A stretch of DNA of 64,000 nucleotides, taken from the IMG/VR virus record IMGVR_UViG_2974613666_000001, positions 32,001-96,000 of that record. One strand, given 5' to 3'. This document shows, one piece after another, positions 1 to 64,000 of this stretch; positions within the stretch are counted from its first letter, which is position 1; every line of letters starts with the position of its first letter. Both the position numbers and the translations under genes were made by a program. The DNA comes from a virus. Its lineage: Duplodnaviria > Caudoviricetes. Below the pieces are notes generated by a model. That model searched no databases and was not told the DNA's origin. It was given only the letters and a program-made list of their open reading frames with translations.

Positions 1-24
1 ATTGCTGTAGGGAGTTCAGAGTGG

Positions 25-1665
25 ATGTCTCCTGGGCAACTGATTTATATAGAAAACACAGGAAGTTTCACCGTAATCAGCAAACCAGACCCCATCTCTG
101 CGATTATCCAAAATGACGGCTACCAGGGCAACTTGAACCCCGGTGTAATTGTAATTGCGCCAAAAGGTGTATCTCCTGCTGGTGCTGCGGGATTGAGTGG
201 TAAATCTGGCTATACAACAACAACTGCTGCTTTCTTGCAACCAGCTACAGGACTAACTGTAGAAGTAGCAGTAATTGACAGTAATTGGATGCCTGTGGGT
301 CTGATTACCTTTATTTCAGTAGGGGGATATTACAGGGTTCAGTCAAAACCAAGTAGTACAGCAGTTATCCTTGAAAATCTTGGATATTCTGTAAATGCTG
401 CGGAAGGAGCAACTATAGCAATTTCGCAAACTGTCTCTAGTGGTGGTGTAAGAGGCATTGGTGGGATAGACGGTATTGACGGAATTAATGCTTACACGAC
501 AACGACGGCTGATTTTGTACAACCGTCGGTAGGGATCGCAGTAACTATATCTGTTGGCAGATCAGATTGGATGTCAATTGGTCAGGTGGTTTTCGTCGAG
601 GACGCTGGTAGTTACCAAGTGGCGGTAATTCCAGATAGTATCTCGGCAACTTTAGTGAATTTAGGGTATTCCCACAACGTCGCTTCAGGGACTTCTGTGG
701 TTGCTCCTAAGAAAGTCACACCAGCAGGATTGAATGGTGATACTGGTATTGGTACACCTGGTCAACCCGCTTACACTTCCACTACTTCCAGTTTTGTGCA
801 ACCTGCTAGTGGGGCAAACGTAATAATTGAAGTGGGCAGTTCTGATTGGGCTGGTGTTGGTGCGAGAGTATTTGTTGTTTCCGGTGGTACTTATCAGGTA
901 ATTTCCAAGCCTTCTGCAATCTCTCTAGAAATACAGAATCTAGCGACCTATTCAACTAATACCGCAGCAGGTGCAACTATAAATAGTGGTGTGTTGGTAG
1001 CTCCCACAGGTACTAAAGGCGAGCAAGGCGCGACGGGTACAGTCACAGGATCTAGTGGGTTAATTCTAAATCCTGCAAGTTCAATTACTACTGGAGTTAA
1101 TGAGTATGGTGTGTACTTCGATAGTATTACTGGGTTCCCCAAATACAGATTCCCTGAAAACGGCGCGACAGCAATTGTGGGTAATTATCAAAATGCCATC
1201 TATTTACTACCGTTGACAACACCCTCTACACCATCAACTGCTCATGCTTTCTTTGTTGATAGCGCTGATGGTAGAATTAAAAAAAGGGGGAGCAGTGATG
1301 GTGCTGTAAATCCATTTGCTTTCATCAATCTTCCACAGCAATACAGTAACTTCCAAGGTTCTGTACGTGTAACTCAGAATATATCAGGGAGTGTAACTTT
1401 AGATGGTTCTTTAGCCAACATTTATGACCTAACTGTAACTGCTGAAGTCACTAATTTAACTGTAAATAATCTACAGTCAGGGTTTTATATTTTTAATATA
1501 ATTCAAGGCACAACACCTTATCCTGTGACATTAGATGGGGATGTATTTAAGATACAAGATGATGATATTTCTGTTATTTCAATCACCACTAATAAAAAGA
1601 GTAAGATAACAGGCGAATGTAACGGTACAACTATTGAATACGCAATTGGCGTGTGGAGTATATAA
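25..1665 (+). CDS. Tail fiber-like protein with repeated beta modules and short collagen-like segments (probably 5'-truncated by the window edge)
   Basis: Repeated YTTTTAxFxQP...G.YxV modules and GxY-like stretches (GIDGIDGI, GTKGEQGATG). Followed by a LamG-like gene. The frame is open from base 1. Confidence 0.7.
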   Translation: MSPGQLIYIENTGSFTVISKPDPISAIIQNDGYQGNLNPGVIVIAPKGVSPAGAAGLSGKSGYTTTTAAFLQPATGLTVEVAVIDSNWMPVGLITFISVGGYYRVQSKPSSTAVILENLGYSVNAAEGATIAISQTVSSGGVRGIGGIDGIDGINAYTTTTADFVQPSVGIAVTISVGRSDWMSIGQVVFVEDAGSYQVAVIPDSISATLVNLGYSHNVASGTSVVAPKKVTPAGLNGDTGIGTPGQPAYTSTTSSFVQPASGANVIIEVGSSDWAGVGARVFVVSGGTYQVISKPSAISLEIQNLATYSTNTAAGATINSGVLVAPTGTKGEQGATGTVTGSSGLILNPASSITTGVNEYGVYFDSITGFPKYRFPENGATAIVGNYQNAIYLLPLTTPSTPSTAHAFFVDSADGRIKKRGSSDGAVNPFAFINLPQQYSNFQGSVRVTQNISGSVTLDGSLANIYDLTVTAEVTNLTVNNLQSGFYIFNIIQGTTPYPVTLDGDVFKIQDDDISVISITTNKKSKITGECNGTTIEYAIGVWSI

Positions 1666-2315
1666 TGTTTAATCTAATTGGTTCTGGTTTGATTAATAGT
1701 AAGAAAAAAGCAATAATAACACCCTCTGATCCTACAGTGAAAGCGCTATTTCACTTCGATAGTGATTTCAGTGATGTAAAAGGTAATACTGTGAATCTAA
1801 TCGGAAGTCCAACCCTCTCTACTGCTCAAAGTAAATTTGGAGGTTCATCTTTCTACGCAGACCCCCCCTATTCCCATAGAATAGAAATACCTTCAACAGA
1901 GAATTTAGCGCTAGGAACAGAAAACTTTATCTTTGAATTTTTCTGCTACGCAGTTACGACGGCTCAAAAAAACTTTAATGTTCTAGATACTAATAATCTA
2001 TCATCAGATATATTTTTCTATACACGTGACAATAATATCAGCCTTTTTTATGGCGGAACTAAGATAACTACACCTTGCCCTTCTGGGCAACAGAATTACG
2101 TTGCCTTAACTCGTGAAGGTGGTCTGATAAAGCTTTACGTGAATGGGGTTAAAGCGTCTACTGATTATAATTTTGGTACGGGTTCTTTAGGAACAGCTAC
2201 AAAATTAACAATAGGTACGACTTTTGGAAATAATATCTATATAGATGAGCTTCGATTAAGTATCGGCTCTATTCAGACACCTACCGTAGTCCCAACAGCA
2301 CCGTTTCCCGATTAA
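1653..2315 (+). CDS. LamG/concanavalin A-like tail-associated protein
   Basis: ALFHFD, STAQSKFGGSS, YVALTR..G.IKLYVNG and YIDELRLS are typical of phage LamG-like domains. Confidence 0.8.
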   Translation: MEYIMFNLIGSGLINSKKKAIITPSDPTVKALFHFDSDFSDVKGNTVNLIGSPTLSTAQSKFGGSSFYADPPYSHRIEIPSTENLALGTENFIFEFFCYAVTTAQKNFNVLDTNNLSSDIFFYTRDNNISLFYGGTKITTPCPSGQQNYVALTREGGLIKLYVNGVKASTDYNFGTGSLGTATKLTIGTTFGNNIYIDELRLSIGSIQTPTVVPTAPFPD

Positions 2316-2318
2316 AGC

Positions 2319-2400
2319 ACGAATAACGAACAAGAGATAAAACAACTATTTTCAAACCTGCAAAACATCTAGGCAGGTACTACGGTTAGACAGCTATTCC
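2319..2400 (+). pseudogene. Degenerate remnant of the 5' end of the 2755-4980 gene
   Basis: Reads (ACG)NNEQEIKQLFSNLQNI*AG versus MINEQEIKQLFSRLQNIQSG at 2761. The start codon is lost and there is an in-frame TAG. Confidence 0.7.
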
Positions 2401-2429
2401 CCAGACCTTTAAGCAATCGGAGTAATTGA

Positions 2430-2627
2430 ATGAGCCAGCTAAAAATAGTTGAAGATAACCTGTTTGTATTTGTACTCAACTTTTCTGATACTGTAGTTGA
2501 CTTATATGAAGTATTGAAGGTCTATAATCAGTATGCGTTCTTAAGTGATGACTTTTTCCCGGATATTTACGAAAATCTTTGTGTGAATGCTTATAACGCA
2601 AGAAATATGGAAGATTTGCGTATTTAG
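2430..2627 (+). CDS. Small hypothetical protein
   Basis: 65-aa ORF preceded by GGAG. Confidence 0.4.
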   Translation: MSQLKIVEDNLFVFVLNFSDTVVDLYEVLKVYNQYAFLSDDFFPDIYENLCVNAYNARNMEDLRI

Positions 2628-2754
2628 GCAAATCATTATAGCTTAATACCTCCAAACAAAATACTCGCATACTTTGAAGGAAAAGTTATTGATTTTTCAC
2701 AAGCATATAAAATATCTAAACTTCTTGAGTGCGGTGAAGACTATTACTTGATGG

Positions 2755-4980
2755 ATGAAAATGATTAACGAACAAGAAATAAAGCAACTATTCTCCCGTC
2801 TGCAAAACATCCAATCTGGCACGTCTACAGGTGGACGGGCGGGGAGTAAAATATGGTTCAAATTGCCCCAGGGACAGGAGCAAGCTATCTGCGTTAAAGA
2901 TGTAGAACCTGGGGCTTGCCTGGGGTTGAAAGCCGATGACGGGCAATGGTATTTGACTCAGGCTAGTGAAATCTCTAGGGAGGAGCGATCGCGTCACCAG
3001 ATTAGCTATAGAAGGTGTGAGCAGAAGCCCGAAAACAACTATCCTATTATTTCTTTACTTTACCAAGACCAGAACTTATCTCAAGCGCCACTTAAGCCTG
3101 AATTCAAAATAGCTGAGTATTGGCTGACTGGTAATAAAAAATATAAATTAAAACTTATCACATCAAAAGATGGCGACCCCAGTATAGGCTACGACGACGA
3201 CAAGATGACAGTTGCCAACGATGCAGCCAACGCTTTTGTACATAATTATGGTAAAGGTAAATACTTGTTTGCATCATTTAGATTTGATTTTGCAACCGGA
3301 TACGAGTTTATTATAAAAAAACCCACAGGAGAAACAGTAGAAATAAAGTCCCCTAGCAATGCCGGCTTTGGGTATTTAGGAAATGGGATATATCAGTTCT
3401 ATATTGAGAATGGCATAGGACGTTCGTTGGATGCTATGCTTCCAGACATAAGGATAAATAACGAGACTAGGATGTTTGTCCGTAACGGTACAATTGGCGA
3501 TGTGTATTATGGACTTGATGCGCCTGGTGCTTACCTCGACGGGTTTGGCGGGAATGTCAAATACCTCACTTCTAGTTCTGGAGGTTTTGGCTTTTATGCC
3601 ACATCTAGGCTAAATTCTTATATATTGCCGGAAGGCAAGAATTACACAATATATGATGGCGAATTGATTGAATTAAGCGGTTCAGTCAGTATAAATTTAG
3701 GCGGAATATTTGAATACGAGGGAGTACCTACTGCTAATAATAACTATATTCCTCAGTTTTTAGATCGTCCGCTTTTTGGCTGGAGGAATAGAACAGTATC
3801 ACATACAACGTGGCTACCCAATGAAAATAAAACTTTTACCTTTTTTTCCACAGCAAGTAAAGATACAGTATCTGATCAAGATAACATATATAAGTATACT
3901 TACCTGGAAACTATGTCTGGTGAGCTAATGCTAATGAGTTGGGAAAAAGACTACATAGTGCATAAGTTCTCAGGAGTGAATAAAGAAACTAAGCACATAG
4001 TGAATGAAGAAACTAAGCACATAGAGGGGAATAATGCTACCCTTGCAGAATATATTGCTCCAGGTACACAAATATTAACTCTAAAAAGATATGGTGACGT
4101 GGACGGTGATAATGACCTTCAACTAAACGCAACAGGTAAATTTTTAATTTTACCTAAAACTTACAATACGTCTTTAACTCCAGATACAGTTTCATTTTCA
4201 GTAAGATTGGATTATGGTTTGGATTTTTACACAGATAGGCTTAATCCAAGCTTGGATTTATCATCTTATATAGGTGAAAAGATAATTACTTCTCAAACTA
4301 TGGGTGGTGTGAATTATATAATAAGAGGGTTTATAAAGGGCTTTACAGAAGATGCAAACGGTAGGTTGAATTTCAATATTACGGTAGAAAATATGTCCTC
4401 GATACCGAGAGCAGAGTCTTCTTTAAACTTTATTAAAAATAGAAACCATCCTTTTGTAGATTTTATAGTATTAGACAATGGTTGTTTCTGGAACTACTAT
4501 TTAAGCTCTGCCATTAATGCGGGAGCTATATCGTACAAAAGATTTAACTATGACGGATTTAGCTTTAAAGACATAGAGGGGATGTCTTTTGGTACGAGAA
4601 GAAAAACTTTGACCTGTGATCAGACGATGGGGTTTATCCATACGAACCCCATAACAGTACCTTTCTGCGCTTTATACTTAGATGACATATACGCGCCACC
4701 TGCTAGAGTTCTACTTACAGACAATTTAGTGGGTAGAAGTATTTATAGGGTTAATGATTTTTCATTAATAGACTCATATGTAGATGGAAGTACTGCCGAA
4801 GAACTAAAAATAAAAAAAATGCCTGTATCTGAATGGAAGATTGATGATGAGGGCAACGTTGTGTATAGCAAAACTTTTTTAGTAGACTACATTAATAAAT
4901 TCCCTCACATCAATCCTGACACAAAAACCATTGATCCGAACTTAACTCAATTTGGTAGCAGCTATCACCCAAAAGTTTAG
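2755..4980 (+). CDS. Hypothetical virion/tail-associated protein
   Basis: 741-aa ORF in the tail region, rich in aromatic residues, Gly and Asn. Contains a 24-nt tandem duplication (VNKETKHI/VNEETKHI). Confidence 0.6.
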   Translation: MKMINEQEIKQLFSRLQNIQSGTSTGGRAGSKIWFKLPQGQEQAICVKDVEPGACLGLKADDGQWYLTQASEISREERSRHQISYRRCEQKPENNYPIISLLYQDQNLSQAPLKPEFKIAEYWLTGNKKYKLKLITSKDGDPSIGYDDDKMTVANDAANAFVHNYGKGKYLFASFRFDFATGYEFIIKKPTGETVEIKSPSNAGFGYLGNGIYQFYIENGIGRSLDAMLPDIRINNETRMFVRNGTIGDVYYGLDAPGAYLDGFGGNVKYLTSSSGGFGFYATSRLNSYILPEGKNYTIYDGELIELSGSVSINLGGIFEYEGVPTANNNYIPQFLDRPLFGWRNRTVSHTTWLPNENKTFTFFSTASKDTVSDQDNIYKYTYLETMSGELMLMSWEKDYIVHKFSGVNKETKHIVNEETKHIEGNNATLAEYIAPGTQILTLKRYGDVDGDNDLQLNATGKFLILPKTYNTSLTPDTVSFSVRLDYGLDFYTDRLNPSLDLSSYIGEKIITSQTMGGVNYIIRGFIKGFTEDANGRLNFNITVENMSSIPRAESSLNFIKNRNHPFVDFIVLDNGCFWNYYLSSAINAGAISYKRFNYDGFSFKDIEGMSFGTRRKTLTCDQTMGFIHTNPITVPFCALYLDDIYAPPARVLLTDNLVGRSIYRVNDFSLIDSYVDGSTAEELKIKKMPVSEWKIDDEGNVVYSKTFLVDYINKFPHINPDTKTIDPNLTQFGSSYHPKV

Positions 4981-5058
4981 TGGTATTGCTTAGGGGTTCT
5001 ATCCTGTATCTGCTATCGCTGCTCTTCAAAAGGGAAAGCATTATTGCCGAATAATGCT

Positions 5059-7479
5059 TTACCAGTCAGGCTTTCTACGGCTAACCACAATAGACCAATC
5101 TAGACCGCTACCTAGTGTTTGGGCTATTATCTGAAAAATGGTTAGATCAACTTGCGGAGGTTCTGGATCTGGAGGAATTTGTATTTTATCAAAAGTTACT
5201 ATTGGGTAATCACGCCTACCTAATGTAAGGCTAGTGACTGATGTAATTTTAGGCATACCGTTAATAGAACCAAGTATTGTGTCTGTAGTAGACGCTGATA
5301 GAATTGTGCGTCTACGATACTGGCCGTTACACCAATAAGTGAAAGGATCTCCCTCTTTGAGGTCTGGTCTACCTTCTATTTGAAGAGCCTCAGTAAAACC
5401 ATTCCGCCAATTCTCAACAGCTAGTTTACACCTCGCGCCAGTTATAGCTTGATCAAATGTAGTAGCTGCTGTGAAGGATTCTCTACCTCCAACTGGATTA
5501 CTAGCACTATAACCTTTAGATTGAATGAGATATCTATACTCTTGAGGTGCTGGATCTGTATCAGGTGGGGGTAGGTTGTCTGGGTCGTTTAACTTGAATA
5601 GGGGGGGTCTGCGAGGAGCTAAGGGTAACTCACCTGTACCTTCTTCTACAAATGTCTCTTCAACAGCAGAGGCGATCTCCTGACCCTGCGCGTTAAACTT
5701 TTTAATGTAGGTTGAGAATTTCTGGGGGGACACTTCTTCCTTGTTAGTAACTACAGAGACATTAAGGATAGGGTCTATGCCATAAGTATATTTATACGTA
5801 GGAGGTATTACTTCTGTAAAAGACTCAAACCTCGACTCCTCCCCTACTATTAATCTAGGTAGAAGCTTGTCGGTTGATCCGGGATCTATACCTGTATTTT
5901 CTGGATTCTCTCTGCTTTTATATGATACCGTCTCACTGCGCTCAAATTTTACATAGTAGGGAGGTGCATAATTAAGATTTTTTACAAACACAGGGGAACT
6001 TGTACCATCAGGATTGCACTCCTTACCTTGGACAAGAAAATCGCTGATACTGAATTTGTATTCAGGTATTATTTCTAAATATTTGCTTGATCTTCCCACT
6101 ATAGGAAGATCAAAAAACTGATATAGCTCAAACTCAGGATCTGTTGCACCTAATTGCAAAGTCTGAGGTGCTTCAGTGGATTCCTGTTTGTATCTAACCT
6201 TCTGGAAACCATAAGCGTAAGTAGACAGTAAATAACCTGTTTTAATATCATAATTATATGTTGTTGTTACCTGCCTAATTAGCTGCCAGTAGTTAGAAGG
6301 TATACCATCAAGCCCACCTGTACTAGCGCTATATAAATCATCGGCTATAAAGGCAAAACCATAGGTTTCGTCCACCTGTTTTGTTATAGTACCACCAGAT
6401 TCAGTAATTATAGAACGTGATTTGGTAGTACCTCCTATGTCAAAGCACAGACTCATAGTTTTTATTGTGTCTACACCTTCCAAAACATTGGGAGCATCCT
6501 CATCACCTTCTATGCGCTCTTTAGTTGTTAAATCAATAGCAGTGAAGGTGGGTATATAATTACCCTGCGTTGGGTCAACTATATCAGTATCTAGTGGGTC
6601 TGAAAACTCCCCTGTTAGCTCAACATTAGGATATTCAAACCCTAATGCAATATCCTCTGCTGCTTGTATAGTAGGTACTGGATAAGGTGTAGTTGTTAAA
6701 GGGAAAGTAGTCTGATTATTAAACGTTGGTGAGATATATGGCGGTGAGCTTATTACTGTCTTGGCAGTTCTATCTATAGCCTCGTAGCTAGTTTCTACAG
6801 CCCCGTAAATCTCCGATTCAGGATAATAAGCACCCCCGTAGACATTAATAGATGAAACCTCCACACCATTGGGATTACTCCACCGAATGAATGCGTTAGC
6901 AATCCTTACTCTTTCCTCTAGTAACTGTATTGGATCTACGACAGCATCAAGAGGAGTATTTTCTGGTATGTTTACGGGGTTTAAAGTAACTGAACCTAGG
7001 TAGGGTATGCCTATCTTAGATAGTAAGTTTTGAACTGTTGTAGTTTTGTTTGGATCTGGATCATCAGGATCGTCAGGTACTACGCAATCAGGATCAAGGA
7101 AAGGCACGTCAGTAGGAGGATTGTTAGTACCGTCTCCTCTCAGAAAAGCAACGCTTCCCGCATTATTCTCCCATCTACCACCAAGAGATACGCTGATTCT
7201 GCATCGGCTGTCAGGATGTATAGAACGGGGCATCTCCTGAATCTGAATGTTATTAATCCTAAAAGGTATTCCGTATATATTAAATTCTTTACCCGGTTTA
7301 AATATAGACTGTAATATGTTCTTAGATAACGTGGATTCAAGCTCTAACTGACCACTTGGATGCTGCTCAAACTGGCGGTTAATCTGCACAGTGCCAGTTA
7401 AAGGTAAATTGTAGAAGAATGATGGTAAAGATGTAAGCAGCTTAGGTGCAAAGGGTAATGGGTTAGGAGCCATAGACAA
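5059..7479 (-). CDS. Large putative phage structural (tail/baseplate-like) protein
   Basis: 806-aa Pro/Thr-rich ORF in a minus-strand operon next to tail genes. Function is inferred from context only. Confidence 0.55.
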   Translation of the reverse strand: MSMAPNPLPFAPKLLTSLPSFFYNLPLTGTVQINRQFEQHPSGQLELESTLSKNILQSIFKPGKEFNIYGIPFRINNIQIQEMPRSIHPDSRCRISVSLGGRWENNAGSVAFLRGDGTNNPPTDVPFLDPDCVVPDDPDDPDPNKTTTVQNLLSKIGIPYLGSVTLNPVNIPENTPLDAVVDPIQLLEERVRIANAFIRWSNPNGVEVSSINVYGGAYYPESEIYGAVETSYEAIDRTAKTVISSPPYISPTFNNQTTFPLTTTPYPVPTIQAAEDIALGFEYPNVELTGEFSDPLDTDIVDPTQGNYIPTFTAIDLTTKERIEGDEDAPNVLEGVDTIKTMSLCFDIGGTTKSRSIITESGGTITKQVDETYGFAFIADDLYSASTGGLDGIPSNYWQLIRQVTTTYNYDIKTGYLLSTYAYGFQKVRYKQESTEAPQTLQLGATDPEFELYQFFDLPIVGRSSKYLEIIPEYKFSISDFLVQGKECNPDGTSSPVFVKNLNYAPPYYVKFERSETVSYKSRENPENTGIDPGSTDKLLPRLIVGEESRFESFTEVIPPTYKYTYGIDPILNVSVVTNKEEVSPQKFSTYIKKFNAQGQEIASAVEETFVEEGTGELPLAPRRPPLFKLNDPDNLPPPDTDPAPQEYRYLIQSKGYSASNPVGGRESFTAATTFDQAITGARCKLAVENWRNGFTEALQIEGRPDLKEGDPFTYWCNGQYRRRTILSASTTDTILGSINGMPKITSVTSLTLGRRDYPIVTFDKIQIPPDPEPPQVDLTIFQIIAQTLGSGLDWSIVVSRRKPDW

Positions 7480-7813
7480 CTATAGAAGGTATGACCTCGT
7501 TTAAATAAATTTGAACAGTATTTGTATAGGGATTGTGAAAGAACTCGCCAGCAGTAGGAGATACAGGGTTAACTGCTGGTGTTAGGCTTTTACCATTAGC
7601 TACCACAAGTAAGACCAGCCGCCAATCATTAGGTAAGGGCATAGCCCCTGACGGGTTACTAATTACCACTGTTTTGGTACTAGCGTAGTCAATATTGGCT
7701 AGGTGGGGATAATAAACCCCGTTGGTATTCTGGTCAAAAGAAACCTCGATGAACGGAGTGTACGAACCTAATAGGCTGTCAGGGAAATCAGGGGAGTCTA
7801 TTATTATTGCCAT
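7463..7813 (-). CDS. Hypothetical protein
   Basis: 116-aa ORF overlapping the next gene in the operon. Confidence 0.6.
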   Translation of the reverse strand: MAIIIDSPDFPDSLLGSYTPFIEVSFDQNTNGVYYPHLANIDYASTKTVVISNPSGAMPLPNDWRLVLLVVANGKSLTPAVNPVSPTAGEFFHNPYTNTVQIYLNEVIPSIVVYGS

Positions 7814-7977
7814 TATTTATATTGCTTGTAAGACTTACCCTGTATCTGAGTTCTTGTTAGTTCAAACGGTAGCGTGAACTTAACACCCCTGTAAGTTATC
7901 TGAACATCAGAATCAGTTTTTTTAATTCTGGGTAGTAGTTTGTAGAATAAATTGGCATTTTCTTCTGTTGTGTACAT
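7813..7977 (-). CDS. Small hypothetical protein (54 aa, MYTTEENANLFYKLL...)
   Basis: Read by hand. Its stop overlaps the ATG at 7813 (TAATG coupling). Confidence 0.5.
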   Translation of the reverse strand: MYTTEENANLFYKLLPRIKKTDSDVQITYRGVKFTLPFELTRTQIQGKSYKQYK

Positions 7978-7999
7978 AGCTTTTCTTTAATACAAGTCC

Positions 8000-8329
8000 T
8001 TAAACAGGTGTAGGATTTGAATCATCACTTTCTGGTTCTTCGTAATCTAAAGGGCAATCACCAGGAGTAACGTATTCAGCAGGGGATAATCCTAGCAGGG
8101 TCATAGCTTCTGACAATAAGCCGATCAAATACAAGCGACGTGCAGGACGGCTCACCACTAAATCAGTCCAGTAATTACCATCAGAATCAGGCACTCTAGA
8201 AATAGTTACATGAAGGTCGTCAGAAGGTAGACCGCCAAAGTCTCCGGTAGTGGACGCTAATAAGTCTTCATCTGTTTGAATAGTCTCACTGAAGTCATTA
8301 CCTTGATCTGGTTTAGGTTGGTCAGCCAT
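8000..8329 (-). CDS. Acidic hypothetical protein
   Basis: 109-aa ORF, first gene of the minus-strand operon. Confidence 0.6.
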   Translation of the reverse strand: MADQPKPDQGNDFSETIQTDEDLLASTTGDFGGLPSDDLHVTISRVPDSDGNYWTDLVVSRPARRLYLIGLLSEAMTLLGLSPAEYVTPGDCPLDYEEPESDDSNPTPV

Positions 8330-8894
8330 ATCACTTATTTTGATTACTAGCTCAATTATATAAACCCAACCACATATATATGTATGACCATTTAGAAGCG
8401 ATTTGGTTCTTAAGTATGACTTGATATCCCATCAACGCCCTGACTGTGATTTAGCAAGATTACTTTTAAGTTTGTTCGATCAGCTTCTGCTATCTCAGAG
8501 CCTGAACCGTATTATTAGCAATAGCTGAGGGTGTTCCAACATTCGAGGTAAGAATAGACTGATATGAATGTTAGAACACCCTTTTAACCCTTACTATATA
8601 TACGTTCTAGCCTTACGATCTTTTTAACTAGATCCAATAATTTTTACAATGAGTGCTATTCTATCTCACTAATTAATATAATTTTTGCTATCTATTATCA
8701 AGCTACTTAATTGATTATTGTTAGGGGCGATCGCTTTAGAGACGTTAGGGTACGCTGTTTACTCCTTATTGGGGCAAAAAAGTGGTGGGTGGTGACGGGA
8801 AACAGTAAATTACTAAAAATTTGCAGCACAAATGTCTGGACTACAAGAGCTAAAAATAAGCTTAAGGGTCGTAGCCCTTGGGTATATTGATTTG

Positions 8895-9753
8895 AAAAGC
8901 TTACCTGACCCTCTCAGCCAACGTCAGGCGATCGTCTGAGGGGAAGCTTTTGTTTTTGTCATCGAGTTTTTCTGATTTCTCAGAGTTGCGTCAATACAGG
9001 TAGTCTGCGGGAATTGTCCCGGTTTTTAAAATTTTGAGAATAGCTTTATACTTATCCGAAGTCTTCAGTAGTTCTTTTTTCACGCATCCCGGTCACAGGA
9101 GTTGGTACTCTGAAAGTTTCACCCTTTTATCCTAGTGGGTAACTTACTCTTACTCCTACCATCAGCAAGGTTCTTGAGTCGCCTGGTGAAATTCTTAGCT
9201 GGTGTCTTCTTAGCTCACTTATTGCGTCGTATTCCGCCTTCCGCTTACTTGACTTTATATACGAGAGTTCAAGTCCTCCACAGTTCGCTACACTGCTTTG
9301 TTTTGACCATTAACCAGAACTTCGTTTTATTACGGAGTTACGTTTCCGCATCAGCTTACAACCTTTTTCCTTTGGGCTAGTTTTACCGGGAACACCGCTA
9401 CCCCTCAGCTACTAAGAACTGCTATATAGTAACTTGACGCTACCCTAGCATATACTGCTTACCCTTCCAAGTTACACAGTCTTAGCACTTACTCATTCCC
9501 TCAAGGCTCCTATACTACCCATTCCTTGCAGAACTTCATACGTATCAGAGAGGTACTTGCCTGAGCATCTTTCTGGTTGCTCCGAGGTTATGCTCGGATT
9601 AGAATCTTGTTGACCTCTTTTATGAGGCTTTGCCTTACTCCCTACTCCCTGCCCTTCTAAAATAAATTAGATAGGTTGTGTTGTCGTGGTGGTTAGCATT
9701 CGCAAGATTAGCATCTGGTCACACTCGGCTTTACGCCGCAGGTATCAGATGCC
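8895..9753 (-). ncRNA. Large (~860 nt) structured non-coding RNA candidate, family unassigned (RNA-A)
   Basis: No credible ORF. Purine-rich minus strand with many hairpins (5' GGCAUCUG..CAGAUGCU, UGCG-GAAA-CGUA, CUGA-GAAA-UCAG) and a promoter directly upstream. Shares a 3' pseudoknot and sequence blocks with 41830-42197. Confidence 0.7.
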
Positions 9754-9756
9754 TAA

Positions 9757-9786
9757 ATAATAGCACAGGATTTTGATATGAGTCAA
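9757..9786 (-). promoter_or_regulatory. Sigma70-type promoter of RNA-A
   Basis: TTGACT-N18-TATTAT with an extended TG on the minus strand. Confidence 0.65.
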
Positions 9787-9818
9787 ATGTTTTTTGTAAA
9801 TATTGCTTTGTCAGTTTT

Positions 9819-9925
9819 GTTTCGATCCTTATTAGGGATCGTGCCTTTGTTATAACTCCTATTTAGAAAATCAGGTAATACTGTTTCTGTTTCAATCCTT
9901 TATAGGGTTATAGCATTTTTATAGT
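9819..9925 (-). CRISPR. Degenerate two-repeat, one-spacer CRISPR-like mini-array with no cas genes in the window
   Basis: Minus strand: ACTATAAAAATGCTATAACCCTATAAAGGATTGAAAC (37 nt), a 32-nt spacer, then GTTATAACAAAGGCACGATCCCTAATAAGGATCGAAAC (38 nt). The 3' halves resemble cyanobacterial repeats ending AATCCCTATTAGGGATTGAAAC. Confidence 0.6.
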
Positions 9926-9990
9926 TTATTAAGTTTATAGTGGTCTAAAGCCCTACCATTTAAGATATACCATTTATTTTACAATTAATG

Positions 9991-10019
9991 TTGCTATTTT
10001 GTAAAATATCTAGTATACT
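9991..10019 (+). promoter_or_regulatory. Promoter upstream of tnpB
   Basis: TTGCTA-N17-TATACT. Confidence 0.55.
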
Positions 10020-10048
10020 TGAAGCAACAACATTAGCATCAGGTCGAA

Positions 10049-11236
10049 ATGCTTAATCTTACTTACACCTACAAATTACAACCAACAGCGAAACAGATAG
10101 AAACCATAGAGCATAATCTCAACGTGTGTAAGTCTGTTTGGAACTATGCTCTATACGTCAGAAAGCTCTGGTACAATAGCCGTAGTTGTAAGATTAACCA
10201 ATGCTCTCTATTTCAGGAATATGTTGTTGAACCTTTTGAGTATCCTAACTACCATACTAAGTCTTCTGAATTAACACTTGCTAAAAAGACTAATCCTTTT
10301 CTTAAATCTGGTAATGCCCAAGCCATGCAGCAGACATTACGTAAGTTGGATAGAGCATTCAATGATATGAAGTCTAGAGGAATGGGGTTTCCTAGATACA
10401 AGAAAAAGATGAAGTCTTTTAATTTGTTAGGAGGTATATCAGTTCAAGGAAATATACTCAAGATGCCTCTACTTAAAGAGGTTAAGTTTAGAAAGTCAAG
10501 AGAAATTCCAGAAGGGTTCAAGGCTAAGCAAGTACAAATCATTAAAAAGGCAAGCGGTTACTACGCTAATTTAATGATAGAGCTTGATGTTAATGTTGCT
10601 AGTCCTACACCTCATGGTCATGCCTTGGGGATTGATGTAGGTATTCAAAACATGATAGCAACTTCCGACGGGTTGACGCTAAAAAGACCTAAGTTCCTAG
10701 ATAAAGCACTGCGTAAGATTAAATTACTACAAAGGAAGCTTAAAAAGAAAACTATTGGGTCTAATAACTGGAGAAGTCTGCAACATCGGATTGCTTTGTT
10801 ACATGAGGCTGTAGCAAATAGGCGTAAAGATTACCATTTTAAATTAGCTCACCAGTTGTGCGGAAATTCGGGAATGATATTTGTTGAAGATATTAACTTT
10901 GTAGCTTGGAGCAAAGGTTCATTTTCAAAACAGTCTCTAGATATGTGTCTAGGTCAATTCTTCAACATCCTTGAGTATGTCTGCTCTCAGACTGACACCT
11001 ACTTCAGTAAAGTAGATAAAAACTACACTTCTCAGATTTGCCCTAATTGTGGAACTCACACAGGTAAAAAAGACCTAAGTGTGAGGGTGCATAAATGTTC
11101 TGAATGTGGGTATGAGCGAGATAGAGACATAGCTGCTGCTGAAGTAATAAGAAATAGGGGTTTAGATAATATTGCGGTAGGAACTGCCGTGATTAAACAG
11201 TCCAGTAATGGCGTTCTAGCGGGGACTTCGGTCTAG
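10049..11236 (+). CDS. tnpB: TnpB RNA-guided endonuclease (IS200/IS605, IS1341-type)
   Basis: N-terminal YKLQPT motif, RuvC GIDVG / FVEDIN / DRDIAAA, and zinc finger CPNC..CSEC. A right-end hairpin and TTCAA lie at 11276-11280. Confidence 0.95.
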   Translation: MLNLTYTYKLQPTAKQIETIEHNLNVCKSVWNYALYVRKLWYNSRSCKINQCSLFQEYVVEPFEYPNYHTKSSELTLAKKTNPFLKSGNAQAMQQTLRKLDRAFNDMKSRGMGFPRYKKKMKSFNLLGGISVQGNILKMPLLKEVKFRKSREIPEGFKAKQVQIIKKASGYYANLMIELDVNVASPTPHGHALGIDVGIQNMIATSDGLTLKRPKFLDKALRKIKLLQRKLKKKTIGSNNWRSLQHRIALLHEAVANRRKDYHFKLAHQLCGNSGMIFVEDINFVAWSKGSFSKQSLDMCLGQFFNILEYVCSQTDTYFSKVDKNYTSQICPNCGTHTGKKDLSVRVHKCSECGYERDRDIAAAEVIRNRGLDNIAVGTAVIKQSSNGVLAGTSV

Positions 11237-11415
11237 TTAAGAGTCTAAATGGGAATCCCTTATCTTTAAGGGAAGTTCAACCTAATGAGCTTCTTGCTTC
11301 TCCTTTCAGTTTCAATCACTGATAAGGGTTATAGAGTTTTTTCTGCCAAAACATATAAATTTCCGAAGATAAAATATAGTCTAGGTCAAATAATTGGCAC
11401 AAAGCTCAAAAGAAA

Positions 11416-11895
11416 GTGGCAAAATTGCATGAACATATTGCTAATACTAGAAAGGACTTTCATTGGAAAATAGCACATCAACTTTGTGATACTGCTCAAA
11501 CTATCTTTGTAGAAGATTTGAATTTAGTGGGATTGTCCAGGGGAATACTTGGCAAGCATTGTCTAGATGCTGGATGGGGACAATTCTTTGAAATTCTGGA
11601 GCAGTGTTGTTTTAAGCGTGGTGTATTTTTCCAGAAAGTAGATAGCCGAAAGACTTCTCAGATTTGCCCTAATTGTAGAATAGAAACGGGTAAAAAAGAG
11701 TTGTCACAGCGTGTTCATGTTTGTGAACATTGTGGCTATACAACTGATAGAGATGTTGCAGCCGCTCAAGTAGTTCTGATTAGAGGACTTGCAGCCGTCG
11801 GGCAGACGGTAAATATGCTTGCTGAGGGTAAATTCGTTGGAATCCCTGTGACGCAAGAATCCCCCCGGCTAGAAGCCGGGGGGAGTGTCAAGTGA
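11416..11895 (+). pseudogene. tnpB: C-terminal fragment of a second TnpB with an intact right end
   Basis: Has FVEDLN, CPNC..CEHC and DRDVAAA but lacks the N-terminus and RuvC-I. Right end is CCCCCCGGCTAGAAGCCGGGGGGAGTGTCAA, ending at 11891. Confidence 0.85.
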
Positions 11896-11932
11896 ATCTT
11901 GATTTAGATGTAGCGTTGGATGAACACGAATA

Positions 11933-12367
11933 ATGCGACCGCCAATAATGATCGCCTCGCAGCGCAATCTATCCCCATTGTTAGGTTACACCGATGTCAG
12001 GTGCGATCGTGCATCTGTACTTGGTAATCCTTTTGAACTAACCCATGAGTCACAACGTCCACAAGTTTGCGCTGCTTACAAGGATTATTTTGGACGTAAT
12101 CTGGTAGCTTCTATTTTTACACCTGGTGAACCTGTGAAAGTTGGTAGTTATGGTTTGCAGATTGCTAGAACTTTTAAAAACCCAACGCCACAGCAATTTG
12201 TAGCCGAATTAAACAGGCTTTATGATTTAGCTTTATCAGGTGTGAAACTTAGGTTGCTTTGCTGGTGTAAGCCTCTACCCTGTCATGTTGATACCATTCA
12301 GGAATATTTACTTTTTTCCATTGGCTATAAGGTAGAAATAGCACCATGCCAGATCAAACTTTTTTAG
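11933..12367 (+). CDS. DUF4326-family protein
   Basis: GNPF and LLCWCKPLPCHVD motifs. Confidence 0.8.
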   Translation: MRPPIMIASQRNLSPLLGYTDVRCDRASVLGNPFELTHESQRPQVCAAYKDYFGRNLVASIFTPGEPVKVGSYGLQIARTFKNPTPQQFVAELNRLYDLALSGVKLRLLCWCKPLPCHVDTIQEYLLFSIGYKVEIAPCQIKLF

Positions 12368-12379
12368 ATAGATAAAATA

Positions 12380-12598
12380 ATGGCATCAATAAATAGACTG
12401 AAACCTGGACAAACAGTTTACATCCCAACTAGAGGAGGGTCAGTAATAAAATATGACAGCTACATTGAAATCCACATTCAAGAAGTCAATGTTGAATCTG
12501 GTTATGTGATCGCTAAATCTGGACACATACCAGGAACCAGAAAATATAACTTATCTCAGATTAAGCAGTGGAGAATAAGTAAACCTAAATCGAAGTAA
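12380..12598 (+). CDS. Small hypothetical protein
   Basis: 72-aa ORF followed by a terminator hairpin. Confidence 0.6.
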   Translation: MASINRLKPGQTVYIPTRGGSVIKYDSYIEIHIQEVNVESGYVIAKSGHIPGTRKYNLSQIKQWRISKPKSK

Positions 12599-12614
12599 CT
12601 TGATAATAAGCAAG

Positions 12615-12658
12615 ATAACCTGATAGCAGCAAACTATCAGGTTATTTTATTTTTTTAC
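12615..12658 (+). terminator. Intrinsic terminator
   Basis: ATAACCTGATAG/CTATCAGGTTAT stem followed by a T-tract. Confidence 0.7.
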
Positions 12659-12798
12659 CTTAAAAAACTTCACAACACCAAAAAACTCACCCAACACACC
12701 TTTCATCATCTCCTGCCTTTCCCTATGAGAGACGATCGCCTTGGAACCTGCTTTAATCCTGTTGCTGATATTATCCTTGTTCTGCTCTTCCATAACTA

Positions 12799-13266
12799 AT
12801 GCATGGTAAAATATTCTTACTATATCAGTTAAAACAAATGGAACGATCGCCGCAACCGGGACAGATTTGGAAGCATTTCAAAGGTAATGATTATGAGGTG
12901 CTGCTAATAACTGGTATGCCTCTCATCGGCACAAATAACCCTGATTTAGATATTTTAAGGTCTTTCTGGTCTAAAGATATTAAGCACTCAGAAACTCAGG
13001 AGACACTAACCTTGATAACTGAGTTATCTAGTGACAACGTGACTACCACACACCTGATGAATTATCAGCATGAGCTACCTAAAGTTATTAAAGAACCTCA
13101 TGTGATTTACCGCAGGTGTGATCGCGCCTATCCAGATATTTGGGCGCGACCTATGGATAATTTTTTGGATATCTTGACTGTTGAGCAATTGGCAGCAGTA
13201 CAGGTTGGTAAACACAATTTGGGGTTTGGTGAAGGTTTGGATTATAGGTTCACCAGAATAAGCTAG
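12799..13266 (+). CDS. DUF1653-like protein (likely start at 12838)
   Basis: PGQIWKHFKGNDYEV, HSET and WARPMDNF motifs. Confidence 0.75.
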   Translation: MHGKIFLLYQLKQMERSPQPGQIWKHFKGNDYEVLLITGMPLIGTNNPDLDILRSFWSKDIKHSETQETLTLITELSSDNVTTTHLMNYQHELPKVIKEPHVIYRRCDRAYPDIWARPMDNFLDILTVEQLAAVQVGKHNLGFGEGLDYRFTRIS

Positions 13267-13300
13267 TACAATTAAATAAGTAAAACAAAGGTAAAACAGA

Positions 13301-14779
13301 GTGCCAAAACGCAGCAGCAACATCAAAATTCTATATCACAAAGTCCGTCCAACCTTAGACTGTCCTGATGGTATTTATGCAGCTTATACAGCCAAGCGTA
13401 AATTCCCCACAGCACAACTAATCGGTTGTATTTATCAACAAGAACCACCAAAGGTTAACGATGGTGATAAGTTAATCATCGTAGATTTTAGTTTCCCCAT
13501 AGAAGTAATCAACGGCTGGCGCGATCGCTCCTGCGAAGTAATTCTTATCGATCACCACAAAACCCTAGTGGATAAAGTGCGTGAGTATTGCACCAAAGTA
13601 TTAATGCGCTCAATGGGTGTTTACTTACAATCAACACGTAATCAGCAATCAGCTAGTAGCGAACTAAAACAAGGTGCGTCAGCTTTATTGATTGATTCTG
13701 TTTTTAGTGCCGTCCGGGAAAAGCAAGAAGTAAAAGGTCAACCAGTATTCCAAGACTTCCTTACCTTTTTACGTTTCACAGGTTTATTCACTCAAATAAA
13801 GCAGCAGCCTGTCTGGTGTGATCGTTCCACGAGTATTAATGAGGTTTTAGATTTAGACTTCAGCAGCGATCGTCCTGAAGATTATACACATGATCAGTGG
13901 GAAGTTTTTAAAGAGTTCCACACCTTAATCATTACCCAGATTGAGAAGTTTATGGATGTGAAAGGAGTAGCCAGCCTATTCAGATACTTCTCAGACGGTG
14001 AGTTAAGTTTTGATATTAAAAAGTGTGGTGCTGTGTTGACGTGGGAGTATTTCTTTCCCGATGAACCAGTGCCAGCGCTGTTACTGTTTGCACAGGATAG
14101 GGATTTGTGGGTGTGGAGATTACCCCATTCTAAGCAGATAAATGAGGCTTTAGCTCACGTTGGGCGCACTCAGGCGATTTACGATGAACTGTTACCCCTT
14201 ACTTTAGAACAGTTGACTAATCGCTTTATTGATTTAGGTAATATACTGGTCAACCCTAAGTTAGAAAAAGCCAAGGAACTAGCAGCAGGGGCAGTGTGGA
14301 GAGATATTCTAGGCTATAGAGTGTTAGTGGTTGAATTGCAGTCTCTGGATGCCTACTACTACAATGATGTGATGGAGTACCTGTACACTCACAATCCTGA
14401 CTCACCTTTTGTAGCCACTTATATTAAGTTGCCTGATGATGCTGGGTACAAGTTTAGTTTTAGATCACCTCAAATATATGATGGCTTCGATGTTAGTTCT
14501 ATTGCTGCAAAGTTCGGTGGTGGGGGGCATTTTTTTGCTGCTGGTGCTAAATTACGCAAACTACCTTGGGAGACTACTGAGACTATCGAGACTGCCGAGA
14601 CTAACTCAATAGAGTATTTGGTTAAGTCTTTTAATGGTACTGGTGCAGAAGTCACAATGGGCAATTTCCCAAATCACTACATGGCGGAAAGATTTATCCA
14701 AGAGGTGAAAATTTACCCGACTTACTGCGATCGCCCCGTGTGGTGCGACGTGGTTGTGGATGGTGAACCAGTTGTCTAG
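13301..14779 (+). CDS. DHH/DHHA1-family phosphoesterase with a large insertion
   Basis: CPDG, VDFS, IDHHK, DRDLW, FSFRS and GGGGHFFAAG motifs. Confidence 0.85.
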   Translation: MPKRSSNIKILYHKVRPTLDCPDGIYAAYTAKRKFPTAQLIGCIYQQEPPKVNDGDKLIIVDFSFPIEVINGWRDRSCEVILIDHHKTLVDKVREYCTKVLMRSMGVYLQSTRNQQSASSELKQGASALLIDSVFSAVREKQEVKGQPVFQDFLTFLRFTGLFTQIKQQPVWCDRSTSINEVLDLDFSSDRPEDYTHDQWEVFKEFHTLIITQIEKFMDVKGVASLFRYFSDGELSFDIKKCGAVLTWEYFFPDEPVPALLLFAQDRDLWVWRLPHSKQINEALAHVGRTQAIYDELLPLTLEQLTNRFIDLGNILVNPKLEKAKELAAGAVWRDILGYRVLVVELQSLDAYYYNDVMEYLYTHNPDSPFVATYIKLPDDAGYKFSFRSPQIYDGFDVSSIAAKFGGGGHFFAAGAKLRKLPWETTETIETAETNSIEYLVKSFNGTGAEVTMGNFPNHYMAERFIQEVKIYPTYCDRPVWCDVVVDGEPVV

Positions 14780-15337
14780 TCCCAAACTGTTAGTAATTTT
14801 TAATATCATGTCACCACAAAAATTAAATCCTGAACAGGTCAGGGTTGGTTACAAAACTGAACTGGTTTTTCAGTTCGGCTTAATTTTTCTTGAGTTTTAT
14901 ACCAGATTTCCTATTTTGATATAGAAGCAAACCACAGGATCTGCATTACCAGCACCTGCAAAACCATCAGACATATATTCCTCACAAATTTCTTTTGCAA
15001 TTTGCAGTTCTTCCATATCTAATACTAGTGAGCCATCACAAACACTTAATTTCCCTGCAAGTGTAACTTCTGGTCTGTATCATCCGAGGCAACATCCCTT
15101 ATGAACTGGTTTGTTGCTTCTTTTAGAGCTTCTACTTCTGCTGCTGTAATAGGGACATTAAACATTGCGTGACCTCGTTTGGTGCAGATTTTTACTTTAC
15201 TCTCCACCGTTAAATAATGATCTTACTTTAAAACAGTTGAAACATATAGCTATACAGTTATATACTTGGTATAGTAAAAACAACTCCACTGTTACAGAAT
15301 TATCTATTAACCAGTGGAGCAATAACACATTAAAACT

Positions 15338-15820
15338 ATGACCATTATCACACACTTTTTTGATGAGTTTGAGATTCAACAATGCGACGGCGGCACTCAG
15401 ATTGGTAAGAAGCTAATCCCACACACTTATGTTAGTGCTACTCAGATGTGCAAGGCTAACAAGAAAAAACTAGCAGATTTTGCCCGACTTAAATCAACTA
15501 AAGAGTATTGGGAGGCAGTTTCTGCGGATGTGGGGATTCCCGTTTCCGGCTTGGTGATTGAGGTTGAGGGTTCACTAAACGGTGATGCAAGCATTCAAGG
15601 TACTTGGGTTGAATTAGAAATCGCCTTAGATTTAGCTAAGTGGTGCAGCACATCTTTTAGAGTTTGGGCTAATCGTTCGTTAAGACTTTTAGTTAACGGT
15701 GATTACCAAGCCTTAACACCCGATGCTGAGGAAGCTAAACAGAAAGTTCAACTCCTCTGGAATACTATCAGGAAGTCAACTGTAGTTACACGCAGCACAA
15801 TCACAGAAATAATACCGATA
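15338..15820 (+). pseudogene. KilA-N domain protein, 5' part, interrupted by an IS
   Basis: YVSATQMCKA..KK..DFARLKST..GTWV..IALDLAKW is a KilA-N signature. The 3' end of the ORF runs into IS left-end sequence. Confidence 0.8.
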
Positions 15821-15868
15821 CGCGGGAAGCCCTGCACTTTAGTGGTGGGAGGTAAGCGAACGGCGGTT

Positions 15869-16012
15869 TTAACAGCCGTCTTCTTTGCACTCTCTAATCA
15901 GTCTTTTAATTGCTGCTGACCTACTACAACCCCAATTAGCAGCAATAGCCTCTAGTTTTTTAAGTTCAACATCATCAAGATACGCAGGAACAGGATGTTT
16001 TTTAGTTGCCAT
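15869..16012 (-). CDS. CopG/RHH-family regulator (47 aa) divergent from tnpB
   Basis: MATKKHPVPAYLDDVELKKLEAIAANWGCSRSAAIKRLIRE, translated by hand. Confidence 0.75.
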   Translation of the reverse strand: MATKKHPVPAYLDDVELKKLEAIAANWGCSRSAAIKRLIRECKEDGC

Positions 16013-16036
16013 ATATAATAATAAAGTGTAAATACT

Positions 16037-17320
16037 ATGTTATTATATATTAAGGAGGTAAGAAAAATGTTTGGATGTCAACAAAATCTAATTAATCCTG
16101 ACAAAGAAATAAAAGCGATACTTGAATTTCTTTGCAGTGAGTCCCAAAAACTAACTAATTGCGGGATCTATTATTCCCGGCAATTGTTTTTCAAGACTGG
16201 CAAAATCCCTAGTCGTGCTGATTTGCATAAAGAACTAGGTACAAGGAATTTAAACCCGCACTATCAGGCTTTTTACTCTGATACAGCACAACAAATCCTA
16301 ACTACCGTAGCTGAGTCGTTTAAGTCGTTTTTTGGATCACTCAAAGCCGTTAAAGCTGGTAAAGTAACCCAAAAACCTAAACTGCCAAAATACCGTAAAG
16401 GTGGTATGGCATTAGTGACTTATACAGGTCGTTCCGTAAAGCTTGAAAACGAATTACTGCGTTTCCCCCTTGGTTCTAAGGTTAGGGCGTGGTTTGGTAT
16501 TGACGCTTTTTATCTACCAATGCCATCAAACCTTGATCACAAATCAATCAGAGAATATCGGATATTGCCTAGAAATGGCTGCTTCTATCTTGAATTAGTC
16601 TATAAAACTGAACTAATTCAGGCAGAGGTTAATCCTAGCAATGCTTTGATGATTGATCATGGCATGAATAACTGGCTAACCTGTGTTAGCAATGTTGGCA
16701 CGAGTTTTATTGTTGATGGCAAGCATCTAAAATCTATCAATCAAGGTTATAACAAGCGTGTTGCGTCTTTGACGGAAGGAAAGGCTAACGGATATTGGAC
16801 TAAACGTTTAGCCAATATTACTGAAAAGCGTAACCGTACTATGCGAGATGCTATCAACAAAGCAGCCAGAAAAGTTGTTAGGCATTGCTTGGATAGCAAG
16901 ATTGGTACAATTATTTTTGGTTGGAATGTTGGGCAAAAAGACGGCGCTAATATGGGAGCGAAGACTAACCAAAAGTTTGTCCAGATTCCTACAGGTCGCC
17001 TTAAAGAAAGAATTAAACAACTGTGTGAGCAGTATGGCCTTCAGTTTGTAGAAACTGAAGAGTCATATACTTCCAAGGCTTCGTTTATTGATAGAGATTT
17101 TCTACCTACGTTCGGCGAAAAACCTGAAGGGTGGAAAGAATCTGGTAAGCGAGTTAAGCGTGGTTTGTACCGTACTGCTCAAGGCTATTTGATTAATGCA
17201 GACTGTAATGGCGCTGCAAATATGGGTAGAAAAAACGTAGCGGTGATGCTTGGACTAAATCTAAGCGGAATCAGTAGAGGCGATTTGTCAGCGCCTTTAA
17301 GACTTAAATTATGGTCTTAA
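16037..17320 (+). CDS. tnpB: TnpB of the clade with a rearranged RuvC-II and no Zn finger (likely start at 16067)
   Basis: MFGCQQNLI start, MIDHG, IIFGWN, EESYTSKAS and INADCNGA motifs. Confidence 0.9.
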   Translation: MLLYIKEVRKMFGCQQNLINPDKEIKAILEFLCSESQKLTNCGIYYSRQLFFKTGKIPSRADLHKELGTRNLNPHYQAFYSDTAQQILTTVAESFKSFFGSLKAVKAGKVTQKPKLPKYRKGGMALVTYTGRSVKLENELLRFPLGSKVRAWFGIDAFYLPMPSNLDHKSIREYRILPRNGCFYLELVYKTELIQAEVNPSNALMIDHGMNNWLTCVSNVGTSFIVDGKHLKSINQGYNKRVASLTEGKANGYWTKRLANITEKRNRTMRDAINKAARKVVRHCLDSKIGTIIFGWNVGQKDGANMGAKTNQKFVQIPTGRLKERIKQLCEQYGLQFVETEESYTSKASFIDRDFLPTFGEKPEGWKESGKRVKRGLYRTAQGYLINADCNGAANMGRKNVAVMLGLNLSGISRGDLSAPLRLKLWS

Positions 17321-17353
17321 GAATCTCAGTCGCTTCAGCGCTGAGAGTGTCAA

Positions 17354-17518
17354 CAATCGAGAGACTATCTAACTGCTGACTGTCTCAAGCGTATTGATTT
17401 TGTAGAAGCTGCTATCTGTTTGCAAATTGATAATGATGTGGAACCCAACAAAGCCGTTATGCGAGCTATCGCTGTAAACCACATCAAAAGAATGATGCCG
17501 AAAAGGAAAGAGGTTTAA
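17354..17518 (+). pseudogene. Probable C-terminal remainder of the interrupted KilA-N gene
   Basis: Open frame QSRDYLTADCLKRIDFVEAAICLQID... begins immediately after the IS right end and has no start codon. Confidence 0.55.
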
Positions 17519-17520
17519 GT

Positions 17521-17697
17521 ATGAGTAACGACATGGATCGGATACAGATAAATTTTAGAGCGAGAGTCAAACACAAGAAGAAGCTGGAGCGCTGGGCTAA
17601 TGCTTCCAATACCACCACATCAGCCATAATTCTGAAGCTGATTGAAAACTTGCCGGAGGATGCGATCGTCCTTGAGGTTCCAGCTAGGTTGGATTAA
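17521..17697 (+). CDS. RHH-like small DNA-binding protein (58 aa)
   Basis: RIQINFRARVKHKKKLERWANASNTTTSAIILKLIENL fits the RHH pattern. Confidence 0.65.
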   Translation: MSNDMDRIQINFRARVKHKKKLERWANASNTTTSAIILKLIENLPEDAIVLEVPARLD

Positions 17698-17700
17698 ATA

Positions 17701-17745
17701 AAAAATAACCCTGTAGCCGTTACAAACTACAGGGTTATTTTTGTT
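17701..17745. terminator. Bidirectional terminator
   Basis: AAAAATAACCCTGTAG/CTACAGGGTTATTTTT between convergent genes. Confidence 0.75.
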
Positions 17746-17758
17746 TTGGTAGGTATGT

Positions 17759-20095
17759 TTAGTGATCCCAACCACCCATTATTAGACTTTCTGCTGATTT
17801 CTCCATGTCCTCATAAACCATCACACCATTACCTGTAAATCTTTTCATAGCAGCAAGCATAGAATTTTTTACTATTTCTGCACAATCTAAGGCTTGCTGC
17901 TGCGTACAAGTAGCTACAATCTCATCATGGCATATCAGACCTAATCTCAAATCATACTTGTCTGTAAAGACAGCCTCCTGGTAAACCTTTGCTATGCCAG
18001 ATTTCATGATGTCACTTTCTGTTTTTAACCAGACATTTGCGATAGCACCTTGGGGCATATATGGTCTTCCATCCCCTGAATTTTTGCAGAATACATAAGA
18101 CCGTCTCATGTACCCTTCTGTCTTGTTGGGACAGAAGTCAGTCTGCAATACTCCATACCAATGTCCATCAATTTGTATTTTTTTGTTGTTACCTTGCTTC
18201 CACAAGCTAGTTCTAAGTTTTGCAATTTCGGGGAAAACATCAGGAAAAGCATTTACCATTGCTTCACATATTTCCAGAGGTACATCACGCTTTTGACCTG
18301 TCTTGATGGTGTTCTGCAATGTTGGTGCGCTACCGCAATTTAAGCCACTGTACACGACATTTTTACAGCTTGCCCTTATTGGCTTAAAAATCTTTTGGTA
18401 ACGTTTTGCAGTTTCTATGTCTAAACAAGTTACTTTCTCGAAATGACCACCGTTTATATTACTTATATCTTCTACGCTAAGATGCCTATATTGCTTATAT
18501 TCTTCTACGACAGCAAATACAGATTTCATAGTTATCGCGTGGTTATCCAAACCATTCTCTTCTATGTATTTCATAGTTTTACTTGCATACTCACCGCTAT
18601 AAAACTTTGCAATAGCTAAGTGTGCAGCAGGTAAATCTTGGTCAATAGTATTAAATCCTGCTGGTGACTTGAAAATGTGTCTAACTATCGGGCATCCCAT
18701 TTTTACCAAACTATCAGGCATTTTATTTTCACTGGGCGGATTTTGCAGATTAGCAGCCTGACATTTGACAGGGTTTCTCTTGTTACCTGAACAAGTTCTA
18801 CCTTGCCCTTTACGGGTCAATTGCCTCACCCCACCGGATATCCTTGGTATACCTTCAACCCAGATAATCTCCTGCCTCACTTGCTTGCAATAGTTCATGT
18901 AAATTGCAATCGTGCGGAAATCTACAACCAACTGAACCACACGATGATCACCTAGTAAAGCCAAATCAGATTTACTACTCCCATACTTCACCACAGAGTC
19001 GATCACTTCATGAGTTTCCTGCTCTATCTCCAAATCATCCATATCCTCGTCATCATCATCCGCATCTACACCAGACGATCGCTTGTTAGCCTCAATCTGT
19101 TGGTTGATTTTCTGAACGATTCCCGCTATTTGCTGACTAGATTTGATATTGCAGCCTGGGTGCATCTTGACAAATTCCATCTCAATATCAAGTAACTTGG
19201 CTTGATACCATTTGATTTGCCTCTCCAATTCCACTAAATCAACAGGTAAGCCCCAATGGTTGATTTCTACTAAAGCTGGGGTAAATTCACTTTCTATTTT
19301 AGCTACAGTTTGCAATCCTGCTAACTTAATCTCCTTAGCTAAATGCGTGAATAATCGCTTGGTGTAGCTGATGTCCAGCGCTGCATAGTTGATTTGAGCA
19401 TTTCTTAAAGGTAGTGAGAAATCAGAAGACTGCTCGGTTTTATCAACATCTTTAATCTTCAGATAGCGCTCACAGCAATCTTTTAAGCCGTGGCGATACG
19501 TCAGAATACCTGCTGTCAATAGTTGAGAGAGGATCATAGTGTCATAGCTGATCCACATTTTGACACCCCAGTGAACCCGCAAGAATAGCAAATCAAACCC
19601 GATGTTATGTCCAATAAAGGCTTTTTTAGCTTTGGCAAACTCAATGGTCTTAAACTTTAGGTATTCAATAAACGCCTTATACTTTTCAGACAGTAAGGGT
19701 TTATCCCACTTAGTTTTAAGGTCTACAACCAGCACATCTTTCTGATGGACTGCTGAGATTTGAAATAGCCGGATATCACCATAGTAGGGGGATAATGCCA
19801 TATCCTGTAAGCCGTTCGTGGTTCCCTTTTTCCAGCTACGAGCATTAGTGGTCTTCTTTTTATAAGCCCCATTCTCAGGTGCGATCACACCATAAGTTTC
19901 TAAGTCAAGCACCACCAAGTTACTGCTGAAGCATTCGTTAACAAACTGATAGATTTCATCAGTTATATCTGCGTCGCATCCTACAAACTTTACCCAAGGA
20001 GCTAAAGGTTCCTGATTTTCCACTATTGATATACCGTTCTCAGCCCCGATGCTGGAGAACATATCAAGCTGAGTACCTGCAAGTGTTGCAACCAT
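17759..20095 (-). CDS. polA: Family-A DNA polymerase with 3'-5' exonuclease, divergent
   Basis: Exo motifs VLDLET, GHNIGFD and YAALD. Polymerase motifs GRTCS, NLQNPP, RHIFKSPAG, motif A D(LPAAH), motif B RxxxK and motif C CHDEIV. Confidence 0.9.
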   Translation of the reverse strand: MVATLAGTQLDMFSSIGAENGISIVENQEPLAPWVKFVGCDADITDEIYQFVNECFSSNLVVLDLETYGVIAPENGAYKKKTTNARSWKKGTTNGLQDMALSPYYGDIRLFQISAVHQKDVLVVDLKTKWDKPLLSEKYKAFIEYLKFKTIEFAKAKKAFIGHNIGFDLLFLRVHWGVKMWISYDTMILSQLLTAGILTYRHGLKDCCERYLKIKDVDKTEQSSDFSLPLRNAQINYAALDISYTKRLFTHLAKEIKLAGLQTVAKIESEFTPALVEINHWGLPVDLVELERQIKWYQAKLLDIEMEFVKMHPGCNIKSSQQIAGIVQKINQQIEANKRSSGVDADDDDEDMDDLEIEQETHEVIDSVVKYGSSKSDLALLGDHRVVQLVVDFRTIAIYMNYCKQVRQEIIWVEGIPRISGGVRQLTRKGQGRTCSGNKRNPVKCQAANLQNPPSENKMPDSLVKMGCPIVRHIFKSPAGFNTIDQDLPAAHLAIAKFYSGEYASKTMKYIEENGLDNHAITMKSVFAVVEEYKQYRHLSVEDISNINGGHFEKVTCLDIETAKRYQKIFKPIRASCKNVVYSGLNCGSAPTLQNTIKTGQKRDVPLEICEAMVNAFPDVFPEIAKLRTSLWKQGNNKKIQIDGHWYGVLQTDFCPNKTEGYMRRSYVFCKNSGDGRPYMPQGAIANVWLKTESDIMKSGIAKVYQEAVFTDKYDLRLGLICHDEIVATCTQQQALDCAEIVKNSMLAAMKRFTGNGVMVYEDMEKSAESLIMGGWDH

Positions 20096-20245
20096 ATTTT
20101 GTTAAAAGCAGTGAGTATTGTTTAGAGAGTCACGCTATGTCAGCTATAGCACTATATCGCATTGCTACCTGATATACGTTATTGACATTGCTGTAAATAT
20201 ATTCTAGCATTGTTGCTATAACTACCATAAGAGAATAAACCAGAA

Positions 20246-20596
20246 ATGGCAATAGCGATTAGAAAATATACCAGATCGTTCATAGACCTGTTGGAACTAG
20301 ACCTTAACCTAGATTTATGGGGCGAGGTGGTAGAAGTGTTATCTAACTGTCCCGAACCTAACTGGACTAGCCCAGAGCTTTATTTTGCCTATGACCGGAA
20401 TAGGATAATCGGTTTTATCCTTGGTAGCAACGGTTGTAAGTGCTATTACATATCTGTAGACTATCGTTATCGAAATCAAGGCATCGCCTCAGAACTGGTT
20501 AGGGTTTCTGGATTTTACGAACCCCACGATATCTACAACAGCAGTGAGGCTAGAGGGTTCTGGGCTAGTGTAGCTCAAAGTATGGTGGCAGCATGA
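20246..20596 (+). CDS. GNAT-family acetyltransferase
   Basis: ISVDYRYRNQGIASEL acetyl-CoA-binding motif and a C-terminal ARGFW. Confidence 0.75.
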   Translation: MAIAIRKYTRSFIDLLELDLNLDLWGEVVEVLSNCPEPNWTSPELYFAYDRNRIIGFILGSNGCKCYYISVDYRYRNQGIASELVRVSGFYEPHDIYNSSEARGFWASVAQSMVAA

Positions 20597-20928
20597 CCAA
20601 ACTTTCCCACCTTTACACAATCGCCCCCACCCATACACAACTGAATTTAAACCAAGCGGTATGGTGGGTGTGTTTCCTTCTTAAATCCAGCAACACGTAT
20701 CACACAGACATCAAAAATAAGTTACAGCGAGATTACCCAAACTTTAAATTGTCTAGTTGCATACTAGATCAAGCATTAAGTCTGCTGAGGAATGAGAAAC
20801 TTGTAACCACTACAGACCAACCAACAGGTACAAGAGGGGCAAAAAGAAAGATTTACGCGATCGCACCTGCGGGTCAATCTTTGGTTAATGATTTCGCTAA
20901 TTTATGGAGGCAATTCACCAATGGTTAG
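20593..20928 (+). CDS. pex: PadR-family winged-helix regulator, Pex (circadian period extender)-like
   Basis: YxTD..KL...YP.FKLS..IL..AL..L, RGAKRKIY and FANLWRQF align end to end with cyanobacterial Pex as I recall it. Confidence 0.7.
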   Translation: MTKLSHLYTIAPTHTQLNLNQAVWWVCFLLKSSNTYHTDIKNKLQRDYPNFKLSSCILDQALSLLRNEKLVTTTDQPTGTRGAKRKIYAIAPAGQSLVNDFANLWRQFTNG

Positions 20929-21121
20929 TATATCAGCTACTACATTAGACCAGTTAGTTAAATTAACCAAGTTAGACAGGAAAAATATACACCTTATTCT
21001 GGATACTTACCCAGAGCTAGTCAATAATGATCCAGCTACTCTTGATGTGAACAATCTGGCTGATCTCATAAATGACAACAAGTTTGACCTAGTAACAAGT
21101 CTCAATAAATATCGCTGGTGA
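20921..21121 (+). CDS. Small hypothetical protein
   Basis: Coupled ORF in an operon (MVSISATTLDQL...). Confidence 0.5.
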   Translation: MVSISATTLDQLVKLTKLDRKNIHLILDTYPELVNNDPATLDVNNLADLINDNKFDLVTSLNKYRW

Positions 21122-21125
21122 AATT

Positions 21126-21341
21126 ATGACTAACTTTGATTCGCCAAAACTACCTTACTGCTTACCACTACATTTCAAGGACTTCTATGGTAGCCTGACA
21201 GATGATCAGAAAACCTACCTGATCTCAGAATTAGTAGACAGCCATCCTCACAACGTTGCATCCTTTATTGAGAAATTAAAGGAATCCGCTAAACGTGATA
21301 GTGAACTACCAGATAATGATCTTTTTGATTGGGACGCATAA
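21126..21341 (+). CDS. Small hypothetical protein
   Basis: 71-aa ORF in an operon. Confidence 0.55.
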   Translation: MTNFDSPKLPYCLPLHFKDFYGSLTDDQKTYLISELVDSHPHNVASFIEKLKESAKRDSELPDNDLFDWDA

Positions 21342-21559
21342 TAATGTCACTATCTAAAGAGTTTTTTCTGAAAGTTAGGGCTAAGGCTGGTTTGGCAGTC
21401 TTTACCTTACGGAAGATTGCCTTGTACTACTCTGAATATATAGAAGATGGTGGGAGTGATGCAGATGTTGAAAGGTTTGTTGCTTTTATCGAAGAGAACC
21501 GGGACGATATTTTAGCAAATGTAAATCGCTACACCATCCTAGACCAATTCATAGTTTAA
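21329..21559 (+). CDS. Small hypothetical protein (likely start at 21344)
   Basis: ORF immediately upstream of dnaX. Confidence 0.55.
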   Translation: MGRIIMSLSKEFFLKVRAKAGLAVFTLRKIALYYSEYIEDGGSDADVERFVAFIEENRDDILANVNRYTILDQFIV

Positions 21560-21563
21560 AAAA

Positions 21564-23027
21564 ATGTCATTAGTAAATAAGTACAGACCCCAGAGGCTAA
21601 CCCAAATAGTTGGGCAACGTTCCACAGTAATGTGTCTCAAGAACGCTATAAACCGCCAGACTTTACACCCTGCTTACTTATTCAGTGGTGAACGTGGTAC
21701 AGGTAAAACTTCCACAGCCCGTGTAATTGCAAAGTCTTTAAATTGCCAAAGAGGCTTAACAACAGAACCTTGTGGAGAGTGCAGCAACTGTAAATCCATA
21801 CAATCTGGTGGTGCGTCGCTGGGAGTAAATGAAATAGATTGCGCCACCAATAACGGTGTAGACTTTGCCAGAGACTTGGTTAGCAAAATCTATTACGCGC
21901 CGATGTCCAATTACAAAGTTTATGTTTTTGACGAGGCTCATAATTTAACCAGACAGGCTTTCGACGCTTTATTAAAATGCCTTGAGGATTCAGGTAGTAA
22001 GGTAATTTTCATTCTCGTAACTACTGAACCTAACAAAATACCCAAAACAGTACAATCTCGTTGTCAGCACTTCCAATTTACACCACCTTCTCACAGCGAT
22101 GTTGTAAACTACTTGCGATCGCTCCTCGCCCTAGAAAACTTATCTGTGAGCGATGAAATTCTAGAGTTGATTGCTGAACATACAGATGGTGTATTAAGGG
22201 AGGCTTTAACTCTGCTGGATAAAATAGCACTGTCTGGTTTTACTGAAGTTAATGATGTTTACGAGCTACTGAATAAACCGCAACCTACAGACATTCATAA
22301 GTTACTTGCGTGCTGCGTAAAGCAAGACTATCAAGGTATTTATCGTGAACTGAAAGCCGTAAATAAGTCTGGTGCAGATCCTTTAAAAGTGCTGGGAGAT
22401 ATCGCCAACTTCATCAGAAACGCAATTGTTGGTTACAGTAAACCAGACTATAAGCTGATGACCACTGATACAACTACTTTTAAATTAGCTAGTCAGTGGG
22501 GGCGATCGCTTCCCCAATCTACTCTAGTTGACTGTGTGATCATGCTGCGTAAGGCTGAAATTGATTTTATAGCAGCTAAGTTTCCGAAGCTTTATCTGGA
22601 GTCAGTTTTACTTGAGTTATCTAAAATGATGACACTTACTAAAAATGAGTTTACATCTGCTCAAAGTAAACCAACAGTCAAACAGTTGCAACAAGTAGAA
22701 ATGGAAACTGGATCAAACCTAATAACCAACTGTTACTACAATTGCGATAATCCCGTTCTATTAACGTTACCTGAGTTTGAACCTGTAGAACCTTGCGTCA
22801 GAACTGCAATGCTCTGGCAACAGCTTTGTCAAACAGAACCGATGAACAAACTAAGAACTAAAATAGTTGAGTATCAATGGTATGAGCAGGATCTAATGAT
22901 TGTGCTTGACGCAAGTGTTGGTGCTAAACCTAATGTTAAAGAGTTAGCAGCATCAAGGATTAAAGAAGCCCAACGTGCGATCGGTATGCAGCCCTACGAT
23001 TCAATAAATGTGGTAGTGCATTATTAA
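21564..23027 (+). CDS. dnaX: DNA polymerase III gamma/tau (clamp-loader ATPase)
   Basis: KYRPQ..VGQ, Walker A GERGTGKT, Zn motif C..EPCGECSNC, DEAH and SRC motifs. Confidence 0.95.
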   Translation: MSLVNKYRPQRLTQIVGQRSTVMCLKNAINRQTLHPAYLFSGERGTGKTSTARVIAKSLNCQRGLTTEPCGECSNCKSIQSGGASLGVNEIDCATNNGVDFARDLVSKIYYAPMSNYKVYVFDEAHNLTRQAFDALLKCLEDSGSKVIFILVTTEPNKIPKTVQSRCQHFQFTPPSHSDVVNYLRSLLALENLSVSDEILELIAEHTDGVLREALTLLDKIALSGFTEVNDVYELLNKPQPTDIHKLLACCVKQDYQGIYRELKAVNKSGADPLKVLGDIANFIRNAIVGYSKPDYKLMTTDTTTFKLASQWGRSLPQSTLVDCVIMLRKAEIDFIAAKFPKLYLESVLLELSKMMTLTKNEFTSAQSKPTVKQLQQVEMETGSNLITNCYYNCDNPVLLTLPEFEPVEPCVRTAMLWQQLCQTEPMNKLRTKIVEYQWYEQDLMIVLDASVGAKPNVKELAASRIKEAQRAIGMQPYDSINVVVHY

Positions 23028-23227
23028 ATTGTGCTACTGTGGCGTTATGAGTGTTGGTGGTACATACGCTTTGCTTTGATTTTGAGTGTGTACTTCTGTC
23101 ATTTGTTTTACCTTTTATATCAAACCCGCGAACCCTTTGTTGAGTAGGTCGCGGGTTTTTTGTTGGTCATACACAGCACGTCATTAAATTACTAGCCTTA
23201 ATGATATAGAGCTAAACAATTAAAATA

Positions 23228-24481
23228 ATGCAAATATCCCAAAACTGTATAGACCTTATAAAGGAGTTTGAAGGTTTCCGATCCAGTGCTTATCTATGCC
23301 CGGCTGGTGTACCTACTATTGGCTACGGTACTACGATTTATCCCAACGGCGCAAAGGTGGCTACGCAGGATACAATCACACGGCAAGAAGCAGAAGATTT
23401 TCTAGAGGCTTCTGTCCTGCAATTTTCCAAGGCTGTAAATAGCGAAGTAAATGTAAAACTAAATCAAAACCAGTTTGATGCTTTGGTATCGTTTGTGTAT
23501 AACGTTGGTATTGGTGCTTTTAAAAGTAGCACCATGTTGAGACTGATCAACGCCAATAAAATATCTGAAGCGGTTGATGAGTTTCCCAAGTGGGATAAAG
23601 CAACTGTAAATGGCAAGAAAGTATCACTAACAGGATTAGTACGTCGTAGAGAAGCAGAACGGAAACTATTTAACACTAGCGCTGTAACTGCTCAACCTTT
23701 AACTGCTCAACCTGAGTCGGTTCAGGAATCAGTAACATGGCTTAAAGAGTATACCGAGAAGGGTAAAAAGGTTGTAGTTACTTATGGCGGTTCGACTATC
23801 TGTGAGATTCTGCAATTTGAGTATTCACCACCGGAAGATTACTTACGAGAGTTACTAAAGACTTACCCGAACGCAAATAATTCTCATATAGCAACACCTG
23901 GGGAAAGTGTGCCGAAGGGCGATCGTGTTTTCATTATGGATCGCTCTTGCCTAGATTCTAGAAGTGAATTAGCCCAAAATGTTGTCAAGTCAGCCAAGAG
24001 TTTTTTAAGGTTGACAAAAACCAAGAGTAAAGACCAGTTTGGCTGTTATATACTCAAGCTAGATTACTTTAAGAATGGCGTGCTGGTGGATTCTTTAAAC
24101 ACTTGCTCAGGCATTGCTAGTAGGCAATATTTTAGAAAAGGAGTAGATAGTGTAGCTAGAAGTCTAGAACCTTTACCTGAAGGGTCATGGCGAATAGAGA
24201 ATATTAAGTGGGCAGGTGGTAGAGGTAACTGGAATCAGGTATTTAACTCCGGTGTAGGCGCTGTAAGCGTACCCTTAACTTATATCTCACCGGGAAGTAC
24301 CCGCCGAAGTGCAATAGAGGTGCATATTGACAATAACCGCAAGTCAGCCCCAGGTACAGCAGGTTGTGTAGGTGTCTACAATCGTGCTGATATGGAGAGG
24401 TTTCTAGGCTGGTTGTATGACACTGATCCTAGAGACTTTTACTGTGATTGGGGGCTGGGTTCTTGTCCGAAGATTGAGTAG
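23228..24481 (+). CDS. GH24 lysozyme (endolysin) fused to a C-terminal L,D-transpeptidase/Tlde1-like domain
   Basis: FEGFRSSAYLCPAGVPTIGYG, NQFDALVSFVYNVG and GLVRRREAE; C-terminal PLPEGSW...IEVH...GTAGCV. Confidence 0.85.
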   Translation: MQISQNCIDLIKEFEGFRSSAYLCPAGVPTIGYGTTIYPNGAKVATQDTITRQEAEDFLEASVLQFSKAVNSEVNVKLNQNQFDALVSFVYNVGIGAFKSSTMLRLINANKISEAVDEFPKWDKATVNGKKVSLTGLVRRREAERKLFNTSAVTAQPLTAQPESVQESVTWLKEYTEKGKKVVVTYGGSTICEILQFEYSPPEDYLRELLKTYPNANNSHIATPGESVPKGDRVFIMDRSCLDSRSELAQNVVKSAKSFLRLTKTKSKDQFGCYILKLDYFKNGVLVDSLNTCSGIASRQYFRKGVDSVARSLEPLPEGSWRIENIKWAGGRGNWNQVFNSGVGAVSVPLTYISPGSTRRSAIEVHIDNNRKSAPGTAGCVGVYNRADMERFLGWLYDTDPRDFYCDWGLGSCPKIE

Positions 24482-24496
24482 TCGGTTGATAACAAT

Positions 24497-24533
24497 AAAA
24501 AACCTCTAAGTATACATCCTTAGAGGTTTTTTC
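24497..24533. terminator. Bidirectional terminator
   Basis: AAAAACCTCTAAG/CTTAGAGGTTTTT. Confidence 0.7.
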
Positions 24534-24535
24534 AT

Positions 24536-25126
24536 TCAAAATAGATCCAACTGCTTATTCTGTCCAACTCTAGACAACTTAGGATTTATAGACCATAAAT
24601 TAATCGAGTAACGATCGCTCGCGCATCTTATAGCTGCGTGGGGATTTTTGCAATTGAAAAGTACCACCGCACCAGAGGGTAGTTCAAAGGTTTCACGTTC
24701 TGGTGTAAAATCCTGCTTCCCGTAGCAATATCCTGGGTACATTGCTTGATATCCCCACAAGGTTGATTTGCTGGTTAGATTAATGCTCACTGCTGGGTAG
24801 TCTGCATAAGTTGCATCTCTATGCCAGTTTATCCCCACAGAACCATAAGCGACCAAGCCTAATGCAGATTTTGGTTGATAATCCAAACCAGTGTGCTGCA
24901 TCGCCCGGTCAAAAATAGTGCTGCACCAATCCCATAACCGAGGTAACTTGTGAGCTTTATTAAATACTGGTTCCTTGTCCAATGTGGGTTGAGATTTTAA
25001 CCAAAAGCGTTGTCTACCTTTTGCATAACTACTGACATCCCTTTGTAGTAGTTGCTGGTGTTGGTCAAGATATTCGCGGATCTGTTGCTGTTGGGTACTT
25101 GAGATAACTTTAATGATTTGTAGCAT
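24536..25126 (-). CDS. 2OG-Fe(II) oxygenase, AlkB-like
   Basis: INWHRD (HxD), NPHAA (H) and RYSINLW (R) motifs. Confidence 0.8.
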   Translation of the reverse strand: MLQIIKVISSTQQQQIREYLDQHQQLLQRDVSSYAKGRQRFWLKSQPTLDKEPVFNKAHKLPRLWDWCSTIFDRAMQHTGLDYQPKSALGLVAYGSVGINWHRDATYADYPAVSINLTSKSTLWGYQAMYPGYCYGKQDFTPERETFELPSGAVVLFNCKNPHAAIRCASDRYSINLWSINPKLSRVGQNKQLDLF

Positions 25127-25209
25127 TACACTTGTTTTACCTTTGTGCTGATTATTATATCACGTTGTATATGCTACATTTGAAATAGTTTATTTAAAAT
25201 TCTAAAAAT

Positions 25210-28200
25210 ATGTCGCTGTCTCACCTGTTCCACAACCTACGCGAGTACACAATTGGTAAAAATGGAATTGAAACCGCCAACCTACTCACACCATCAAAAA
25301 CGATCGCAGCTATCCGCAAATGTGAAGAAAACCAACTAGAGTTTGCCGAGTTCATGGAAAGTGAGCAGGATTACAAGCGATTGGGCTTGGAGCTTAAATC
25401 CGTACTTGAGAATGTCTATGGTGACACTATTGATGGTTTTGAGGGTGTGAAGGTTAGCAATGGCGAGATTAAAGGGTTTTTCTTCAGTAATTTATCACCT
25501 ACTCTAGTTAAGAAATTCCAGTTTACAGCGTCGCCGCAGGGAATTTACTTTGAGCTAATTAACGCCAATGAAATTAATAATGCTAATGTAAGTTTCCAGG
25601 AAGCTGGCTTATATGCTAATGATGTTGTAGATTTTGCTACGGCTGCAGGTGATAAAAAGAAGCGAGTAATTAAGAATTGCTCAGAGGGAAGTAAAACTTG
25701 TCACGGTGCGGACGGTAAAACCAAATACTGCATCAATAAGAATTTCAAGTGTGCTACAGAACGAAAAGCCACACCAGCCGAGCGCAAATCCAGAACTGTA
25801 AAACCATCACCAGAGGACGCAGCTAAGTTAGAGAAAATTGTACAGCGTGGGGAAGTTGCAGCCGAGAAATTCACCAAAGCACGAGTAAGTAAGGATAAGT
25901 TAGCCAAACTTGATCAGCAATTGCGCGATGAATTAAGCACAGGTGGTGAGGTTGACGTACTGAAGTTGCAACGGAAGCTGAAGTACCCCGCAACTACATA
26001 TGGTAATGACCCTCTAAATAATCCAGTAAATCGGCTACTGGCTGATATGCGGACTAAGGGAGAACTTGAGGCTAATGAGTCAGGTGATAAGGTTAAGTTA
26101 TCTAAATCTGATAAATCATCAGAAACTATAAACAGTAAAACTGCTAAAAACCAAGAATCAGCTAAAGGAAGTGATAAGATAGCTGATACAGGTAAAACAA
26201 AAGGTAAAGCAGTGTTAGAGTCAAAATCTAAGACAATAAAAGAAGCTGAGATAGCCCACAAAAAAATATCCGATGATATCGCAGCTAAAACTAGAAAGTT
26301 CGGAATAGATGAGATATTCAAAGACGATTACCTTTTCAACCCTACTGGCATGGAGGTATTGATCAGAAAGGATGCTAAGTTTATTCCAGCGAAAGTAGTT
26401 TCCTTACAAACTAGCTACAAAGACAACTTAAATAAGGCTACACCTACAGGTCGGTTGGTTGTGGAGACTCAAGACGGTACTAGAGCGTTGAGAATGAGTA
26501 ACGGAATATTAGATAGTAAAAAAGTAAGTGCTGATGATCTTAAAGAGATGAATGCACTTGCTAAACAACAAAGTGAAGCTATGGTAACGCTGAAGAAATC
26601 TGATGAAGACTACTACTATACTAAAAACCTAAACGCACTAGACACCCTAAAAACCCAACAAGTAGAACTACTAGATAAAATCGCCGCCGCAAAAACTCCA
26701 GCCGAGAGACGATCACTCAATAAGGAATTGCAAGCTACCCGTAAAGAAATGGATGCTTTGAAGGCAGGGGACAATAAAAAAGAAGAATGGCGAAAACAAT
26801 CTGAACAAAGTTATGACAAAGCTTTCAATGGTGAAAAGTTCTCCTACGACACCAAGGAAGGTAAAATTATAGCCAAGTATGTACAGGGTAGAGATGGTGT
26901 AAATTACCTAAAGATGTACAAAGATGACAGTGACAACCCGTTCCAAAGTCCAATAATGAATAGATCCGAGTTATCTAACTTTATTGACGGTCTTCATAAT
27001 CCTAAAATTCAGGATGCAAGCGGATTTAACTCAACACCAGTGTTTGATAAGAAAGGCACTCGTAAAGAAATGGAAGATTTGAAGGTTGGGGGCGATCGTG
27101 GTGGGGAAGGCAAGGAAGTAGCCAAAAAAGTACCACAATCTGAAAAGAGCTATGAACAGATAGCCCAAGAAAGAGAAGGTGCTGACTTGACTTACAGACA
27201 GGCAAAAGATGCTCCTAAAGGGGGGGCTGTAAACCAGAATTATGGTAATTCGCAAGCAACTATTGCTGATGCACTAAACCGTAAAGTATTTGGCGTTGGT
27301 AATGGTGAAAAAATCTACAACTGGGCTAAAAAGCATGATGTGGATTTATTCAAATTGCAAATGGATGCTAATAACGATTTTTCTATATCAACAGACGGTA
27401 AAAGGTCAGCAGACAACAGAGCGCTGATGGATGCCGTTGTGATGGGTAAGCCTTTCAAGAAAACTGCGCCCACAGTAAAAACCAAACCCGAACCCGAACC
27501 CGAACCCGTAGCGGAAACCAAGCCTCGTAAAGTTGGTAACTCAGAAGTAGGGTCAGTTTACGATGGAGATAAGAGGCTAGAACATCACGTCTCAATCAAC
27601 GGTAAATCAGAGCATCTTTTCAGTGTGCTAGGTAAAGATAAGTACGGTGAGTTCAAAGATCAATTAGCAGAACTCCAAAAGAAAAATAACTACGACTTAT
27701 CAAAGTACGAACCGGAACTAGATAAGTTGGTAGATGGTTTTATAGCTGATAAGCAAAATCCAGAACCAGTAGTCAGGGGTACTGCTAACACTTCTAAAGC
27801 AGGAGTTCCAACTTACACACGCGATCGCACCCCCGCAGAAGTGGATGAGTACAACCAGCACTTAGATAAGGTTGCTAAGGGGCTGAAAGCTGTTAAGGGT
27901 GAGGTTGCCTTAGCTTTCAGAACCAGAGGTGGCGGTACAGTTACTAAATCTGTAAAAGCTACTGTCTATGGTGAGAGTGGGCTAGCCTACGCGCCTAAAA
28001 CAGATGCAATGGGTGAGGAAGGATTTAGCACACTTAGCGCACTTGTTCACGCTGCATCAGGTTTGAAAATAATAGAAGTTTCTACGGCTAAGGAAGCTAA
28101 ACGGCTGTCCGGACTGTTGGCTGATAGTGGTATTGACTTCAGTAATCCCGATTTAACTACAGATGCGGACGTAGCTTATAAACTACGAGCAATTGTGAAA

Positions 28201-29742
28201 GGTACAGGTATTGCGCCTAATAAGTTACCTAAGCAGTTCACACCTCCCGATAGCTGGGGGAAAGGTGCTGATGTTAAATCTGAAGCTGGTAAGGAAGTTA
28301 AAACACAGGCATCTAAAACAAGCACTGGAGGCAAGCCAACAGTAGCTACTCTACAAAAGCAATATGCCGATGTGGGATTAACATTTGAAAAAGATCAGGA
28401 TAACAACAGATATCCGTACAAAGTTACTAATGCTGATGGGAAGTTTAACAGGTATAAGACTCTATCTGAGGCTAGGGAAGCATTACCAAAATTAGCTGAA
28501 ACAGAGAAGACTAGAGCATCTAAAACAAGTGTGACTAGCAGCAAATACGAAGTGGAAGATTTTGAGGCAGCAGAGGGAGTTGCTAAATTGGAGAGTGATC
28601 TTAGGATGGCGGATGGTATGCTAAAAGCCATTAAAGAAACTATCACAGCACTGGACGATGAATTAAAGGATGTTAAGGGTAGTAAGCGTAACAGCTATAC
28701 CGTAAGTGGGTTATCCGGTAAGAAAAAACTCACTAAGGAACAAATGATATCCTCCATATTAGATAAACAAGAGGATTATAAAAATATGATTCAGCAAGCG
28801 GAGGATAGGAGGAAAAAAACTAAAGATGGTTTGAGTAAAGTACCAGAAGATGCAACTAAAGCATACAACTACCTATACAAGAGAGTAGACCCAGATAGTA
28901 TAACCTCTGAATATGGCTTAATAGAAGCTGGTAAGAAACGCGGTTTTAAAGTAGGTAAAAGGTTTGGCAACTACATCATTGACCAAAACAAATACGATAG
29001 TGATTACAAACTACCTACAAAACTAGGGTCTGATTTGGAAGAAGCCGTTTACGGACTAAACACAGCTATTGCGAGAGGTGAATTTGTAAAATCCTTAAAC
29101 ACTTCACCGGACATCGAAGTATCTATGCAGGGCGAGAGTTATACGGTTTTAAATAAGAAGACAGGTGAGGAGCAAAGATTTGAGTTCTATAGAGGATTTG
29201 AGGATGTCAAAAAAGCTGTAGACTCTTTCTCAAACACTCAAAATAAACAAAACAGCACCGTAAGCAACATCAAAGGTTTAGAAGAGCGAAACAAACAGAA
29301 ACTAGCGAAGTCAAGTGCATCGGAAGCGCGATCGCTCGTAGAAAACCTAACTAACGCTCAGGACGTACTCAAAAAACTAGACGAGTATGAACTGGTGGAA
29401 GGTTCTAAAAGGAATCGTTGGTTTAGTCCAGACCCCAAGGATGATGTTATGGACGATGAAGACTACAACGACGCTGTAAAATCAGCCCAAAATGAACTCA
29501 AGGACACCTACACCCGCTTGTTACCATCAACCAAAATCAAAGGGCTACAACCAGATTTACTTGGTGGTGACATGACTGCGATCGTTTCTCTCCCTGGTGG
29601 TGGTACTGAGGTGTGGAATACTTCTAAGGTCAAACCTGCTAAGGATGTTCCTAGCTTGCAGGATAAGGAAAGTGGGTTGTATGTCTATCCCACGTTGCCT
29701 GTGCAGGAGAAGGTTGAGAGTAAACCCAAAAAACGAACCTAG
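25210..29742 (+). CDS. Giant Lys/Glu/Asp-rich protein, probably virion-internal or polyvalent; probably extends to 29992 via a +1 shift
   Basis: 1510-aa ORF with a Cys cluster (CSEGSKTC..YCINKNFKC) and modular low-complexity segments. Confidence 0.7.
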   Translation: MSLSHLFHNLREYTIGKNGIETANLLTPSKTIAAIRKCEENQLEFAEFMESEQDYKRLGLELKSVLENVYGDTIDGFEGVKVSNGEIKGFFFSNLSPTLVKKFQFTASPQGIYFELINANEINNANVSFQEAGLYANDVVDFATAAGDKKKRVIKNCSEGSKTCHGADGKTKYCINKNFKCATERKATPAERKSRTVKPSPEDAAKLEKIVQRGEVAAEKFTKARVSKDKLAKLDQQLRDELSTGGEVDVLKLQRKLKYPATTYGNDPLNNPVNRLLADMRTKGELEANESGDKVKLSKSDKSSETINSKTAKNQESAKGSDKIADTGKTKGKAVLESKSKTIKEAEIAHKKISDDIAAKTRKFGIDEIFKDDYLFNPTGMEVLIRKDAKFIPAKVVSLQTSYKDNLNKATPTGRLVVETQDGTRALRMSNGILDSKKVSADDLKEMNALAKQQSEAMVTLKKSDEDYYYTKNLNALDTLKTQQVELLDKIAAAKTPAERRSLNKELQATRKEMDALKAGDNKKEEWRKQSEQSYDKAFNGEKFSYDTKEGKIIAKYVQGRDGVNYLKMYKDDSDNPFQSPIMNRSELSNFIDGLHNPKIQDASGFNSTPVFDKKGTRKEMEDLKVGGDRGGEGKEVAKKVPQSEKSYEQIAQEREGADLTYRQAKDAPKGGAVNQNYGNSQATIADALNRKVFGVGNGEKIYNWAKKHDVDLFKLQMDANNDFSISTDGKRSADNRALMDAVVMGKPFKKTAPTVKTKPEPEPEPVAETKPRKVGNSEVGSVYDGDKRLEHHVSINGKSEHLFSVLGKDKYGEFKDQLAELQKKNNYDLSKYEPELDKLVDGFIADKQNPEPVVRGTANTSKAGVPTYTRDRTPAEVDEYNQHLDKVAKGLKAVKGEVALAFRTRGGGTVTKSVKATVYGESGLAYAPKTDAMGEEGFSTLSALVHAASGLKIIEVSTAKEAKRLSGLLADSGIDFSNPDLTTDADVAYKLRAIVKGTGIAPNKLPKQFTPPDSWGKGADVKSEAGKEVKTQASKTSTGGKPTVATLQKQYADVGLTFEKDQDNNRYPYKVTNADGKFNRYKTLSEAREALPKLAETEKTRASKTSVTSSKYEVEDFEAAEGVAKLESDLRMADGMLKAIKETITALDDELKDVKGSKRNSYTVSGLSGKKKLTKEQMISSILDKQEDYKNMIQQAEDRRKKTKDGLSKVPEDATKAYNYLYKRVDPDSITSEYGLIEAGKKRGFKVGKRFGNYIIDQNKYDSDYKLPTKLGSDLEEAVYGLNTAIARGEFVKSLNTSPDIEVSMQGESYTVLNKKTGEEQRFEFYRGFEDVKKAVDSFSNTQNKQNSTVSNIKGLEERNKQKLAKSSASEARSLVENLTNAQDVLKKLDEYELVEGSKRNRWFSPDPKDDVMDDEDYNDAVKSAQNELKDTYTRLLPSTKIKGLQPDLLGGDMTAIVSLPGGGTEVWNTSKVKPAKDVPSLQDKESGLYVYPTLPVQEKVESKPKKRT
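27784..27882 (+). repeat. Exact 99-nt repeat, copy 1 (copy 2 at 30095-30193)
   Basis: GCTAACACTTCTAAAGCAGG...GTTGCTAAGGGG is identical in both places and diverges on both sides. Confidence 0.9.
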
Positions 29743-29995
29743 TACACCAAAAACACCGACTCCCGTAAAAATAGGAAACTTGCAAATAGCTGTAAATCCT
29801 GCCTTACATTCCGAACTTAACCTAGAGTTTGACCCCGTAACAGCGTGGACGATAACAGGTAAGGACGGTCAAAAAGTTAGGGAATCTATAAAGCTTGATA
29901 AGACTCAACCAATTGTGAGGTTTAAAACCAAAGACGCTGCTGAAAGGTTTGCTCAGAAAATTCTTAAGTCTGCTGAAAAGTTAAATGTCTAGTTA

Positions 29996-30094
29996 GGGGT
30001 TTGTAACTGTTCGGTAATTTCTACCTATAACTAGACAAACCTAACGGAACGTCCATATAATTAACTCAGTCAAGTAAAGGAGTTAATTATATGG
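29996..30094 (+). repeat. Exact 99-nt repeat of the IS607 left end (other copy at 33015-33113)
   Basis: GGGGTTTGTAACTGTTCGG...GTTAATTATATGG is identical in both places. Confidence 0.9.
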
Positions 30095-30151
30095 GCTAAC
30101 ACTTCTAAAGCAGGAGTTCCAACTTACACACGCGATCGCACCCCCGCAGAA

Positions 30152-33025
30152 GTGGATGAGTACAACCAGCACTTAGATAAGGTTGCTAAGGGGTTGAGAG
30201 CGGTTAAGGGTGAAGTGTCTATTCCCGTTTCTGAGTGGGGTAAAGGAGTATCTACAAAGACAGTTCCTGCGACTATTTATGGTGGAACTGGGTTAGCATT
30301 TACAACCAATAACTTTACCTATACATCACCGTCGTCCGGTAAAACAGAAGAGTTTGTTACCAAGACACTAACCCATGTCCCCACAGGTATGAAGATCCTT
30401 GATGTCAGCAGTGAGAAACAGGCAAGGAAGCTAGTAGCACTTTTAGCAGAAAGCGGTGTAGATTTAACCAGCCCCGATTTGAATAAAGACGGGGATACCT
30501 TATCCAAGCTGGTGAAGATTATAAAGGGATCTGGTGTGACCCCACAAACAGGTATACCTAAGAAATTGAATGCTCCTGATAGCTGGGGGAGTTCAACAGC
30601 CAGCAAACCAACCCCAGATGTAACAAAAGATAGTGTAAAGCAAACTACTAGAGCAACACCAAAACCAGACGTATCAGAGGCTAGCCCATCAAAAGATGAG
30701 ATTAAACAAAAGCAGTCAGATGTGTTAGAAAAATACTCTGCTAAAACTAAAAAACCTGACTCAGTAAGAGAACTAATAGATAGCCTGGATCTAGGTACTG
30801 GTAAAGCCAACGAAGCAAAATCTTTTCTAAAACGTAATCTAGAGAACAAGATTGAAAGGAAGTCTATCACTGAGGAAGATTTTAATAACGCCTTTAGCAA
30901 CAGTTCCAACTTCATCCCAGAAGCAGATAGAAAAGCTGTAAAAGAGCAGTTCATCAAAGGTTTCTCAGATATTGGTGTTTCAATCGTCAAGTCTGCTATG
31001 AGTGACAAGCAGGTGAAGTTGTCCGATGCAAAAGCTCTCATAGTACAGGCTAATAATCTCAGAGAGCTAGGTAATTCATCTGAAGCAGAGAAATTAGAGT
31101 CTGAAGCTAAAAGGCTTAGAACAGAAGCTAGACAAGTACAAGAACCTGAGAAGAAAACCAAACCAACCACCAACGAAGACAGGAATAAGGAAATTAAGGT
31201 AGCAGATAAAGAAACCAAACCCACAACTACTGAAGATATTAAAAAAGCCAAAGTAGTCGCTGATCTAGAGCTTCAGAAGTTGCAAGATGAGAGCAATATC
31301 AGTAATTTTCAAGACCAGATAGCTAAACTTGATGGTGAGCTAAAGGAAGTCCAGGAAAGCAAACGCAATAGTTATACTGAAAAAGGTCTGAACAAGCGCA
31401 AGCTCAACAAAAAAGAGAAAATAGCAGATATTCTCGAAAAGAAGGAGTTTTTCAAAACTGCCACTGAATCAGCAAACAAGCGGTTAGCTAAAATCGCTGA
31501 TGATTTAGATAACACACCAAAAGAAGCTAAGGACGCTTACAATTCTCTTTACAGAAGCATAGATCCAACGGCTATAAAATCATTTGAAAATTTAGCAGAG
31601 GCGGGTAATAGGTTCGGTATGCTCATTGACAGAATGGGTGGAGATTATGTTATTAGAAGGCAACCAGCAGGTAGTAATATTTACGTACAGCCGACAACAT
31701 TAGGTAGTGACCTCACAAGAGCTACCAACAGACTAAATGAAGAATTAGCTAGGGATAAGTTCATAAAATCTCTGAATACATCTCCTGATATCAAAGTCAG
31801 CGTAGCTGGTGGTGATTATGTAGTAGAGGATAAGAGAACGGGTAAAAAAGACCGATACTCACATTACAAAGATTTTGAGGATATTGAAAATGCTGTTAAC
31901 ACTTTGAAAAAACAACAAAGTAGACAAGACAGCACAATAAGTAATGTCAAAGGTTTAGAGGAGCGCAATAAACAGAAACTAGCAAAATCCAGTACATCTG
32001 AGGCACGATCGCTCGTAACCAACTTAACTAATGCACGGGAGACACTTAAAGAGCTAGGTAATTACAAGCGTGATAAAGATGGAAGTTGGTATTCTCCCGA
32101 CTATGAGGATTTTAAACAAGACAAAGAATACAGTGATGATATTAAGTCAGCACAGAACGAAATTAAGGACACCTACACCCGATTACTACCATCAACCAAA
32201 ATCAAAGGACTGCAACCAGATTTACTTGGTGGTGACATGACTGCGATCATTTCTCTCCCAGGTGGTGGTACTGAGGTGTGGAACACTTCAAAGGTCAAAC
32301 CTGCTAAGGATGTACCTAGCTTGCAAGATAAGGAAAGTGGTCTGTATGTTTATCCCACGTTGCCGGGGCAGGAAGGTAAGGTTGAAAGCAAGCAGGAAAG
32401 TAAGGGTAAGTCTGAACCTGCGGCTAAAACAGAAACTAAACCAAACAAGAAGTTAAGCGACTTTCAGACCAAACTAAGTGCTGCAAAACCCTCAGAACAG
32501 TCTGATATGTATTTTGAAGCTAAAAAAGAAATATCTGATTATGATGACAGGTTAGCCAATCCAAAAAAATCAATAATGAAGCGAGGTAATAAGTATTTTC
32601 TCACTGATGGACAAGGAGATCCAATAGGCGAGGGCTACAGAACCCAAAAAGAAGCTGTTGCACTAGAAATAGAAGCTACTAACCAGAAACGGGATGAAGC
32701 AATAGATAAGATGAAAGAGGCTTACAAAGCTGTACAACCATCAACAGATTTAGGCAAAATTAGCCGTGAGTTCAGGGATAGTAGAGATAATCAAGGCAAC
32801 TTCATAGGTGAAATTAAGTTCCCCAACGGTAAAGTAGAGAAAGTACCAGCAACAACAGCAGCGCCTACAGCAAGACTGGGTGAAGATTTACCTTACCACG
32901 AGGATACCGTTATGGAGAGATTTATTTACCCTCGGTTCCCTGCTAAATCTAAACCTGATAAAGAGGAAGAAATGATGGCAGGGGCTTCTAACTCAGCAGC
33001 TAGTCCTCGTAGTGGGGGTTTGTAA
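30152..33025 (+). CDS. Alternative C-terminal allele of the giant protein, lacking the N-terminus
   Basis: Colinear homology with the C-terminal ~650 aa of 25210-29742 (e.g. DTYTRLLPSTKIKGLQPDLLGGDMTAI), plus allele-specific segments. Confidence 0.65.
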   Translation: MDEYNQHLDKVAKGLRAVKGEVSIPVSEWGKGVSTKTVPATIYGGTGLAFTTNNFTYTSPSSGKTEEFVTKTLTHVPTGMKILDVSSEKQARKLVALLAESGVDLTSPDLNKDGDTLSKLVKIIKGSGVTPQTGIPKKLNAPDSWGSSTASKPTPDVTKDSVKQTTRATPKPDVSEASPSKDEIKQKQSDVLEKYSAKTKKPDSVRELIDSLDLGTGKANEAKSFLKRNLENKIERKSITEEDFNNAFSNSSNFIPEADRKAVKEQFIKGFSDIGVSIVKSAMSDKQVKLSDAKALIVQANNLRELGNSSEAEKLESEAKRLRTEARQVQEPEKKTKPTTNEDRNKEIKVADKETKPTTTEDIKKAKVVADLELQKLQDESNISNFQDQIAKLDGELKEVQESKRNSYTEKGLNKRKLNKKEKIADILEKKEFFKTATESANKRLAKIADDLDNTPKEAKDAYNSLYRSIDPTAIKSFENLAEAGNRFGMLIDRMGGDYVIRRQPAGSNIYVQPTTLGSDLTRATNRLNEELARDKFIKSLNTSPDIKVSVAGGDYVVEDKRTGKKDRYSHYKDFEDIENAVNTLKKQQSRQDSTISNVKGLEERNKQKLAKSSTSEARSLVTNLTNARETLKELGNYKRDKDGSWYSPDYEDFKQDKEYSDDIKSAQNEIKDTYTRLLPSTKIKGLQPDLLGGDMTAIISLPGGGTEVWNTSKVKPAKDVPSLQDKESGLYVYPTLPGQEGKVESKQESKGKSEPAAKTETKPNKKLSDFQTKLSAAKPSEQSDMYFEAKKEISDYDDRLANPKKSIMKRGNKYFLTDGQGDPIGEGYRTQKEAVALEIEATNQKRDEAIDKMKEAYKAVQPSTDLGKISREFRDSRDNQGNFIGEIKFPNGKVEKVPATTAAPTARLGEDLPYHEDTVMERFIYPRFPAKSKPDKEEEMMAGASNSAASPRSGGL

Positions 33026-33109
33026 CTGTTCGGTAATTTCTACCTATAACTAGACAAACCTAACGGAACGTCCATATAATTAACTCAGTCAAGTAAAGGA
33101 GTTAATTAT

Positions 33110-33748
33110 ATGGAAAACCACGAAGTGATGATTTCAATAGGAGATACTGCTAAAGAACTTGGTGTTTCGGTAAAAACAATTCGCAGATGGGCAAATGCTG
33201 GCAAATTGCGCTTTGAGCGCAGCCCATCAGGTCATAGAAGATTTTTTCTTGCGGATATAAAACGGATAACACCGAGAGATTTTAACAAGCTAGAAGACCG
33301 TGTAACGATTAACTACGCTCGCGTTTCTAGTCATGACCAAAAAGATGATTTAACCCGGCAAATACAAGTATTAGAAGCTTTTAGTGGTACTAATGGCTGG
33401 CAGTTTGAAACTATTCAGGATTTAGGGTCTGGACTCAACTACAACAAAAAAGGACTTCAAAAATTGCTTAAGCGCATCATGAAAGGCGATGTTGGTCGAT
33501 TGGTGGTGACTCATAAAGATAGATTGCTCAGATTTGGCTCAGAACTTGTCTTTGCAATGTGTGAGGAGTACGAGACTGAGGTAGTAATTATCAACAAATC
33601 TGCTGAAGAGATAACATTTGAGCAAGAGCTAGTCACGGACATGATTGAGTTAATCACTGTGTTTTCGGCACGTTTGTATGGTTCTCGGAGTCGCAAAAAT
33701 AAGAAACTTTTAGATAACGTAGCTAAAGCTGTGCAAGAATCTTCCTAA
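33110..33748 (+). CDS. tnpA: IS607 transposase (MerR-like HTH + serine recombinase)
   Basis: AKELGVSVKTIRRW, YARVSS, DLGSGL, HKDRLLRFG and FSARLYGSRS motifs. Confidence 0.95.
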   Translation: MENHEVMISIGDTAKELGVSVKTIRRWANAGKLRFERSPSGHRRFFLADIKRITPRDFNKLEDRVTINYARVSSHDQKDDLTRQIQVLEAFSGTNGWQFETIQDLGSGLNYNKKGLQKLLKRIMKGDVGRLVVTHKDRLLRFGSELVFAMCEEYETEVVIINKSAEEITFEQELVTDMIELITVFSARLYGSRSRKNKKLLDNVAKAVQESS

Positions 33749-33750
33749 AT

Positions 33751-35073
33751 ATGTTGACATGGGGTAGATTTGGGTATATATTTAAGAAGTCACCAAAACA
33801 TTGTGAGGTCGAAACAGTGCTGCTTTCCTTTAAAACAAGTCTAATCCCAAATAAAAAACAGGTAACTGCTTTTCGTAAAGCCTCTGGTGTTGCTAGACAC
33901 GCCTATAACTGGGCTAACGCTCAAATACAAGATGCTCTAGCTAATAAAGTTGAAGGAGAGAAACTTAAGGTTCCCAGTTCTATCGACTTGCATAAAAAGC
34001 TAGTTGCCGAAGTTAAACTGGAAAACGCTTGGTACTACGAAGTTAATAAGAACACCCCTCAAAAAGCTTTAGCTGATTTGCGGCAAGCATGGGATAGATG
34101 TTTTAAAAAGACTTCAAAACAACCAAGATTTAAAAAGAAAGGTCAACGAGATTCATTCTATCTAGAGTCAGGCACTAAAGCCAAACCAATGATTAAGAAT
34201 GACGGTAAGAGAATCAAATTACCCTCTATTGGTTGGGTAAGATTAGCCGAGCCTTTACCAATTACAGCAATTCATAATTGCGTTATTTCAAGGCAAGCTG
34301 GTAGATGGTTTATCGCTATTAAATATGAAGTTGAACAGCCAAGTGTTACTAGCGACAGACCGACTATTGGTGTTGATATTGGAATCAAAGAATTAGCTGT
34401 TTGCAGTAATGGCAAAGTGTTCTCTAACCCTAAAGCATACCGACGTATGAGCAAGCGTATGAAGCGTTTGCAGCGTAGTGTAAGCAAAAAAGATAAAGGT
34501 TCTAAAAATCGTAACAAAGCGATTAAAAAACTTGCTAAATTACACGCTAAAGTGTCAAACATCCGTAAAGATTCAATTCACAAATTGACTCACTATCTAG
34601 CTAAAAACCACAGCATTATAAAGATAGAGGATTTACACGTTAAAGCGTTTTTGAAGAATCATAAATTAGCAGGTGCGATTGCTGATTGTGGAATGTATGA
34701 GTTTAAACGTCAGTTGGAGTATAAGACAGAGAAATTTCAAAGTCAGTTAATATTAGTTGACCGATTTTTTCCTAGTTCACAAACTTGTTCTAACTGTGGA
34801 AATCATCGCCATAGAATGCCATTGAAAAACCGCATCTATGTTTGTCCCGATTGTGGTCATACAGAAGACAGAGATTTGAATGCAGCTAAGAATATAGACC
34901 GATGGTTTGAGAATATTTTTATTCCTGAACGGTCAGAAATGGTGAGTTCCACCAAGATAGCCTGTGGAGTAGAAAAACCGCTTAGAAGTCATTCTAAGAC
35001 TACTGTGAAGCAGGAAGTAAGCGCTAAAACTACTGATGTCCAGATAAGTCTAGATTTAAGTAGTTTTGGGTAA
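33751..35073 (+). CDS. tnpB: IS607 TnpB nuclease (likely start near 33817)
   Basis: GVDIG, IEDL, CSNC..CPDC and DRDLNAA motifs. Confidence 0.95.
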   Translation: MLTWGRFGYIFKKSPKHCEVETVLLSFKTSLIPNKKQVTAFRKASGVARHAYNWANAQIQDALANKVEGEKLKVPSSIDLHKKLVAEVKLENAWYYEVNKNTPQKALADLRQAWDRCFKKTSKQPRFKKKGQRDSFYLESGTKAKPMIKNDGKRIKLPSIGWVRLAEPLPITAIHNCVISRQAGRWFIAIKYEVEQPSVTSDRPTIGVDIGIKELAVCSNGKVFSNPKAYRRMSKRMKRLQRSVSKKDKGSKNRNKAIKKLAKLHAKVSNIRKDSIHKLTHYLAKNHSIIKIEDLHVKAFLKNHKLAGAIADCGMYEFKRQLEYKTEKFQSQLILVDRFFPSSQTCSNCGNHRHRMPLKNRIYVCPDCGHTEDRDLNAAKNIDRWFENIFIPERSEMVSSTKIACGVEKPLRSHSKTTVKQEVSAKTTDVQISLDLSSFG

Positions 35074-35191
35074 GTTTTATAGAACGGCTACTAATTACAT
35101 CTAAATAATCTCGACATCTCATGTATATCACTTATCTGAGATGTTTCTGCTGTTTCAAAAATCTGCTATGATATAGAACTACCAGCATGAA

Positions 35192-36088
35192 ATGGAGTGC
35201 GACAACACCCCAGATCATTTAACTTTCGCTGGTGAGTCCCTTAACAAGTTGAAACACAAGGAACCTATGACAAGTTTAACATTTTCAAAAGAACTCGCTC
35301 AAAGATTACTCGACTCAGACGAAGAATACCCTCTAACTTTAGATTTTGCTTGGCGATGCTTAGGTTACGCCTCTAAACAAAAAGCTAAGGACAAGTTAAC
35401 AAGAAACTTCGATAGAGGTGTTGACTACATCCTCAACCAAATGGTTGAAAATACTGCTGCACAAGGATCACAGACAGCAGGTCGTTTGTCTGAAGACTTG
35501 AGACTAACAGTTGAGTGTTTCAAATCTCTAGGAATGATGGCAGGTACAGAACAAGGTAAAACTGTCAGAAAATACTTCCTTGAATGTGAGAAGGTAGCCT
35601 GGAAAGCCTATAAAGAAAGTCAGCACCAGCCGCAGGTATACCAACTACCACCAGTGGATCGTAGAGTAAACGACTTGATGAACTCAGTAGCAATGATGGA
35701 TAAGCTACTTGGTTTAAATCCTTATATGCAACAGCAATTCAAGGATTTAATCGGTAATATGTTAACAACAGAGAACCAAAAGTCACTACTAGGAGAGCAA
35801 ACAGACTTCAGAGGAATTGTTGCACTAGCTGAGGACTTAGGTTTTAAAGTCTCAATTAAAGGCGACAAATGCAGAACTAATCTTGGCAAATTCATTAAAA
35901 TAGCTGCGCCGCATCTCGCCAATAAGAAAGAGAAAAGACTGTGCAACGAGACTCAACGACCAATATATGTTTACCCGTTGCATATTCCAGAAGTTAAGCA
36001 AGAGTTAACAGCATTGGTTTACGAGTTCTTTGAGGTTGCACCAATAACTAAGACCTTACCTATGAGACAGGTAGAATATCTGAACTAA
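35192..36088 (+). CDS. AntA/AntB-type antirepressor-like protein (likely start at 35267)
   Basis: AWRCLGY..KQKAK..L.RNF..GVDY, LTVECFKSLGMMAGTEQGKTVRKYFLECEK. Confidence 0.8.
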   Translation: MECDNTPDHLTFAGESLNKLKHKEPMTSLTFSKELAQRLLDSDEEYPLTLDFAWRCLGYASKQKAKDKLTRNFDRGVDYILNQMVENTAAQGSQTAGRLSEDLRLTVECFKSLGMMAGTEQGKTVRKYFLECEKVAWKAYKESQHQPQVYQLPPVDRRVNDLMNSVAMMDKLLGLNPYMQQQFKDLIGNMLTTENQKSLLGEQTDFRGIVALAEDLGFKVSIKGDKCRTNLGKFIKIAAPHLANKKEKRLCNETQRPIYVYPLHIPEVKQELTALVYEFFEVAPITKTLPMRQVEYLN

Positions 36089-36320
36089 CAAGCACATAAC
36101 CAGCACTTAACCTCATACAACCAATAAACCCCAAAAGCCTAGCAGACAACAATGATCGCTGGGCTTTTATCATATTCTAACTAAGTATAAAGAGTTGATA
36201 ACAGTATATAAAATATTACCTACCAAATCTTAAAAAGTGTGATAAATTAATATAATAGATATATTGCAATTTTTACCATAATGTGCATCTACCGTATCAC
36301 CACTACAACAGGAGGGGGAT

Positions 36321-36731
36321 ATGTGCTATTTAGAGACGGTACACGATCGCAGTAGAGAACCTGAAATTACAAACTTGCAGGGTGTCACCACTGTACTGGT
36401 AGGCAGATTTGCAGTATCTGATATTGTACTAAGCTACAAGTTTATTTCACGGCTACAGTGCGGTATTGCACTATTCCCATTGAAAAGTCATCCCGTATGG
36501 ATTGTTAAAGATGGATCACTAATTGATGACAAAAGAAACAGTAGTTATGGCACGTATGTGAACGGTTATAAATTAGGTGACATTGAGATACGACAACTAA
36601 AACCAGGAGACTTGATTAGTTTCGCCAATAAAGCCTACCCGCATATTATCTTTAATTGTGAAAAGGAAGATAACAATGAGAAGAACAGCGAAACTTTTGG
36701 GTGCGAATTTCCAGAAGATATTGAGCAATAA
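36321..36731 (+). CDS. FHA domain protein
   Basis: VLVGR, ISRLQC, SSYGTYVNG and LKPGDLISF. Confidence 0.8.
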   Translation: MCYLETVHDRSREPEITNLQGVTTVLVGRFAVSDIVLSYKFISRLQCGIALFPLKSHPVWIVKDGSLIDDKRNSSYGTYVNGYKLGDIEIRQLKPGDLISFANKAYPHIIFNCEKEDNNEKNSETFGCEFPEDIEQ

Positions 36732-37302
36732 AAAGCTCATCATATTTATTAGTATCACCAGTGGTAGTGTTAGTATCTTCTACGTTGTGGGCTATATGCT
36801 GCCAGATTTCAATGCTCGTTTCGGTGCAGCTTTTTCTATATTTTCCACAGCGATAGGGCTATGGGTGAAATCTGATGCGGATCTGAGTAAGAGATGCCGA
36901 GAAACAGAACAGGTCGAAGCAAACTTTAATCAAGAATTAAAAACACTAAAACAAGATATAGTGAAATCTCTGGATAAAGTGCTACTAGAGAGTAATTCTA
37001 AAGATGACTCGCACAGTAAGGATATCAACGCAGCGCTGCGATCAATTGACAGAGTAGAAGTTGCTTTGAACCAACATATAAAGTCAGCAGGACATAGTGA
37101 TACGCGAGTTGCTCTGGCTGATATAAGGGCTGAACTTAGTTTCCTTAAGTTACGGCAGTCACAAATTACCGACGACATAAAGACAAAGCAGAACCTAGAT
37201 ATAGTTACCACGAGTATCAGAGACTTAACAGCACAAGTTAATAGTCTCAAACTCCAGATACAGCAAATAACACCATCTGATTCAGAAGGTGTAAGTGGTT
37301 GA
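36658..37302 (+). CDS. Membrane protein with two TM helices and a coiled coil
   Basis: Two hydrophobic N-terminal segments and a heptad-rich C-terminus. Confidence 0.6.
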   Translation: MKRKITMRRTAKLLGANFQKILSNKKLIIFISITSGSVSIFYVVGYMLPDFNARFGAAFSIFSTAIGLWVKSDADLSKRCRETEQVEANFNQELKTLKQDIVKSLDKVLLESNSKDDSHSKDINAALRSIDRVEVALNQHIKSAGHSDTRVALADIRAELSFLKLRQSQITDDIKTKQNLDIVTTSIRDLTAQVNSLKLQIQQITPSDSEGVSG

Positions 37303-37322
37303 GTATTTGGTTGGTTGTAATA

Positions 37323-37661
37323 TTAAGCGGCTATTGCGGTGAAATTACATTGGTCATTTTCGTTAGTCATGGTGTAGCTCTTAAGAGCAAATTTATAAGC
37401 CATCATGTAGTGACTGAACCTTTCAACCTCAGCGCCATCAACAATGATCACCCAAGGTTCAAAACTGTCACCATCATTAACTAACATGGCTTCTGGTTTA
37501 ACAGGTAATAAGGTTAGCTGAGGTTGGTGGTTAAGGATTGCTGTAACCCAGGTTGCTTTATAGCGTTTATCTCCTTTTGGTGTGATACCAAGTTGAGATG
37601 CGATCGTTTTTAAGGTGCGGAGTTTTTTATGGTTGAGTTGTTTTTCGTTAAATTGTGGCAT
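37323..37661 (-). CDS. Hypothetical protein with a Rho-N/SAP-like helical N-terminus
   Basis: QLNHKKLRTLKTIASQLGITPKGDKRYKATWVTAIL; the start is placed at MPQFNEK. Confidence 0.5.
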   Translation of the reverse strand: MPQFNEKQLNHKKLRTLKTIASQLGITPKGDKRYKATWVTAILNHQPQLTLLPVKPEAMLVNDGDSFEPWVIIVDGAEVERFSHYMMAYKFALKSYTMTNENDQCNFTAIAA

Positions 37662-37780
37662 GATAGTAGAGCCTTTAAATGGGGTGAAGCAGTTGCCAAA
37701 GTTTCCAGCCCAAGCAACTGCTTCTTTATGCCTACTATAATAAACCCTCGGTTTAGGGTTTGCCAAGTAATTGCTAAATG

Positions 37781-38146
37781 TTAAACCTGATCAACGCGAA
37801 CTGGTAGATCCGAGCGATCAGGCTCACGACTGTAAGCCATCCCAGAAAGGTCAAGCCCCAATACCACATAACCCTCTACCAAAGCTGGATAGTCCTCTAG
37901 CACGTAGGTTATTCTAATCTTCGCAAGCTGTTGTCCCGTGTACTTTTTAGTTGAGCGATCAAACTCTCGCAACAGGATGTAATCACCGACTTTGAAATTG
38001 CGATCGTTGTTACGCACTTCAAAGGGCTTCTTCTTTGTGGCAACTAATCCAAAATAGTAAGGATCTACTTTCAGATCGTGTGTAACTGACATTCTTAAAT
38101 CTACATCCTGTAATGCTTTGGTGTAGCTATCTGACATCTGTTTCAC
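37781..38146 (-). CDS. ASCH/DUF3850 domain protein
   Basis: HDLK..PYYF...KKPFEVRNNDRNFKVGD.ILLREF..ITYVL. Confidence 0.85.
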   Translation of the reverse strand: MKQMSDSYTKALQDVDLRMSVTHDLKVDPYYFGLVATKKKPFEVRNNDRNFKVGDYILLREFDRSTKKYTGQQLAKIRITYVLEDYPALVEGYVVLGLDLSGMAYSREPDRSDLPVRVDQV

Positions 38147-38245
38147 CTCTGTAATTAATGACTAAAGCATTACACACTTGTTTACCGCTTGTCAAGTCTC
38201 GGTTTAGGGTTTACTATATAAAAGTAACCACAAGTTAGAGGATAG

Positions 38246-38503
38246 ATGCAACTAGAACGAAAAATACACAAAGATGTAACAGGACTAGGGGAGCGAATAC
38301 GACAAGCCAGAATTGCCGACAAGCGATCGCTCCCCAAGTTAGCCGAGCTTGCTGGTATAAGCCACACATACTGGCGGGAAGTGGAAGCAGAGACAGTTAA
38401 GAACCTACAAGAACACACACTTGCCGGAATTGAGAAGGCGTTAGGTGTAAACTTTGGATTGACACTCCCCACGTCTAAAGCCGGGGGATTCTTGCCCACC
38501 TGA
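38246..38503 (+). CDS. XRE-family HTH regulator whose C-terminus is supplied by an IS end
   Basis: LGERIRQAR..SLPKLAELAGISHTYWREVE..IEKALGV. Confidence 0.85.
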   Translation: MQLERKIHKDVTGLGERIRQARIADKRSLPKLAELAGISHTYWREVEAETVKNLQEHTLAGIEKALGVNFGLTLPTSKAGGFLPT

Positions 38504-38619
38504 AAAAGGCGACAACGGGACATTCAAGTATCCCTCTACTCACTCAAAGAGCTTTTGCTCTCATTCGCGCATACTTTCTGAGTCAACCCATTATGGGGAA
38601 CCTCGCTAGGCTTCTTGAA
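38459..38619 (-). mobile_element. Non-autonomous IS605-type miniature element (ends/omegaRNA-like, no ORF)
   Basis: Minus strand ends GCAAGAATCCCCCGGCTTTAGACGTGGGGAGTGTCAA, nearly identical to 11853-11891. It begins with a left-end-like TTCAAGAAGCC. Confidence 0.75.
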
Positions 38620-38684
38620 TAAACTTGAGATTGATAAAGGAAGCTACAGCGATATTGTTGCTGATGACGAGGATGATACGTTAG

Positions 38685-38885
38685 ATGAAATCAAAGCAGC
38701 CTAAAACCCTACAAGATAAAATCAAAGATTTACCACCTGAAAGACAACAAGTGATCGCACTTCGTCACGATCAGTTGGTAGCCGATGAGTTAGCTAGACA
38801 GGAGGTACACATAAAAGATTTAAACGCTTTTTATGAAATTTACGACGAATACAGGGAAGTATTTGAGAATCTAGCCAAAAATTGA
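38685..38885 (+). CDS. Small antitoxin-like helical protein
   Basis: KTLQDKIKDLPPERQQ.. N-terminus and EYREVFENLAK C-terminus. Confidence 0.45.
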   Translation: MKSKQPKTLQDKIKDLPPERQQVIALRHDQLVADELARQEVHIKDLNAFYEIYDEYREVFENLAKN

Positions 38886-38904
38886 TAAGTAATAGCAAAA
38901 ACAG

Positions 38905-38944
38905 CAAAACCCCTTAGAATTAACGTTCTAAGGGGTTTATTTTG
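38905..38944. terminator. Bidirectional terminator
   Basis: AAACCCCTTAGAA/TTCTAAGGGGTTT. Confidence 0.7.
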
Positions 38945-38958
38945 TCCAGGTGGTGAAG

Positions 38959-39306
38959 TTAATCCATTTCAATATAATTAGTCAACACATAAGCTGCTAC
39001 AGCCGTCCAGTAGTCCTTAAAGTTGGGAGCTAAACCGTTCCAAGGTTTTAACCCTAACCCCCAGCTAGCAGCGTCACCGTAGGCTTGATATAGCTTTGGT
39101 GCGAGATTGTCTACTGCGTTAGGTTCTGCTGTATTAGGTTCTGGTTCCTGGTCTACTTCAGGCTCTAACTCAACTTCGTGGGAGTCTGTATCAACTTCAG
39201 GCGAAGATGTACGCGATACATTGGCTAGGGGCGATCGCACCTCGAATGCTGATGATGGATCTGTTTCAGTGGGGGTGATCGTTCCTGTCTTCTTTTTTGT
39301 GGTCAT
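38959..39306 (-). CDS. Hypothetical protein
   Basis: 115-aa ORF with an acidic disordered N-terminus. Confidence 0.6.
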   Translation of the reverse strand: MTTKKKTGTITPTETDPSSAFEVRSPLANVSRTSSPEVDTDSHEVELEPEVDQEPEPNTAEPNAVDNLAPKLYQAYGDAASWGLGLKPWNGLAPNFKDYWTAVAAYVLTNYIEMD

Positions 39307-39468
39307 TTTGGTTGTGGGTATGGGTTTGTATTGATTGTATCTATTGTATCACGTGGGCAGTGAAGACTGAAAAGTGAGTGTCTTTGTTAAAAAGTGAGTG
39401 TCTTCTGGTATGATAGAGAAAAGAAAACCCCAGTCACAATAACTGAGGTTGGAAAGCTTTAAATTTGA

Positions 39469-40980
39469 TTAGTTAGTTCTGTAGCTCTTGAAAGCCGTTT
39501 TTAGCCCATGCTGAACACGGCTTTCAATGTCTTTGGTGAACCATTCCAGGCAATACTCATCTATTTCTGGATCTCTTCTGAGTATTTTTAAGTCAGCTAG
39601 GAATTTTTTATTGTGTAGCACAACGCACTCGTCAATTAGGTCTTTCAGTTCTGGCAAAAAGAAGTGTTCTCGTTTTGGCTTACTGAAATGGGTGAACTGT
39701 GGATAAACCCAAGCTTCGGTTTTAAAGTTGAAATCTCCTGAGTTAACGTCTAGATCATTGTTGCAAACACAAGCAATGTATAGGTTGGCTTCCCAGTAAG
39801 CTGTGAGCCTTGCATCAATAGATGTAGATGGCTCAAGCATTGCCCTACTTGTACTCTTAAGGCAGTTCAGCCATTTCTTAGACTGCTCATAGTGTTCAAT
39901 AGCTTCTAGCACCTTTTGACAGGTATCCGGGCAATGCCTGATTAGTCTGTCTGTAACTTGAGTAGAGATTATCCTATGCTCAAGCATAACAGCGAATATG
40001 TCGCGCACTTTGAAATCTTGAGGGTAGCCCGCAACTATAGACTTGCATAGTCTGTAGATTATACGCTCGTGTTCCAATTCTTCCTTATCGCGTCTTATAC
40101 TGTCGTTAATGTCTATAAGATCGCGACGTTCACCAAATACCGTGAACCTATCTCTGCTTTGATATAGCTCTGTTTGCTCATAAAGGTAGTCGAAGTCCAT
40201 CTGAAATAAGTCTGACCACTCTTTGTCTTTAACTATGTGTCCTTTTCCGGGCAAGCCTTTCTTAGCTATTATGTCAGCCGGGGCAGACGCTACGACGGCT
40301 TTTATTTTATCTCTGGAAAGCTGTAGCAATGATTCTACCCCTGTGTCCTTACGTGCCTTATAAATGAACCAGAACGCATTCTTAATCATGTACATTGCCT
40401 TGAACACGTTTCGCTGTATTTGAGGAGCTAGCACAGACAAATCATTGAAGTATTCAGCAGACCCCATGATCTTGGTGAGGTCTTGTAAGAGGGGGGATGC
40501 TTGGTTAGTAACATAAAACTCTAAGCTGTCTATTTTATGCTCCTGACGACGTTTAATCTCTTTCAACACGTCTATTTGGCGCTGCAAAGCCTCTATATCA
40601 GCATCACTACCTTGGTGCATCTTAAACTTGGTCAAATCCTGAATAAATGCAGTAATGCCAATACGTCCTAGAGAAATTAAGGCTTTAATTGCTTCTGGTC
40701 TTTTTTCTGAGGCGTAGTAGGAGATTACGGCATGGCAGACTATAGAGTTGTAGACTTTCTGGTATTGGTGATCACAGATGACTAAATCAGATTCTTTTTT
40801 TCCGAATAGATTAAACAATTCAGAAAAATTAGATTTATTCTGCATCGCGTTATTTATCAGAGAGGATACAGCCTGTTGTGATACCCCTGACATCCTAGCG
40901 ATCGCTGTTTGGTTCATCCCACTTACACCAGTATCCAGCGATATAAACACTTGATCGTTTGACTCAAATATAAAACTCAT
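39469..40980 (-). CDS. Antirepressor-like DNA-binding protein
   Basis: N-terminal TGVSGMNQTAIARMSGVSQQAVSSL..VISYYA..IGITAFIQ resembles cyanobacterial phage antirepressor N-domains. Confidence 0.6.
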   Translation of the reverse strand: MSFIFESNDQVFISLDTGVSGMNQTAIARMSGVSQQAVSSLINNAMQNKSNFSELFNLFGKKESDLVICDHQYQKVYNSIVCHAVISYYASEKRPEAIKALISLGRIGITAFIQDLTKFKMHQGSDADIEALQRQIDVLKEIKRRQEHKIDSLEFYVTNQASPLLQDLTKIMGSAEYFNDLSVLAPQIQRNVFKAMYMIKNAFWFIYKARKDTGVESLLQLSRDKIKAVVASAPADIIAKKGLPGKGHIVKDKEWSDLFQMDFDYLYEQTELYQSRDRFTVFGERRDLIDINDSIRRDKEELEHERIIYRLCKSIVAGYPQDFKVRDIFAVMLEHRIISTQVTDRLIRHCPDTCQKVLEAIEHYEQSKKWLNCLKSTSRAMLEPSTSIDARLTAYWEANLYIACVCNNDLDVNSGDFNFKTEAWVYPQFTHFSKPKREHFFLPELKDLIDECVVLHNKKFLADLKILRRDPEIDEYCLEWFTKDIESRVQHGLKTAFKSYRTN

Positions 40981-41186
40981 GCGTTGTTTCCTTTAGATAC
41001 GTGTTGTGCCAAAACTTCCTGAACTTTTACCAACTTTGCCAGTGATATAGTCTGGTATTGTGTTCGCTCCCACCTAGCTATCTGTTGCCTATGCAAGCCC
41101 AACTGATCAGCTAAAACTTGCTGTGACCAGCCTAGCTGATGTCGCAAATCTATCAGATGTTTAGGCAAGTTCTGTAAATCTATCAT
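40977..41186 (-). CDS. XRE-family HTH regulator
   Basis: LRHQLGWSQQVLADQLGLHRQQIARWE. Confidence 0.9.
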   Translation of the reverse strand: MIDLQNLPKHLIDLRHQLGWSQQVLADQLGLHRQQIARWERTQYQTISLAKLVKVQEVLAQHVSKGNNA

Positions 41187-41829
41187 TAGTATATCACCTG
41201 TAAACGAAAATGTTTCAACTATCCCACTTTATTATTGCTGACAAGTTGAGTATTGTCCAGATGTTGATTATAGGACTACTAGCTTAGAAACTACTAGCAC
41301 TTAGCATAAAATAAAGTATTTGACACCGATGTATATAATACTGCTTGTAGCTCAAATATATTGCTGTATAAGGGGTTCAGATTATTTTATGTGTGTTTGC
41401 TTGTACCTTGGATTTTTCTATGATTACCATAGAGATGTTACAAATTGTATTTTAGAGGCTGGAACGCTTATACAGTACATACTACAATGTTTACACTCCA
41501 TTTTTGCCGCCGAGGGTGTGTCAGATTCTGAAGTAATTAAATTCAGATTATTCCGATTTTGACACACCCTATTTATTTACATCTTTATAGCGATCACCAT
41601 AATCTAATTTAGTCAAAAGTTATACTATTTTAAATTATCTAATTAAGTTAAAGTATTGATATATAAGGATTATTGTCTAAGTATTACTATGAAGTTATAA
41701 CTCAAGCGGAAAAAATACTGATACTTAGTTAGATCGATTTAGGTCGTTTTAGTAGAAAGTATAGTTATGACAAATGGCTGAACATTATTGAACTAAAAAA
41801 ATAATGCTCTCGATGCTATTTAGTTTTGT

Positions 41830-42197
41830 AAAACTCCAGGACACTGCCAGATGCTTTATCAGTGCCGCTAAGAGGCATCTGGGGAGTTTGTTTTGCTATC
41901 ATCTTGCGAGTCAAGCGTTTTTCTAAAGACCGATGCTTTCACCATTGCTGGCAGCTTTCCGATTTTAATTAACTTTAGGGTTTATTAGGTAGATGGTGAC
42001 AGATGACCTTTTTTCTCGGTTCTTTTCATCCCTTTACACTGGTTTGGGTCTATTCGCACCAGCCCCGTCGGCCTTAACGACGTACCACTTTGCTTTTTGA
42101 GAGCTTCAACCCATTACTGGAGGCACTAGCGAACTAGTTGTGGATTTGCCTGGGTGTAGCTCGTCTCTTTCACCGATGAAGGCTACTTACGCACCCA
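41830..42197 (-). ncRNA. ~370-nt structured ncRNA candidate, paralogue of RNA-A (RNA-B)
   Basis: ORF-free. Contains ACUAG-UUCG-CUAGU and CCA-GUAA-UGG tetraloop hairpins and a 5' GGGUG..CACCC stem. Has the same 3' pseudoknot and conserved blocks as 8895-9090. Confidence 0.7.
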
Positions 42198-42202
42198 AAT
42201 AT

Positions 42203-42231
42203 ATAATAAGGTATTTCTCACCGTTTAGCAA
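42203..42231 (-). promoter_or_regulatory. Sigma70-type promoter of RNA-B
   Basis: TTGCTA-N17-TATTAT on the minus strand. Confidence 0.65.
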
Positions 42232-42318
42232 GTATTTCCGTAAAATAATCTGCTGCTGAGTTGGTAGTGTTTGTTTCTATCCATTTCTATCCCTAGGTTA
42301 GATAAAGATTCACCACCA

Positions 42319-42359
42319 AAAACAAACCCACTACGGTTAAGGTAGTGGGTTTGTTTGTT
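42319..42359. terminator. Intrinsic terminator
   Basis: AAACAAACCCACTAC/GTAGTGGGTTTGTTT. Confidence 0.7.
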
Positions 42360-42377
42360 TCATCATATTCAGATTAG

Positions 42378-42632
42378 CTAACTCACCGGATACCATCCAT
42401 CACCTTTCCAATAGCCAATGTCACCCTTTCTTGTAACTTCCCAATCTTCATCACTCCAATCCTTGGAATGTTCGTCGCACTTTTCGCAAAAGTAAAGGCT
42501 GTAAATCTCATTATCCTAGCTCACAGCGTTAAAACATCGCATCTTTGAGCCTGCTGGGAACGATCGCTGGCAACCATAGCATTGGTGTGTTTTGCATGTC
42601 TTAGCCTGTTTGTCTTCTAGAACTCTGGTCAT
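42378..42632 (-). pseudogene. Zn-ribbon protein interrupted by an in-frame TAG
   Basis: MTRVLEDK..HQCYGC..NAVS*DNEIYSLYFCEKC..; the stop is at 42516-42518. Confidence 0.65.
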
Positions 42633-42655
42633 TGTTTTACCTGCTGTCCTCTAAT

Positions 42656-42973
42656 TCAGTTGCCACTTGTTTTAACATCTTTGATTGCGATTATATTTAC
42701 TAATCTCATCGATCTAATATCTGTTTTCCATTCATTCCTACATTGCCTGAACGCAGGTAAAGAATAATCAGTGAATTCAAACTCCAGTAAATGAGCATAA
42801 CGCCCCTGTACCCACTGCGAGTTATTAAATTTACCATTCATAGGGTTGGTTTTAATCCAGGCAATATTAGGACTAAAGCACTTTTCCCGGTTACGGTGAA
42901 ATTGTAAGCTTTGGTGGTAGAGTGTTAAATCTCTTTCTACTTGGCACATCGCACGGTATAGAGTAAGGCTCAT
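42656..42973 (-). CDS. Hypothetical protein
   Basis: 105-aa ORF starting MSLTLYRAMC. Confidence 0.55.
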   Translation of the reverse strand: MSLTLYRAMCQVERDLTLYHQSLQFHRNREKCFSPNIAWIKTNPMNGKFNNSQWVQGRYAHLLEFEFTDYSLPAFRQCRNEWKTDIRSMRLVNIIAIKDVKTSGN

Positions 42974-42982
42974 AGCAAACCT

Positions 42983-43147
42983 CTATTCGTTTACTCCTGG
43001 GATATGGAAGTGCTTCCGCATAGATTTGATATAATCTCGCAGCACTTCCGCCATAGGCTGCTGTTTTGATTCAGCATAATCCTGTAACAAATTATATTCA
43101 TTTTCACTCAGTCTCACTTCTATTTTCCGTGTTCTTTTAGTTCGCAT
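42983..43147 (-). CDS. CopG/RHH-family regulator (54 aa)
   Basis: RKIEVRLSENEYNLLQDYAESKQQPMAEVLRDYIKSM, translated by hand. Confidence 0.75.
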   Translation of the reverse strand: MRTKRTRKIEVRLSENEYNLLQDYAESKQQPMAEVLRDYIKSMRKHFHIPGVNE

Positions 43148-43315
43148 AGTGTTAAATGTAATGCTTTATGCTATGCTTAGTCTATCACAGATACGAGGTT
43201 AATGACGATAGTATATCACCTATTTCAAGACATGATTAGAAATTATTGAGTAATAAAGTAGTACATCTGACTCTATATTTACATCAAATCTACACAAATT
43301 CACATAGTATCAATT

Positions 43316-43582
43316 ATGATAGGTATTGTCTACATGAAATTAAACAGGTTAAACATTGCACTAAGTGACTCTGATTTAAGATGGTTAACGATTTGGGCTT
43401 GGGTTAGTGGTCGAACTCCTGGTGCTTATGCTTCTCACATAGTCTCTAATCGAGTTTCTACAAACCTGAAAGAGATTAAGGGGCGACTACAGGATGAGGC
43501 AGATTTAAAGGGTATAAGCCTAAAAGAACTGATAAAAGAAATTGTAGGAGAGATAGATGATCCAGAAAGTAAGGAAGATTAA
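43316..43582 (+). CDS. RHH-like hypothetical regulator
   Basis: RLNIALSDSDLRWL..WAWVSGRTPGAYASHIV. Confidence 0.55.
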   Translation: MIGIVYMKLNRLNIALSDSDLRWLTIWAWVSGRTPGAYASHIVSNRVSTNLKEIKGRLQDEADLKGISLKELIKEIVGEIDDPESKED

Positions 43583-43588
43583 ATTGCC

Positions 43589-43831
43589 ATGACATTAGAA
43601 ACCAACACTAAATTCACAGGCATGATTATGTTCAGCCTGCTAAACCTGCTGATAGGCAGCGCAGCACTCAGTACCTTATCAAAAGTCTCACAAACAGCAG
43701 ATGAGACAGTTAGAATGCGTGTTGAGTTAGCTAATTTAAGCAAGTCACTGGATAATTATGTTGCTACCCATACAGAGCAATGGCGGCTTATTGATGCCAG
43801 ATTGCGCGATGTGGAATCCAAGATTAGGTAA
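43589..43831 (+). CDS. Small protein with a TM helix and coiled coil (holin/XhlA-like architecture)
   Basis: N-terminal hydrophobic helix and C-terminal IDARLRDVESK. Confidence 0.5.
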   Translation: MTLETNTKFTGMIMFSLLNLLIGSAALSTLSKVSQTADETVRMRVELANLSKSLDNYVATHTEQWRLIDARLRDVESKIR

Positions 43832-43851
43832 TAGACATCATCTCATTAAAC

Positions 43852-43886
43852 AAAAAACCCACTTAAAGCACTAAGTGGGTTTTTTT
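43852..43886. terminator. Bidirectional terminator
   Basis: AAAAAACCCACTTA/TAAGTGGGTTTTTT. Confidence 0.75.
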
Positions 43887-43907
43887 GATCAAATCTAAAA
43901 GGTGATA

Positions 43908-45995
43908 TTAGAAATCGACTTTCTTCAGTTGATCTTTAAACTCAATCAAGGCAACAGAGCCGTCAAAATAAATCACGTTATCAGCAGGGGCGATCGCTTG
44001 CCAATCTTTTCTGCTACCGTTTAGGTCTGCTGACAGGGTAAGTAAAGAAGCGTCTCCAGGTACATCACCGTATTTGGGTAGCGTTTGCCCTAGCACTTTG
44101 CGAGAGTCACGCCCTTGTACCTTGTAAGCTGCCATACCGCCAACGAAAACTGAGTCTTCATTCACTAACAGGGTTTTGGCTCTCAAAGCGTTCCCGTCCA
44201 TCGAGTCGGTGCGAGTCAGTGTAAATTGACCACTAATAACTTTCAAAGTATTAGCGGCTAAAACACCTGTGTAAGATATATGATTTGCTTTGGTTTTTGT
44301 TCCCAATGAGAACCAGTCCACACCCTCAGCAATAGTCTGTGTTTTCAGATCGAAGCCATTCCATCTGAAAACGCTATTACCACCTGCTGACTCGCCTAAA
44401 ACGTATAACTTGTCTCCCACAAGTTGAATACGGTAAAGCCTAGCGTCAGCCATATCGTTACCGAGAGATTCGGGATCAAAGTTCCAACCGCTTCGGACAA
44501 TTTGGAAACTTTTGCTAGCATCAAATACTTTTAAGAAAGCAACTTGAACTGGCACACCTTGACGGGTGCGGTTACTGAAACCAGCAACATAGATTTCATT
44601 ATTGCTTATTTGGACATCTTGCAGATATGTGCCAGACTCACCCCATCTAAAAACTTCTTTATAGTTGGAGTCGTAAACTGCAAATTGATTTCCGTTTTCG
44701 CCAACATTTTCAACAATTACTGTGTACAGCGTACTTGCAGCTAACCTTACACCGTTCAATTCCTTACCTAAACTTTTAATTACCTCTGTTTTCGCTGTGC
44801 TTGGGTTATAGCTAATAAGTAAGCTTCTAGTAACTGCCAAAATCACATTACCGCGTAAAGCTACAGCTAAAGTAGGTTCAGGCGAGATAACCTTTGCCTT
44901 ATCTCCATCAATTTCTACAAACCCAGACCCTTTAGACGCAACATACAGTTTACCGTTGTATTTAATGGCATCTTGAGGTTGCAGTATAGGTAACTCTTGG
45001 ATGTTGGTTACTTCTTTTCTGGGTGCAGTCTGGATGGGAGTAGAAAGGAAGTAGGGGGTGAAGTAAGGTTCTTGCCCACCATGTCTAACGTAAGTAATCA
45101 ATTCATTACCTACTTTCGCAACAGAGCGAGTGTATCCAACGTCTAAGCGTTCTTGAGGATAGAATCTATCTTCTTTTGCCTTGTACAGTAGCGTACCTTG
45201 GTTGGCGATAAAGATCACTTCACCTGGAGCGATAACTTCAACCATACCATTGTACCAAGCGGGGCTGATTTCCCGCCAACTCTTTTCATTGAGTTTGCGC
45301 TGAAACTGACCCTGTTGAGTGTGAGCGTATAGTGTGTTAGTGGTAGTATCCAGAGCAAGTTGGCAATTAGAGGAATTGGGTTTATTTCCGGTAGCATTGG
45401 TTAGGTTTAGACCCTCAATTTTACTTGTTACTTCACCAGTAGCTAGGTTGCATTCAACCATACCGTCAAAATCCCTAAAACCAATATAGAGAACATCTCC
45501 CAGAAGAATAAACGAGGTCATTACCCGACCTTTAATTAAGGGATTCGACTCTAAATTGATGCTTCTGGTAGAGCCACTGGCACTTAGTAAGCTCCCTTTT
45601 AACTCTCTCTCCCCTAGAGTTAACGCAGAAACGTCATTGCAGATTATTTTATTTGCTTTAATCCCAGGGAAGCTAACCCAAGACTGAATATCTTGATTAC
45701 GAATGTCGGGAACATAATAAACATCTGTATGTAATTTCATCCACCCCTTGTAGGGGTCGGTAGAGGATGGGCGGTACTCGTAGTTGTTGTAGAAGTTTAC
45801 AAGTTTGTTCTTATCCAAGGAGCCGAAAGGTTTGATCGAGAGTCTTTCTTGCGCCCCACCTCCCCCATAAATAACAATTTCATCACGCAAACAAAATACT
45901 ACCTTACCCGCAGACGGGCTTAAAGCAAATGATTTGTAGTACTCATTTGGGTCATTGTGGTTTGTGTCGAAGCCTAAATCTAGTCTTGTAGTCAT
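43908..45995 (-). CDS. Putative beta-propeller protein
   Basis: 695 aa with repeated blade-like motifs (GDVLYIG, NGKLYVA, NEIYVAG, DKLYVLG). Confidence 0.6.
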   Translation of the reverse strand: MTTRLDLGFDTNHNDPNEYYKSFALSPSAGKVVFCLRDEIVIYGGGGAQERLSIKPFGSLDKNKLVNFYNNYEYRPSSTDPYKGWMKLHTDVYYVPDIRNQDIQSWVSFPGIKANKIICNDVSALTLGERELKGSLLSASGSTRSINLESNPLIKGRVMTSFILLGDVLYIGFRDFDGMVECNLATGEVTSKIEGLNLTNATGNKPNSSNCQLALDTTTNTLYAHTQQGQFQRKLNEKSWREISPAWYNGMVEVIAPGEVIFIANQGTLLYKAKEDRFYPQERLDVGYTRSVAKVGNELITYVRHGGQEPYFTPYFLSTPIQTAPRKEVTNIQELPILQPQDAIKYNGKLYVASKGSGFVEIDGDKAKVISPEPTLAVALRGNVILAVTRSLLISYNPSTAKTEVIKSLGKELNGVRLAASTLYTVIVENVGENGNQFAVYDSNYKEVFRWGESGTYLQDVQISNNEIYVAGFSNRTRQGVPVQVAFLKVFDASKSFQIVRSGWNFDPESLGNDMADARLYRIQLVGDKLYVLGESAGGNSVFRWNGFDLKTQTIAEGVDWFSLGTKTKANHISYTGVLAANTLKVISGQFTLTRTDSMDGNALRAKTLLVNEDSVFVGGMAAYKVQGRDSRKVLGQTLPKYGDVPGDASLLTLSADLNGSRKDWQAIAPADNVIYFDGSVALIEFKDQLKKVDF

Positions 45996-46109
45996 ACAAC
46001 AAAATAAATTACTTACTACAAAACTAGCAAAATAGATTATTTTGTTGTATGACCAACTTAATAGAACAAGTGATATATGTTACTTTAGTATTAATTAGGC
46101 ATTAAATAA

Positions 46110-46292
46110 ATGAAACACGATCTAGTAATACCAATGTGGTTTGGTAGCCTTGGTGTTGTCCTGATAATACTCCTGATATTTAAACCACCTACCAATGAGA
46201 AAATAGTAGAAATTATTGGTGCAACGGCTACGGGTCTAGTTACAGGGGCGATCGCTGTAGCAGTACCCACTATAAAGAATGGGAGACTTTGA
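46110..46292 (+). CDS. Small two-TM membrane protein
   Basis: 60 aa with two hydrophobic helices. Confidence 0.5.
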   Translation: MKHDLVIPMWFGSLGVVLIILLIFKPPTNEKIVEIIGATATGLVTGAIAVAVPTIKNGRL

Positions 46293-46353
46293 CTCAAGGA
46301 AAAGCACTTAAGTAATCACTTAAGTGCTAGTTCAGTGTCCAAGGTAGCATCAG

Positions 46354-46425
46354 TGTCGGGTATGGGAGTTGAACCCACTTTTTTCAGGATATGAGCCTGA
46401 CGTGAAACCGTCTCACTCACCCGGC
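46354..46425 (-). tRNA. tRNA with CAT anticodon (elongator Met or Ile2); CCA not encoded
   Basis: Cloverleaf: GCCGGGT/ACCCGAC acceptor, GTGA/TCAC D-arm, TCAGG-CTCATAT-CCTGA anticodon arm, GTGGG-TTCAACT-CCCAT T-arm. Confidence 0.9.
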
Positions 46426-46490
46426 TATTTCAATATATCACTTAAATTCTATTTCAACAACTAAACCATGATAGGTGCTTTGGTAGTCAC

Positions 46491-46919
46491 TTATTCCCAT
46501 CCTTTTTCAGCTTCCTTAAGTTTCACTGGATCAACTTCCTCACCTGCCTCAGCTTCGTGCTTCATATTCAGCACCTGCAAACACTCAACAGCGATTGGTA
46601 CTAGCCTCCCTGTGTATGTTTGACCTAAAAGCATATAGGACATAGGTGGAATAATAATACCAGTTAAAGCACAGACTTCCTCACGCCAGGTTTGAGAAGC
46701 GATCGTACTTTTGATATCTGCTGCTACAAGTTTACGTTCATGCTCTGGTTTACTAGGTAAATGTTCATCACAGTAAGCCGTGAGAATATTAACAGCCAAT
46801 TGGTTACGGGAAATTGCACAAGGTTCGGCTTGTGCTGCTAAAGTTTCTAATCTCCTAATTAGCTCTTTAGGTAACGCGATATAAATAGCTAGTTCGTTTG
46901 ATGCAAGAGATAGTCCCAT
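46491..46919 (-). CDS. RHH-domain hypothetical protein (start placed at MGLSLAS)
   Basis: IYIALPKELIRRLETLA..ISRNQLAVNIL. Confidence 0.55.
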   Translation of the reverse strand: MGLSLASNELAIYIALPKELIRRLETLAAQAEPCAISRNQLAVNILTAYCDEHLPSKPEHERKLVAADIKSTIASQTWREEVCALTGIIIPPMSYMLLGQTYTGRLVPIAVECLQVLNMKHEAEAGEEVDPVKLKEAEKGWE

Positions 46920-46920
46920 A

Positions 46921-47214
46921 TTAACCAGCCCATAGATAACAGTATTTGTCTGGTGAAGCTGAAATTTCTTTCTCAATCTCGTACCAATTGTTGCAACCCG
47001 ACATTGCTGAAATTGCCTCTAACTGGTGCTTTACTTCTTTGGCTGGTTTACGGTTGTAGTTGTTGCATAGGCTGGACAGACTGTTGCCATCTTCATCAGT
47101 ATCGTTGGTCATTGTTAATCTGTGGCACTTGTGTGAGCCGTCGAAAGCGTAATGATAGGCAAACGGAAGCTTTTCAGGTTCCAGCAAAGTTAACATTACA
47201 GTCATTTTATGCAA
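46921..47214 (-). CDS. Hypothetical protein
   Basis: 97-aa ORF coupled to the downstream gene. Confidence 0.5.
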   Translation of the reverse strand: MHKMTVMLTLLEPEKLPFAYHYAFDGSHKCHRLTMTNDTDEDGNSLSSLCNNYNRKPAKEVKHQLEAISAMSGCNNWYEIEKEISASPDKYCYLWAG

Positions 47215-47321
47215 GTGGTGATATGTCTCACTTATTTTACATTGTCTGGTAACAGTAAGGCAATAAAAAAAACGACCAACTCGGAGGAGCGATCGTCTCT
47301 GTGAGGTTATATCGTTATTGA

Positions 47322-48065
47322 CTACTCAAGAGTTTCTAGCAATTCCCGCAACGGAATTATTTTACTTTTGACTAGATTTATGAATGCTTTTTTGATCATG
47401 GATTTATCAGCTTCTGTGGGTAATCTTCTTGGTGGGTTTGAAAATATAAAATTAACCTTCAAGTTTTCTACAGTGTCCGTTTCTCCCCAGTCGTCTGATG
47501 CTAAAGGTTGATCAAATAGTTTATCTAACAGCTTAAGAGCTTCTCCAGCTATACCCTCCGTATTGTAGATTTCAACAAACCCCACAGATATCAAAGCATT
47601 TACCCAAGCGTCGGACAAACCTCTCAACCAAGCATTATATTTTTTGATATTGTGGTTCTCGTCATCAGCTATAAATGATATGTACTCCCCATTTCTATAA
47701 AGTGAAACAGCATCTAAGGTTATTGTGTCTATGGCGTTCATACTTATTAAGGTCTGCAAATCTGACCATACTTTTTCTATATATTCAGGTTCATAGTCCT
47801 TGCTACCGTCGTAGATTTGAAGCAAGAGGCTGTCAGTTGATTCATGTGGGGTAAGTGAATAACCATTAGGTAACTGTGGACGAGTTATTACACTCGTGTC
47901 ACTTAATGTTTCTAGCTTTACAGTTATTGGTTTTTGTGGTGTTGCCTTATCCCATTTTACTGGGGTTATGAAGTAGGTGTTTCCAGGCTTGGGTTTTCTT
48001 TTCTTAGCTGTCGCGTAGCTGATCGGTTCTAGTTCTTGTTTGTTTAATGATGTTATGTTCAGCAT
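47322..48065 (-). CDS. Hypothetical protein adjacent to iteron-like repeats
   Basis: 247-aa ORF. Confidence 0.6.
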   Translation of the reverse strand: MLNITSLNKQELEPISYATAKKRKPKPGNTYFITPVKWDKATPQKPITVKLETLSDTSVITRPQLPNGYSLTPHESTDSLLLQIYDGSKDYEPEYIEKVWSDLQTLISMNAIDTITLDAVSLYRNGEYISFIADDENHNIKKYNAWLRGLSDAWVNALISVGFVEIYNTEGIAGEALKLLDKLFDQPLASDDWGETDTVENLKVNFIFSNPPRRLPTEADKSMIKKAFINLVKSKIIPLRELLETLE

Positions 48066-48343
48066 AGTGTGCTTACCTTCTCAAAATTACTTATTTACTT
48101 TTATAAGTTAGCATACTCCCTATTACACATCAACAGTAATTACACTGAATTAATAGAACTCACGCACCCAAATAAAAATATCTACTATATAACCAGATCC
48201 CACAAAATAACCCCGCTTTTTGCATTCCAGAATTACCTTTTTTAATTACTCTGGTCATATTTTAAAAAGGTTAGATCGCTGCAACCCTTGTTATATAATG
48301 CTTACATTAATTTTTAAGCCATCAAAAATTAATTGTGCTTAAC

Positions 48344-48454
48344 TGTGGAACTGCCAGAAAATCGTCAATAGTATGGTGTGGAACTGCCATTTGTGAGTAT
48401 ATAACTATATGGTAATACTGTTCTAGAGTTCAATAGTATGGTGTGGAACTGCCA
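48344..48454. repeat. Iteron-like direct repeats
   Basis: TGTGGAACTGCCA at 48344, 48377 and 48442; TCAATAGTATGGTGTGGAACTGCCA at 48365 and 48430. Confidence 0.8.
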
Positions 48455-48634
48455 CGGCGTTTTGCTAGACTGTTAATTGATCGCCAAAATAACCCTTGAA
48501 TATGGATAAGAGTGATCTCACCTGAGATGTGTGGTTATTTACAATTTGATGTAAGTGTGGTTGGTTATTGGTAATAGCTAGACATAAAAAAAACCGACCT
48601 AAATTTAGGTCGGTTTTTGTAGTTGGTCTACTTT

Positions 48635-49438
48635 TTACCCTAAATTAATACTTGCCATTCCACTTGTGGATTCTTTAGCTCTACCATTTATAGTTCCGCT
48701 ATAGTTAATTTTAACCATCCCTGATGCGTTTGCTTTGTAAGCACCATCAACAGTACCGCTAGTTTGGATTTTTGAAGTACCTGAAGAATTGGCTTTAACT
48801 GCGGCAATACTTTGGTTGCCGTAAACTTGTAAACTTGCACAACCAGAAGTATCTGCTTTTAGTTCCCCACCAGCAACAGTAGCTCTTAAACTGGAAGTAC
48901 CAGATAAGTTAGCGTTCAGGTCATCGCACATGAATAAATCAACTTTAGCTGTACTTGATAAATCTATTTCCACATCAGCTAGTGCTAGTTTAGCCGATAA
49001 TTCTGCTATCTCATCTAACTCAATACTGCAATCAATCTTAGGACATTTTATCTTAATTACTGGCGGTTCATTATTTTCAGAACTAGAATCGTCGCCACTG
49101 AAATCAGATAAATTAATCTTTTTACCGTTGATGGTAACATTACCTGAGAATCCCGAAATGTTAATACCACCATTAGATTGAATAACGTTCATCCCATTAC
49201 CCCGCACTACTCTGGTATTACCTGATTGGTAAATGTTGCCGATTTGGATGTTACCTGACCCTGTGGACTTCTGAATTACCCTAACTTCTCCATTACTGTT
49301 CTCAACTTTAAATTCTTTCAACTGGTCGGGACTACCTTTGATATCTACTGTGGTTGAGGTGGTGGCGGACTGTTCAATGACTACTTTACCAAAGCTTACT
49401 TTGATGTCTAGCGCTGTGATGTTTTGAAACTTTTGTAT
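48635..49438 (-). CDS. GIN/DUF2807-like beta-helix adhesin-head protein
   Basis: Repeated LxAxxSGxS turns. The frame is open back to an ATA at 49438 that follows AGGAGG. Confidence 0.65.
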   Translation of the reverse strand: MQKFQNITALDIKVSFGKVVIEQSATTSTTVDIKGSPDQLKEFKVENSNGEVRVIQKSTGSGNIQIGNIYQSGNTRVVRGNGMNVIQSNGGINISGFSGNVTINGKKINLSDFSGDDSSSENNEPPVIKIKCPKIDCSIELDEIAELSAKLALADVEIDLSSTAKVDLFMCDDLNANLSGTSSLRATVAGGELKADTSGCASLQVYGNQSIAAVKANSSGTSKIQTSGTVDGAYKANASGMVKINYSGTINGRAKESTSGMASINLG

Positions 49439-49569
49439 AATGTCCTCCTGTTGTTTTGTTGATTACGTGGTTTAAATTCATTAATTCATTTTATTACAGC
49501 ACCGCTACTATAATATATTTTAAATTATGCGTGTAGGAAAGAAGCCCTAGTCTGAGAGCTTCCTTATGC

Positions 49570-50610
49570 CTAACCAGCAGCGCTCCCATAATAAGCACTG
49601 TGCCAACCCTGCTTACGCCGACGCGCAACATACTCCTTCCATCTATCACTATGGTGGAACGATCGTTTGTGCTTGACTTTAGGTTTCACTTCCTCTTGCA
49701 GTCTGTCAATCTCCAAATCAACACCTACACCATTGTCATACTCTGAACAAGTATTCAGCACAATCTGAAAAGCGTTAGCATTCCTAGCCATACATACATC
49801 AGGGTGGACAGCCTGCGATAGCTTGCGTCTGCCAGATTTCCCAAACTTTTTGATAAATTTTAGGCAAACTAACCGCATTCTGTTTTCATCAACGCCATAA
49901 CTGTGCAAATCTTTCTTGATACGGGTGATCGCCCTTCGGCATTTCTCATCATCACTCATCTGGTTGTCTACAATTGGGACTACTTTTAGCTGACATTCCG
50001 ACTGTTGCAGTAGCTCAATTACAGTCTTAAGTGTGATCGCTCTTTCGACCAATGACTTTGATAGTGAAGTCAAACCCCAGGTAAGTTTGTGAACTTTATA
50101 GTATTCACGCTCTAGTACCCCATTAATTACAGCACCTGATAAGCAGTTGCAGTCATACACCTGTCTCACACCGTCGTTTGTTTCGCGTAAATACTCACCT
50201 ACTTTTTTCTTCAAAGAGTAGTCTGATAAACGTTTTAGTCCACAACCAACCATTGCATCTGATAAAAACTTCAAATCCTTGGTTACTGTTTCAGGTAATC
50301 TGATTGATCGTAATTTCTCAATGCTAGTCAGGAGTTGGGAAGTAAATTTGATGTAATCTCCAATCTCGCCACTATTTAATCTAGCTGCTATTTTTTCAAC
50401 TGCTTGTTGAGGATAAAGTTGCAGAGCGATCGTCCTTAATAGCATTTGGGTTACAGCTTCCTTGGAGAATGTTGGCTGTCCTATTTTTTCACGGTATTGG
50501 CGGTAAATAACTTGCATTTGGTGGTCGCTGTAGTGTTTACCCCTAATTGCCCACAGTAAATGCTCGATCTCCTTGCGGCTGTAGTGGTCTTTTATTTGTA
50601 GTTGTTTCAC
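49570..50610 (-). CDS. Hypothetical protein with a C-terminal J-domain-like HPD motif
   Basis: RRKLSQAVHPDV...AFQIVLN. Confidence 0.55.
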   Translation of the reverse strand: MKQLQIKDHYSRKEIEHLLWAIRGKHYSDHQMQVIYRQYREKIGQPTFSKEAVTQMLLRTIALQLYPQQAVEKIAARLNSGEIGDYIKFTSQLLTSIEKLRSIRLPETVTKDLKFLSDAMVGCGLKRLSDYSLKKKVGEYLRETNDGVRQVYDCNCLSGAVINGVLEREYYKVHKLTWGLTSLSKSLVERAITLKTVIELLQQSECQLKVVPIVDNQMSDDEKCRRAITRIKKDLHSYGVDENRMRLVCLKFIKKFGKSGRRKLSQAVHPDVCMARNANAFQIVLNTCSEYDNGVGVDLEIDRLQEEVKPKVKHKRSFHHSDRWKEYVARRRKQGWHSAYYGSAAG

Positions 50611-50687
50611 TTTGTTTTACCTTATAGCAGTAACGCTATTATATATGATAAACCACCAAGCTGTATCAGTTGGTGGTTATGTTTGGT

Positions 50688-51113
50688 TTAACGTGTTAGC
50701 ACTTCCAACTGTTCAGTGCTTATAGCCTCAGAAAATGCTTGAAACAGGGTTATCTCCGTTCCGAATTTAAACACCCTATAAGGATCACTAAGCACGGACT
50801 TATGCCATTCTTCTATGAAAGCCTTAACTTTTGGGTATCTCTTCCATAAGTAGTAAATACCTGTAGCTGTTGGGTTTGTGATAGCAGCTTCAGTTTTGAG
50901 CCTGTGAAGCTCAGAAAGTATATCTCTTTTCCAGCCATGATACACAGCCAGATCGTTGCCGTTTAGATATTCATCACCGTCTCTAACTGATATAAACCAG
51001 TAACGGTCTAGCCCGTTAGCAGCTAAACAACCCGTGAATCCCATCAAATCATCTGGATTATCCAGTAGCTCATCACAGCAAAGCAGTTCCCGCCCTCTCA
51101 CTCGGATTATCAT
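50688..51113 (-). CDS. Hypothetical protein
   Basis: 141-aa ORF with a GGAG RBS, in an operon. Confidence 0.6.
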   Translation of the reverse strand: MIIRVRGRELLCCDELLDNPDDLMGFTGCLAANGLDRYWFISVRDGDEYLNGNDLAVYHGWKRDILSELHRLKTEAAITNPTATGIYYLWKRYPKVKAFIEEWHKSVLSDPYRVFKFGTEITLFQAFSEAISTEQLEVLTR

Positions 51114-51124
51114 TGCTTGTCTCC

Positions 51125-51385
51125 TTAAAAACTAAAACTATCTTGCGCTGATTCCCGGCCACTATTACTCGCACTTGCAGCTACCCAAGCTAGTAAATGT
51201 GGACATCCTAGCTCTATACATTCTTGAGCCAGTGCCACACCGAAAGTGAACTTATGATACGTGTGGCTCGTCCTATGTGGTGGGTTGTAGGGCTGGGAAC
51301 AATTCTTAATCAACTGCCTAGCCGCTTCAGGTAATTGTAGGAAGTCGTGGTCTGATGTGGTGTAAATTATTGTAGTTTCCATCAA
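51125..51385 (-). CDS. Hypothetical protein
   Basis: Coupled ORF. Confidence 0.5.
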   Translation of the reverse strand: MMETTIIYTTSDHDFLQLPEAARQLIKNCSQPYNPPHRTSHTYHKFTFGVALAQECIELGCPHLLAWVAASASNSGRESAQDSFSF

Positions 51386-51570
51386 CTTATGTCTACCTCG
51401 TCTAAAATTGATACTACTCGCTCTAATATCTCGGTTGGAACCTTCTTAAAATTCCGTCGCTGCTCAACATACTCCATAATTGATCGCTGCAAGCCTATCC
51501 TGTAGGCTTTTTCTTTATCTGTGATGAAGTGGTTGGTTTCAATGAAACCTTTTAGCTGTAATGGATTCAT
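51382..51570 (-). CDS. Hypothetical protein
   Basis: Coupled ORF. Confidence 0.5.
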   Translation of the reverse strand: MNPLQLKGFIETNHFITDKEKAYRIGLQRSIMEYVEQRRNFKKVPTEILERVVSILDEVDIS

Positions 51571-51947
51571 ACTGTTACTTTACTCCGGATAGATTTGAAA
51601 CCTGCTTTAACTTTCTTGACTGATTTAACTGGTGCTGGTTGCGGATCTTCAGTAATAACTGCTTCCTGCGTGACTTCCTCAGAAACGATCACATCCGCTT
51701 GATTTTCTACTTGCAGTGCTGTTTCTACGACTGCTTCAGGTTCTACGCTTTCCCTCACTTGTTCAGTTGCTTCAGGTTTAGCAGTTGGTTTTATTTCACT
51801 CATAAAACCAATGTACTGCTGCTTTCCGTAAGTTGTCCAGGGTTTTGCTAGAGTGTGAATTGCTTGGAAAACTACGATTACAGCAACAATCAAAATGACT
51901 GCGGGCGCAATTGGGCTTTGTGTGTTGAAGTTGTTTGTGGTTGTCAT
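51567..51947 (-). CDS. Single-TM hypothetical protein
   Basis: Hydrophobic N-terminal helix. Confidence 0.6.
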   Translation of the reverse strand: MTTTNNFNTQSPIAPAVILIVAVIVVFQAIHTLAKPWTTYGKQQYIGFMSEIKPTAKPEATEQVRESVEPEAVVETALQVENQADVIVSEEVTQEAVITEDPQPAPVKSVKKVKAGFKSIRSKVTV

Positions 51948-52015
51948 CAGTCTTACCTTTTGTTGTGGTTGGCTTATTTTGGTGGCTACCTGTTTTAGTT
52001 GAGGTAGCCTTGCGA

Positions 52016-52456
52016 TTAAAATTTGGTGAGGAGTTCTGCTATTAGTTCTTGGTCATTTGTGGGGTCAAGCCGGGTTACTTTCTCTAGTAACTCCTGATGA
52101 AGCTTTTTCAGCTTATGTGCTGCATCTCGTTTTATTGCATTATCCACTGCTTTTTCAACTTCTTCAGCCAGGAACAAAGATCGGTAAGATGCACCACCGA
52201 CAGCATCAGTAACTTTTTGGGTACTCGTACAGTCTCTAGAAGATGTAGAAAAGTTGATACCGTGGGAAGTCTTCACTATTCCCCTAGCATCTACCTTAAT
52301 TACTGACACTTCAATAAGCTCTTGGTGGAGTTGGTACACATCACCTATAAAAACTCTTGTACCTGGTTGTAGCTGCTTGCCCTCTTCTGAGGACATTGCA
52401 TAAAGTTTAGGGTGTGTTTTTGTTAATGCTTGGTTGATTTCTGCGATTGTCATCAT
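52016..52456 (-). CDS. Hypothetical protein
   Basis: 146-aa ORF with a GAGG RBS. Confidence 0.6.
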   Translation of the reverse strand: MMTIAEINQALTKTHPKLYAMSSEEGKQLQPGTRVFIGDVYQLHQELIEVSVIKVDARGIVKTSHGINFSTSSRDCTSTQKVTDAVGGASYRSLFLAEEVEKAVDNAIKRDAAHKLKKLHQELLEKVTRLDPTNDQELIAELLTKF

Positions 52457-52645
52457 GTTCCGCTACCTCGTTTACTTCCTCTATCTTGCCCTACTTCCTC
52501 AATTAAATCAACCGTAATTATACTGAATTTAATTATACTTAAGACAGGAGTACACCTAAATCTGATATATTTGGTTGACAAGATAAGATAGTATAGCTAC
52601 TATAACTATAAGCTGACGAACTGACAAGCTCGTAGGCTGAAATAC

Positions 52646-53314
52646 TTGAAACAACTAACAAAGGTAAAACAAATGTCGGATTTAGCAATTTTCAGCGAGA
52701 ATAATGATACGGAAAAGAAGCCTACTTCTAATGGAGCTACCACAGGCTCAATGACCAAGAAGGGTAAAGGTGGCGGGTTATCAAAACGGAATGCCAATAA
52801 AAACGCACTCGCCAACGCTGTACCCCCTGAAGCAATTCAAAACATTGAAATAATTAACAGGAAGTTCGGGGCTGAGTTTACCCCGGCATTACTTGCTAAA
52901 CTAACTGAGGTAGCAGATAGCTGGGAAGCTAACTACACTCAGGAAAGAATGCTAGAGGAAGCATTAGTAATCGCTGCTGATAAGAGATCGCGTGATGCGG
53001 CTGTAGAGGGTCGTCAACGGGCGCAACTGCAAATCAAAAGACGCGAGTTACTAGCGCTCAAATCAGAAGCCGAAGAATGGATGGAAAATACCTTTGATAC
53101 TTTCATCTCGAAACAGTTGGGCGCTGGTTTACCTGTAGCTTACGTTCAGCAACTTGCAACTTCGCAAGCAGCTAATTTCCACGTTGACTTGAACGACTTT
53201 AAACTGAAGGAAGATGGTAGCTGGGGAGAGTTCGCACCTGTGTTTATTCACGAGGATGAGATTGAACTTACTACGCAACGCCTGATTGAAATGGGCGTTG
53301 AGGTAGAGAACTAA
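52646..53314 (+). CDS. Coiled-coil hypothetical protein (likely start at 52673)
   Basis: First gene of a plus-strand operon, with the AAGGTAAAACAAATG leader. Confidence 0.65.
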   Translation: MKQLTKVKQMSDLAIFSENNDTEKKPTSNGATTGSMTKKGKGGGLSKRNANKNALANAVPPEAIQNIEIINRKFGAEFTPALLAKLTEVADSWEANYTQERMLEEALVIAADKRSRDAAVEGRQRAQLQIKRRELLALKSEAEEWMENTFDTFISKQLGAGLPVAYVQQLATSQAANFHVDLNDFKLKEDGSWGEFAPVFIHEDEIELTTQRLIEMGVEVEN

Positions 53315-53448
53315 TGTACTACCTCATAAGAGCGATAGCGTGTCTCATTATCGTGGTTGCTATGTGTCAGCTTTTTACCAGCAAAGATAGATTAGCCGCT
53401 TATGCTGGGCTTGCAATTCTTTTCTCAATACGATTGCTACTAATCTAA
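53314..53448 (+). CDS. Small two-TM protein (44 aa)
   Basis: MYYLIRAIACLIIVVAMC..LAAYAGLAILFSIRLLLI; TAATG coupling. Confidence 0.5.
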   Translation: MYYLIRAIACLIIVVAMCQLFTSKDRLAAYAGLAILFSIRLLLI

Positions 53449-53452
53449 AACA

Positions 53453-53677
53453 ATGGAAACCACAGCACGACAAAACAACAACAGATCACTAACACTAGCA
53501 GGTGTAAATAAGCTTTTCTCCTGCTTAGAACCCGCACCAGTAGTGAAACAAGACCCGAAGCTAGGTTACTACAGTGTAGCCTACAGAGGTGAGATATTGA
53601 TGGATAAAACCCTGACAAATGTCAGCCAGGAGTTGTTAAAGCTGGTCGCAAACCAAAGAACTGAGGTGACTGAATAA
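53453..53677 (+). CDS. Hypothetical protein
   Basis: 74-aa ORF in an operon. Confidence 0.55.
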   Translation: METTARQNNNRSLTLAGVNKLFSCLEPAPVVKQDPKLGYYSVAYRGEILMDKTLTNVSQELLKLVANQRTEVTE

Positions 53678-54024
53678 TGAAGAAAAGAAGTGGGGGATCT
53701 TTTGAACTTCCCCCACAATCTGAAACCAACCAACGAGAACTACAGTTAACCGACTGCGAGATCGAAGCTTTACGTTCTGAAAGAGAGAAAAGCTATCTAT
53801 ACAGGATGGCACTGATAGACAACGCACTAGATTTACTTCCATTACTGCTTTTAGCAAAGGACAAGAAAATGATTGATTTCATCAACTCTGCTTTAGAGGG
53901 TGCTTTAGGCTCTGGTTCAGCACTATTTCTTGGTGCAGCCGCATTGGGAATTACAGTGAATGCCCCAGTTATTTTGTCCGCTTTATTTGGTGGCGCTTTG
54001 ATCAACTATGCTGTGAGGGAATAG
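53677..54024 (+). CDS. Membrane protein with a Gly-zipper-like C-terminus
   Basis: GALGSGSALFLGAAALGITVNAPVILSALFGGALI; possibly two fused small genes. Confidence 0.55.
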   Translation: MKKRSGGSFELPPQSETNQRELQLTDCEIEALRSEREKSYLYRMALIDNALDLLPLLLLAKDKKMIDFINSALEGALGSGSALFLGAAALGITVNAPVILSALFGGALINYAVRE

Positions 54025-54382
54025 TTATGGAACCTGGTTATTGTTGATTACTACCATCACGATCAGTATTTAGTAATTGAGAAAATCGACAATGGTTACT
54101 ATTTCACAATTGAAGGTAGTAGATGTAAGGAACCCTTCAAATCAGCATCAGAAGCTGAGATAGCAGCACAAATGACAATTGAGCATGATTTAGAAAATGA
54201 GGACATTGAGTAATGCTACAACTATACCGAGTAATTTACACACCACACAACACTGACACAAGGATAAAGGTAACTAAGCCTATGACCTTACAAAAAGCAA
54301 TCAATACTGCATCAGAGCTAACAAAAGAAAACACTACTGACAACTTATGCTATTCACTTGAATTAGTAATGGAGAATGCTGA

Positions 54383-54838
54383 ATGCTAACCTTACCAGCA
54401 GGTTCTGTAGAACGGAAACCACAAGGTAAACTTAAACCTAAAGTATTCTGGTTAGGTTCTGCAATGGTAGCAAGTCTGTTACTTTACAGTAAAACTACAC
54501 AGCAGCCTAAATTAGTGCAACTCGAAACCAGTAACCAACCAGCACAATACACAGCAGTAGTAGATCGCTTGGCTGATAATTACCTAGTAGTGGCTCAACA
54601 GTTAACAAGTACACCAGGAAACAACTGCTACAAGCGATCACTCAATGACTGCCTAACTTTGATGAAGCCTGAAGAGGTGCGATCGTTTGAGTCTTTACCA
54701 CCACAGCAAGCCATCAACTCTGAGTTAAAGTTTCTAGTTTTTCAAGTGAGGGTAGAAGCTTTGGAACTGGCAAAAGAACGTGTAAGCAGTAGTAGCAGAA
54801 AACTGAGATTAGTTCAGGAGAAGAGCCATGCCGGGTAA
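54383..54838 (+). CDS. Single-TM protein
   Basis: VFWLGSAMVASLLLY helix. Confidence 0.6.
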   Translation: MLTLPAGSVERKPQGKLKPKVFWLGSAMVASLLLYSKTTQQPKLVQLETSNQPAQYTAVVDRLADNYLVVAQQLTSTPGNNCYKRSLNDCLTLMKPEEVRSFESLPPQQAINSELKFLVFQVRVEALELAKERVSSSSRKLRLVQEKSHAG

Positions 54839-55469
54839 ATTGAATTTAAGCTTGAATGCACCAGCTACTTACACAGCATTAGGACAGTGGACTGGTGTTT
54901 CTCAAGCAACAGTAAACGCAGCTTTAAACGGTGATCAAGGTGCAGCAGCCCAAATATTAGATTTTTCTGAGCAAGCTAAGGCTAGAGCGTCTAATGCAGA
55001 AACTATACTTAATGCGGCTACTGAGGGTGTGGAGGCTCTAGGTGAAGTGATAGCCTTAGAGGCACAATTCTTAGGTACTGCTTCTCAGACTTTTACTACA
55101 GCAGCGAAGGCTGTGAACTCTACTTTCCAAAAAGATAAAAAGTTTCAGCACTCACTAATTGAAGGGCAAGTGCAACATAGGTTAGCCGTTGATGAGGAGA
55201 ACGTCAGACATAAACGAGCATTGAACTTGTTACCTATGGAATCTAAAACACGAGAAACCATTGCTGGGATAAACTACGAAACCAAGCGTTACCAGTTAAA
55301 TCAGCAGGTAAACGAAGCTAGAGAAAACCGCAAAGAAGCCTTAAATCAACTATCTACACGTCAAAAACAACTGCAAAGTCTACAGCGTGTCGGTGGCGGT
55401 GGCAAGGGCTTAGGTAGTCCTATCGCCAACGGTGTTAAAGGCTTTTTCAATTTCCTGTTTGGTCATTAA
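54828..55469 (+). CDS. Coiled-coil protein with an amphipathic C-terminus
   Basis: Ala/Gln-rich helices ending GVKGFFNFLFGH. Confidence 0.65.
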   Translation: MPGKLNLSLNAPATYTALGQWTGVSQATVNAALNGDQGAAAQILDFSEQAKARASNAETILNAATEGVEALGEVIALEAQFLGTASQTFTTAAKAVNSTFQKDKKFQHSLIEGQVQHRLAVDEENVRHKRALNLLPMESKTRETIAGINYETKRYQLNQQVNEARENRKEALNQLSTRQKQLQSLQRVGGGGKGLGSPIANGVKGFFNFLFGH

Positions 55470-55486
55470 ATTTAAGGAGGATTGCA

Positions 55487-55666
55487 ATGTTCGATGATTT
55501 TCTATCTAGCGCACTGATCACAGGTTCTGCTGTAGGTATATTAAGTTTCACCTCTTACATAGTAGCTGGCGTGATCGTCTCTGTGGGTAGTGGGTTAATT
55601 GTTCCTGCTGGTTTATTAGCTGGAATTGTGTTTGCTGTTGGCGGTTTAGTTAGAGGTAGGGTGTAA
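55487..55666 (+). CDS. Small hydrophobic Gly-rich membrane protein (59 aa)
   Basis: Strong AAGGAGG RBS; MFDDFLSSALITGSAVGILSF...LAGIVFAVGGLV. Confidence 0.65.
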   Translation: MFDDFLSSALITGSAVGILSFTSYIVAGVIVSVGSGLIVPAGLLAGIVFAVGGLVRGRV

Positions 55667-55865
55667 TGCAAACCACAAAGTTACTCTTAACTAAATACGA
55701 ATTACAAGAGGCTAGAGATTAAATGCAAAGACTGCTTACCGTGGCAGGATCTGATAACTGATGAGGATGTCGATGCTTTAACTGATAAGCAGGTTGAGGA
55801 CGGCATTGCTATGAACTACGACGGCGGTTTAAGTGGGTTCAAAATGGCTTGTGTAGGTAATTAAA

Positions 55866-56138
55866 ATGTGTTTAACAGATATCTCAATCGGTCAAAGTTG
55901 CGTAGTCAGATATGGAAACAGTCACTGCATCCCCACAAATGTAAGCAAGGTTAGCAAACTAGATGGTACTTTCCAGGTACATTCCCATCCCAACTTTCCA
56001 GGACTGGAGAAAGAAAAATTTACCCTCAAACTCGTGACTGCGGTATCTGATCCAAGTAAAAAGCAGAGACATTACAATCACGTCGGCGGATCAAAAGTAA
56101 TAGATGTTAATTGCTGGGTCGAGTTCATAGTTTACTAA
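55866..56138 (+). CDS. Hypothetical protein
   Basis: 90-aa ORF followed by a hairpin. Confidence 0.5.
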   Translation: MCLTDISIGQSCVVRYGNSHCIPTNVSKVSKLDGTFQVHSHPNFPGLEKEKFTLKLVTAVSDPSKKQRHYNHVGGSKVIDVNCWVEFIVY

Positions 56139-56253
56139 TTTTGCCAATATGTACAGTATGGAACACCTTAGTTATTTCTAGGGTGTTTTTCGCTCTTGAT
56201 ATAAGATAGCAGCAGTGCTATATTATTGAAATAACTTAAACAAGTGGAACAGC

Positions 56254-56568
56254 ATGAAACGACGATCGCTCACACAAACACTCAACTACTATGGACAATC
56301 ATGCTTATTGATGTGTGGGGCTGAGGCAATGTGCCAGGATCTACCCCGTCAGCTAGGGATTGATATGTTCATGCTTTTAAGCGAAATCAACCCTGATAAT
56401 TCAACAGCCGAGGATTTTACTTTGCTTTTACTGAGACTAATGAAGGCTTATCCCAACGTAACTCAGACACAACTACTAGACTTACACGCTGAGATAGTCA
56501 AGATTATTGGCGACTATGGTGATCGCATTTTGCAAGAAATAGCAGGAGGTCAACGAGATGTTAGCTAG
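56254..56568 (+). CDS. Hypothetical protein
   Basis: 104-aa ORF. Confidence 0.55.
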   Translation: MKRRSLTQTLNYYGQSCLLMCGAEAMCQDLPRQLGIDMFMLLSEINPDNSTAEDFTLLLLRLMKAYPNVTQTQLLDLHAEIVKIIGDYGDRILQEIAGGQRDVS

Positions 56569-57100
56569 AAATAATGGCTATTATCAGCAGGAGCAGCAAG
56601 AACCAGACTACTTATATGAGCAGTATGACTCACAGCAAGTGCAGCGACGTATTGAGGATAGTGATGCGTGGGTTGATACTGGTATTGGTGTCGGACAAGG
56701 GGTGGTATTAGCAGGTATTCAGATGGTAACAGTCGAAACCTTGTATATGTTTGGTGCTGTGGGATTTTTCCCGATGGTAGTTGCAGCAATACCTGTAACC
56801 CTAGCCTTTGGCACTGTGCTGAACACCATCACCATAGATAACGGTTTCTCAGTAAGTGATTTGGGTAAATTTGGTGGAGGTTTGTCGAGGTGTGCTTTGC
56901 TGTCGCTGAGTTCTTGGAAACTTTACAGTGATAACAAGAGATCACACGAGATAGCCAAAGAAGGTATCTCCACTATTCAGTACCAACTGGATAAATATGA
57001 AGGTAGGCAGCAGCCGGCTAACTATGATAATTTGGGGTTGATTGCGATCGTCCTTGGGCTGTTTCTTGTGGGAGTGGTTATGGGTGGTAGAAGGAAATGA
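56558..57100 (+). CDS. Multi-pass membrane protein
   Basis: Three to four hydrophobic segments; AGGAGG RBS. Confidence 0.65.
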   Translation: MLARNNGYYQQEQQEPDYLYEQYDSQQVQRRIEDSDAWVDTGIGVGQGVVLAGIQMVTVETLYMFGAVGFFPMVVAAIPVTLAFGTVLNTITIDNGFSVSDLGKFGGGLSRCALLSLSSWKLYSDNKRSHEIAKEGISTIQYQLDKYEGRQQPANYDNLGLIAIVLGLFLVGVVMGGRRK

Positions 57101-57331
57101 GTTATTGAGTTAAAAAATATAGGTGCAAAATAAAACCCCTAACTATTACAGCTAGGGGTTTTTGGTTATCTAATAAACAATTGTCTCTACTGCCACTAAA
57201 ACCCCGACATTAAGAATGTTATGGGATACGAGAAAGTTAAAACTCTGTTCACGGAGAACAACGGTACTAGATGCCATTCCTTAGTGGAAGATGCCTTTTC
57301 AAGAGCAGTATTGCAAAGATTAGGCTAAGTA

Positions 57332-57616
57332 ATGACCAGACCTAAAATACATTATATAGGCGATCCATGCTGTAACAGTAAAGGACGATCACCTTTATTA
57401 GCAGACAGTATTTATGATGTGACCTGCCAAGGATGTATTGCTGCTTTTCACGGTAAAAAATTGGGTGGTCGTCCTCCTAAGAATGAAACCAAAGGTGTGA
57501 CTGTAGCTGTGAATTTATCACCCAAGGCTTACGACAAACTACAAAGTATTCCAAGCGGTGATCGTTCTGGTTGGGTGAGTGAGTTGATTGAGAAAAGTAA
57601 TGAAAAGGTAAGATAA
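57332..57616 (+). CDS. RHH/CopG-like regulator with a Cys-rich N-terminus
   Basis: GGRPPK..VTVAVNLSPKAYDKL..RSGWVSELIE. Confidence 0.6.
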   Translation: MTRPKIHYIGDPCCNSKGRSPLLADSIYDVTCQGCIAAFHGKKLGGRPPKNETKGVTVAVNLSPKAYDKLQSIPSGDRSGWVSELIEKSNEKVR

Positions 57617-57724
57617 TGCTACTGAAAATCACGATACCAAGTAATGAAAATAGTATAAGCCAGGAAATTGTGGCAGAAATTGCAACTTACTCTAAAACTG
57701 GACTCCATAAACAATCTTGGTATC

Positions 57725-58071
57725 TCAAAGAACCTTATGGGTTGTATCATTCACTACTGCTAGCTGCTGTTCCAGTAACTTATTATTGTTTTCTGCTAAC
57801 TTCCTAATTACTTGCTTTTGACCCAGTAACTTAGTGTATTCATATTGTCTTTTGGATGATTCCCTACTCCTCACCTTTGCTTCTTTTATGGTTTCGTTAG
57901 GCATATTTGCGCCTGGGGTTAAATAAACTTCGCTAAAGACTTTCTCAGGTTGATCAGGATAATACTTGTTAAACCTTCTGTAAAAAGCCGCTCTAGAAAT
58001 GCCTAGATGCTCAATCCATCGTGATTTGGTCAGTGTTAAACCATTGTAGGTTAAGAATACTTTTTTTGGCA
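57725..58071 (-). CDS. HTH DNA-binding protein of the type found C-terminal in HNH endonucleases
   Basis: LTYNGLTLTKSRWIEHLGISRAAFYRRF; the start is placed at MPKKV. Confidence 0.5.
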
Positions 58072-58076
58072 TATTG

Positions 58077-58427
58077 CTAAATCTCGATAACCCAGTAATC
58101 AGATAATTCAGCTTTAACTCTGTTGGCAACATTAAGCCAGTTAACAGATTTCCAAGCTGATTCACACGCTATAGATATCAAAGTATGCGGCAACCAATCA
58201 ACGTTGTCTGCGCCGCAAACAGAATCAACCATTTTATCTCTATTACTAAAGTCAAAGTGAGGGTAGTTATCTTGCGAACTTTTCTTACACTTTTCAGGTG
58301 TTATAGCATCTACATTTCCCTTATAGTCATAGAAAACACCTTCAACTAGATCACCAAATATTTCCTCTTCAAAAGCTGTTAACTCATTACTGCTCATCTG
58401 TCTTACTTCCTTATAGTTCACAAACAT
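58077..58427 (-). CDS. Hypothetical protein, apparently paralogous to 58462-58752
   Basis: LTAFEEEIFGDLVE..ITPEKCK..WKSVNW versus MNAFEKELLQDLFE..LTADNCK..WRQANW. Confidence 0.55.
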   Translation of the reverse strand: MFVNYKEVRQMSSNELTAFEEEIFGDLVEGVFYDYKGNVDAITPEKCKKSSQDNYPHFDFSNRDKMVDSVCGADNVDWLPHTLISIACESAWKSVNWLNVANRVKAELSDYWVIEI

Positions 58428-58461
58428 CTTACTGATTTAACCCCGTAGCACCTATTACGAT

Positions 58462-58752
58462 TTATTCAGGGTCATCAACTTCACCAGACCTGTACCTTAT
58501 AAATTCCGCAATAATAGCTTCCCAGTTTGCTTGTCGCCAGAGTACACCCATAGCGGCTAATGCTAAAGGGCTACAAGCCCTATAGTGCGGATCCCGTTCT
58601 GGTTTTCCTTCTAAGTAATCTACAGTTTTAGCAATCTGACTATTGCTGCTACCTAGTATTGCTTTACAGTTATCTGCTGTTAGAGGCAGATCATTGGGAA
58701 TATAAGCCTCAAATAAATCCTGTAGTAATTCCTTTTCAAATGCGTTCATCAC
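58462..58752 (-). CDS. Hypothetical protein
   Basis: 96-aa ORF with a GAGGT RBS. Confidence 0.55.
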   Translation of the reverse strand: MMNAFEKELLQDLFEAYIPNDLPLTADNCKAILGSSNSQIAKTVDYLEGKPERDPHYRACSPLALAAMGVLWRQANWEAIIAEFIRYRSGEVDDPE

Positions 58753-58771
58753 TTTACCTCTGCGTTACTAC

Positions 58772-60973
58772 TTGTTTTATCATAGCACCCCTACTATAAT
58801 ATATTGCATAAAGGTAAAACAAAAGGTAAAACAGATGTCACGCTTAGATTTAGATAAGTACAGCTACACCACGCCGAAAATAGCCATGCTCTCGTGGTCA
58901 CTACTAGCAGCAGCACTCGGAAGCGCGATCGCTTCTCACTACGGTAGTTACCCACATTCCTTAGATATGTGTTTCTATCCGGTAGCCGCACAGAAAAGAG
59001 ATGCAAAAATAGAGCAATTAAGGATAGACAACTTAATTACAGAAATTTCAGACAAATCACCACAGCCGTCGCTAGGTACAAAACACTGTAATCCCGGACG
59101 TGGTGATATCGGGACTATACCAGCGTCTTATATAAAGAAAGCCCACAATGGTAGCTTGAATGATCGTGCATCAGAACTAGCGCCAATTACTCAAGGTTTA
59201 CGGGGTGGTTGGTTAAAACAGGTTTCAGAAGTGCCAGCCGAAAACCCATTTAAAATTCCTTTTGGTGCTGGTGCTATCGTTCTTGGTACAGGTGCGATAT
59301 TTGCACTTAAGAAACAGCAGGATCAAGCTGGACAATTACGCCCGATGTACAGGGCTACTCAAAGGGGTGCAAGTCTACAGGCAGGTTATGCTTTAGCTCT
59401 GCATGAAGGAGATTTAAAGTTGTCGGCTGAGTTGATGCTTAATAAACTGCGTGGTTTACGTGAGAGTGATGCTCGTATTATGTTCGCTCGGTCTGTAACT
59501 GATGAACAAGCCCACTTCATGCTGCAAGCTATGGACGAGGACGATTATCACTCGTTCGGTTACTTATTAGATAACGGGGCTAGTTTTAATAAGTTTCTAG
59601 CTCCTGCAACTACCCAAGAAGTTCAACTAGAAGCACAACCGGATTTTGTAGCCGAGCCTGTAGCTAACCAACCACCAGACGGTGAACCTGTCGATAAAGT
59701 AGAGTACACAAAAACTGCTGATATGCCAAGGGCTGATAAATATGAACCTTATCGCCAAATAGGTTTACAGATCCTCCAGCAAGCAGGTACACCCGGAAAA
59801 TGTAAGGCTATTGTTGCACCATCGCGTACAGGAAAAACCACAGTTCTTTACTTCATGCTTGAGGAATCCTACAGAGTTCTAGGTGACAACCTAACTTGTT
59901 ATGTGTGGCAAGGAAAGGGCATTGAGCCTATACACCCAAACATCCCACGTAAAAATCATAGTGGGTTCACACTCAAGGAGTTTAACCTTGATGCACTTGA
60001 TGCTGTCTGGGAGGAATACGAGTTACGTCAAGAATTACTAGAACAAGGACATCGTAACTTTGCTCCTACATTACTAATCATTACGGACTGGCAATCAATC
60101 AAGGATCAAATCTCCAGCTTCTCACCAAAAGAATTTAAGGAGATTCAGGCGAAACTGATGACCTTAATCAATAATGGTGCAGCTTTGGGTACAACAATTT
60201 GGTTAGATAGTCAGTCCCCTTCAATTGATGAGTGGGGTTTAGGGTCAAGCTCAATTCGTGACAACTTCGATATCTTTGCCATTGCCAGGATAGGTAAAGA
60301 TAAAAGCGGAGTACCAATGGGTGACACTAAATGTATTACCAAAATGGTAAACAATCCTTATTTAGTACCTGGTGAAAAAGATAGGGTACGATCGCTTGAG
60401 CAGTTCGGTGTACTGGTTGATGGTATGGAATCGGGACAAATCAAAACCTCTGTTATTCTCTCTACTGCTGGTATCGTGCGGTTGGGGATTACACCTGAGT
60501 TTGAGCGTAAGGTTTTACAGTTTCAAACTAAGCAGCCCGCAAGCGACTCCCAACCCACAGACACACCAAAAGAGGTAGAACGTAAGCCTAAAGAGCCTTT
60601 AGAGTTTCCGAAACCTAACCCTAGTCCAGAACCACTACCCAAACCAGAAGATAAGGTGAGGTCTTTATTAGCTGAGGGGAAAAATTACCGTCAGATTTGC
60701 GAAATTCTAGGAGGTAAACACCCTATAAAGCACACAGCAGCAATACTAGGTTCTATGTGTCGTATCGATAAAATTGATATTTTATCAGTTAATGCCAAGA
60801 GTCTGCTAGATGTTCTACGTGGTGAAGGCTGGATAGAAATTGACAGCAGTAGATTTACAGAGCTAGTGTCCCCTCTGGGGTTTAGTGGTTATGATCTAGC
60901 CACTTACTTAGAGGAATTGGAACTGCTTACTTTTACTCAGGTTAAGGACGGTTGTGTAAGAGCCTTGTATTAA
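58772..60973 (+). CDS. Membrane-anchored FtsK/HerA-like P-loop ATPase (likely start at 58835)
   Basis: Two N-terminal TM segments, Walker A APSRTGKT, Walker B-like LLIITD, and a DSQ sensor followed by IRDN. Confidence 0.65.
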   Translation: MFYHSTPTIIYCIKVKQKVKQMSRLDLDKYSYTTPKIAMLSWSLLAAALGSAIASHYGSYPHSLDMCFYPVAAQKRDAKIEQLRIDNLITEISDKSPQPSLGTKHCNPGRGDIGTIPASYIKKAHNGSLNDRASELAPITQGLRGGWLKQVSEVPAENPFKIPFGAGAIVLGTGAIFALKKQQDQAGQLRPMYRATQRGASLQAGYALALHEGDLKLSAELMLNKLRGLRESDARIMFARSVTDEQAHFMLQAMDEDDYHSFGYLLDNGASFNKFLAPATTQEVQLEAQPDFVAEPVANQPPDGEPVDKVEYTKTADMPRADKYEPYRQIGLQILQQAGTPGKCKAIVAPSRTGKTTVLYFMLEESYRVLGDNLTCYVWQGKGIEPIHPNIPRKNHSGFTLKEFNLDALDAVWEEYELRQELLEQGHRNFAPTLLIITDWQSIKDQISSFSPKEFKEIQAKLMTLINNGAALGTTIWLDSQSPSIDEWGLGSSSIRDNFDIFAIARIGKDKSGVPMGDTKCITKMVNNPYLVPGEKDRVRSLEQFGVLVDGMESGQIKTSVILSTAGIVRLGITPEFERKVLQFQTKQPASDSQPTDTPKEVERKPKEPLEFPKPNPSPEPLPKPEDKVRSLLAEGKNYRQICEILGGKHPIKHTAAILGSMCRIDKIDILSVNAKSLLDVLRGEGWIEIDSSRFTELVSPLGFSGYDLATYLEELELLTFTQVKDGCVRALY

Positions 60974-60989
60974 TCCGACGATTGGGTAT

Positions 60990-61033
60990 AAAAACAAACC
61001 TCCTTAGACCCGTATCTAAGGAGGTTTGTTTTG
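60990..61033. terminator. Bidirectional terminator
   Basis: AAAACAAACCTCCTTAGA/TCTAAGGAGGTTTGTTTT. Confidence 0.75.
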
Positions 61034-61049
61034 CACTAATAAAGTATAA

Positions 61050-62456
61050 TTAAGCGCTTTTAGCCTCACCTGATTCCAAGCTACCCAACAACATGGGAAA
61101 GCATAAAGAACCGATTGCCACCAAGTCGCAGGGTTCAAACTTAGCACCGGGGTGTTTTGCATAAAGTAATAGTCTCCAAGGTTCTACTACAGATACAACG
61201 TACATTCCAAACACTTGGTTAAAATCACTTTGGGATATGGTAGCTGAAAAGTAGCCATCATCCGCCTGCTTAACTTTTTGCTTGTAACCGGATCTACTTT
61301 TTATCTTTCTAATATTCCCGGATAATGCTTTATTATCCCTGTCGTCTGTAAGTAGTTGTCTCAGTAATTCATCTAAAGCCCATAGATAAGTAGCCTGCAC
61401 CTTCTCAAAGTCCACTTCTAAAGCGAACACATCAAAATTAGCACCCTCAGCTATTTCAGAAGGTGTTACTTTTATACAGGTAGTTTCAAGAAATTTAGAA
61501 TAACCGGACACTATTGCGTCAACATCTATAGGTCGTTTAGCATCGGGATCTTCTGCCAGTTCTACACCTAAAGCAACCATAACAGTTCTGAGACTTATTG
61601 CAGCATCATTACCTCTGAGGAAATTACCACTCTGGAGTCTATTAGGCTCAAGTATGGGGAACTTACTAGCTAATGCTTTTGTCAGCAGTTCAGGATTTAG
61701 CTCATCTTCATTGTCTAGCAACTCCAACCCGTAGCATACCATATTATGAAACTTATTAGCCCGTTTGACCCACTTGGCTATCATCTGCTTTGATATCTTT
61801 AATTTACTGGACATGGTGACGTTACTTTCACCACTCAACTTACCCGTAAGGATTTGCTTAAACATTTTCGGATATCGATCCAATAACTCAGGTGTTAGTT
61901 TATCAGCATTAGATAACTGGGCTTGTGACTGGGGTAGTTTACCAGCGTCATACAGTTCACCATATTTATAGTTTAAATAGTCAAGGATGATATCAAACCC
62001 TTGATTACCTGTATTTTCTAAGATTTCAGGTGTCACTTTGTTGGAAAAACCACCATGAGCATGGTAGTGGAGAATTAAACCAACCAGCATCAAAAAGTAG
62101 TTAGGTTGTGTCGTGCCTTTTGTTGATTTCCCTGGGATTGAATAAAAATCGGATTTACTGATTCCTAATAAATCACATAAAGTATCAATGCGAATACCTT
62201 TAGTTTGGCTAGGGAACGGTACGCCTAAATAACCAAGTAAATGATCACAGAAGTGAGAGCATTCCCATTTCTGGATTAATTTACCTTCTTGCAGTTTGTC
62301 ATCAAGATGAAAAAGGTCATACCTTACTTCTTTTGAATATCGAAAGGTTTCTTGAAGAATTATGATCTTATCTTCTGGTGGGTGTTCAGCCATCCATTCT
62401 CGAAGCTTGCTGATAGTGTACTGGACTTCTAGCGGTTGTATAATTGTAGCGGTCAT
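61050..62456 (-). CDS. Hypothetical protein
   Basis: 468-aa ORF. Confidence 0.65.
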   Translation of the reverse strand: MTATIIQPLEVQYTISKLREWMAEHPPEDKIIILQETFRYSKEVRYDLFHLDDKLQEGKLIQKWECSHFCDHLLGYLGVPFPSQTKGIRIDTLCDLLGISKSDFYSIPGKSTKGTTQPNYFLMLVGLILHYHAHGGFSNKVTPEILENTGNQGFDIILDYLNYKYGELYDAGKLPQSQAQLSNADKLTPELLDRYPKMFKQILTGKLSGESNVTMSSKLKISKQMIAKWVKRANKFHNMVCYGLELLDNEDELNPELLTKALASKFPILEPNRLQSGNFLRGNDAAISLRTVMVALGVELAEDPDAKRPIDVDAIVSGYSKFLETTCIKVTPSEIAEGANFDVFALEVDFEKVQATYLWALDELLRQLLTDDRDNKALSGNIRKIKSRSGYKQKVKQADDGYFSATISQSDFNQVFGMYVVSVVEPWRLLLYAKHPGAKFEPCDLVAIGSLCFPMLLGSLESGEAKSA

Positions 62457-62502
62457 TGTTTTTTTTCTCTTGTTGTAGTGATTACTTATTTTAGCGGTAG
62501 TG

Positions 62503-63033
62503 TTATGTTTTGATCAAGTATGGCTTCTGCAATATTGGCAGGTATGCTTGGTAAACATAATGAGCAAGTAGAAAGCTTTCTGCCAAATTACTAGACTCGG
62601 CGATCGCTCCTCCTCTTTTTTTGCTTAATCCGTGGGGAGGGTAAACTAGCCCCATATTTTTAGCGAGAGCAATTGACAGGTTCTTGTTGGAAGTTAACCC
62701 CCATTTAGCTTTCCAGTCTTGCGGTTTAGCTGTAGCCAGATCGACGTGAGGCTCATTATCAATTTGAGCAATTAAATTTACAGCAGATCCAAAAGTCATC
62801 GCTCCTTTAGTCCCCTGGTTAAAGCTATAAATAGCCTCAGCCATAAATTTAATCTGCGGGTAGGTTCTAAGCCAATCAATAGTAGCCACAATGTTTACTG
62901 CTATCGCATTCTTGTACTTAACTGGAATTAGTGGCAATAGTTTTAGCTCCACTGTCCTACCTTGTTCATCCAAAATAACAATCCAACCGTCATTCACCTG
63001 GCTATCCATACCAGCAAAGTATATTTCGCTCAT
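62503..63033 (-). CDS. RuvC-like Holliday junction resolvase
   Basis: FAGMDS, FMAE, AMTFG, PQDWK and AESFLLA motifs. Confidence 0.75.
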   Translation of the reverse strand: MSEIYFAGMDSQVNDGWIVILDEQGRTVELKLLPLIPVKYKNAIAVNIVATIDWLRTYPQIKFMAEAIYSFNQGTKGAMTFGSAVNLIAQIDNEPHVDLATAKPQDWKAKWGLTSNKNLSIALAKNMGLVYPPHGLSKKRGGAIAESSNLAESFLLAHYVYQAYLPILQKPYLIKT

Positions 63034-63153
63034 TTATCTCGCCTGTTTCAACTATCTCAATACCATATCATAGCATTGTTGCTAGAATATACTAAATAAA
63101 AAAGACCGCAGCTAACAACTGCGGTCATTCCTTGCTGTTATTTAGAGGCAAAT

Positions 63154-63999
63154 TTAGAAAGGTACGTCGTTGGGGTCAGGTTCAGCAGTTCCAACACCAA
63201 CACCTACAGGTACTTTTTCCTCAGCTACAGGTACAGCGTCAACAGGTAAAGTTTGTTGTGCTGTCACTGGTGTAGCTTGCACATTCAAAGTAGCCGCAAG
63301 GGGTGAAGCTGATTTACTTGGGTTAATAGCTGGTGCTTGCATTGCGGCTGGTTGTGCAGATTTTAATTGCGCTGCTAGGGCAATTTGAGGCAGCCTTACA
63401 TTCAAGTAAGCTTTACCAGCCTCCAGGTTGGCGAATACACGACCAATGGGGCGAACACCACCATTGGACATTACATCATCTGACTCATGAGTGAGAATAA
63501 TGCTTCCGGGTTTACCCTTAGCCGCTAATGCAAGAATACTGGAATCTTGATCACCATTGTTTGTAATGGCTTTGCCAAAAAAGGAACCCTTGGAAGCATT
63601 GACAATGTAAGATTCCTTGGTTTCCACATTGACAGCCTTAAACCGCCAGTTTTGGATTTTAATTTGCTGTCCAGCGCGATCACCTTTCTTAGCCGTGATA
63701 GTTCTATCTTCCCATTCAATTTGACTAACCTCATACCCACCGTAAGGTAACTCCTTTAACTGAGTAAAGTTAGCACCCTCACCTATAGCACCTACAGCAG
63801 GTGAGCTAATCAGGCGAGAGTAAAGCTCGCTCATATCTGCTGAGGTTGCAAAAATCTTGACAATTTCCTCAGAAGCTTTTTCTACATCACGGTTAGTAGC
63901 AATCGAGAAGGATAGTTTATTGCCATCTTTCTTAACTTGTCCTGCTACGTTGAAATCAAACGAGAAGCAAGCATACTCTCGTTTGTCTTCTCCAACCTT
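63154..63999 (-). CDS. Putative ssDNA-binding protein (5' end lies beyond the window)
   Basis: The frame is open to the window end. Ala/Pro-rich linker and acidic DPNDVPF tail. Confidence 0.55.
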   Translation of the reverse strand, partial: KVGEDKREYACFSFDFNVAGQVKKDGNKLSFSIATNRDVEKASEEIVKIFATSADMSELYSRLISSPAVGAIGEGANFTQLKELPYGGYEVSQIEWEDRTITAKKGDRAGQQIKIQNWRFKAVNVETKESYIVNASKGSFFGKAITNNGDQDSSILALAAKGKPGSIILTHESDDVMSNGGVRPIGRVFANLEAGKAYLNVRLPQIALAAQLKSAQPAAMQAPAINPSKSASPLAATLNVQATPVTAQQTLPVDAVPVAEEKVPVGVGVGTAEPDPNDVPF

Positions 64000-64000
64000 A

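Follow-up and report, generated by a model that had tools for sequence, protein, structure and literature searches.

A probable new family of large structured RNA genes in phages of filamentous cyanobacteria

Does the stretch of about 0.9 kb that lies without a credible open reading frame beside the replication genes of a cyanobacterial phage encode a structured RNA, and if so, what might such an RNA do? The window analyzed here (64,000 nucleotides, bases 32001-96000 of a 145.4-kb IMG/VR virus record) is near-identical to the Nodularia phage vB_NspS-kac65v162 (MK605244; genus Ravarandavirus; Baltic Sea), and its source is a Ravarandavirus-type phage of the bloom-forming cyanobacterium Nodularia. 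The stretch, designated RNA-A, is located between a block of minus-strand genes (5059-8329) and the plus-strand genes that open the replication module, including DHH phosphoesterase, DNA polymerase A and clamp loader, and all relatives share this placement. The DNA of the window and that of kac65v162 are 98-100% identical left of 8895; right of the RNA-A promoter, the two are unrelated. An earlier, sequence-only reading of the locus proposed that a giant, structured non-coding RNA is transcribed here from a promoter of its own, and this proposal stood up in the analysis described below, based on the lack of coding signs, a discrete 872-nt contig from an RNA library and compensatory base changes.

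The RNA strand carries no open reading frame longer than 30 codons, and all three kinds of stop codon occur in all six frames (8880-9800). The 217 differences between the window and kac65v162 alleles are spread 80/65/72 across the codon positions without codon periodicity, and the 30-codon frame, the only one that both alleles share, shows no third-position excess, as counted by eye from the alignment. Neither of the marks examined for a protein-coding gene, a conserved open frame and a substitution bias by codon position, was detected in RNA-A, in agreement with the initial view that no credible frame exists over these 0.9 kb.

The features of RNA-A, together with those of a second RNA described below, are summarized in Table 1. 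The promoter that had been picked out from the sequence, TTGACT-N18-(TG)TATTAT, was recovered by the promoter scan, and both its -35 and -10 boxes are kept in the kac65v162 allele. The 3' end had to be revised: the RNA was first thought to end at the pseudoknot, but it extends about 45 nt more, to a hairpin terminator with a U-run, and this hairpin (helix 17 of the six-sequence alignment) is retained in all homologues via G-C/G-U changes. The minus strand is purine-rich as claimed (58-59%), but this is ordinary for the transcribed strands of the genome, of which the coding strands reach 63%.

Table 1. Positions in the window of the features predicted for RNA-A and RNA-B
Feature	Position	Strand	Remarks
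RNA-A promoter, TTGACT, 18-nt spacer, TG-extended TATTAT	9757..9786	minus	promoter scan; sigma-70-type
RNA-A, non-coding RNA of ~0.9 kb	8853..9750	minus	predicted ends: 5' at ~9750, 3' after U-run at ~8853
5'-terminal hairpin, from first transcribed base (predicted)	9713..9750	minus	stem pairs in every lineage
Conserved core, closed multi-helix domain	9192..9361	minus	R1/R2 models built on core
3' knotted module	8895..8951	minus	P1 8951-8944/8902-8895; S1 8943-8936/8917-8910; S2 (crossing) 8928-8923/8909-8904
Hairpin terminator and U-run	8853..8879 (stem 8879..8864)	minus	terminator scan
RNA-B, candidate non-coding stretch of ~0.4 kb	41800..42197	minus	promoter-preceded; knotted module 41831-41889 at 3' end

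All or part of the RNA-A stretch was found in 20 public runs, two of which are marine metatranscriptomes. In the RNA run X10, a contig of 872 nt spans exactly 8875-9746 with 0 differences, beginning 4 nt downstream of the start that the -10 box predicts and ending within the terminator hairpin, even though a contig is no proof of RNA ends, strand or level, and carry-over of DNA into the RNA library is possible. The depth of this contig, 42, is the highest on the 6-kb stretch in X10, and the loose ends of another X10 contig of 697 nt read the kac65v162 sequence, indicating the second allele. Stretches without contig cover were not counted as evidence. The cover is patchy and uneven, which argues for RNA over DNA carry-over, and since the contig also fits the promoter and the terminator, a discrete RNA-A transcript, as foreseen in the sequence-only reading, is the simplest reading.

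The kac65v162 allele is 76% identical to RNA-A by blastn, and kac65v162 was the only record matched when RNA-A, RNA-B and the RNA of one lake phage (L117) were compared with 50,697 phage records, among which no cultured phage besides the Nodularia phages was hit. The route to further relatives was the neighbouring DHH phosphoesterase, homologues of which (42-53% identical) are encoded, in an unchanged gene order, by long phage-like contigs. R1, a covariance model of the best-conserved 170 nt, matched within ORF-free gaps, at the syntenic place and on the same strand, in the contigs L103 (25 bits), L098 (22), L117 (29.5) and L121 (27.4), while a degenerate pattern of the 3' module led to the IMG/VR contigs L123 and L124, with a score of 133 bits under a six-sequence model (R2). 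Besides the kac65v162 allele, the homologues that the earlier reading had called for thus amount to five (L098, L103, L117, L121 and L123/L124), all from lake-metagenome and IMG/VR phage contigs, about 50% identical to RNA-A and in the syntenic place.

Each of the gaps in L098, L103, L117 and L121 carries a promoter of the form TTGAC(A/T)-17/18-TAnnnT, a 5'-terminal hairpin, the knotted module and a terminator hairpin. The common layout of promoter, 5' hairpin, core and knotted module was found in the window, kac65v162, L098, L103, L117, L121 and L123/L124, always at the border of the minus-strand operon and the replication module; the terminator hairpin of L123/L124 was read by eye. The family as found consists of seven sequences in four lineages, with an identity of 44-52% between lineages and predicted lengths of about 0.65-1.0 kb. 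Scans of IMG/VR with exact patterns (three allele-conserved blocks and a downstream 17-mer) gave chance matches only, as did the scan of one metagenome (four chance matches), and IMG/VR scans anchored on DNA polymerase A and on an 806-aa protein encoded downstream of RNA-A gave no homologue. Neither R1 nor R2 had a match in two samples of 151 Nostocaceae genomes, and no significant core match was detected in the examined sequence of four other relatives found through the DHH protein (L100, L113, L115 and L119).

Across the entire window, cmscan against Rfam 15 at gathering scores detected only a tRNA (46354-46425), and a search of 8500-10100 at E<=10 with lax filters detected no GOLLD, no ROOL and nothing else relevant. 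The suggestion of an undescribed class is in agreement with this absence of any matching Rfam 15 family. Altogether, RNA-A is very probably a genuine structured-RNA gene belonging to a new family, the members of which are RNAs of 0.65-1.0 kb encoded by siphovirus-like phages that infect filamentous (Nostocales-type) cyanobacteria.

In terms of energy, folding of the whole molecule does not surpass that of shuffled sequence (z of -0.5 for RNA-A, -0.7 for the opposite strand and +0.1 for RNA-B), and the support for the structure of RNA-A comes from covariation and not from stability. For the two Nodularia-phage alleles, RNAalifold gave 29 compensatory pairs against 13.3±3.3 in column shuffles, with a structure conservation index of 0.66 against 0.50±0.03. 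A weaker but consistent signal was obtained when the fold of a single allele was tested on the other, 43-52% of the pairs being kept against 35±4%. The alignment of six sequences (window, kac65v162, L098, L103, L117 and L121) has 88.6% of its cells paired, and 50 of 99 pairs are changed on both sides, compared with 29.7±3.2 in shuffles, none of 500 shuffles reaching 50; these counts are partly inherited, three of the six sequences being close kin, and the alignment also served to derive the consensus structure. When the partners were moved by 1-3 columns as a control, only 8-15 two-sided changes remained. The covariation on which the earlier reading proposed to judge the RNA is hence present among the six homologues. 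With L123/L124 included, compensatory changes preserve the fold in the seven sequences of the four lineages.

The best-supported helices include the long-range pairing 154-159/635-640, the hairpins H2 and H6, the long hairpin H7, and H11. The closing stem of the 5' hairpin is formed in every lineage with different bases, i.e., AUCUG/CAGAU, GUCUG/CAGAC, AUCAG/CUGAU, UUGGU/ACCAA and CAAGG/CCUUG. Among the hairpins named from the window alone, four were confirmed and recur in the kac65v162 allele, namely the 5' hairpin and CCGAG/CUCGG, both with compensatory changes, CGGGA/UCCCG, and CUGA-GAAA-UCAG. UGCG-GAAA-CGUA is not kept, and the conserved helix at its site is GCGG/CCGY. The core exposes the single-stranded motifs AUAAAA, UCAAAAC and AGGACU. 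The lineages also differ in length: one stretch of the window allele, about 50-80 nt long, is missing from kac65v162, and 100-150 additional nt are present in the lake lineage. A long-range pairing of the S1 strand with 9397-9408 was considered and rejected, because it is broken in kac65v162.

The strands of the 3' module follow one another in the order P1-S1-loop(7)-S2-loop(5)-S1'-S2'-(1 nt)-P1'. All three helices covary across the six homologues, as expected if the pseudoknot drawn in the earlier reading is real, and the crossing S2 is paired in 36 of 36 cells, with three covarying positions and exchanges of CG/GC, GC/AU and CG/UA. Between the two Nodularia-phage alleles, 4 of the 44 paired positions of the module differ, making up two compensatory pairs, against 5 of the 13 loop positions. 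When both strands of the 145-kb genome were scanned with a descriptor of the module, it was found only at 8895-8951 and 41831-41889; six shuffled genomes gave none. Since no nucleotide separates S1' from S2', the simultaneous formation of S1 and S2 is sterically tight, and the module may either adopt a compact knot or alternate between two states. No match to the Rfam models of twister, pistol, HDV-like, wcaG, glnA/Downstream-peptide, preQ1, SAM-II and others was detected at E<=10 within 8500-10100 or 41600-42400.

The second occurrence of the module belongs to RNA-B, which is preceded by a promoter, TTGCTA-17-TATTAT (42231..42203), and has neither an ORF nor an Rfam match. The sequence-only reading took this stretch for a shorter paralogue of RNA-A. 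The likeness holds for the 3' knotted module and short flanking motifs, including AGAAAAAC, GAUGA and AAAACAA on the 5' side of P1 and a U-rich tail on its 3' side, but not for the body: the alignment score of RNA-A against RNA-B, 112, is near that of shuffles (102±8), indicating that the two bodies are unrelated in sequence. The two modules could not be aligned by MAFFT, and the R2 core model found no second copy of the RNA-A core in the genome. RNA-B is 100% identical in kac65v162 and therefore gives no covariation information.

Several further observations were made on the DNA surrounding RNA-A. Upstream, the window carries an intact TnpB (10049-11236; OrfB_IS605 and Cas12f1-like TNB domains) and a C-terminal TnpB fragment (11416-11895), in place of which kac65v162 has an RNA ligase gene (gp053); close relatives of the window TnpB, with identity of up to 83%, are carried by many cyanobacteria. 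A direct repeat with 16 of 18 positions identical (9703-9720 and 10028-10045), missing from the kac65v162 allele, renders nt ~31-48 of RNA-A complementary to the segment of the TnpB mRNA that immediately precedes the start codon, and this complementarity may be due to chance (about 0.03 expected) or may represent an antisense contact.

Downstream, the segment 8330-8850 is gene-poor throughout and 97-100% identical to kac65v162, and it may hold a further RNA or leader. An 18-mer, GTYCAGACAYTTRTGCTG (8824-8841, minus strand), is located 60-90 nt past the knotted module in every family member; its conservation, despite about 50% identity elsewhere in the family, makes it a candidate for a site of protein binding or an element of a promoter. 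A 17-bp inverted repeat (8528-8544 / 8566-8582), with TATATAG before it, is conserved in L098, L117 and L103, and an 87-nt copy of window 8528-8614 with 12 differences is present on a separate 24-kb contig of the DNA run X14. The 806-aa protein (5059-7479, minus strand) belongs to PHROG 15468 and has no Pfam domain. Its homologues, 45-50% identical, occur in 12 of 389 Nostocaceae genomes, including the chromosomes of Scytonema hofmannii PCC 7110 and Nostoc piscinale CENA21, and these chromosomal copies point to prophage-like relatives. The 8 kb upstream of 10 such Nostocaceae loci (1.8 kb for one at a contig end) contained no core, knot or 18-mer.

How, then, might RNA-A work? A stable RNA that acts in trans is suggested by the structured ends and conserved multi-domain fold of the molecule, along with the host-type promoter and the discrete contig. 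The best explanation is a stand-alone phage gene for a stable folded non-coding RNA, and to this explanation as a whole we assign a probability of roughly 0.6. The structured 5' and 3' ends would protect RNA-A from end-dependent decay and allow it to accumulate, and it would then act in trans as a folded particle rather than as a message or leader. A scaffold or assembly role is ranked first, though at low confidence, because the conserved frame, the lineage-specific inserts and the better-conserved 3' part resemble GOLLD and ROOL (PMC12286853).

ROOL is the rumen-originating, ornate, large RNA (Weinberg et al. 2017, PMC5737381) that forms an octameric cage (PMC12286853). Both GOLLD and ROOL form RNA-only cages (PMC12286853), homo-oligomers held together by kissing loops and A-minor contacts. 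GOLLD and RNA-A are alike in being carried by phages or prophages, in length (about 0.8 kb or more), in the lack of coding capacity, in a multi-domain pseudoknotted fold, and in the combination of a better conserved 3' part with a variable 5' part and variable inserts (PMC12286853). GOLLD is expressed during infection (PMC12286853), and the RNA-A contig comes from a marine metatranscriptome. ROOL and RNA-A are both large ornate phage RNAs with several pseudoknots and no known protein partner; the linker of ROOL is poorly conserved between homologues (PMC12286853).

In contrast, the Rfam models of both GOLLD and ROOL had no match here, the hosts of RNA-A differ from those of GOLLD (its carriers being cyanophages of Nostocales), and its helices and the family length of 0.65-1.0 kb differ from those of ROOL. 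Many GOLLD and ROOL genes adjoin tRNA genes, whereas the tRNA nearest to RNA-A is 36 kb away. The comparison drawn in the sequence-only reading is thus justified in kind, since RNA-A is large, ornate and phage-borne, but RNA-A is not of the same family. By this analogy, RNA-A would be a scaffold of the GOLLD/ROOL kind, docking its own copies, proteins or other RNAs during infection through a conserved frame with variable inserts, a role that we propose only tentatively. Dimerisation via the palindromes in P1 (AAGCUU) and loop 1 (CGAUCG) is unsupported, as these palindromes are not conserved, and no conserved self-complementary loops were seen in the RNA-A family.

CRISPR-like elements recur at these loci. 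Directly upstream of the RNA-A promoter, the window carries a pair of CRISPR-like repeats, each about 37 nt long, separated by a single spacer of about 33 nt (9818-9926). These repeats, which end GGATCGAAAC and GGATTGAAAC (minus strand) and are missing from kac65v162, belong to the same repeat family as the L121 array beside a gene for a 568-aa Cas12/TnpB-like protein; a match to Rfam CRISPR-DR10 was below threshold. The repeats of the array in L117 and L124, directly upstream of the giant RNA gene, end ATTGAAAC. Type I-C cas genes (Cas3, Cas5d, Csd1 and Cas7) are present in related lake phages (L113 567-5872, L117 3928-9224 and L115 1-2420).

The RNA could accordingly be thought of as a counter-defence platform that displays or accompanies decoys, in the form of CRISPR-repeat mimics, against the CRISPR systems of the host or of competing phages. 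This may be the most interesting rival to the scaffold reading, but it is doubtful. Four of eight loci (window 9818-9926, L117, L124 and L121) have a co-oriented CRISPR array or mini-array immediately upstream; the RNA of L123/L124 includes an insert of about 30 nt (L123 235-268, L124 2785-2820) that is identical at 20 of 23 positions to the L121 type V repeat; and alleles just 76% alike co-circulate in the same samples in phages that are otherwise 98-100% identical. Against this, L098, L103 and kac65v162 have no adjacent array, array adjacency may mark only a hot spot of accessory DNA at the module border, and neither the window RNA nor the kac65v162 allele has a repeat-like stretch: their best local scores against five CRISPR repeat types, 9-11, are at background, compared with 16-17 for the L123 RNA against the L121 type V repeats. 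The conserved core likewise bears no likeness to repeats.

The RNA anti-CRISPRs, or solitary repeat units, of phages that Camara-Wilpert et al. reportedly described in 2023 are short repeat mimics. The family resembles them in that the L123/L124 member embeds one CRISPR-repeat-like unit and several members adjoin phage CRISPR arrays. It differs in that the window RNA has no repeat-like part and the conserved 0.6-kb frame of RNA-A has no counterpart there.

RNA-A could also be a long structured leader or cis element of the downstream minus-strand operon (8329 to 5059), acting for example in processive antitermination or stability. It shares its strand with these genes, and between them lies the gene-poor 8330-8850 with the family-conserved 18-mer and the hairpin at 8528-8582. 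However, a conserved hairpin terminator with a U-run follows RNA-A, the RNA contig stops at 8875 with no X10 contig across 8249-8874 (a weak point, since a hole in the cover proves little), and the boxA-like GAACCUUG of the window allele is not kept in kac65v162. We regard such a leader as unlikely.

A primer for replication or an origin-activating transcript (cf. ColE1 RNA II), or a DNA-level element such as an origin, would agree with the divergent border beside the replication genes, kept at this location in all relatives, and with the purine-rich transcript. It is, however, very unlikely, given that transcription runs away from the replication genes and stops at a terminator, that the cumulative GC skew has no turning point here, that the purine bias is ordinary for the genome, and that the covariation of the crossing helix argues for a folded free RNA. 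A decayed protein gene or the mRNA of a very small protein (a 30-codon GTG frame, 9083..8991) is hardly tenable, for although all members share a start codon and the 4-5 opening codons (MKKEL / MKEAV) at one site and a 24-mer of RNA-A resembles lysine-rich coding repeats, the frame varies between 30, 30, 12, 8, 32 and 23 codons with close relatives differing most, the allele differences favour no third position either in the frame or over the whole RNA, the conserved bases belong to helix 11-12, and the flanks of the 24-mer matches are unrelated. This 24-mer (9206-9229, minus strand) is identical to coding repeats of the PAKKTPAKK type on unrelated viral contigs, and was taken as a chance match because of those unrelated flanks.

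The preferred reading of RNA-A is a stable, trans-acting RNA, with a scaffold role as a tentative best guess. Few large ornate RNA families are known, among them GOLLD, ROOL, OLE and raiA. The 3' module represents a new small RNA architecture, in which a closing helix surrounds two crossing helices whose 3' strands have no linker, and the phage carries this architecture again on another, unrelated RNA. The repeated adjacency of the RNA gene to phage-borne CRISPR arrays is a possible functional lead. The system is workable: phages vB_NspS-kac65v151/161/162 and their host Nodularia spumigena are both in culture, and two natural RNA-A alleles exist in near-isogenic phages; together with the environmental RNA contigs, this makes knock-outs, allele swaps and structure work feasible. 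More speculatively, and with one relative (L123/L124) carrying a mimic of the repeat of a rival CRISPR system, the family might constitute a phage 'RNA chassis', a stable and possibly self-assembling frame for exchangeable RNA cargo. If this is true, the two alleles that co-circulate among Nodularia phages would represent variants in an arms race at the RNA level, between phage and phage or between phage and host.

Follow-up and report, generated by a model that had tools for sequence, protein, structure and literature searches.

The window analysed here, a stretch of 64,000 nt, comprises bases 32001-96000 of a 145.4-kb virus record that is complete according to CheckV. Among the isolates of the phage collection, Nodularia phage vB_NspS-kac65v162 (Ravarandavirus, Baltic Sea) comes closest to it. 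Between a large RNA gene and a DUF4326 gene, a block of the window (9806-11930) replaces the RNA ligase gene of kac65v162, and the DNA immediately to the left of the array contained in this block is ~72% identical to that phage. The block carries three CRISPR-like repeats and two TnpB elements, as follows (positions are those of the window):

9819-9856, minus strand: repeat B, leader-distal, GTTATAACAAAGGCACGATCCCTAATAAGGATCGAAAC; the sole repeat in which the hairpin is retained
9857-9888, minus strand: spacer 2, 32 nt, AGAAACAGTATTACCTGATTTTCTAAATAGGA; target search negative
9889-9925, minus strand: repeat A, ACTATAAAAATGCTATAACCCTATAAAGGATTGAAAC; handle ATTGAAAC intact, hairpin down to 3 bp
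9926-9929, minus strand: presumed left piece of spacer 1 (boundary +/-1 nt)
about 9930-11280, plus strand: IS1, a TnpB-only IS200/IS605-type element
9930-9971, plus strand: left end of IS1, decayed
9976-10007, both directions: palindromic promoter (consensus) of IS1
10049-11236, plus strand: tnpB of IS1, 395 aa
up to 11280, plus strand: right end of IS1 and omega-RNA end, ...GGGAAGTTCAA
11281-11308, minus strand: right piece of spacer 1, 28 nt; its plus strand is the would-be omega-RNA guide of IS1
11309-11345, minus strand: repeat R3, leader-proximal, CAGAAAAAACTCTATAACCCTTATCAGTGATTGAAAC; no hairpin, best genome-wide match of A
11346-11383, minus strand: 38 nt upstream of R3, at the position of a leader; motif ACCTTGAAAAC absent
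11384-11895, plus strand: IS2, a 5'-truncated second TnpB element (ORF 11416-11895, Pfam)

Repeats, spacers and genomic setting

A preliminary description of this DNA had reported two minus-strand repeats separated by a 32-nt spacer, and A, spacer 2 and B were indeed found with the coordinates and sequences given there. The motif GGATYGAAAC, common to both repeats, occurs at only these 2 sites in 64 kb (0.14 expected). We aligned each repeat exhaustively with every 37-mer on both strands of the 145.4-kb phage genome. The pair does not stand alone, as had been assumed: a third repeat, R3, is located on the same strand 1.4 kb from the A/B pair, beyond the TnpB insertion sequence. R3, A and B are reciprocal best matches genome-wide, and all of them lie on one strand within 1.5 kb; the scores were 16 for A and R3 (28/38) and 14-15 for A and B, compared with 12 for the best unrelated 37-mer. 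Their pairwise identities (A-R3, 74%; A-B, 71%; B-R3, 62%) fall short of the near-identity of repeats in arrays.

The spacing of the repeats is regular. The period from A to B is 70 nt, and that from R3 to A is 69-70 nt after removal of IS1. Without IS1, spacer 1 consists of 4-5 nt (TTAT/TTTAT) on one side and 28 nt on the other, i.e., 32-33 nt, matching the 32 nt of spacer 2. On the basis of this restored spacer and period, the locus is therefore read as R3, spacer 1, A, spacer 2 and B, a three-repeat array with an insertion sequence inside one spacer, in which the right edge of the insertion sequence is seen directly and the left edge is a predicted one.

The hairpin that had been described as retained in the repeats is present in B and has been largely lost in A. 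B folds with -7.7 kcal/mol (z -3.0) into a 6-bp stem, CGAUCC/GGAUCG, which has a G-C pair at the position of an A-U pair in the family. The corresponding values were -1.8 kcal/mol (3 bp) for A, 0 (no stem) for R3 and -10 for a host repeat. The 8-nt handle is conserved at 23/24 positions versus 31/40 in the hairpin block; this difference is not significant (p 0.076) and is subject to ascertainment bias, since the repeats were found via the handle motif itself.

The Cas6 and Cas1 Pfam families gave zero matches across the whole phage genome (145.4 kb). No second copy of IS1 or IS2 is present in the phage genome, and no repeat-like sequence was detected in a 12-kb stretch of kac65v162 around the corresponding position. 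With the neighbouring DUF4326 protein as a query for closer phage relatives, the best proteins were just 21-31% identical. The RNA ligase gene of kac65v162 (gp053; L006 6423-7247) directly adjoins the promoter of the large non-coding RNA gene; in the window phage, this gene has been lost to the block of array and insertion sequences.

Insertion sequences and flanks of the array

The TnpB protein of IS1 has the Pfam domains OrfB_IS605, Cas12f1-like_TNB and HTH, the RuvC motifs GIDVG, VEDIN and RDRD and two CxxC pairs (zinc finger), and it is related to the TnpB of ISDra2 (E 1.6e-28). Its relatives with 72-83% amino-acid identity occur in Pleurocapsales, Chroococcales and other cyanobacteria, often several per genome, which shows that IS1 is an ordinary mobile element. 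Nucleotide homology between IS1 and these relatives spans about 9969 to 11260. When we aligned the 3' flanks of 30 relatives, all copies terminated with GGGAATCCCT, a short hairpin and then GGGAGGTTCAA. The right end in the window reads GGGAATCCCT-TATCTTTAA-GGGAAGTTCAA and stops at 11280, as in the 30 relatives. The left ends of the relatives are composed of TTTATC, a GC-rich hairpin and the palindrome TTTACAA...TTGTAAA; of these, IS1 keeps TTTAT and the palindrome, the hairpin has decayed, and the alignment to the relatives is weak (z about 2). The length of the left end (50 nt) is consistent with the shortest relatives (53-59 nt), and the plus-strand TTTAT at 9925-9929, a TAM-like target motif, adjoins it. 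RuvC and zinc-finger motifs, a conserved right end and multicopy relatives together identify IS1 as a TnpB-only element of the IS200/IS605 type.

None of the 30 left ends contains the array repeats, and none of 80 relatives of the IS1 TnpB has an array within 3 kb. This indicates that the repeats are not part of the insertion sequence and that a linkage of TnpB and array is not conserved in this group. We had also considered the repeats as left-end hairpins of the insertion sequence, a candidate that was rejected because the relatives carry a different, GC-rich hairpin and no such repeats.

IS2 represents the 3' two-thirds of a TnpB element and severs the leader side of the array. Merely 38 unrelated nt separate R3 from the truncated IS2, and no conserved leader was found upstream of R3 in a comparison with the leaders of the host, of Nostoc phage N-1 (N1) and of phage YongM. 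A candidate leader motif upstream of R3, ACCT.GA, was dropped, as it is partly IS2 sequence. IS2 shares 98.8% identity with gp193, a full-length transposase encoded at a different site in kac65v162 (L106 2277-3518), and 99% with a copy in a Nodularia spumigena-like genome, G547 (G547:C1:498120-498626); further copies have 94% and 91% identity (genomes G411 and G695). The identity of 98.8-99% across phages and a chromosome points to recent traffic of insertion sequences between host and phages.

A consensus scan for promoters revealed TTTACA-18-TAAAAT, a pattern match, in either orientation of the IS1 palindrome. Transcription from the minus-strand consensus (10005-9976) would pass through A, spacer 2 and B; this promoter consensus is the one nearest to B, 120-150 nt upstream and within IS1. 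Downstream of this read-out lies the promoter of the neighbouring large non-coding RNA (9786-9757). Promoter-like sites in the whole region were no more frequent than in shuffles. On the plus strand, the B hairpin is followed by TGCCTTTGTT (9823-9851), a combination with a weak intrinsic-terminator-like score; no plus-strand gene ends there. The palindrome (TTTACAA-N-TTGTAAA) is conserved in the IS1 family and provides sigma-70-like hexamers both ways (9976-10007 in the window; L007-L042 in relatives). Elements of this family may therefore drive outward transcription into the DNA to their left.

Repeat family, host systems and spacer targets

The phage repeats belong to the DR5/type I-D family, with which they share the core ATCCCTATTAGGGATTGAAAC and the handle; 'DR5 (type I-D)' is a published repeat family (PMC4916379). 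As a query, we used a degenerate 19-mer drawn from A and B, with one mismatch allowed. It finds CCCTATTAGGGATTGAAAC, which recurs every 70-75 nt in long arrays; these were seen in a Rivularia genome and in 108 of the 401 genomes of its order, with almost no matches for the reversed-pattern control. The phage repeats match the I-D core at 17-18 of 19 positions. Compared with a full DR5 repeat (from genome G320; example GTTGCAACTAAAACGAATCCCTATTAGGGATTGAAAC), B is identical at 29/39 positions, the GTT..AAC start included, a score that was reached by 0 of 20000 random 37-mers. Over their whole length, the phage repeats have 61-74% identity to the family. In G411, a DR5-family array adjoins Cas1, Cas4, Cas6, Csc2 and a 1159-aa ORF of the size of Cas10d, and we conclude that this is a type I-D cassette. 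The core match, the 108 of 401 genomes and this cassette thus bear out the earlier assignment of the repeats to CRISPR-derived cyanobacterial type I-D repeats. Judged by its sequence, this locus of a Baltic Nodularia-type cyanophage is a CRISPR array without cas genes whose repeats are of the cyanobacterial type I-D family.

The variant shared by A and R3, TAACCCT...GATTGAAAC, was found in no array of 389 Nostocaceae genomes (7 single matches versus 14 for the control), and the A/R3-specific pattern gave chance matches only in IMG/VR and the metagenome collection. Its absence from host arrays suggests that the variant was derived by mutation and is not native. Core matches of the 19-mer in IMG/VR were discarded as chance, since all three fell within coding sequences or promoters, outside any array. 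The Rivularia genome (G001) contains isolated degenerate pairs of DR5-type repeats away from its big arrays (C1:2296425-2296552, 4242352-4242519, 5449796-5449887); these are apparent host counterparts of decayed mini-arrays.

The two repeat types of the G547 arrays, TTCCCCTAACGGGGATGGAAAC and TTCCCCGCAAGGGGACGGAAAC, coincide exactly with those published for Nodularia spumigena (PMC5853447), and we therefore take G547 as this species or a close relative. In this reference genome, which may not be the host of the phage, Csc2 and DR5-family arrays are absent and only III-B arrays are present, whereas type I-D is present in G411 and G695, the related genomes with IS2 copies. The expected likeness to host repeats extends to the I-D family of Nostocaceae but not to the III-B repeats of G547, which are just 46-62% identical to the phage repeats and, compared with B (55-61% identity), differ in the stem sequence.

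The search for spacer targets, suggested by the preliminary description as a check, returned none that was credible in phage records, IMG/VR, Nostocaceae genomes or sampled cas loci. Against 50,697 phage records, spacers 1 and 2 gave chance matches in unrelated phages (E 0.08 or worse). With 20- to 23-mers of both spacers, IMG/VR yielded nothing beyond four exact 20-mer matches that did not extend (8-10 of the 12 remaining nt mismatched). In 389 Nostocaceae genomes, spacer 2 had no match even when 3 mismatches were allowed, and the matches of both spacers to the phage's own genome and to sampled I-D and III-B cas loci were not above those of shuffled spacers. Conversely, none of 136 spacers from the arrays of G547, G411 and G001 matched the phage (longest match, 22 nt).

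Interpretation and relation to known systems

With three degenerate repeats, no leader and a TnpB transposon within a spacer, the array is more likely a relic than a working weapon. The explanation that we favour, with moderate confidence, is that the locus is an inactive, decaying remnant of a cas-less DR5/type I-D array. Its ancestor would have had the minus-strand order leader, R3, spacer 1, A, spacer 2, B with a 70-nt period. IS1 would have transposed into spacer 1 beside the TTTAT motif, IS2 together with a deletion would have removed the leader, and the repeats would have drifted until B alone could form a Cas6-type hairpin. A canonical crRNA is most likely no longer made, and the remnant is probably kept passively in a variable hotspot of morons and insertion sequences. 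Several points run counter to this reading: the better preservation of the handle, albeit not significant, the 6-bp stem of B, the minus-strand promoter consensus in IS1, the ability of Anabaena Cas6 enzymes to cut divergent repeats (10.1101/2020.04.14.041012), and published phage arrays that likewise have no identifiable targets (PMC4916379).

In a functional mini-array, the outward promoter of IS1 would drive transcription of A, spacer 2 and B, a host Cas6 (of the I-D type, or a type III enzyme that cross-reacts) would cut the transcript, and the crRNA, beginning with AUUGAAAC followed by spacer 2, would enter host effectors against a competing phage or plasmid. The intact handle ATTGAAAC of A, the hairpin of B and the minus-strand consensus at 10005-9976 are consistent with this, as are the perfect repeat-spacer-repeat unit of YongM and the array of the same family in N-1, which is transcribed and whose repeat is cut by host I-D and III-D Cas6 (PMC4916379; 10.1101/2020.04.14.041012). 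However, A must be cut to provide the 5' handle, yet its stem has 3 bp; A and B are 71% alike, and the native leader is absent. Moreover, searches of 50,697 phage records, IMG/VR, 389 Nostocaceae genomes and the phage's own sequence yielded no protospacer, an I-D system is lacking in the N. spumigena-like reference genome, and kac65v162 does not carry the array. Processing and use of the array via a host Cas6, as proposed in the preliminary description, is therefore unlikely for an array with degenerate repeats (two of three hairpinless) that is leaderless, split by an insertion sequence and for which the searches gave no protospacer, with G547 lacking I-D. It is similarly doubtful that the locus acts as a decoy of the RNA anti-CRISPR or solitary-repeat type, in which transcripts of B (hairpin and AUCGAAAC), perhaps also of A, would divert host Cas6 or backbone subunits. 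RNA anti-CRISPRs (Racrs) from viruses imitate repeats and thereby sequester Cas6 and Cas7 (PMC10651486), Cas6 enzymes and repeats of Anabaena recognise each other across the type III and I-D systems (10.1101/2020.04.14.041012), B retains a stable hairpin and handle amid decaying neighbours, and the handle is kept across all three repeats. Yet the trend in the handle falls short of significance and suffers from ascertainment bias, B has no promoter consensus immediately upstream (the nearest, in IS1, is 120-150 nt away), the cognate I-D system is missing in the N. spumigena-like reference, whose III-B stems differ (55-61% identity to B), and the element is not conserved in kac65v162, the sole related phage compared.

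A partnership of TnpB and array of the type V-U kind, in which TnpB uses the array or the former spacer 1 serves as an omega-RNA guide, would provide the phage with a Cas-independent RNA-guided nuclease. IS1 encodes an intact TnpB with RuvC and zinc-finger motifs, the 28 nt past its right end are spacer sequence, the TAM-like TTTAT comes from the same former spacer, and the array of cyanophage vB_AphaS-CL131 beside a TnpB gene was called V-U2 (PMC6293099). Against this, the repeats and tnpB are on opposite strands, 0 of 80 TnpB relatives have an array within 3 kb, and IS1 is an ordinary multicopy insertion sequence with its own conserved omega-RNA end, for whose guide no target was found. Since every TnpB guide corresponds to the insertion site of the element, the link to a spacer follows automatically from where IS1 landed. 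We thus consider the partnership very unlikely, and would give as little weight to the specific proposal that the landing of IS1 turned the rest of the spacer (11281-11300) into an omega-RNA guide aimed at the old CRISPR target, with TTTAT as TAM-like motif. Least probable is that the repeats are not CRISPR-derived at all and result from chance resemblance or from structures of the left end. The left end of IS1 does adjoin A, and the repeats are AT-rich and degenerate, but in 30 relatives the left end forms another, GC-rich hairpin and lacks the repeats, R3 lies beyond the right end, and the 70-nt period, the match to the I-D core at 17-18 of 19 positions and the reciprocal best matches across 145 kb have already largely refuted this explanation.

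With this locus, cas-less arrays of the type I-D family are known from a large Baltic Nodularia-type siphophage in addition to the Nostoc myophages N-1 and YongM. The locus illustrates a decay state of such arrays, which is useful when viral mini-arrays or RNA anti-CRISPRs are called from sequence alone. It also documents at base level a case of TnpB transposition into a CRISPR spacer, and such an insertion is a simple explanation for the TnpB-array adjacency in cyanophages that has been read as 'type V-U'. On a current view, type V systems arose from TnpB elements located beside arrays; if the guide reading were true, the phage would own a Cas-independent RNA-guided nuclease and the locus would be a snapshot of the first step in the origin of type V. 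We know of no RNA inhibitor of cyanobacterial I-D or III systems, for which the remnant would be a candidate decoy if it were expressed and bound by host Cas proteins.

The closest known counterparts are the cas-less array of Nostoc cyanophage N-1 described by Chenard et al. 2016 (PMC4916379) and that of YongM (MT426122). N-1 has five near-identical DR5-family repeats, and YongM a perfect repeat-spacer-repeat unit; both arrays have a promoter and the leader ACCTTGAAAACCAAATA, the same leader as in host arrays. Infection is accompanied by transcription of the N-1 array (PMC4916379). Of the Anabaena Cas6 enzymes, Alr1566 (I-D) cuts the N-1 repeat, and Alr1482 (III-D) does so with weaker activity (10.1101/2020.04.14.041012). 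Anabaena Cas6 enzymes act on repeats with an identity of just 73-84%, and I-D repeats are cross-cleaved by the III-D enzyme (10.1101/2020.04.14.041012). Like these two arrays, the locus studied here has DR5/type I-D repeats with the core ATCCCTAT[TC]AGGGATTGAAAC, 37-nt repeats and spacers of about 32-37 nt; all three are cas-less, belong to phages of filamentous heterocystous cyanobacteria and have spacers whose targets are not identifiable, as is the case for published phage arrays (PMC4916379). In contrast to the near-identical repeats, full hairpin, promoter and leader ACCTTGAAAACCAAATA of N-1 and YongM, the array of the Nodularia-type phage has repeats of 62-74% identity, one hairpin, no leader, an insertion sequence in a spacer and a truncated one at the leader side.

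Host I-D arrays, such as those with the group 2 repeats of Anabaena PCC 7120 (Cas6 Alr1566; 10.1101/2020.04.14.041012), share the 3' core and the handle ATTGAAAC, but consist of tens to hundreds of identical repeats, and the A/R3 variant AACCCT was present in no sampled host array. The RNA anti-CRISPRs and viral solitary repeat units (Camara-Wilpert et al. 2023, PMC10651486) are likewise viral and cas-less, and B resembles them in keeping hairpin and handle; the phage locus differs in having three units with spacers instead of a solitary one, lacks an adjacent promoter and is known from its sequence. CL131 (V-U2, PMC6293099) is also a cyanophage of the Baltic region with an array and TnpB side by side. 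In its array, however, a 36-nt repeat of an unrelated family (CTTGCCAACTATATGACATCCTGCGGGCATCCTAAC) recurs in 11 near-identical copies, and the TnpB gene is beside the array, whereas the TnpB element in the window interrupts a spacer, is encoded on the opposite strand and is demonstrably an insertion sequence. In CL131 (MG209611; L167 1751-2515, 2770 onward), the array ends about 250 nt from the 3' end of the TnpB gene, so that the omega-RNA-encoding side of TnpB faces the array. With the transcribed, Cas6-cut array of N-1 and the unit of YongM, the kind of element, a cas-less I-D-family phage array, is already published; what is new is a degenerate example that has been split by an insertion sequence.

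Follow-up and report, generated by a model that had tools for sequence, protein, structure and literature searches.

Pex (period extender) is a clock-input repressor of cyanobacteria; it binds a negative element ahead of kaiA and makes the circadian period longer. Does a phage of these organisms encode a relative of Pex, and if so, does the protein act on the host clock or on the phage's own promoters? The question arises from one gene in a 64,000-nucleotide stretch of viral DNA (the window), which a sequence-only reading had taken for a Pex-like regulator that might shift the host clock, poison host Pex by heterodimerisation or time the phage's replication genes. The window covers bases 32001-96000 of a 145.4-kb virus record and is nearly identical to Nodularia phage vB_NspS-kac65v162 (MK605244), a siphophage of the genus Ravarandavirus whose host is Nodularia spumigena KAC65 from the Baltic Sea.

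A PadR-family gene in the replication module

The gene lies in a run of plus-strand genes that ends in a DNA polymerase III subunit gene and faces away from a polymerase gene on the other strand (window coordinates):

17759-20095, minus strand: family-A DNA polymerase (polA), divergent from the pex-like run
20246-20596, plus strand: GNAT acetyltransferase gene, first of the run (MK605244 gp070)
20593-20928, plus strand: pex-like PadR-family winged helix-turn-helix (wHTH) gene, open reading frame of 111 aa (P0001)
20921-21559, plus strand: three small ORFs of unknown function that separate the pex-like gene from dnaX (MK605244 gp072-gp074)
21564-23027, plus strand: DNA polymerase III gamma/tau (dnaX-like) gene, on the same strand as the pex-like gene

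The Pfam PadR model (PF03551) matches residues 29-96 of the protein with 30.1 bits (cut-off 27; E 5e-7), and a six-frame search of the phage genome returned this gene as the only PadR match (30.4 bits). Its counterpart in MK605244, gp071, is 99% identical and is labelled in GenBank only as "PadR family transcriptional regulator". The AF2 model (pLDDT 92) has its elements in the order H-H-H-H-E-E-H, and Foldseek relates it with probability 1.0 to many PadR structures; model and search together show the architecture of PadR subfamily 2, a winged-helix fold followed by a C-terminal dimerisation helix. We propose, as the best explanation, that the product of the gene is a dimeric PadR subfamily-2 winged-helix DNA-binding protein.

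Purifying selection acts on the gene: its dN/dS is 0.07 at a dS of 0.86 relative to a homologue of 88% identity on the metagenomic contig L086. At this synonymous distance the two proteins do not differ anywhere between residues 35 and 95, a stretch that spans the entire wHTH. A chance reading frame at 20593-20928 was rejected because of the low dN/dS.

The start codon of the pex-like gene overlaps the stop codon of the GNAT gene, and no terminator is predicted between the pex-like and dnaX-like genes. Two starting points of the sequence-only reading hold: the open frame encodes a 111-aa PadR-type wHTH protein with a Pfam score above the cut-off, and it sits in a run that leads from the GNAT gene through the pex-like gene and three small ORFs to dnaX and that is divergent from polA.

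The phage also carries TnpB/IS605-type elements, at window positions 16037-17320 and 10049-11236. Copies of this DNA with 65-75% identity are scattered through many cyanobacterial genomes; near-identical copies of it, or of a 20-kb phage segment, were absent from the cyanobacterial genomes sampled, where the closest stretch reached 83% over 313 bp.

The phage protein is specifically Pex-like

A phmmer search of the PDB with P0001 ranked three Pex entries first (2e1n and 2zfw from Synechococcus elongatus, 2dql from Anabaena), with E-values of 6e-11 to 9e-11 over ~97 aligned residues, while the next match, a generic PadR protein, had an E-value of 0.04. Searching 1.84 billion representative proteins gave 22 matches at E < 1e-3, all of which bear Pex signatures on inspection and alignment. 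When 61 cyanobacterial genomes, sampled from one order, were searched, 33 yielded a single strong match each (E 2e-13 to 4e-6), and beyond these matches nothing in the 61 genomes scored better than E 0.027. In five complete genomes whose PadR paralogues we mapped with the Pfam model, P0001 matched the Pex gene and not the paralogues.

Profile and tree agree with these searches. Scored against an HMM of canonical Pex, built from 89 unique cellular Pex sequences, P0001 reached 61.9 bits and its phage relatives 54-82 bits, compared to 5-13 bits for generic cyanobacterial PadRs. The split between Pex-like and PadR proteins received support of 100/98 in a maximum-likelihood tree. Profile and phylogeny were also among the checks that the sequence-only reading had named for its claim of a Pex-like rather than a generic PadR protein; that claim is borne out by sequence, profile, reciprocal genome searches, tree and predicted fold, and the motifs it gave for Pex agree with real Pex sequences, as the PDB ranking shows.

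Foldseek with the AF2 model placed Anabaena Pex (2dql) first, with a TM-score of 0.88 and an rmsd of 1.7 A over 108 columns, followed by S. elongatus Pex (2e1n; TM 0.85) and, next, by an LmrR variant at 0.69; since the alignment given to AF2 consisted mostly of Pex proteins, fold and sequence are here not wholly separate lines of evidence. Among the viral structures of BFVD the only good match was P0001 itself (TM 0.93; next entry 0.69), and the nearest clusters in the ESM Atlas are cyanobacterial, one of them named "Possible Pex protein". The N-terminal extension typical of Pex is present as well: alignment columns 2-20 hold residues in Pex and in the phage proteins but are gaps in two of the three generic PadRs aligned.

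Pex of S. elongatus PCC 7942 and of Anabaena PCC 7120, which belong to the same length class and have the same architecture, is thus the best match of P0001 in both sequence and fold (2e1n, 2zfw, 2dql). The two have in common Y8, L17/N18, V23, L30, Y36, T38, S54, A61, L62 and L65, and further R81-G82, R85, Y88, D100 and L104-W105. Other subfamily-2 proteins (LmrR, BC4206 and others) share with P0001 the PF03551 domain and the design of a single-domain wHTH dimerising through a C-terminal helix, but the likeness is weaker (TM 0.6-0.7, sequence E at least 0.04) and they are without the Pex-type N-terminal extension. These data confirm that P0001 is closer to Pex than to other PadR proteins, and a generic PadR identity was rejected on the profile, genome and fold evidence.

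The genome survey also bears on the distribution of Pex in the hosts. Several HetR-positive genomes had no match to the P0001 query, which found Pex in 33/61; Pex is therefore far from universal in filamentous cyanobacteria.

Relatives on other phage contigs

Pex-like proteins related to P0001 are encoded on metagenomic and cyanophage contigs:

P0002, contig L086 (metagenomic): 88% identity to P0001, same recognition helix
P0003, contig L004 (metagenomic): 46% identity to P0001
P0006, contig L005 (metagenomic): 30% identity to P0001
P0009, contig L128 (unrelated metagenomic cyanophage, with portal, major capsid, cement and NblA genes): divergent Pex-like protein, 33% identity

The gene order around polA recurs on L004 and L005: on both contigs a divergent family-A polymerase gene stands just before the pex-like gene, and a dnaX-like gene follows it. 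L086, a short contig, has GNAT genes (Pfam PF13508) upstream of its pex-like gene, which is not the first of its run, and the same small ORFs downstream. A further Pex-like protein, P0010, is encoded on contig L131, which has weak matches to tail proteins and is probably another phage contig.

Within 50,697 phage records, queries with P0001 and P0009 matched nothing but the Nodularia phage, and tblastn of canonical Pex against the same records gave no match. Scans of IMG/VR with the phage-clade alignment, the canonical Pex alignment, P0003 and P0009 returned no relatives, which, as these scans used short exact patterns, is weak evidence of absence.

Contig L128 carries a generic PadR protein (P0025) together with the divergent Pex-like P0009, at L128:403-786 and L128:5983-6342. 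P0004, a 364-aa match among the representative proteins, aligned over two stretches and by eye contains up to three tandem Pex-like modules; from its sequence, it would be a fused multi-Pex form.

Divergence from cellular Pex

The 89 cellular Pex sequences are strikingly uniform. Their recognition-helix segment L-S-D-T-V-L-Y-S-A-L-K-F-L-E, the wing G-R-G-R-P-R-R-M-Y, C24-Y25 and G73-Y74-W75-K76-K77 are invariant or nearly so; D55, T56, V57, Y59, K63, F64 and E66 occur in 89/89, and S60 in 87/89. P0001 has S, C, I, D, Q, S, L and R at positions 55, 56, 57, 59, 60, 63, 64 and 66, so that the helix motif DTVLYS reads SCILDQ, and the wing motif RPRR reads AKRK; neither of the invariant Pex motifs is found in the phage protein. 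The wing retains R81, G82, R85 and Y88, while R83 and P84 (both 89/89 in Pex) are changed to A and K, R86 to K and M87 to I. W-W stands at 24-25 in place of C24-Y25, and T-T-D-Q-P at 73-77 in place of G73-Y74-W75-K76-K77. The Pex residues replaced in P0001 are C24-Y25, D55-T56-V57, Y59-S60, G73/W75-K76-K77 and R83-P84, and across the phage clade six recognition-helix and two wing positions differ that are invariant in the 89 cellular proteins.

Mapping the numbering of Bacillus subtilis PadR onto Pex through a homologous cyanobacterial PadR in the alignment, we take Pex positions 55, 56, 57 and 59, by motif, to be the equivalents of His38, Ser39, Gln40 and Tyr42. In B. subtilis PadR these four residues contact bases, and the Y42A mutation lowers DNA affinity more than 100-fold (PMC5728393). 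The aligned positions hold D, T, V and Y in the 89 cellular Pex and S, C, I and D in the phage clade. Since all four base-contact positions differ, it is unlikely, judging from these residues, that the phage protein recognises the same operator as cellular Pex.

The tree places the divergence on a long branch. Four phage-type proteins form one clade (100/98), and the stem that leads to it measures 3.55 substitutions per site; this clade shares a polytomy with further divergent Pex-like proteins, and the tight canonical Pex group of 33 rows does not include it. A single clade of all phage-borne members was not rejected by the AU test (p 0.59), a result whose meaning is limited by the long branches. 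Relative to Pex, to which its identity is ~25-33%, P0001 is set apart by being phage-encoded, by its long branch and by its replication-module context. The protein is best seen as a divergent variant within the Pex lineage that is carried by phages, and not as a Pex orthologue. The best identity to any cellular Pex is ~30-35%, and recent capture of a host pex gene was rejected because no identity exceeds 35%.

A palindrome over the promoter of the pex-like run

The polA/GNAT intergenic region of 150 bp contains several palindromes and repeats, together with candidate promoters for both directions:

20114-20143, minus strand: candidate polA promoter CTGACA-18-AATACT, 9/12 matches, only a weak match to the consensus
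20153-20176: palindrome TATATC-N12-GATATA, between the two divergent -35 boxes, unique in the genome
20182-20210, plus strand: sigma-70-type promoter candidate TTGACA-17-TAGCAT of the GNAT/pex-like/dnaX run, near-consensus (10/12 matches)
20205-20218: palindrome TAGCA-N4-TGCTA, candidate operator, overlapping the -10 of the promoter of the pex-like run
56207-56220: second exact TAGCA-N4-TGCTA, intergenic, 47 nt upstream of the ORF at 56254-56568
63071-63084: third exact copy, repeating the 14-mer of 20205 without change, 38 nt upstream of the minus-strand ORF at 62503-63033

Near-consensus promoters, read by eye, are present at the corresponding place on L004 and L005. TATATC-N12-GATATA may have a functional role.

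TAGCA-N4-TGCTA is over-represented, and its placement is non-random. The window holds three exact copies against 0.09 expected (at least three occurred in 0/100 shuffles), and these are also the three found genome-wide, against 0.25 expected; each of them falls between genes, with a start codon 38-47 nt downstream. Extension with a weight matrix gave ~10 intergenic sites with the half-site consensus TATATTATAGCA, the full element being a 28-bp palindrome, TATATTATAGCA-N4-TGCTATAATATA, with an extended -10 in each half. Six sites fall in the window (20205, 49497, 50625, 56207, 58783 and 63071) and four beyond its end, at the window-equivalent positions 64429, 70472, 86672 and 98078 (adding 32000 gives genome coordinates). 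Like promoters, the sites stand 38-55 nt ahead of many unrelated genes, and several precede helicase or replication genes. This family is possibly a class of phage promoters or operators; the conservation of the palindrome may in part reflect promoter signal, because its right half doubles as an extended -10.

The element can be followed into one of the relatives. Upstream of the GNAT gene on L086, which encodes the same recognition helix, the TAGCA and TGCTA arms are conserved around a changed spacer, and a second copy lies further along. TAGCA-N4-TGCTA was not found in L004 or L005, whose recognition helices differ. At L004:4484-4505 there is a perfect 10+10 palindrome, AAGTTGTTTT-TT-AAAACAACTT, which abuts and overlaps the -35 upstream of the pex-like run and may be the counterpart operator of that phage. 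Covariation between operator and recognition helix is only suggestive. The pattern of sites fits an operator bound by a dimeric phage factor, with the pex-like run under its own control.

Candidate targets of the phage protein

We give about an even chance to the most likely reading, that the Pex-like protein regulates the phage's own replication or middle promoters. The protein has retained the architecture of Pex (N-terminal extension, wHTH and single C-terminal helix), with a re-tooled recognition helix and wing; under this proposal it would autoregulate by acting on the promoter of the GNAT/pex-like/dnaX replication run, and might also control ~10 promoters that bear TAGCA-N4-TGCTA over an extended -10. 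That the protein binds this palindrome, and that binding represses transcription, we infer. The conserved synteny with polA and dnaX in distant phage relatives and the palindrome over the gene's own promoter point to a role internal to the phage; since the DNA-reading residues are unlike those of cellular Pex and the gene sits in the replication module, phage promoters are a likelier target than the host clock. The timing of phage replication genes, the third alternative of the sequence-only reading, comes closest to this proposal. Several considerations tell against it. The palindrome could instead be bound by any one of the other regulators that the phage encodes: two XRE proteins, an Arc-like repressor, an RHH protein, a KilA-N protein or an antirepressor. 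Its conservation may also owe something to the extended -10 in its right half. The Asp at the equivalent of PadR Tyr42, a hot spot of DNA binding, could even mean that DNA binding by the phage protein is weakened. On L086, moreover, the pex-like gene does not head its run.

The same abundance of DNA-binding proteins in the phage speaks for a regulator whose targets, whether they are phage genes or host genes unconnected with the clock, do not carry the palindrome, which would then be another factor's site or a promoter signature. L004 and L005, which keep the pex-like gene without the palindrome, fit this alternative too, but their recognition helices also differ and therefore different operators are expected there, and a site on the promoter of a regulator's own gene is typical of autoregulation; we regard the alternative as doubtful. 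A small chance remains with a replication-linked DNA binder, acting at an origin, iteron or terminus, instead of a transcription factor. Non-transcriptional proteins of this kind are known, as the PadR-like AspA binds centromeres (PMC5728393) and the replication terminator protein RTP is structurally related to the PadR fold (PMC3506622), and both the conserved position of the gene in the replication module, adjoining polA and dnaX, and the several palindromes and repeats of the intergenic region would suit such a role. The palindrome's promoter-like positions 38-55 nt before many unrelated genes are, however, better explained by transcription.

A direct action on the clock, in which the phage protein would behave as Pex at the upstream element of kaiA or at other Pex targets and so shift or lock the host rhythm, seems improbable. 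Its appeal lies in the specific kinship of P0001 with Pex, a regulator described as exclusive to cyanobacteria (PMC5520375), and in the recurrence of Pex-like genes on L128 and probably L131, which hints at a host-directed advantage. However, the four positions aligned with the base contacts of PadR (PMC5728393) are unlike the invariant residues of cellular Pex, and the low identity to any cellular Pex (~30-35%) argues against a recent capture from the host. Deletion of pex shortens the period by only ~1 h, a modest phenotype (PMC12000584), and infection of S. elongatus by phage AS-1 was reported to be unaffected by deletions of host clock genes (PMC6628666). A search of the phage genome for kaiA-, kaiB- and kaiC-like genes, including KaiC-type ATPases, found none. 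Binding to kaiA and a shift of the host clock by the phage protein found no support in this analysis, and the changed DNA-reading residues weaken the case for them.

Inactivation or re-targeting of host Pex, by heterodimerisation through the conserved C-terminal helix, is highly improbable in our assessment. The hydrophobic face of this helix is common to canonical Pex and the phage protein (D100, L/F101, L104, W105, Y/F108), and subfamily-2 PadR proteins dimerise mainly through their C-terminal helix (PMC5728393); on the other side, the helix-1 positions C24 and Y25, invariant in Pex, are W-W in the phage clade, and the strong constraint on wing and recognition helix would not be expected of a pure poison subunit. 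There is, finally, a slim prospect that cyanophages more broadly (the Ravarandavirus type, L128 and probably L131) captured and diversified Pex and thereby couple to, or interfere with, the host Pex/KaiA circuit. If captured Pex proteins did act on host Pex targets or by heterodimerisation, they would be the first virus-encoded modifiers of a circadian clock.

A phage-borne Pex lineage and its meaning

By analogy, the logic proposed for the phage protein resembles that of repressors of the lambda CI/Cro type, in that a small dimeric binder would act on a palindrome over the -10 of its own transcription unit, in a region of divergent promoters; their fold is different, the Nodularia phage is described as lytic, and binding is here only proposed.

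The kinship of the phage gene with Pex is real, and its report is apparently new, as a full-text literature search for a viral or phage homologue of Pex found none. A phage-borne Pex lineage provides a natural experiment in how DNA specificity can shift on the Pex scaffold, and the gene offers a concrete, cheap test of whether any cyanophage touches the clock of its host. Even a conservative reading leaves the gene and the repeated 28-bp palindrome as a candidate regulator-operator pair that would serve replication or middle genes in a bloom-relevant phage of the Baltic Sea.

Follow-up and report, generated by a model that had tools for sequence, protein, structure and literature searches.

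The stretch 41830-42231 of the window raises two questions: does it carry a structured non-coding RNA, and is this RNA (RNA-B) a compact paralogue of a larger one of the same phage (RNA-A)? The window is the whole stretch of DNA analysed (64,000 nucleotides) and covers positions 32001-96000 of an IMG/VR virus record that is 145.4 kb long and rated as complete; coordinates are those of the window unless the genome or a contig is named. The record is near-identical to Nodularia phage vB_NspS-kac65v162 (v162; MK605244, genus Ravarandavirus), a siphophage whose host is N. spumigena KAC65, from the Baltic Sea. In the GenBank record of v162, the RNA-B region is filled by three "hypothetical proteins", gp100-gp102 (32-39 aa, both strands); these small ORFs of mixed strands overlap the pseudoknot and the hairpins described below. 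In the window, the ORFs of the stretch are all below 45 aa and of mixed strands, and no credible coding sequence is seen among them. The reading retained here, to which a probability of about 0.6 is given, is that RNA-B is a separate expressed non-coding RNA gene of this Nodularia cyanophage and one of three related modules. To our knowledge, bacteria and phages have few large structured non-coding RNAs, and nearly all of these lack a known function.

All features of RNA-B given in this paragraph are on the minus strand. The transcript is placed at ~41814-42196; its 5' end is deduced from the -10 hexamer and its 3' end from contig ends and the U-run, both being approximate. It is preceded by a sigma-70-type promoter, TTGCTA-17-TATTAT (42203-42231), with 9 of 12 consensus matches; promoter-like sites are about equally frequent in shuffled sequence, and the promoter by itself proves nothing. 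A 5' terminal helix (42152-42196), GGGUG...CACCC closing an inner 5-bp helix, is predicted without covariation, and a UUCG-capped hairpin (42138-42127) and a GUAA-capped hairpin (42121-42112) are likewise predictions. An A-rich block (41890-41927) leads to an enclosed H-type pseudoknot of 59 nt (41831-41889). The latter is made of an outer helix of 7 bp (41889-83 with 41837-31), a helix 1 of 8 bp (41882-75 with 41854-47) and a helix 2 of 7 bp (41866-60 with 41846-40) that crosses helix 1. The spacings are 0 nt from outer helix to helix 1, loops of 8 and 5 nt, abutting 3' strands (0 nt) and 2 nt to the outer strand. A weak hairpin followed by U7 (41794-41826) is the probable terminator; it is missed by a simple terminator scan. 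The promoter, both tetraloop hairpins and the outer helix with its two crossing helices are present as in the preliminary description of the locus; the resemblance of sequence blocks to RNA-A, which was part of the same picture, does not exceed chance (see below).

Enclosed pseudoknots with three helices of at least 7 bp are four in the 145 kb genome, vs. a mean of ~0.6 in block-shuffled genomes; an earlier descriptor with 6-bp helices was too permissive (~90 matches). RNA-B is a G+C island, with 41-49% G+C vs. 23-27% downstream. Its minimum-free-energy z-score is 0.1 vs. shuffles, and fold energy is equally uninformative for RNA-A, i.e., this measure has no power here.

RNA-B is identical in all five independent copies (including v162, two ENA contigs and one Logan contig), and so is the whole 1.7 kb intergenic region around it. 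With no variation among the copies found, covariation backs no helix of RNA-B. Isolated phages, IMG/VR and 389 Nostocaceae genomes yielded no diverged homologue of the RNA-B type. The BLAST matches obtained in these 389 genomes, short and clustered on the 3' half, were rejected as chance; they fall in unrelated, apparently coding sequence (one with a PAS-type motif). Rfam gives no family at gathering score in the window except a tRNA elsewhere, and only chance-level matches at E<=10 on the RNA-A and RNA-B loci. The tRNA in question is called by Rfam at 46354-46425 (minus strand, 46.8 bits); ARAGORN reports none there, and no tRNA or tmRNA gene in the window.

Parts of the RNA-B stretch are contained in six metatranscriptome runs. 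Contigs of four runs, from three studies, were mapped on 39000-45000. Contig X16 (41814-42013) covers the pseudoknot and has a depth of 94.6, vs. 2-24 for other phage contigs in the same run; the others are X17 (41846-42173), X18 (41886-42170) and X15 (41886-42560). In three of the four runs the contig is confined to 41814-42173, and in the fourth (X15) it reaches upstream to 42560. The interval 41165-41813 is covered by no contig of the four runs, a weak hint and no proof of termination. Such contigs show neither the strand, the true ends nor the level of a transcript, and RNA libraries may contain carried-over DNA; the uneven depth of the contigs argues against such carry-over. RNA-B is present in environmental RNA libraries, sometimes at high depth.

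The RNA-A module (8822-9786, minus strand) comprises a promoter TTGACT-18-TATTAT (9786-9757), an RNA at ~9750-8862, a pseudoknot (8941-8894) and a box (8841-8828). RNA-A is 77% identical to its v162 copy (MK605244 39591-40540), while the flanking genes are 96-100% identical: it is a divergence hotspot between the two phages, with entire hairpins gained or lost. In RNAalifold, 25 pairs are preserved between the two copies through changes on both sides. Indels between the two phages disrupt the RNA-A counterparts of the small annotated ORFs and leave the base pairs intact. A 17-mer from RNA-A searched in IMG/VR matches only lysine-rich coding sequence, and these matches were discarded.

Relatives of RNA-A were sought through homologues of the nearby DHH phosphoesterase, from which syntenic uncultured phage contigs were fetched. 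A covariance model (R1) of the 3' 140 nt of RNA-A and the v162 copy matches three uncultured phage contigs: L101 (50.6 bits, E 3e-7), L110 (49.6 bits) and L107 (40.6 bits, E 1e-5). Each homologue lies within a gene-free gap behind a consensus promoter. In the alignment of these five sequences (A5: RNA-A, v162 copy, L101, L107, L110), over the enclosed pseudoknot and the small terminator hairpin, 92.8% of cells are paired and 9 of 25 pairs are changed on both sides; none of 500 shuffles reaches as high, and slid controls pair only 26-50%. All three pseudoknot helices covary in the family, the outer helix being entirely replaced in L107. RNA-A is a real structured RNA, and it has homologues in other phages.

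The direct comparison of RNA-A with RNA-B is much less favourable. Their local alignment has a z of 1.1 vs. dinucleotide shuffles and of -0.8 under another scoring scheme, and the regions upstream and downstream of the two RNAs likewise align at chance level. R1, searched with filters off, does not list RNA-B at E<=10; a nhmmer profile of the A-type 3' ends gives it an E of 26. A second model (R2), built from A5, aligns the 3' 155 nt of RNA-B end to end and in register, including the A-rich block and the weak hairpin with U7, which are placed on the A-rich block and on the hairpin and U-run of the family. RNA-B is then the best non-self match in the window, but with a score of only 17.4 bits (E 0.39). 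The best non-self match genome-wide of the 28-nt block preceding the RNA-A pseudoknot is the A-rich block of RNA-B, narrowly (28 vs. 26). The geometry of the pseudoknot is the same in both RNAs; its loops are not conserved between them. In the family, helix 1 starts 0-1 nt after the outer helix, the loops that precede and follow the first strand of helix 2 measure 6-9 and 4-7 nt, the 3' strands abut, and 0-2 nt lead to the outer 3' strand; the spacings of RNA-B fall within these ranges. RNA-B also has the near-consensus sigma-70-type promoter ahead of a non-coding stretch of 250-1000 nt that is common to the family.

Several grounds of the preliminary description are therefore lost, i.e., (i) the "colinear blocks" do not exceed chance; (ii) the loops said to be conserved have no statistical support; (iii) the "compensated stems" are, on sequence alone, indistinguishable from two unrelated pseudoknots. 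The covariance model R1 succeeds for RNA-A, with homologues in three phage contigs, and fails for RNA-B.

What else connects the two loci lies past the pseudoknots, in elements that the preliminary description does not mention. Relatives of RNA-A all have a near-invariant box ~50 nt past the pseudoknot, right after the U-run. RNA-B has the same arrangement on the same strand, a U-run and then a 14-nt box ~45-55 nt after the pseudoknot: its box (41770-41783, minus strand, 48 nt after the pseudoknot) differs from the 14-mer GTTCAGACATTTGT at a single position. When up to one mismatch is allowed, the 14-mer from L101 and L107 matches the window at exactly two places, where 0.08 would be expected by chance; they lie on the minus strand, at 8841-8828, 53 nt past the RNA-A pseudoknot, and at 41783-41770. 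Genome-wide, three sites are found, behind RNA-A, RNA-B and a third module, RNA-C. A 20-letter version of the box has no match in 389 Nostocaceae genomes and an 18-mer version no exact match in IMG/VR. Among the matches of the 18-mer listed in metagenomes, L114, L135, L140 and L171 are true modules, and most others are chance or an unrelated repeat. This unrelated repeated element carries the box 18-mer in ~60 nt of conserved context (L115, L121, L131, L146, L150, L160, L161 and others). The box is the most conserved element and is outside the RNA contigs, so the key function of the module could reside in the DNA itself or in an infrequent read-through transcript.

The other shared element is a long distal hairpin, AGGGTGTG...CACACCCT at the RNA-B locus (41513-41570, ~260 nt past the pseudoknot). 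Hairpins of the form GGGTGT...ACACCC are two in the window (expected 0.06), one at each locus (8528-8582 for RNA-A), 260-310 nt past the pseudoknots. Related distal hairpins follow the RNAs in L101, L107, L108 and L171, and the long hairpin with GGGTG/CACCC arms 190-330 nt further downstream, typical of the family, is thus also found for RNA-B. In L108 and L171 it is followed by a U-run on the RNA strand, i.e., a canonical terminator; the A-type modules and RNA-B have no such U-run. An AT-rich tract (23-27% G+C) comes after each RNA.

RNA-C is outside the window and spans the ends of the linear record on the minus strand (genome 1-731 and 145,050-145,400; loci L113 and L112). Its promoter is TTGACA-18-TATATT (genome 731-702, minus strand), the RNA measures ~780-800 nt with a body of ~700 nt, and its box, which is perfect, and its hairpin are at genome 145,301-145,050. 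It has a 5' hairpin resembling that of RNA-A, and its enclosed pseudoknot is cut by the record end. v162 has the same ends as the record, with an RNA-C body 88% identical. Further modules were found in uncultured phages: one of 480 nt in L108, and two convergent ones, ~250 and ~400 nt long and 2 kb apart, in L171. The second of these (L171b) has an enclosed pseudoknot with the geometry of RNA-A and RNA-B, and its box shares an identical stretch of 18 nt with that of RNA-B; the L171b/RNA-B alignment has a z of 5.8, all of it from the 3' end. There are 2-3 paralogous modules per genome.

The order of elements, i.e., A-rich block, enclosed pseudoknot, U-run, box, AT-rich spacer and GGGTG...CACCC hairpin, is common to RNA-A, RNA-B, RNA-C and the modules of uncultured Nostocales phages. 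The downstream box, the distal hairpin and the geometry of the pseudoknot lead to the conclusion that the RNA-A and RNA-B loci are paralogous modules, though their bodies are unalignable. Body length varies from ~250 to ~1000 nt, no alignment of the bodies is obtained between lineages, and the part that aligns across the family is restricted to the 3' 150 nt. These results support an undescribed RNA family, absent from Rfam, whose 3' core is conserved and whose 5' body varies and can expand; RNA-B is its compact member. The family proposed in the preliminary description is thus retained, on the basis of homologues, covariation and flanking elements in place of the arguments first given.

Sequences resembling CRISPR repeats occur near several modules. 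At RNA-B, a short palindrome is followed by the tandem 10-mers GGATAGAAAT then GGATAGAAAC (42273-42300, minus strand), ~40 nt upstream of the -35 hexamer; this feature is tentative. The tandem resembles, in degenerate form, the 3' handle of Nostocaceae CRISPR repeats; chance alone often produces variants of the handle 10-mer with one mismatch. Array repeats end with GGATTGAAAC in 343 of 389 Nostocaceae genomes and also in the related phages L103 and L105. The case is clearer for L171, in whose modules the CRISPR repeat hairpin is reproduced together with 2-3 tandem copies of the 3' handle (the last ten bases), within the RNA or immediately upstream: the mimic is inside the RNA in L171a and just upstream of the promoter in L171b. 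L171 has in all three solitary CRISPR repeat mimics, at 3290-3340 (plus strand), 6097-6145 (minus) and 7115-7165 (minus), with handles duplicated or triplicated.

Some neighbouring elements should be mentioned for themselves. Two CRISPR-repeat-like units, ~43 nt apart and one of them ending with GGATTGAAAC, are directly upstream of the RNA-A promoter (9815-9920, minus strand); they could be a mini-array or solitary repeats. They adjoin a TnpB gene (10049-11236, plus strand) which is missing there in v162 and whose closest relatives, at 77-83% identity, are in Pleurocapsales and other cyanobacteria. TnpB/IS605-family ORFs, one of them a fragment, are at 10049-11236, 11416-11895, 16037-17320 and 33751-35073, in a genome of lytic type. 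The related phage contigs L105 (567-6800) and L103 (1-1404) carry a type I-C-like cas set (cas3, cas5d, csd1, cas7) and long CRISPR arrays, and L103 has two extra copies of the 10-nt handle after the last repeat. L110 (1300-3512, minus strand) has a Cas12f/TnpB-like gene of 568 aa, after which come a promoter of its own and a short, partly masked CRISPR-like array; this unit is immediately upstream of the promoter of the A-type RNA. Near RNA-B, a strong bidirectional terminator-like hairpin (42320-42352, 13-bp stem flanked by A- and U-runs) sits between upstream small genes and the promoter region.

Four explanations of the module were weighed. The locus might hold no functional RNA at all, a promoter-like site and a chance pseudoknot coinciding in a region that encodes gp100-gp102 or serves only as regulatory DNA. 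This is highly improbable. The v162 annotation of 32-39 aa ORFs, promoter-like sites as common in shuffles, three other enclosed pseudoknots in the genome and an RNA-B without covariation can be cited for it; however, these ORFs come from both strands and share sequence with the pseudoknot and hairpins, their RNA-A equivalents are destroyed by indels that spare the base pairs, the 3' half of RNA-B is enriched in one RNA library, and the architecture is that of RNAs supported by covariation. A cis-acting role is unlikely as well: RNA, box and distal hairpin would govern read-through from the strong promoter into genes of the same strand, as leader or termination control comparable to put/nut antitermination or to an attenuator. 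Every module indeed points to downstream genes of the same strand, which would be an XRE regulator and a 503-aa HTH protein for RNA-B and gp047-gp044 for RNA-A. The box and the hairpin lie between RNA and genes and are more conserved than the body, the distal hairpins of L108 and L171 end as canonical terminators, and the neighbourhood of RNA-B is rich in regulators (Arc-like and XRE genes). Nevertheless, 250-1000 nt far exceed known antitermination RNAs, the hairpins of RNA-B and of the A-type modules have no U-run on the RNA strand, the two L171 modules converge and, as a weak argument, no RNA contig bridges 41165-41813 in four runs.

It is quite improbable that the modules are RNA-primed replication origins, in which a folded pre-primer RNA would form an R-loop at the box and AT-rich stretch, with the distal hairpin as primosome-assembly or stop site, as for ColE1 RNA II and the T4/T7 origins. 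The very AT-rich tract after each RNA, the box placed exactly at the RNA end and the several copies per genome agree with this scheme, and the phage encodes its own family-A DNA polymerase and a clamp loader. (This polymerase and the neighbouring proteins of 503 and 806 aa have no relatives in isolated phages or IMG/VR outside this phage group.) The cumulative GC skew of the genome has its maximum at ~71-73 kb (window ~39-41 kb), beside RNA-B, and its minimum at ~6-9 kb; the maximum near RNA-B would fit an origin, but GC skew in phages mostly tracks gene orientation. Moreover, a primer that is short-lived should not reach the high steady-state depth of the RNA-B 3' half, nor would it be expected to have an elaborate pseudoknot that covaries or hypervariable bodies, and two convergent modules 2 kb apart, as in L171, fit it poorly. 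The function favoured, tentatively and with the odds against it, is that of a stable trans-acting RNA with a lineage-specific decoy or scaffold body. This guess is made because of the strong host-type promoters, the 2-3 paralogues, the fast-diverging bodies that keep their pairs, the conserved 3' platform and the repeat mimics of L171.

For such a trans-acting RNA, the conserved 3' core would terminate transcription, protect the RNA from 3' exonucleases and/or bind a common partner. The fast-evolving 5' body would carry a lineage-specific "cargo", i.e., a trans-acting decoy or scaffold in the conflict between phage and host. A readable cargo is seen only in the relative L171, where hairpin and handle imitate those of the host CRISPR repeat; a decoy mechanism is accordingly a best guess, drawn from this one relative and from the tentative repeat-like tandem upstream of the RNA-B promoter. 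A more general proposal, which is doubtful, is that the modules are an RNA "display scaffold" of the phage: a nuclease-resistant 3' pseudoknot platform and box/hairpin control elements, with interchangeable, fast-evolving cargo that neutralises host defences, i.e., a modular anti-defence system made of RNA only. If so, RNA-A, RNA-B and RNA-C would be three differently loaded versions in one phage, and the CRISPR-repeat mimics the first readable cargo.

Whatever the function, ~2.5 kb annotated as "hypothetical protein" in these phage genomes are probably RNA. The system offers good experimental handles: 2-3 paralogues, a covarying pseudoknot, two flanking elements, fast-diverging bodies, signs of expression in nature and a cultivable pair with Nodularia spumigena KAC65. 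Should the bodies be defence decoys, a new route by which phages package RNA-based counter-defence would be obtained; should the box and the hairpin mark origins or antitermination sites, early control regions would be defined for an otherwise unannotated group of cyanophages.

The modules can finally be compared with known systems. They differ from the guide (omega) RNAs of TnpB/IscB, since no TnpB or IscB gene is near RNA-B, and the TnpB gene beside RNA-A is on the opposite strand and absent in v162. With ColE1 RNA II and the transcript-primed origins of T4/T7, they have in common a strong promoter and a folded transcript several hundred nucleotides long, then a conserved site and an AT-rich stretch; in contrast, there is here no antisense regulator, the RNA is apparently abundant, the body is hypervariable and L171 has a convergent pair. 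HK022 put and lambda nut are also paralogous RNA elements downstream of early promoters, with a conserved box and hairpin. They measure 60-75 nt and contain no pseudoknot; in the present modules, the box comes after a U-run of terminator type, and ~250 nt more lead to the hairpin. RNA anti-CRISPRs (Racr), which Camara-Wilpert and colleagues are said to have described in 2023 as solitary repeat units of phages, are short repeat mimics. The copies of the CRISPR repeat hairpin and handle in the L171 RNAs or immediately upstream, and the repeat-like units just upstream of RNA-A and RNA-B, recall them; but Racrs are not known to be embedded in a scaffold of 250-1000 nt with a 3' pseudoknot, and the tandem of RNA-B is degenerate and upstream of the predicted promoter.

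The last comparison is with GOLLD and ROOL (Rfam RF01998 and RF03087). Like them, the RNAs described here are encoded by phages, measure hundreds of nucleotides and have an elaborate structure with pseudoknots; a tRNA gene is ~4 kb from RNA-B. GOLLD, which like ROOL is often borne by phages or prophages, also combines a conserved 3' part with a variable 5' one. RNA-A and RNA-B nevertheless match neither covariance model, even at E<=10. We know of no description of a conserved box and distal hairpin for GOLLD or ROOL, while RNA-A, RNA-B and RNA-C belong to modules that come as 2-3 paralogues per genome, each with its conserved box and distal hairpin.
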